Positions 1 to 21,423 of a stretch of 21,423 bases of DNA are shown piece after piece. The position numbers and the translations under genes are program-made. Where the stretch lies: assembly GCF_006345805.1 (NCBI RefSeq), contig NW_021823676.1, positions 1-21,423 on the forward strand, read 5' to 3'. Below the pieces are notes generated by a model, which was not told the origin of the DNA, ran no database searches, and was given only the letters and a program-made list of their open reading frames with translations. Within the stretch, counting starts at the first letter, position 1. Each line of letters starts with the position of its first letter. The DNA is from Octopus sinensis (Eukaryota).

Positions 1-284
1 CAAACCAAAGAAATGATTGTTATTTCCAAAAATCAGAGTTGTATTCCATAGATAACTAAGCCATGAGTGACTGCATTGTGTACCGGGTCGCTACAGCTTT
101 GGGGAAAATGGTAATATTGTGTACTGCGTCGGTTTTAAGGTCATTTAATGGCAAACTATACCAGCATAGGGCACTTTCAAACGCTTCCAAAGAAAATATA
201 ACACTGGTCTTGAAGTATATATGGTAAAATGAAAGACATGGGTGAATTTGCAGACTGTACAACTTGTCCATTAAATGTAACAAA

Positions 285-450
285 AACATAAAAGTGTCAT
301 ATGTGTATCATACTTAATGCAGATACATCATGAAAAAAATTAACTGCGGTATACGTCCGAGATTTGAAGAAAGTATTGCATTTAAAAGTACAAATGTAGC
401 AGGAATGCGAGATGCACATTTCTGCCTCTTTGGATTTCATCAGCACCCGC
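285..450 (-). mobile_element. Decayed short repeat carrying a hammerhead-like motif, copy A (putative Penelope terminal-repeat/retrozyme-like family)
   Basis: Minus strand reads CTGATGA (443-437), 14 nt, GAAATGTGCATC, then CGGAC-N6-CGCAG (361-344) and a tail that aligns by eye with 780-860 on the + strand. Confidence 0.55.
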
Positions 451-650
451 TGGTAATCGCATGCCGAGACAAAAGCGGCCGTCACTGATATAGAAAACCA
501 GTGTTCGAAAAAGCACTAATATTGCAATTAACTGGTCGACTGAATAAAAATTCGTTATGCGCAACAAAAATAGTATTAGTTTAAAATGGTAATTTGTATG
601 TTATACTTGATGCAAATATAACAGGGAAAGAGTGCAGTTAGCAGCTAATA

Positions 651-860
651 AATGCTGCTGACGAAGACCCATAACGGAGAAATGCCGCGCATCAAGCATT
701 GCTTGGAACTGGTTCTGGACGATTTCCGTCTGCTACTGATATAATTTTGTATTATTTAACACCGTACGTCCATAAGAGATAATTCCGGACAAATATCGCA
801 GTTAATTTGGCTTTCTGTAATGTATGTGCATTGAGTATAATATACAGATGACTATTTTAA
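651..860 (+). mobile_element. Decayed short repeat carrying a hammerhead-like motif, copy B
   Basis: CTGACGA (658-664), 14 nt, GAAA (679-682); helix III AUGC/GCAU; UC at 692-693; helix I AAUGCU/AGCAUU. CGGAC-N6-CGCAG at 786-801. Homologous to 285-450 in inverted orientation. Confidence 0.55.
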
Positions 861-887
861 CTTATACTGCTTCTGTTGCCCATAACA

Positions 888-938
888 AATCGAAATCCCA
901 ATCTTACTATCATGAGTCCTAACCACTAAGCCATACGC

Positions 939-940
<2 letters not shown>
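888..940 (-). mobile_element. Truncated tRNA-derived SINE head
   Basis: Reverse complement AGGCGTATGGCTTAGTGGTTAGGACTCATGATAGTAAGATTGGGATTTCGATT has an A-box (TGGCTTAGTGG) and a B-box-like end, and resembles the head of the SINE at 3216-3586. Confidence 0.5.

Positions 941-982
<42 letters not shown>
941..982. repeat. (CA)n microsatellite
   Basis: Perfect AC dinucleotide run. Confidence 0.95.
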
Positions 983-985
<3 letters not shown>

Positions 986-989
986 TGTA

Positions 990-1182
990 TGGAGCAGCAT
1001 AGTTTAGTATTCAGGGTGCTGGATTCATGCTGGACTAATGATCGAAACGTTGTGGTTTCGATTCTTGGACAGCGCAATGTGTTGTGTTCTCGAGCAAATT
1101 ATTTCCTTTCATGCCGTTCCAACTCATCCGGCAAGCAAACATGAGTAATCTTGCGACAGACCGGCGTCCCGTCCAGGTGGAC
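990..1182 (+). mobile_element. Old tRNA-derived SINE with CORE-like central domain
   Basis: B-box-like GGTTTCGATTC; central segment similar to 2118-2180; 3' GACAGACCGGCGTCCCGTCCAGG; ends in (TA)n. Confidence 0.65.
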
Positions 1183-1184
1183 GT

Positions 1185-1220
<36 letters not shown>

Positions 1221-1368
1221 AATGTATGAATGAATTATCCTTTGTTTACCGTTAACATAGAAAATTCAATAAACAGTCACCAGGGTAGCAAAATCATGCA
1301 AGTAGCAAGGATGTAGCGACCTATTCAAAGGTAGAAACTCCGGGTTAATGTGCAGTAATTTGTATAGT

Positions 1369-1654
1369 ATCACTTATATGAGCTAAAGGTATATTTCTAC
1401 CAGTGCTTACATTTGTAAGATCGCTCTATAAGTGTGTTAACAAGGTGATTCTTAGAGAAGAGAATATGGAAGAGTTCAGAGTTGCAAATGTTACGAATTC
1501 CTTTGCCCTTATCATAAGGGAAAGATATGGACAGGATGAACCAATCTAACTTAAAATCTTTATTGTTGTTTTTAAGATACCAAACCAATTTACTTAGAGC
1601 GATCTTACAAATGTAAACACCGGCAGAAACATACCTTCAGCTCATATAAGTGAT
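1369..1654. repeat. 60-bp inverted repeat (arms 1369-1428 and 1595-1654, 55/60 identical) around a 166-bp spacer; MITE-like or hairpin locus
   Basis: Left arm aligned base by base with the reverse complement of the right arm: five transition mismatches, no gaps. Confidence 0.9.
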
Positions 1655-1922
1655 TTTTACCAGTCTTTATAGTTTGAACATTTAGTTCAACTTGCACTTT
1701 ACTTCAATAGAGAAATCTACTTCCAAGCCTTTGAACATTTTTTAAACTAATATACCCCTCTTTATTTGTTCTCTACTTATTATTTCTTTATCCTTTCTCT
1801 TTCTAGGGTCTGCCCTTGATGTCGAATCTACTAACGGTTTTTTAAAAATACTTAATAGCGTTCTGTTTATCATTTATGCCGCCATCAAAATAGTTATAAT
1901 GTCTTGTTGTTGAGATAGGTTC

Positions 1923-2019
1923 TCTTTCTTTCCTGATGAGAAGACTGCATTATTTTACACAGTTTATTCATTTGGAATAAACCAATGTTGTCTTCGAAAC
2001 ATATGTCGAAAGTAAAAGA
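1923..2019 (+). ncRNA. Type I hammerhead ribozyme with intact catalytic core
   Basis: CUGAUGA 1933-1939; helix II GAAGAC/GUCUUC (1940-45/1990-95) with further extension; GAAA 1996-1999; helix III AC-AUAU-GU (palindrome ACATATGT); GUC cleavage triplet 2005-2007; helix I CUUUC/GAAAG plus UCUUU/AAAGA after a 2-nt bulge. Confidence 0.85.
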
Positions 2020-2115
2020 ATTTGAATAACATCTGCGTTCAACTCAATTTATTTACTTATATATATATATATTTATGTCACAGAATCCGGGAACCTATGA
2101 CTCAGGAACGACCTT

Positions 2116-2366
2116 TGGTCCTTGAACAAGACACTTTATTTCACGTTGCTCCAGTTCACTCAGCTAGCAAAAATGAGCTGTACTTGTAATTGAAAGGGGG
2201 GGGGGCTGCCTTGTCACACTCTGTGTCACGCTGAATCTCCCTGAGAACTACTTTAAGGGCACACGTGTGTGTGGAGTGCTCAGCCACTTGCACATCAATT
2301 TCATGAGCAGGCTGTTCCGTTGATCGGATCAACTGGAATCCTCGTCGTCATAACCGAAGGAGTGCC
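2116..2366 (+). mobile_element. 5'-truncated SINE (CORE-like domain plus 3' tail shared with the 3216-3586 SINE)
   Basis: GTCCTTGAACAAGACACTTTATTTCACGTTGCTCCAG core; 2180-2366 aligns closely with the reverse complement of 3221-3390. Confidence 0.85.
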
Positions 2367-2373
2367 AGTTCAA

Positions 2374-2426
2374 TGTATGTGTGTGTTTGTGTGCGTGTAT
2401 GTGTGTGTGTGCGTGCGTGCGTGTAT

Positions 2427-2458
<32 letters not shown>

Positions 2459-2480
2459 ATGTGTGTGTGTGTGTGTGGTG
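2374..2480. repeat. (TG)n compound microsatellite
   Basis: TG/TGCG/TATG run directly after the SINE tail. Confidence 0.95.
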
Positions 2481-2484
2481 TGTT

Positions 2485-2670
2485 CGTATAAAGTCATTTT
2501 TTAAAACCCATGCGAATGAATTTAGACATGGTTAGACGTTCTGCTGCGGAAAGAGTCCGAGGAGAAAATTTTTCTCTTAAGCCTGTCTGAAAACACATTT
2601 TGGTCTGTGAATAATGTCACCGGATCGTATCACGCATGCATTTCTGCGTCTTTTCACTTCGTCAGCTATG
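2485..2670 (-). mobile_element. Decayed short repeat carrying a hammerhead-like motif, copy C
   Basis: Minus strand reads CTGACGA (2665-2659), 14 nt, GAAATGCATG; CGGAC-N6-CGCAG at 2561-2544; 3' end abuts the (CA)n/(TG)n array. Confidence 0.5.
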
Positions 2671-3012
2671 GAAACCAGATCAGTAACTCATAGCTCGATA
2701 AGATTAAATTGTTCTTATTAAAACTGCATCCGGTAAGTTTTGGAATATGCGTAAAGCTTGGTCGAGCTAGAACTAAATAAAGTCGCATGAAGCGATGTTG
2801 AATGAAACAACGTCATATTTAAACATTCGAGTGTATTCGGACGCGATTAGACCTTCTGCTGTGGATTATAATGTTTTCATAATGTTTAAACAGAATTTTC
2901 TCCCGAGAATATCGCTGCAGGGGACGATCTAATAACACCCGAATGCACCCGAACACATTTAATATGACTTTACACGAATATATTTTACTCAACGCTGCTT
3001 TGCGAGACATTA

Positions 3013-3165
3013 TACACACGCACGCACACACACACACACCACACACACACCGCATACACACACACCACACACACACGCATCACACCACACACACACACAC
3101 ACCACAAACATACACACACCACACACACCACACACACTCACACACAAACACACGCACGTATAAAC
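3013..3165. repeat. (CA)n compound microsatellite
   Basis: Imperfect CA/CCACA run. Confidence 0.95.
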
Positions 3166-3215
3166 ATATTCGAGTTCATAATTATCATTAGAAAGACATT
3201 TCTTTGAGAGATTAT

Positions 3216-3586
3216 GGGAAGCACTCTGTCGGTTACGACGACGAGGGTTCCGGAATAGCCTGCTCGTGAAATTAACGTGTAAGTGGCTGAGCACTCCACA
3301 GACACGTGTACCCTTAACGTAGTTTTCGGGGATATTCAGCGTGACACAGAGAGTGACAAGTCCGGCCCCTTGAAACACAGGTACAACAGAAACAGGAAGT
3401 AAGAGTGAGAGAAAGTTGTGGTGGAAGAGTACAGCAGGGATCACCACCATCCCCTGCCGGAGCCTCGTGGAGCTTTTAGGTGTTTTCGCTCAATAAACAC
3501 TCACAACGCCCGGTCTGGGAATCGAAACCGCGATCCTATGACCGCGAGTCCGCTACCCTAACCACTGGGCCATTGCGCCTCCACTC
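3216..3586 (-). mobile_element. Full-length tRNA-derived SINE with 10-bp target-site duplication
   Basis: Head GGAGGCGCAATGGCCCAGTGGTTAGGG...GGTTTCGATTCCC has A and B boxes; TSD GAGAGATTAT at 3206-3215 and 3587-3596. Confidence 0.92.
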
Positions 3587-4306
3587 GAGAGATTATCTTC
3601 TGTAATGTTATGAGAGTCACTCTTTTGAGTGGCGCTATACATCAGAGGATCGTAGAATTATATTGTGGAGGCAAAGCGGTGATGGACTGAAAAATCGAAG
3701 AAGTTTGAGAATAATTGCTTTAGAAGAATCTCACCTGCCATAGAACGGCGTTTTACCTGAAAGAAATGCGGTTTTGACTGGCATAAACTTCTGTTGCTTA
3801 CGAAAATATTAATCTTTGTTTCCTTGTTCCTGTTTGGTTTGAAGACAAGTTTCAGTTCCACCAAAGTACGCAGATTGTTCAATGCGATTAATCCATGTAG
3901 AAAGGAAGGAGCCTCACCATAATCCTTCAGTGCCTGGGAAAACCGGCACTAATAGACATTTGTATGCGGAGATGGAAGATGAAGTTAGTTTTTGATAGAG
4001 CTAGAATCACCGTCCCAGCGTAGGCTTCAAACTATCACATTTGATGGCAGATATGATGTACGTTTATCCAAAAATGTCAACTTCCCCACCCTGCACCCTG
4101 TATGCGAAGTTGGGATCCTTTAATGCATCAAAAATTACTTTTTCGTCAATAAATGCTGATGAAAGTGAAGTGACATAGAATTTTGATGCATTTGATGTTT
4201 ATACAAAATGATATTTTGGGGCGTTCAACCGCAGTCTACGGTCTTATACACCATGAGTCCGAATTAGGTTGGATGTGCGAACAAAGGCTGCATTTGGTCG
4301 CTAATA

Positions 4307-4308
<2 letters not shown>

Positions 4309-4393
<85 letters not shown>
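4309..4393. repeat. (TA)n microsatellite
   Basis: Perfect AT run of about 85 bp. Confidence 0.97.
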
Positions 4394-4396
<3 letters not shown>

Positions 4397-4528
4397 TTTT
4401 GCTTGTTTCAGTGATTTGACTGCAGCCATGCTGGAACACTGCCTTTAGTTCAGCAAATCGACCCCAGGTATTATTCTTTTGAAGCACATTAGCATTGGTT
4501 GTCAAGCGATTGTTGGGGGACAAAAACA

Positions 4529-4564
<36 letters not shown>

Positions 4565-4749
4565 CTCTCTCTCTCTCTCTCCACACACACACGATGGACT
4601 TCTTTCAGTTTCCGTCAACCATATCCACTCACAAGGCTTTAGTCAGCCCGAGGGTATAGTAGAAGACCCTTGCCCAAGGTGACAGGTAGTGGAATTGAAC
4701 CCATAACCATGTGGTTGGTAAGCAAGGTACTTACCACACAGCCACTCCT
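4394..4749 (-). mobile_element. tRNA-derived SINE, second family (copy 1, with internal deletion and internal microsatellite)
   Basis: Head AGGAGTGGCTGTGTGGTAAG...GGTTCAATTCC (A and B boxes); colinear with 9207-9586. Confidence 0.9.
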
Positions 4750-4802
4750 ACTATATATACATATACATACATATATATACATACACACACACAACACACC
4801 AC

Positions 4803-4885
<83 letters not shown>

Positions 4886-4886
4886 G
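4750..4886. repeat. (TA)/(CA) compound microsatellite
   Basis: Direct reading. Confidence 0.95.
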
Positions 4887-5045
4887 GGAGAGTTTACGAA
4901 AAAAACAAAAGACGAAGACTGGTGGTGTACAAAACAAACAGATGTATTAGTATAACGCTCAGGAATAGAAAAAAGTCTTTTACGTTTCGAGCCTACGCTC
5001 TTCTACAGAAAGGGACACAGAAAAAACAAGGAGAGAAAAAATGTG
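4887..5045 (-). mobile_element. Short Penelope terminal-repeat-like element with minimal hammerhead-like motif (core CUGUAGA)
   Basis: Minus 5012-4977: CUUU CUGUAGA A GAGC-GUAG-GCUC GAAA CG UA AAAG; downstream TTCCTGAGCGT...TAATAC shared with 7112-7285; ends in (TA)n. Confidence 0.6.
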
Positions 5046-5106
5046 TGTAGTGGCTAACGATCTATCATGGTGACTGACTCGGACAGAAGGGTCACACACG
5101 AGAGGG

Positions 5107-5180
5107 AAAGTGAAGATATATATATATATATGTATGTATTAAAAAGTGAAGATATATATATATATATGTATGTATTAAAA
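5107..5180 (+). repeat. Exact 36-bp tandem duplication
   Basis: AAAGTGAAGA(TA)nTGTATGTATTAA occurs twice with period 36. Confidence 0.9.
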
Positions 5181-5699
5181 ATATTTAATCAATTAGAAAT
5201 TACAATGAAATGAGATAAATGATTTAATTTAATAAATGTTTTAGTCAAGAAACTAAGGGAGATAATCCAGTTCCGAAATTGATTAAAAATTGAATGGAAG
5301 CGTTGTGTGGAGTGAGTCCAATGTTTGGCAAGAACAGTGACGATTGTAGCGACCTCTCGCAACCGGTGCTACGTTGCTTCCCTAATTACCAAATTGCCCG
5401 CCTCATTAAAATTGGCACACATCGACATATAGCCCCCCCCATCCACTGAAGTCTTGCTTTTTACCTCCATCATGATTTGTGCGCCATGTTGTTCGTAATA
5501 TATATTTGCTTACATCAACATCGCCATGTTGCCTGACATCAGTATATTTATTGTTTACAAGGTCGAGTTAACATCACGATCTTGCTTACAGCAGCGTCGA
5601 TTTTATCAGCCCACTGAAATCAAAACAAGCCTCACTCACCCACTCATTCACCCACTCACTCACTCACTTACACCCACTCTCTCTCGCGTTCTCTTTCTC

Positions 5700-6050
5700 T
5701 CCCTATACGTACGTACATACATACAGAAACAAACACACACACATATATATATGCATATATGTGTGTATATATATATATATTATATATTATATATATATAT
5801 ACGTAATATATATATTATATATATATGTATATATAATTATATATATGTGTGTATACATATATGTATATAACGTATTTTATATGTATATATAATATATATA
5901 ATTATATATATGTGTGTGTGTGTATACACATATAACGTGTTTTATATGTATTAATAATATATATTGTGTATCTTTTTATATGTGTATAAGTATTTTCGTT
6001 ATATATGCATGCATACACACACACACATATGTATATATTCTTTATTTTTC
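5700..6050. repeat. Compound TA/TG/CA microsatellite field
   Basis: Direct reading. Confidence 0.9.
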
Positions 6051-6089
6051 TATATACAACTATAAAGTGAACTGTAGATAAGGCAACAT

Positions 6090-6600
6090 ACTACTTTACC
6101 TAACGAAATTAGAAAGAAAGAAAAAATCGAATATCTTTAATGTAAAGAATACAAGTGAAAGAATAACATTGAAAGCATAATCATTGCTTATAAGTCCACA
6201 CCTGAAGAAGTAGCAGAGTTTGCCGGGTAAAAGAGAGAACCGAAGCAGAAGAATGAAGAATAAATGGCGAAAGAAAGAAGGAGACGAAAGAAAGAGGAAT
6301 ATTGATGAAGAATGAGAATGAAATTGTAAAGGCAAAAGAAGAATGAAAAATGAAGAAAGAAGAAAACGATGATGAAAGAGGTAAAGAATATGGAAAAAGA
6401 AGAAAAGGAAGAATGAGGAGGAAGAATAACAGATGGAAAAAAAAGGAAGGAAATATAGGGGAAAGAAGACGGATATCAGTAAATAAGTTGAAGTATAAAA
6501 ACGCCAGCAAGAATGTTATGGCCATGTGATAAAATGAAGTAGGTAAGATTGGCGGATAAGATAGAAGTGGGGAATAGGGAGAGGGCGGGGAGGGAACGTG
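6090..6600 (+). repeat. Purine-rich (GAA/GA) low-complexity tract
   Basis: Strong A+G strand bias; the overlapping ORFs are F/L/S-rich compositional artefacts. Confidence 0.75.
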
Positions 6601-6609
6601 TGTATAACG

Positions 6610-7015
6610 CATGCGCACACACTTTTATATACACATATACATTGTAATATTCACATACATACATGATGGTAAACACATAAAATACGCACACACATGTATG
6701 TATATATGTGCATCTATATATATATAACACATATACACACGCGTGCAGATATATATAAGCATACACACCATATATATATATATACACGCACATATATATC
6801 TATATATATATATTATATATATATATATATATATTATATAATATACTTAAACTTCTATCTTGCTCACATTTGACTATAACAATCGTTTATCTTCATACAT
6901 TCATATTTGTATGTATATATGTGGCGTGTGTGTGTATGTATGTCTGTGTGTCTATAAGCAATATATGCATATTTCAATGCAATACACACAAACGCATACA
7001 TATATTCATACTATA

Positions 7016-7054
<39 letters not shown>

Positions 7055-7110
7055 TATATATACACACAAACATATTCATATATACTATTAAATCTGTGTA
7101 TATATATAAT
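6610..7110. repeat. Compound TA/CA/TG/CT microsatellite field
   Basis: Direct reading. Confidence 0.9.
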
Positions 7111-7111
7111 A

Positions 7112-7285
7112 TATTTTTTTCCCTCTGTCTTCCCTTCTCTGGATCTTTCCTTCTCCTATGTTTCCGACGAAGAGCTCTGCTCGAAACGTTAAAACCCTCC
7201 TTCTTTCCTGAGCGTCCAATAATACTATATTTGTTCTACGTCCTCGTTGTGTGTTTTTTTTTGCTTTCTTGTTTGGATTAACTTT
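7112..7285 (+). mobile_element. Short Penelope terminal-repeat-like element with minimal hammerhead-like motif (core CCGACGA)
   Basis: 7161-7195: UUU CCGACGA A GAGC-UCU-GCUC GAAA CG UU AAAAC; homologous to 4887-5045; flanked by (TA)n on both sides. Confidence 0.6.
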
Positions 7286-7708
7286 ATATATATATATTAT
7301 ATATATTATTATAATATATATATGTATATATATAACATTATATGCATATTTATATATCAGAAACACATACATAATTATACTTGCATAAATACATGTATAC
7401 ACAAACACACATATATGGCACATACAATTGAGAAAGCGAGATTTCAGTCCATGGTTGTAGAGTATAAACTTTTCCTTTACTGCATTTGACGAGGCGTTCC
7501 TTAAAGTTTCTCGTTTGCGAATGACGCACAATGATAAACCGTTATTCCGTTATTGAATTACACAAAGTACATTGATGAAAGCAAAGAAGGCTATATACGT
7601 AAATTCTGCCGCATTTGGTTGAGCCGCATGATGGCTTTTAAGCTTAGTTATTGAGATATTAGGTCATCAAGTAGGAAATTTGTAGAAAATAAAAAAAAAG
7701 TTTGCTAA

Positions 7709-8105
7709 TCTTTATATATAAAAATGTAGTTGTGTGTCTGTCTCCACCGATTTAGATTCCTAACTACTCCCACATTGTGCGGTGCAGTTTAACCAAAAGC
7801 GAGTATCTTATAGTCGTGATTTATATCGAGCCCTTCTGGGTATTAGCGCGCGTCTACGATGAGTCTACGATTTAAAAAAAAATTACCATTAATTTTTCCC
7901 ATTTTTAATGCATTTTCGCTCGGTTTATATAAGAGAAGTAACTCTCTAAAAATGTATTATTAAATCTCAGAACGTGAAAAGCTACAGTAACACCCCCCTC
8001 TTTGTGGTTAGCCATATTGAGATGGCTATTATACTTTACATCTTTAAAAATGCTTATATAGTTATTTCCCTTACAAACCCGAGCAACGCCGGGTGATACT
8101 GCTAG
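7709..8105 (+). mobile_element. Non-autonomous Helitron inserted in the mariner
   Basis: 5' TC (TCTTTATATATAAAA), 3' hairpin CCCGAGCAACGCCGGG (8078-8093) followed by CTAG (8102-8105); inserted between A7708 and T8106 with no TSD. Confidence 0.85.
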
Positions 8106-8130
8106 TGTTTTATAAATACAAGGAATAATT

Positions 8131-9116
8131 ATATTCATCAAAGTATACACCCATATTGTCAATACACTTTTGCCATTTCAGCGGTAGCTTGTCCACCCCG
8201 GAGTCAATAAAATCTTGGAAGCCTTGTTTTACAGCATCGTCGGAATTAAATTTTTTCCTATCAAAAAGTTATCTAAATTTTGGAAGAAGTGGTAGTCAGT
8301 GGGGGCAAGATCAGGTGAGCATGGTGGATGATGGAGACTGCCAACTCCAACTCCTGTAGTTTCGTCAATTCATTTTTGCGATATTTGGTCTGGCGTGTTA
8401 TAGCAATAAAATAGGAGTGGATCTGTTTGGCTAATCTAGGCTGATTTTTTTGTACGTTTCTGCATCATTTGGTCAGTATACTTTAGTATACTTTGGCCAT
8501 AATTGATGAGTCAGGTTTAATGAAATCATAATGGGTCACACCTGAGCCAGACCACCAAAAACACTATCAGCTTCTTTTGATGAATTTTGCTTTTTGGACT
8601 GTGTTTTGGTGGCTCATCTTTGTCCAACCATTGTCCTGGACGTTTACGGTTGTTGTATTGGATCCATTTCTCATCACATGTTACAATTCGATTCAAAAAT
8701 GATTCATTTTTGCGACGAGAAAGTAGCATAATACAGGCTTCCAAACGTTGCTGTTTCCGATTTTCATTGAGTTCATGTGGAACCCACTTATCCATCTTTT
8801 TCACTTTACCGATTTGAACTAGGTGAGTCAATATTGTTTGCTTGTTAACACCAAGCCACAACGATAATTCACGGGCATTTTGAGATTGATCTGACTCGAC
8901 GGTGGCTTTCAGTTAGTCATTATCCACCTTTGTTTCTGGTCAACCGCATTACTCATTTGTGAGGTCAAAGTTACAAGAACGAAACTTTGCAAACCTATTT
9001 GATACTGTCTGCTGTGTAATAACATTAGAATGAAATACACAATTAATATTCCGAGCTGTCTGTGATGCTGTATTTCCAAGGAAGAACTCTTATTTCAAGA
9101 CTGTACGAATTTCCAT
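8131..9116 (-). pseudogene. Mariner transposase pseudogene (multiple stops and frameshifts)
   Basis: N-terminal HTH remnant (MEIRTVLK*EFFLGNTASQTARNIN), WVPHEL, IVTCDEKW (first catalytic D), CSPDLAPTDYHFF (YSPDLAP motif, third D), C-terminus KWQKCIDNMGVYFDE. Confidence 0.92.
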
Positions 9117-9206
9117 CTCTAAACAAAAATTGCAAAAAGAAAAGACAATTTATAAATACTTTATAAAGCGTAAAATGAGTTAAAATAACGAAATAGATGT
9201 ATCAGC

Positions 9207-9586
9207 TTTACTCTTTTATTTGTTTCAGTAGTTTGATTGTGGCCATGCTGGAACACTGCCTTTAGTCGAGTAAATCGACCCCAGGACTTATTCTTTGTAA
9301 GACCAGTACTTATTCTATCGGTCTCTTTTGCCGAACCACTAAGTGACGGGGACGTAAACACACCAGCATCGGTTGTCAAGCAATGCTAGGGGGACAAACA
9401 CACACATATACACATATATATATATACGACAGGCTTCTTTCAGTTTCCGTCTACCAAATCCACTCACAAGGCATTGGTCGGCCCGGGGCTATAGCAGAAG
9501 ACACTTGCCCAAGATGCCACGCAGTAGGACTGAACCCGGAGCCATGTGGTTGGTTAGCAAGCTACTTACCACACAGCCACTCCTGC
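9207..9586 (-). mobile_element. tRNA-derived SINE, second family (copy 2), inserted in the mariner upstream of the transposase
   Basis: Head GCAGGAGTGGCTGTGTGGTAAGTAGCTTGC...GGGTTCAGTCC; colinear with 4394-4749. Confidence 0.9.
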
Positions 9587-10199
9587 TTTCTAACAAAAAA
9601 AATAAAGATTGTTAAAATATAATAATGGTGCAAAATGAGCAGCTGTCAAAGTTTACCATATACCTTACTACAAATTTCATACTTGACGACCTAAAATGTG
9701 TTGTAAGGTATACTCTTAGGGACTCGTGTAAGATTGTTAAGAAACCAGGAAAGATTCATGACTATGTGGAGAGCAGCAAGGTTCATTCACAGGTTTGTTT
9801 AATTTTTGTTTTACCAAGAACTCACTTTTGTGTTTACAATATGGGACTGACTCTGACAGTATCAAGAAGGTATCTGCCATGCAATAAAATTGCTATTATT
9901 TCTGTGATACAGAATTGGTATGTTTGGGTATTGAAAATATAAAGGTTCATTGCTAACAATGTCCGAAAATAATTAACGGTCGTTTATATTCTTGTCCACC
10001 GAAAACCATACAGACATATTTAGACAAAACAGTATCATTTTCTTTTAGTTTCTAAATGAGTATTTGGGCTGTTTGAGTCCGACTTTGAAGGATTGGCAGT
10101 TAAACCGGTGTGATCTTTGGAGAAAAGGTTACCTCATAAAAGGACTTTGGTATGATAGAAAATAGAAGTTGCGCAACCACACTTGTTTAAGGAGTATAT

Positions 10200-10460
10200 G
10201 TGAAAGGCGAAGCGGTCCTCTGTGAAATTTGAACTCAGCACGCAGTGTCGGAATACATGCAGCTAGACATCTTGTTCTGTTCTCTAATGATTCCATCAAC
10301 CCACTGTCATGGACCGATACTTTATTTATCGAACCTAAAATGAGGAAAGGTAAAATTATTCGTTGTAGAATTTGAACTCCAAACGCAAAACCCTGGAGAA
10401 AATATCACAAGTATTGAAGTGATTGAGCACCGGACATTTTCGTCCGATGCTCTACCAACT
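10200..10460 (-). mobile_element. Two adjacent, heavily decayed SINE fragments (third family)
   Basis: Two similar segments, GAAAGGC...AATTTGAACTCAG (about 10202-10238) and GAAAGGT...AATTTGAACTCC (about 10345-10380), whose reverse complements contain the B-box-like GAGTTCAAATT. Confidence 0.45.
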
Positions 10461-10537
10461 TTTAGAGATATCGGTGACTACATTATCTAATGTATCTTGT
10501 GCTTCCCCATGAGGGTTGGGATGCAATTTGGTTGTTA

Positions 10538-10804
10538 AAGTTAAATTAAAATACATGGGTAGTAATAGTTCTCACATCGACAATGCTCTTCTCAATACGT
10601 GTGATGTACCAGTTAAGACAATCTTTTGCACTTCTTGCAGGGATGGTAAGCCAGGGATCATTCTCATATAATTTTCGGTTCCCTTCTTGATCATTCCTAG
10701 TGCTCCTACGATCACTGGTATTGTAACCGCCTTGAGATGCCACATTTTCTCAATTTCAATGAGCAGGTCTTTATATTTTCTGAGCTTGTCAAACTCTTTC
10801 GCTG
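10538..10804 (-). mobile_element. 3' fragment of an R4/Dong-like non-LTR retrotransposon (C-terminal restriction-like endonuclease region), open frame 10802-10572
   Basis: Translates as AKEFDKLRKYKDLLIEIEKMWHLKAVTIPVIVGALGMIKKGTENYMRMIPGLPSLQEVQKIVLTGTSHVLRRALSM*, with the K..KY..L and PVIVGALG motifs of REL LINEs; 5' end sits in (AAT)n. Confidence 0.85.
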
Positions 10805-10846
<42 letters not shown>

Positions 10847-10872
10847 TTACTATTATTATTATTATTATTGTT

Positions 10873-10938
<66 letters not shown>

Positions 10939-11552
10939 TATTATTATTATCAGCAGGAGGGTGGTATGGTTGACTGTAGTGATGAGTATAATGGCGGTGA
11001 CGGTGGTGGTAGTGGTGTTGGTGGTAGTAGTGATAGGAGTGGTAGCTATAGTTATGGAAGTAGTGGAGGTGGTGGTGTTGGTGGAAGTCGCGGCGAGAAC
11101 ATTTAATTACAACCTATCTATCACATTTAGTGTCAGACTAACGATGATCCTGGCCGTTGCCGTTACCATGGAGACGTCAGCGAGATACTGTGACACTAAC
11201 GACGACGGCGAGATGATGACGACGATGACGATGATGAAGATGAAGAGGATGAGGATGAGGATGACCACGATGTTGTTGATGTTGCTGCTGTTTATAATTG
11301 ATAATGAGGATGGTCATGGTGGTAGTGGTGGTGGTGGTGGCTAAGAGGGGTTTAGAAGACGGTTGTCAGCTAATCGCAACAGTCATCGCCGCCGCTGTCG
11401 TAGTAGTAGTAGTAGGTAGTAGTAGTAGTAGTAGTAGTAGTAATATACCACCACCACCACCACTACTGCTGATAATAATATAATAATAATATAATAATAC
11501 ACCACAACAACAACATAATAATAATAATAATAATATAATAATAATAATAATA

Positions 11553-11586
<34 letters not shown>
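10805..11586. repeat. Compound trinucleotide array (ATT/GTT, GGT/GAT, AGT, ACC, AAT/AAC)
   Basis: Direct reading; source of the poly-L/I/V/Y ORFs in the track. Confidence 0.92.
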
Positions 11587-12000
11587 CGGCGAAAGAGTTT
11601 GACAAGCTCAGAAAATATAAAGACCTGCTCATTGAAATTGAGAAAATGTGGCATCTCAGGCGGTTACAAATACCAGATCGTAGGAGCACTAGGAATGATC
11701 AGAAGGGACCGAAAATTATATGAGAATGATCCCTGGCTTACCATCCCTGCAAGAAGTGCAAAAGATTGTCTTAACTGGTACATCACACGTATTGAGAAGA
11801 GCATTGTCGATGTGAGAACTATTACTACCCATGTATTTTAATTCACTTTAAAAAAAATGACGAACTAGTGAGTTGTTTTAATGGCCTACCAATGTATACT
11901 ATGAGTTCTTTGCCCTAGGAGTCGGGAAGAACACTCAGCAAGAATGGAAGCAAATTTGAAAGAAGAAAAAAAATATAGAAAATATAGAAAATATATAAAA
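11587..12000 (+). mobile_element. Inverted near-identical copy of the 10538-10804 LINE fragment, with a longer putative 3' UTR ending in A/AAT-rich sequence
   Basis: Same 5' breakpoint and near-identical sequence, differing mainly by 1-2 nt indels that break the frame. Confidence 0.85.
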
Positions 12001-12086
12001 AAATAATATAATCATAATAATAGTAATAATAATAACCTCTACTACCCATGTATAACTATTACTACCCATGTATTTTAATTTAACTT

Positions 12087-12088
12087 AA

Positions 12089-12132
<44 letters not shown>

Positions 12133-12151
12133 CAACAACAACAACAACAAC

Positions 12152-12191
<40 letters not shown>

Positions 12192-12208
12192 TAATAATAA
12201 TGATAATA
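12087..12208. repeat. (AAT)n/(AAC)n array
   Basis: Direct reading. Confidence 0.95.
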
Positions 12209-12537
12209 GCTGACAACAAGGTATGAGATAAGGAAAAAAGAAAAGTCGAGAGATATGACAGGTTAGCTTGGGAAGGTAAGCAGGTGTGGTCGATGAAAAA
12301 GGTAGCAGTAGTACCAATAATTGTCGGAGCCCTGGGAACAGTGAGCAAAAATCTCGAGAAGTACGTGGAAGAAATAAGGGCTGCAATAAGGATGGAACAC
12401 TTGCAGAAAACAGCACTGCTTGGAACCGCTCGAATACTCCGGAAGGTGCCCGAAAAATAAGAGGTGTTACCTTAGTTCACTGGTAGGGAATAGCTGACAC
12501 TGTAGTACATCTCCAGTGTTAGAAGCTGCGCAAAGGC

Positions 12538-12603
<66 letters not shown>
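12209..12603 (+). mobile_element. 3' fragment of a second R4/Dong-like LINE family with 3' UTR and (AAT)n tail
   Basis: 12209-12460 translates as ADNKV*DKEKRKVERYDRLAWEGKQVWSMKKVAVVPIIVGALGTVSKNLEKYVEEIRAAIRMEHLQKTALLGTARILRKVPEK*; (AAT)n at 12538-12603. Confidence 0.85.
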
Positions 12604-12604
<1 letters not shown>

Positions 12605-12884
12605 TAAACAATTTTAGCGTGAAAGGTGTTTATAAGCCATTTAAGAAACACACAAAAACTGTTAGATTCACTTCAAGATTTAAGTTTAATTTACCAAAAT
12701 ATTTTTGACACTTTGAGACCACGACCTGTTCACTGACAAAATTCCGTGTTGCACACGTTTTCGTTCCAGCACACGATCTCAGATCAGGTCACTTGCTATG
12801 CAAGTACATCTCTGTAATAATGATAGTAATAATAATCCTTCCTGCTATAAGAACAAGGCCTGAAATTTTGAGGGATGAGTAAGG

Positions 12885-12985
12885 GAGAGAGAGAGAGAGA
12901 GAGAAATAGAGAGAAAGAAGGAGAGAGAGAAAGAAGGAGAGAGAGAAAGAGAGAGAGAGAGGGTGGAGAAAGAAGAAAAAGAGTG
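12885..12985. repeat. (GA)n compound microsatellite
   Basis: Direct reading. Confidence 0.92.
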
Positions 12986-13207
12986 TGTAACTGGTTGTAA
13001 ATATATTCAAAGAAAGTTTAGCCAATGATAGTTTAGGTATTTCTATATCTTTGGAGTAACTGAGGCTTTAATTGTTGTTGTTGTTGTTGTATCTGTTGAT
13101 ATCTTCATGCCTCCATCCCACCCCATCACTGTTCACATATATACTGTTGTTGTTGTTATTCTTTTTTCTTCTATTTCCCAAATCTTTCCAGTCTTCTCCT
13201 TTTCTTA

Positions 13208-13389
13208 ATCCTCCTCCTCCTCCTCCTCCTTATCATCATCATCATCATGATCATCATCGTAATCATCGTCATCATCATCATCATCATCATCATCATCGTC
13301 ATCATCATCGTCATCGTAATCGTCATCATCACCATTATCATCATCATCATCATCATCATCATCATCGTCATCGTCATCATCGTCATCGC

Positions 13390-13446
<57 letters not shown>

Positions 13447-13458
13447 AATCATCATCAT

Positions 13459-13496
<38 letters not shown>

Positions 13497-13503
13497 CCAT
13501 CAC

Positions 13504-13541
<38 letters not shown>

Positions 13542-13543
13542 CC

Positions 13544-13576
<33 letters not shown>

Positions 13577-13583
13577 CCATCAC

Positions 13584-13618
<35 letters not shown>

Positions 13619-13625
13619 CCATCAT

Positions 13626-13680
<55 letters not shown>

Positions 13681-13695
13681 CCATCATAATCATCC

Positions 13696-13750
<55 letters not shown>

Positions 13751-13762
13751 CATCATCATAGC

Positions 13763-13794
<32 letters not shown>

Positions 13795-13838
13795 CGTCGT
13801 CGTCGTCGTCGTCGTCGTCATCATCATCATCATCGTCA

Positions 13839-13869
<31 letters not shown>

Positions 13870-13907
13870 CGACACGTTTTCCTTAGACTTCGTCATTTCT
13901 TCTATAT

Positions 13908-13960
<53 letters not shown>

Positions 13961-13964
13961 GCTA

Positions 13965-14029
<65 letters not shown>

Positions 14030-14030
14030 A
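13208..14030. repeat. Long trinucleotide array (CCT)(CAT)n(CGT)n...(ACT)n(GCT)n
   Basis: Direct reading; source of the poly-H/I/S/M/T ORFs. Confidence 0.95.
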
Positions 14031-14315
14031 CTAAATCCATTCCAGCCTTGACCATCTTTTTCTCTCTTCCAGACACAGTAGAACAAACTACATAACATGT
14101 CCTTTGCTTTATGAAGCGGTGACTTGTTCTTTATAATCAATAGTACTCATTAGTAAGTCTAAACTAATAAATTACTTCATTAGGATATTTAAAAGCGAGG
14201 AAAATCATTAAGTGGTCACGTGGTCGACGTTAGTGATTAATTTTCACCCCGTATCATGAGTCGGTTGTATCTGGTGTTAACCAGCAGAAACTGTGTCATG
14301 CATCGAAGCTGAATT

Positions 14316-14560
14316 ATGACCACTCCAATCGCTCAAAAAGAGGAAAGCATATGGTATAACCCACCGTGCAGCAACAACATAAATACCAGTGTTTTAAACC
14401 CCACCTCCGTCGAAACAAACAAGCAAACGAAATTAACAAAACAAACAAAAACAAAAAATTTCCTCTTACTAATTATCAAACACTTTCCGTGCGGTTACAT
14501 ATTTCAGTAGCTGTTGTACAAACACATATTAAACAAAGAATGTAGTTATGCATTGGCAGG
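14316..14560 (+). pseudogene. Penelope-like retroelement ORF fragment (region between the RT and GIY-YIG domains)
   Basis: IWYNPPCSNNINTSV...KNFLLLIIKHFP matches the conserved PLE pattern I recall as IWFNPP(Y/F)SxNVxTNIGxxFLxLIDKHFP; not confirmed by search. Confidence 0.55.
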
Positions 14561-15508
14561 GTCATTACGCCAATAATAATAATAACACACGCACTGATTT
14601 CACATTACTTCTTTATTGTTAGTCAGGTGGTTAATTATGTAACTAACTAATAGATCGTTTGTTTAATGTGCTCGGTTGTTTGGTAGTCAAAGTTCTTTCG
14701 TGTCTTCAATGACATGCCTTCTCTCCTCAAGGTCTGCTCTGAGTCTGTGAAACGAGCGATCGATTAGTTAGTTGGTTAGATATTTAACCAGTTGACTAAC
14801 AATAATGCAATGATATTGAACCAGTGCATGTGTTATTACTATTGGCTTAACGACCCCCTCGAGATAAAACAAAGTTTCTTTAAACACGATTTCACAACAG
14901 CATTCTTGCAGACCAAATACAAACAAGGATTCAGCTTAGCGTCACGAAGAGTGACACCGTAGATACTCCACGGTGTACCTAGAAAGGCTGTTATGCAACT
15001 GAGACAGTATGGAGATCCGCCTCCTGAAAGTAAACACTTAGAATGAAACATTATATAACGCGTCAACCTGTTCTCTAATGACATTTCTTGGGACAAAGAG
15101 TTGATACCAAACGCCCCGGGAACCACAATCACCAGTATAACAGAACTAGTTCCATCACTGCCATCTGCAACACACTACGGTACTATTTAAATATATTTGA
15201 TATTCAAAAAACGAAATCACGGAAAATAAAAGAGTGAACAATTACAAATAATACACTCCAAATTATTCACATAACTCTAAGCATTTAGGAACAGACACGT
15301 ATTTGGCATAATCTATCTTACAGAGAAAGACCAGATAGTCCGCCAATATGTAACAATTCTAGACCAAAAATCTGAGCATATTTCAACTTACCGGCATATA
15401 TCAATGTTCTTATTGATGAATTTTCAAAGCCGAATCCCTCCTAATGATTCATGAAAAGGATTCAATATATTCGACCTGTAAAATGCATCCAACAATTATC
15501 CTAATTAT

Positions 15509-15729
15509 CGTGTCGACGACGACGACGACGATGATGATGACGATGACGACGACGACGACGACGACGACGATGATGATGATGATGATGGCGATGACGATGA
15601 TGACGATGTCGATGACGATGATGATGGCGATGATGATGATGACGGTGATGATGACGATTACGATGACGATGATGATGATGACGATGATGATGATGATGAT
15701 GATGATGATGGATGATGACGATGATTACA

Positions 15730-15774
<45 letters not shown>

Positions 15775-15795
15775 ATGATGATGATGATGATGAGG
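15509..15795. repeat. (GAC)n(GAT)n trinucleotide array
   Basis: Direct reading; inverted counterpart of 13208-13876. Confidence 0.95.
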
Positions 15796-16479
15796 AGAAG
15801 GATTAAGAAAAGTAGAAGACTGTTTGGAAAGATTTGGGAGTAAGAAGAAAAAAGAATCGAACACAGGTAGCAGTATGAGGTAATAATCTTGTTAAGCAGT
15901 ATAAAGGTTTAACAGAATTAACACATTTCTAACATATTGAGTACCTTTGTGCTTTGTAAAAAAAGAAAACAACAACCAATAACCATATTATATGTGTGTA
16001 TACATACATTCACGCGCACTCACACTGCATATAAAGAAATGAACAAAATGAACTGATCGCCAACAAACTTTAAATAAAATCTTATGCAGAAATAAAATGC
16101 ATATGTTTGATAAAAATCTGGATAAATATAAATATAAAAACACCCAAAATAATGTATAAAAAGTCTCATATTTCGTTCTGCTTAAAAGTTTGTTTGCTTT
16201 GTTTCAGTTCTATTCGGTTTCTACAATTTTGTTATCTTATTTGAATGAAAAAGTTAGGACTTCAGCTAAATGCAAGCTTTTTAATCTTCTCATTTCAGTG
16301 ATAGGCAAAGCATGCCAAACAATATCACAAGTTGGCATTTCGTTTTTTCTTTTCCCCCTCTCTCTTTTTTCCTACAAAATGTAGTTAGCTCAATGGTGCC
16401 ACTCGAATAAACATACCTACTTCCGGTTACCCATCTGGCGTATTCAATAGATATGTATACATACTTACACACGCACTTA

Positions 16480-16513
16480 TTATATATTATATGATATATA
16501 TATTAGATATATT

Positions 16514-16552
<39 letters not shown>

Positions 16553-16737
16553 ACCCCTATCTAACAGACATATGTATAATGTACATATATACGTATATAC
16601 ATATAATGTATAACGTGTGCGTATATATGTATGTATGTATATATATATTATATATATATATATATATAGATATATATATATAATCTATATTATGTATATA
16701 TTATATATATATATGTATATATATGTATATATATATA

Positions 16738-16795
<58 letters not shown>

Positions 16796-17251
16796 ATATA
16801 CACGCATCCGTACACACAAGCACGTACACACATAAATGCACACACACATATATTTGTTCTAATCAGTTTCATAGTTTTTCTTTTTGTTTTCCTCCCTATT
16901 CAAAATGGCGGATGTATTTTAATGGACTCTAAACATGCGCAATGCAAAAGATGCATTACCATTATTTTCTAGTGCAATTTTAATGCACACACACACACAA
17001 ACACACACAGAGGTAAAAACAAAATCAAAGTAAGCTAAAACGAACGAGCAAATATTAATATGTAGAAGGATAAGGATAACGCAGGCATAAATAGAGATGT
17101 TGATAGATATTGAGATAAATATAATATACATATAAATTATAAATACATGAAAATTCGCTTTGTATGTTGTTAAAGTCCAAAGAGATTTTTTTCGAGATAA
17201 TTGAGACTGTTTATTTCCTTATATATCTCACATATAAACAAACTCTCGCCT

Positions 17252-17283
<32 letters not shown>

Positions 17284-17436
17284 AGTGTGTGTGTGTGTGT
17301 GTGTGCGTGCGTGCGTGCATAGACACATAAATATAAATACGTATACATATACATATCATAAACGTAAACTTCCTCGTGTATATATACATATCTAGATAAT
17401 TATATATATATGTGTTTATATATATATATATTATAT

Positions 17437-17478
<42 letters not shown>

Positions 17479-17823
17479 GTGTGTGTGTGTGTGTTTATAT
17501 ATATATATTATATATACAATATTACATATATATATTATATATATATATATATACATATATATGGATGTATATATATATATAATATTATATATATACATCC
17601 ATATACATATGTATATATATATGTATATATATATATAATATATATATGTAATATATGTATATATAATATATATATATAAACACACACATATATATATATA
17701 TGTATGTATGTATACATGCGCATTCATCTTCACAAATAAAATCATAATATATTTCTGTGCACGTAAAGGAATAAAAATGTACAGGTGTTCCTCTCTTTCT
17801 CTTCAACACACGCGCGCGCGCAC

Positions 17824-17872
<49 letters not shown>

Positions 17873-18290
17873 CTGTCTCCATCTCTTTCTCTCTCTCTTT
17901 TCCACCACCCATTTACTAATACACGCATGTACGTACTAAGTATTCTTATAAACACATACGTAAACATCCATTAAACCAGCGTAAGTACGTACATAAAATT
18001 CACTTGCACACACACACAAACACGTACAAACACTCACGCATACACACAAGCACGCACACGCGCACACGCGCGCACACACATGTATATCCACACACATACT
18101 TATATATGAATAAATATTTTAGCGTTATTACTATGAAATGAAAGTGTATTGTTGAACCAACTCTAACGATGGTGAATATGGAGAGATGCCAGAGCGCCGA
18201 ACTAAATGTCTTATGAAAAATATATGCTTGCATGCATGCATGCATGTATGTATGTATATATGTATGTATGTATGTATGTATGTACATATG
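16480..18290. repeat. Microsatellite field (TA, TG, CA, CT, TATG, CATG) with short unique spacers
   Basis: Direct reading. Confidence 0.88.
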
Positions 18291-18297
18291 CATGTAT

Positions 18298-18405
18298 CAT
18301 TATTCAGTTTATTCAAGATTTCTTGCCAATAGAGAAAGAATCGGTTTCTAACCTAGATCCAAGGCTCCTTCATTGGAATTTCAACATCAACAACAGGGTA
18401 TTTTT
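18298..18405 (-). mobile_element. Short element embedded in (TATG)n with a decayed hammerhead-shaped motif (core CCAAUGA)
   Basis: Minus strand: CCAAUGA (18376-18370), AGG, AGCCU-UGGAUCU-AGGUU hairpin, A, GAAA (18348-18345), CCGAUUC; (TATG)n on both sides. Confidence 0.4.
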
Positions 18406-18499
18406 GTATGTATGTATGTATGTATGTATAGATTTGTATGTTTTATGTATGTATTTTCATGCATAGTTGCATATCTAGACATGCTCATATATATTTGAA

Positions 18500-19460
18500 T
18501 GTTGGCACCTCAAACATGTCGTAGCAGACTTCCATTGGTTTTTCCTTTTGTTTTGCAGTGTGTCTCGTCTTTAATTGGCTTAGGTGTCTCTTATGTTCCC
18601 AACGCTGTCCTTTAATTACATACATCATGTTTCTTAATCTGTTCGTTACAAAACCATCCTCCTAGGCTTCTTTACCGTTTTTGAAAATTTTTAAATGCAC
18701 TTTATCTCCTACTTCAAAATGTTTTGTTGCTTTTCTGTATTTCCTTTAAATATATTTTTTCCTGGCAATAAGTTATCGAAGATCGATTTAATTTTTCGCG
18801 CGAACATTTAGCTCTGCCGGAGACTTTCCTGAACAGTCAAGAATTTCGTTTGCGCTTCGTCATTACCTACGTCATTCCTTGCTCTTTTTTTAACCCTCGC
18901 TTGAAAGTATCAACGAATCTTTCTTCCTGTCCGTTTGACTTCGGATGGTAGGGCGGGGTAAAAATATGCTTTATCGCATGTATTTTATCGAAAATTTTGA
19001 ATTCACTGCCCGTAAATTTGTGTTCCATTATCTGATACCAATGTGTCTGGCACACTGTATCGGGAAAATGATTCATACAAGAACTTCATTGTTGTCTTTG
19101 CCGTTAGTTTATCGAACCTGCATACCTCTGGCCACTTTGTACCGCTATCAACAACGATTAGATACTATACGCCGTTCACCGGTCAAGTGTAGTCAATATG
19201 TACCCTGTACTACTGCTATCCATCTCAGACCACGATTGGTGTTTCACCGGTGCTACTTTGGCTGCTAGCGCACAATCTCTACATGATTTCACACAATTTT
19301 CAATGTCCCGGTCCATTGTCAGCCAATATACATATCTTTTAATAAAGGCTTTCATTCTCTACATTCCCGGATGTCAACCGTGGAATTCCTGCAGTCTTCG
19401 TTTCTGTAGTGCGTACATTAAAACATTGTCGCATAGCGAAAAATTATTCGAATTTATATT
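18500..19460 (-). pseudogene. Gypsy integrase pseudogene
   Basis: HG*HPGM*RMKAFIKRYVYW...SCRDCALAAK (HHCC finger); LVSDNGTQFTGSEF and PYHPKSNGQEERFVDTFKR (DDE core); several stops and frameshifts. Confidence 0.88.
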
Positions 19461-19466
19461 TTTATT

Positions 19467-20096
19467 TTACTTATTTTTCAACATTTCTTTCATTCTTGTA
19501 ATGTAATTATCCTTTGCGGATTTCATTTTTATATCATGCGCTGTCACTAGCAGTTCGTGAATAACATTACACATTATGTTTTTAATTAATTTTTTCTTCA
19601 GTTCAGCTGCTGTATTCTTTTCACTGGTGGGGCAGCCATCTAATTTTTTAAAGTACCGACTTAATAGGAGATTCCATAAATCGGATAACTCCAACCAGTC
19701 GGTTGCGTTCTTTACGACGAAAACTTTCGCCTTGCAAGTATTTCCTCGAAATGTGACATCATTCCACATTTCGCCCACAGAGTGTAGTTTGTCACCCGTC
19801 ATGCAACGTGCAGTTTCCGCTGTTTTTCTTAACACAGGTTTCCCTATTTTCTTCCACGTGTTGGTGCTAATGACTGAAATGTCATAACCAGTATCCAGTT
19901 GTATTTTAATATTTATTCCATTTACTTTTACGTGTACAAATTTCCTTATTTGGGAATCGATTTTACTTTCTGCTGAGAGCACTTTGGAATTTTTTACATT
20001 TGACCATTGCACTTTTGTTCTACAGTGTGAACCTTTGACAACTGTAATATTTTTGGTTTTTAAAAGGACCATCTTTACTGAAATGTAGGCCGCCAC
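19467..20096 (-). pseudogene. Gypsy aspartic protease fused in frame to the RNaseH-integrase linker
   Basis: KFVHVKVNGINIKIQLDTGYDISVIS (retroviral-type DTG motif), then AELKKKL|IKNIMCNVIHELLVTAHDIKMKSAKDNYI with no RT YxDD region. Confidence 0.85.
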
Positions 20097-20792
20097 ATCC
20101 GTAACATGGATTAGCCTAGCAAGCTTCTTTGGTTATACTTTTTTCGGTCGACATATCTGTACTTTAGCGAAATCCTTTTCTTAAATTTTTCTTACATCGT
20201 GTTTCAGATTTACCATCCTTTCACATTCTTCTGCAACAGTCTCCAGGGTTAAATCTTGGTTCGCTTGTTCAAGTTTTGAAAGAACTCGTACCAGTATTTC
20301 TGTATCTTCATTTGCTCTAAGACCTTTGTACAAAAATGACGCATTTAAACATCTCAGGAGTAAGTTCTTTAAGTTTAAAACTTTCACACATTCTGTTGAC
20401 TGTTCCTGCATAAGTAATAAAGTTATCATCCTCTTTTTTAGTTAAATTCCAACACTCCATATGATGATAAATGGAGAAGTTTTATCATCGAACATATTAG
20501 ACAGTAATTTGATTGTTTCCTGAAAACAAATTTCAGTAGACTTTTTGGGCAATACGAAATTACAGCATCGTTCTTGCTCAGACGGCGCTAATTTACGTAA
20601 TAATAACCTTACGTTTTCTTCGTACGACCATGTCTTGCAATTTTTCTTAAAAACCCCCTCGTGCCGTCTGTAGTATGCTGCAAAAGTTATACTCTTCTTT
20701 GGGTTATAACTGAATTCTGTTATGGAGTTCCAAACGCCGTCTGGCGAAAACGAACTTACTGCATCTTTGGGCTTCTTTGTGTATAACTCCAA
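20070..20792 (-). pseudogene. Gypsy gag pseudogene with CCHC zinc-knuckle remnant
   Basis: YYRRHEGVFKKNCKTWSYEENVRLLLRKL...; LSKLEQANQDLTLETVAEECERMVNLKHD; NPCYGCGGLHFSKDGPFKN (knuckle, last C lost). Confidence 0.8.
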
Positions 20793-20957
20793 TAATTGTT
20801 GTTGTTATATTTGTTGCTGTACTAGTTGCTTCTGCAACTCCTGTTGCTGTTCTTGTTGTTACTTTAGCAATTGTATTACAGGAGCTAATGGGTCTTTCAT
20901 CATTTAACAAGTTGTATCACGAACAAATTGTTAAATAACCTATGTGAGCTTCGAAAC

Positions 20958-20968
20958 CCTCGTCGCCA
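20958..20968 (-). promoter_or_regulatory. Primer-binding site of the Gypsy element
   Basis: TGGCGACGAGG, 2 nt downstream of the LTR end (...CAACA TC TGGCGACGAGG). Confidence 0.75.
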
Positions 20969-20970
20969 GA

Positions 20971-21266
20971 TGTTGTGTTCTCCATTCCCAAATGTCGTGG
21001 TAACGTCACGATATTGTGACGGATGGTTTAGCTACACTGTACCAGTGTTGTAACAGTAAACAAGATAGCAATGCAGTCGTAATAACAACGTAACGATCCA
21101 ACAATCTCTCACGAAACAACAGTCAATATTCCAAACGAACGAACAAACCAACCGACACCTTCCGACTCAACCCAAACTAACACACAAACTTCACTCCGAC
21201 CTCTACTATTTATAATCATTCGGTCGAGTCTATTTCTCACAAGGGGGCGTCGTGACTCTCATCACA
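20971..21266 (-). repeat. 5' LTR (about 296 bp)
   Basis: Minus strand begins TGTGA and ends CAACA next to the PBS; outer boundary inferred only from the TG..CA termini because no second LTR is present. Confidence 0.7.
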
Positions 21267-21423
21267 GCAATTATAAATGTTGTTACTTGTGTTACCTCAT
21301 TTAGTCCGGATTTGTGCATCCAGACCGGATTTGTGTATCTGGACCAGAGATTGTCTTATATTTATATATGAAGTACCACTTACGTGAAAATATTGACCAT
21401 ATTGAAAATATAGACGCAGGAGT

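What the first reader, a model, noticed from the sequence alone, without database searches (positions are those of the whole stretch)
1923..2019. Intact type I hammerhead ribozyme with an unusually long, branched helix II
Seen in sequence: every conserved core base is present (C3-A9 = CUGAUGA 1933-39; G12-A15.1 = GAAA 1996-99; U16.1 = 2006; C17 = 2007). Helix I is CUUUC/GAAAG, then a UA bulge, then UCUUU/AAAGA. Helix II is GAAGAC/GUCUUC, a U.U mismatch, GCAUU/AAUGU, a 10-nt one-sided bulge and an apical GUUUAUUC/GAAUAAAC hairpin. Helix III is 2 bp closing AUAU, making the 8-nt palindrome ACAUAUGU. Established: a short palindromic helix III is the signature of minimal type I HHRs of Penelope-like elements, retrozymes and newt satellite 2, which cleave as dimers. 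Inference: this copy may self-cleave after C2007. Helix II here is about 56 nt, far longer than in typical minimal HHRs, and the element ends in (TA)n about 40 nt downstream. In an intron, an active copy would cut the host pre-mRNA.
Basis: partly seen in the sequence, partly recalled or inferred. Interest (0 to 1): 0.9.

Follow-up and report, generated by a model that had tools for sequence, protein, structure and literature searches.

The report
Hammerhead ribozyme relic in octopus DNA
This is a real, sequence-intact copy of the self-cutting "hammerhead" RNA motif that rides on Penelope-type jumping genes in animals, here as one copy with an unusually long middle stem in an octopus genome; it is a new example of a known thing rather than a new kind.

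Summary
Every hammerhead core base and all three helices sit at the stated coordinates. Dinucleotide shuffles expect about 6e-6 such motifs per 21 kb window, and about 1e-8 if the 8-nt palindrome is also required.

Rfam Hammerhead_1 is the top hit on a narrow scan. It scores 18.6 bits against a gathering score of 34, because 52 nt of helix II fall outside the model (nothing).

The isolated 97 nt folds into helices I and II. Two copies co-fold into a double hammerhead with an 8-bp intermolecular helix III.

The host is an octopus. The window has no Penelope-like (PLE) reverse transcriptase/endonuclease ORF, no second hammerhead and no paralog, and no relatives could be reached with these tools.

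Best reading: a solitary relic of a PLE pseudo-LTR or non-LTR retrozyme unit, ending 38 nt before a (TA)7 run.

Cleavage activity and intron location remain untested. Interest is modest.

The parts
1923..1932 (+). Helix I, 5' strand (outer UCUUU 1923-27, inner CUUUC 1928-32)
   Evidence: Pairs with 2015-19 and 2008-12, all Watson-Crick. Pair probabilities are 0.45-0.73 in the isolated 97-mer.
1933..1939 (+). Core strand C3-A9 (CUGAUGA)
   Evidence: Exact match. Aligned to the Rfam RF00163 core.
1940..1995 (+). Helix II: a 56-nt interrupted hairpin. Order from the core: 6 bp, U.U, 5 bp including one G.U, a 10x1 internal loop, 8 bp, and the AUUUG loop.
   Evidence: The MFE equals the centroid at -14.6 kcal/mol, z = -3.81, with 0 of 200 shuffles folding as well. 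Pair probability is about 0.78 in the 97-mer. Rfam treats 52 nt of it as a local end.
1996..1999 (+). Core strand G12-A15.1 (GAAA)
1999..2006 (+). Helix III: the 8-nt palindrome ACAUAUGU. In a monomer this gives 2 bp plus an AUAU loop; in a dimer it gives 8 intermolecular bp.
   Evidence: Exact palindrome. Monomer helix III probability is 0.01-0.02. The duplex energy is -8.4 kcal/mol and the helix forms in the cofold MFE.
2007..2008 (+). Predicted cleavage site, between C17 (2007) and G1.1 (2008)
   Evidence: Position follows from hammerhead numbering (established knowledge). Cleavage was not tested.
2008..2019 (+). Helix I, 3' strand (GAAAG, UA bulge, AAAGA)
2020..2057 (+). 38-nt tail between the ribozyme and the TA run. 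It contains a small hairpin, 2023-27 / 2037-41.
   Evidence: Its length matches the 30-40 bp 'tail' described for PLE insertions (PMC8557442, PMC11167929). The assignment is an inference.
2058..2072 (.). (TA)7 run, the putative AT-rich insertion target
   Evidence: PLEs nick AT-rich DNA or (TA)n (PMC11167929, PMC8557442). TA runs are very common in this window, so the evidence is weak.
1655..1922 (+). Non-coding body of the presumed element upstream of the ribozyme. The 5' boundary is uncertain.
   Evidence: No ORF of 60 aa or more (the longest stop-free stretch is 55 aa) and no unusual structure (z = +0.85). It is bounded upstream by a MITE-like palindrome ending at 1654. An imperfect repeat, 1673-1700 versus 2021-2050, is not significant (P = 0.12).

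Best explanation
A genuine type I hammerhead ribozyme of the repeat-borne animal class, carried by a short non-coding retroelement fragment in an octopus genome. The fragment is most likely the 3' pseudo-LTR end of a 5'-truncated Penelope-like element, or a monomer of its non-autonomous derivative (a non-LTR retrozyme).

In the parent element, tandem units put two ribozymes on one transcript. Their palindromic helix III strands (ACAUAUGU) pair into an 8-bp helix. Each core then cuts after C17, leaving a 5'-OH and a 2',3'-cyclic phosphate and producing unit-length RNA. Reverse transcription that starts internally at an AT-rich nick leaves the short tail next to (TA)n.

This genomic copy is solitary. 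Any cleavage would therefore be slow as a monomer (2-bp helix III) or would need a second transcript of the same family. The 44-nt extension of helix II is a lineage-specific expansion outside the catalytic core.

Shown: the motif, its non-random nature, its fold and the predicted dimer. Inferred: the link to a PLE or retrozyme, the meaning of the tail and TA run, and any catalytic activity.
For: The core and helices are exact. Chance expectation is 6e-6 to 1e-8 per window. Rfam Hammerhead_1 is the best family, with a full-length alignment at E = 0.023 on the narrow scan. Helices I and II dominate the ensemble of the 97-mer, and helix II alone has z = -3.8. The dimer MFE is -47.0 against 2 x -19.8 kcal/mol and has the double-hammerhead topology. 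The host is an octopus whose window is packed with retroelements. The literature reports palindromic short helix III, helix II longer than canonical, helix I of 4-5 bp and a G10.1-C11.1 pair in PLE hammerheads, which cleave as dimers (PMC4209133). It also reports the ribozyme near the 3' end, a 30-40 bp tail and (TA)n or AT-rich targets (PMC8557442, PMC11167929), dispersed retrozyme monomers derived from PLE pseudo-LTRs (10.64898/2026.07.22.740005), and 235 Hammerhead_1 hits in a squid genome (PMC6962438).
Against: No RT or GIY-YIG ORF, second ribozyme or pseudo-LTR partner occurs in 21 kb. No paralog could be retrieved, so multi-copy status and covariation are unknown. The Rfam score is below the gathering score. 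The unpaired base between A9 and G10.1 that is typical of PLE minimal hammerheads is absent. With 100 nt or more of flank the MFE uses another fold that is 6 kcal/mol better than the ribozyme-constrained one. TA runs are so common here that adjacency to one is weak evidence. The 403-nt body is not rod-like as retrozyme circles are.
Confidence: 0.65

Rival explanations
1. It is a real hammerhead-derived sequence but is catalytically inert where it sits. The solitary copy cannot form helix III, it has no loop-loop tertiary contact, and it is trapped in competing AU-rich folds. On this reading it is a molecular fossil only.
For: Monomer helix III probability is 0.01-0.02. Helix I probability falls to 0.00, and helix II to about 0.23, once 100 nt or more of flank is included. 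Single PLE minimal hammerheads showed no detectable cleavage, and dimers only low activity (PMC4209133). The candidate pseudoknot is not significant (P = 0.14).
Against: Every core base and 31 pairs are intact, which argues for a young copy or for constraint. Ribozymes fold co-transcriptionally, so equilibrium folds of long AU-rich RNA are poor guides. An axolotl hammerhead with the same 2-bp plus tetraloop helix III cleaved 22% in one hour as a monomer (PMC7229834).
Confidence: 0.4
2. The ribozyme belongs to a different carrier that is not PLE-related. One possibility is a SINE-like element of the Schistosoma Sm-alpha kind or a satellite-type repeat; another is that it is part of the adjacent MITE-like or SINE sequences.
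For: There is no PLE coding sequence in the window. The ribozyme lies between a MITE-like palindrome (1369-1654) and a SINE-like sequence (from about 2079). Type I hammerheads do occur in SINE-like and satellite repeats (PMC3088659, PMC7229834).
Against: No sequence similarity links 1655-2057 to the neighbouring repeats. Recent work derives animal hammerhead repeats from PLE pseudo-LTRs (10.64898/2026.07.22.740005), so this rival partly merges with the main reading.
Confidence: 0.15
3. It is a host-exapted hammerhead inside an intron or UTR that cuts a host transcript, in the manner of the conserved intronic hammerheads of amniotes.
For: Only that the motif is fully intact.
Against: No exon or host gene is evident in the window; every sizeable ORF is transposon-derived or low-complexity. 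There is no evidence of conservation. Retrozyme copies are depleted from introns in frogs (10.64898/2026.07.22.740005).
Confidence: 0.05
4. It is a chance resemblance in AT-rich sequence.
For: Rfam does not report it at the gathering score or on wider scans.
Against: Expectation is 6e-6 per window for the two basal helices and 1.4e-8 with the palindrome. That is well below 1 even across a genome of about 1e5 windows, before counting 18 further pairs. The best Rfam family is the hammerhead, aligned end to end.
Confidence: 0.02

Closest known systems
Rfam RF00163 Hammerhead_1: repeat-type type I hammerheads of Schistosoma Sm-alpha, newt satellite 2 and cave-cricket satellite
   Same: Identical core, open helix I, G10.1-C11.1 pair, and an 8-nt A-C-NNNN-G-U palindrome at helix III. 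The model aligns over positions 1-45 of 45.
   Different: Helix II is 56 nt and 19 pairs, where the model has about 14 nt. This drops the score to 18.6 bits against a gathering score of 34. No recognisable loop 1/loop 2 contact was found.
Minimal and variant hammerheads in the pseudo-LTRs of Penelope-like elements (Cervera & de la Pena 2014, PMC4209133)
   Same: Helix II longer than canonical, helix I of about 5 bp next to the core, a palindromic helix III that implies dimeric cleavage, and a location close to an element end beside AT-rich DNA.
   Different: Their helix II is 6-8 bp, not 19 bp with internal loops. The usual unpaired base between A9 and G10.1 is missing here. No RT/GIY-YIG ORF or second pseudo-LTR is present in this window.
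Animal non-LTR retrozymes (PMC7229834; 10.64898/2026.07.22.740005)
   Same: A type I hammerhead in a low-GC (31%) non-coding unit of a few hundred nt. Dispersed monomers of such units are documented.
   Different: Retrozymes are defined by tandem units and circular RNAs. This is a single unit with no tandem partner and no rod-like fold.
'HHR_half_core' cases in Naiad PLEs (PMC8557442)
   Same: The two core halves lie unusually far apart (35-50 nt there, 56 nt here). Naiads prefer (TA)n targets and persist as remnants in cephalopods.
   Different: Those cases were reported as not fitting stem/loop descriptors. Here the spacer folds into a clean helix II. No link to a Naiad ORF was tested or testable.

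Membership tests
Hammerhead ribozyme, type I (Rfam RF00163 / clan CL00010) | Conserved core: C3 U4 G5 A6 N7 G8 A9, G12 A13 A14, A15.1-U16.1, and H17 | tested here: met
   CTGATGA 1933-39, GAAA 1996-99, T2006, C2007
Hammerhead ribozyme, type I (Rfam RF00163 / clan CL00010) | Three helices around the core, with helix I open-ended | tested here: met
   Helices I and II appear in the MFE and centroid of the 97-mer. Helix III is only 2 bp in the monomer but 8 bp in the dimer.
Hammerhead ribozyme, type I (Rfam RF00163 / clan CL00010) | Covariance-model score at or above Rfam's gathering score (34 bits) | tested here: not met
   18.6 bits, E = 0.023 on the 107-nt scan. No hit on the whole window or on 251 nt. 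The shortfall is explained by the 52-nt local end in helix II.
Hammerhead ribozyme, type I (Rfam RF00163 / clan CL00010) | Site-specific Mg2+-dependent self-cleavage 3' of position 17 | not testable with these tools
   Needs in vitro transcription or mapping of RNA ends.
Hammerhead ribozyme, type I (Rfam RF00163 / clan CL00010) | Tertiary contact between helices I and II (loop-loop or pseudoknot) for fast cleavage | tested here: inconclusive
   A possible 6-bp pairing, 1953-58 with 2012-17, is not above chance (P = 0.14).
PLE pseudo-LTR hammerhead | Short helix III with palindromic 15.x-16.x positions that allow a dimeric ribozyme | tested here: met
   ACAUAUGU is an exact palindrome. The cofold MFE forms the 8-bp intermolecular helix.
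PLE pseudo-LTR hammerhead | Lies in a pseudo-LTR flanking an RT plus GIY-YIG ORF | tested here: not met
   No such ORF or fragment in any frame of the 21 kb. 5'-truncated copies would also lack it, so this does not exclude PLE descent.
PLE pseudo-LTR hammerhead | Many genomic copies with compensatory changes in the helices | not testable with these tools
   No eukaryotic genome search is available. The attempts found no relatives.
PLE pseudo-LTR hammerhead | Unpaired nucleotide between A9 and G10.1 (recurrent in minimal PLE hammerheads) | tested here: not met
   G1940 follows A1939 directly and pairs with C1995.
Animal non-LTR retrozyme | Two or more tandem units, each with a type I hammerhead | tested here: not met
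   One core only, with no tandem repeat and no second copy. It could at most be a monomer derivative.
Animal non-LTR retrozyme | Expressed as small circular RNA | not testable with these tools
   Needs RNA data.

The most novel reading that the evidence does not exclude
This copy may represent a cephalopod lineage of Penelope-like or retrozyme elements whose hammerhead carries a structured expansion of about 44 nt in helix II. Such ribozymes escape Rfam's gathering score and the usual stem/loop descriptors. They could be what the 'half-core' cases in (TA)n-targeting Naiad elements really are. If so, hammerheads would be more universal in PLEs than currently stated, and the expansion might be a protein-binding or folding module.
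Probability: 0.12. Interest if true: 0.5.

Novelty: new member of a known kind. Interest (0 to 1): 0.3.

Why it matters
Hammerhead ribozymes on Penelope-like elements and retrozymes are well documented in animals, so one more copy changes little. Two points have some value.

First, it is a concrete example of a fully intact hammerhead that standard annotation misses. Rfam at its gathering score does not report it, and fixed-size descriptors would also skip it, only because helix II is long. Hammerhead counts in cephalopod and other genomes may therefore be underestimates.

Second, if the family proves to be multi-copy and tied to a PLE clade thought to lack hammerheads, that claim would need revising.

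For the host, a solitary, dimer-dependent copy is unlikely to matter unless it lies in a transcribed intron.

Tried and rejected
1. Rfam on the whole window and on 1850-2100 gave no hit. Only the 107-nt scan shows Hammerhead_1.

2. Self-BLAST of 1-4300 against the window found no paralog of 1655-2057.

3. A single-sequence covariance model (R1) run with filters off on the window plus two fetched loci returned only the self hit.

4. A six-frame 'protein' query built from the element, meant to catch ORFs called on paralogs, found nothing. Exact look-ups of three window ORFs also found nothing.

5. Pattern scans gave nothing useful:
- viral contigs: 0 matches;
- bacterial and archaeal genomes: 0 matches;
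- metagenomes: 3 matches, all copies of one unrelated repeat in which neither helix I nor helix II can form.

6. Transposon proteins from the window were used to fetch more host DNA. Only one Octopus sinensis contig was obtained. It fixed the host but holds no hammerhead copy. Two ENA loci sharing a LINE tail come from other organisms.

7. Three other CTGAYGA...GAAA sites (443-, 658+, 2665-) have no helices I or II.

8. Weak leads that did not reach significance:
- candidate pseudoknot 1953-58 / 2012-17, P = 0.14;
- terminal direct repeat 1673-1700 / 2021-2050, P = 0.12;
- a 10-bp pairing of 1915-24 with 2089-98, which lies in the neighbouring SINE-like sequence and is treated as chance.

9. 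The supplement of PMC8557442 with PLE consensus sequences is not held.

Full report
**What is there.**
- Core: CTGATGA at 1933-1939, GAAA at 1996-1999, T2006 and C2007.
- Helix I: TCTTT/AAAGA (1923-27/2015-19) and CTTTC/GAAAG (1928-32/2008-12), separated by a TA bulge at 2013-14.
- Helix II: GAAGAC/GTCTTC (1940-45/1990-95), a U.U mismatch, GCATT/AATGT (1947-51/1984-88), a 10-nt loop (1952-61), and an apical GTTTATTC/GAATAAAC hairpin (1962-69/1975-82) with loop ATTTG.
- Helix III: the exact palindrome ACATATGT at 1999-2006.
- The conserved G10.1-C11.1 pair and the 1.1-2.1 pair are present.

Four corrections apply. G1947.U1988 is a wobble pair. C1983 is unpaired, so the loop is a 10x1 internal loop. 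Helix II is one interrupted hairpin with no junction, so 'branched' is wrong. The TA run is (TA)7 at 2058-2072, 38 nt beyond 2019.

**Is it more than chance?** A descriptor scan finds nine core-only candidates on both strands of the real window. Only this one has three or more pairs in both flanking helices. In 1500 dinucleotide-preserving shuffles there were 7.5 core-only candidates per window. The expectation for helix I >=5 and helix II >=6 contiguous Watson-Crick pairs next to the core is 6e-6 per window. Adding the 8-nt palindrome brings it to 1.4e-8. This ignores the outer half of helix I and the 13 distal pairs of helix II. Even across a genome of roughly 1e5 such windows a chance origin is negligible.

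**Family models.** Rfam reports nothing at gathering score on the whole window, and nothing at E<=10 on 1850-2100. On 1918-2024 the top hit is RF00163 Hammerhead_1 at 1927-2013(+), with 18.6 bits against a gathering score of 34 and E = 0.023. It aligns over model positions 1-45 of 45, with the core, helix I and the palindromic helix III all matched. A 52-nt stretch of helix II is passed over as a local end. The motif is therefore recognised as a hammerhead, and the long helix II explains why routine annotation misses it.

**Folding.**
- The 97-mer folds with helices I and II in both MFE and centroid. Pair probabilities are 0.45-0.79, and helix III is essentially absent in the monomer at 0.01-0.02.
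- Helix II alone is a very stable hairpin for its composition: -14.6 kcal/mol, z = -3.81, with 0 of 200 shuffles as good.
- Two copies co-fold to -47.0 kcal/mol, against 2 x -19.8 for two monomers. That structure keeps both helices II, forms the 8-bp intermolecular helix III (-8.4 kcal/mol as a duplex), and pairs the helix I strands across the molecules. This is the double-hammerhead arrangement.
- Against activity in place: with 100 nt or more of flank, helix I has probability 0.00 and helix II about 0.23. The MFE is then 6 kcal/mol better than the ribozyme-constrained fold. It uses, among others, a 10-bp pairing of 1915-24 with 2089-98, which lies in the neighbouring repeat.
- The presumed 403-nt element is not unusually structured (z = +0.85).

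**Surroundings and host.** The window is microsatellite-rich animal DNA. A SINE at 9214-9586 is 88.8% identical, and an LTR-retroelement stretch at 19578-21067 is 82.8% identical, to Octopus sinensis contig VCDQ01009457.1. The host is therefore an octopus. Other content:
- a Mos1/mariner transposase remnant;
- gag-like DUF7083, aspartic protease and integrase fragments;
- three LINE 3' tails.

No reverse transcriptase or GIY-YIG endonuclease fragment of a Penelope-like element appears in any frame. Immediately upstream of the presumed element lies a 286-bp MITE-like palindrome, 1369-1654, whose arms match at 55 of 62 positions. There is no second hammerhead, tandem unit or diverged copy in the window.

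**Relatives.** None could be reached. The collections available hold almost no octopus DNA. Protein-space searches, pattern scans of viral, metagenome and prokaryote contigs, and the single-sequence model all failed. The three metagenome matches are copies of an unrelated repeat that cannot form helices I or II.

**How it most likely works.** The architecture matches what is described for animal repeat-borne hammerheads.
- A 1-2 bp helix III with a palindromic loop prevents efficient cleavage by one copy but allows two copies on a tandem transcript to form an active dimer.
- In Penelope-like elements helix II is longer than canonical and helix I is 4-5 bp, with low activity in vitro (PMC4209133; dimer model also in PMC3088659).
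- PLE insertions carry the ribozyme in the pseudo-LTR near the 3' end. They often have a 30-40 bp tail and favour (TA)n or AT-rich targets (PMC8557442).
- For an Anolis element, the protein nicks AT-rich DNA and starts reverse transcription internally, which creates the tail. There the ribozyme is protein-assisted and dispensable for insertion in vitro (PMC11167929).
- Animal retrozymes appear to derive from PLE pseudo-LTRs and leave dispersed monomers (10.64898/2026.07.22.740005).

I therefore read 1655-2057 as a 5'-truncated PLE end or a retrozyme-type monomer inserted at a TA run, with the ribozyme being the parent element's transcript-processing device. The motif and its fold are shown. 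The carrier, the meaning of the tail and TA run, and any cleavage are inferred. An axolotl hammerhead with the same 2-bp plus tetraloop helix III cleaved 22% in an hour as a monomer (PMC7229834), so weak monomer activity is possible.

**Novelty and verdict.** Type I hammerheads on retroelements are well known, and 235 Hammerhead_1 hits were reported in a squid genome (PMC6962438). This is a new member of that kind. The 56-nt helix II is unusual, but stem length varies widely in the class, and a single copy cannot define a variant. One link is worth following: Naiad PLEs target (TA)n, survive as remnants in cephalopods and are said to lack canonical hammerheads, yet they show 'half cores' 35-50 nt apart (PMC8557442). 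A long-helix-II hammerhead such as this one could be what those are. I give that a probability of about 0.12. Overall interest is 0.3.

Noticed in passing
window 1369-1654: A 286-bp palindromic, MITE-like foldback. Its terminal arms (1369-1430 and 1593-1654) match at 55 of 62 positions. It sits directly upstream of the presumed ribozyme element.
   Followed up: partly
window 2201-2482 and 3081-3369: Two inverted copies (72% identity) of a SINE-like sequence flanking (TG)n/(AC)n microsatellites. A smaller inverted pair lies at 289-359 / 786-859.
   Followed up: no
window 9206-9586 and 4392-4749: Copies of a SINE that is 77-89% identical to sequences on an Octopus sinensis contig (L006). This identifies the host as an octopus.
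   Followed up: yes
window 18870-21067 (- strand): A degraded LTR-retroelement with gag-like DUF7083, aspartic protease and integrase zinc-finger/core fragments. No reverse transcriptase lies between them. It is 82.8% identical at the DNA level to the O. sinensis contig.
   Followed up: partly
window 8113-8912 (- strand): A frameshifted Mos1/mariner-type transposase remnant (Pfam Transposase_1). Its closest proteins are SETMAR-like entries from bees, beetles and amphipods, at 60-72% identity.
   Followed up: partly
window 10549-10813 (-), 11554-11838 (+), 12208-12612 (+): Three 3' ends of one LINE family, each abutting (AAT)n/(ATT)n runs. Related ORF tails (65-79% aa identity) occur in a shrimp and in unnamed ENA and JGI eukaryote contigs.
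   Followed up: partly
window 13146-14040 and 15495-15800: Very long trinucleotide microsatellites, (CAT)n-type and (GAT)n-type, that are mutually complementary. The arms are about 214 nt, 85% complementary and 2 kb apart. They create long spurious ORFs.
   Followed up: no
window 1953-1958 with 2012-2017: UUUUAC in the helix II internal loop is complementary to GUAAAA in the 3' strand of helix I. This could be a pseudoknot or a competitor of outer helix I. It is not above chance (P = 0.14).
   Followed up: yes
window 1673-1700 vs 2021-2050: An imperfect direct repeat, both copies able to form a TTTGAA(C/T)...GTTCAACT hairpin. If real, it would mark a unit of about 348 nt plus a tail. It is not significant (P = 0.12).
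   Followed up: yes
L001 1961-2021, L002 3488-3548, L003 1068-1128: Three metagenome contigs share one repeat that matches the hammerhead core-plus-palindrome pattern by accident. Helices I and II cannot form.
   Followed up: yes
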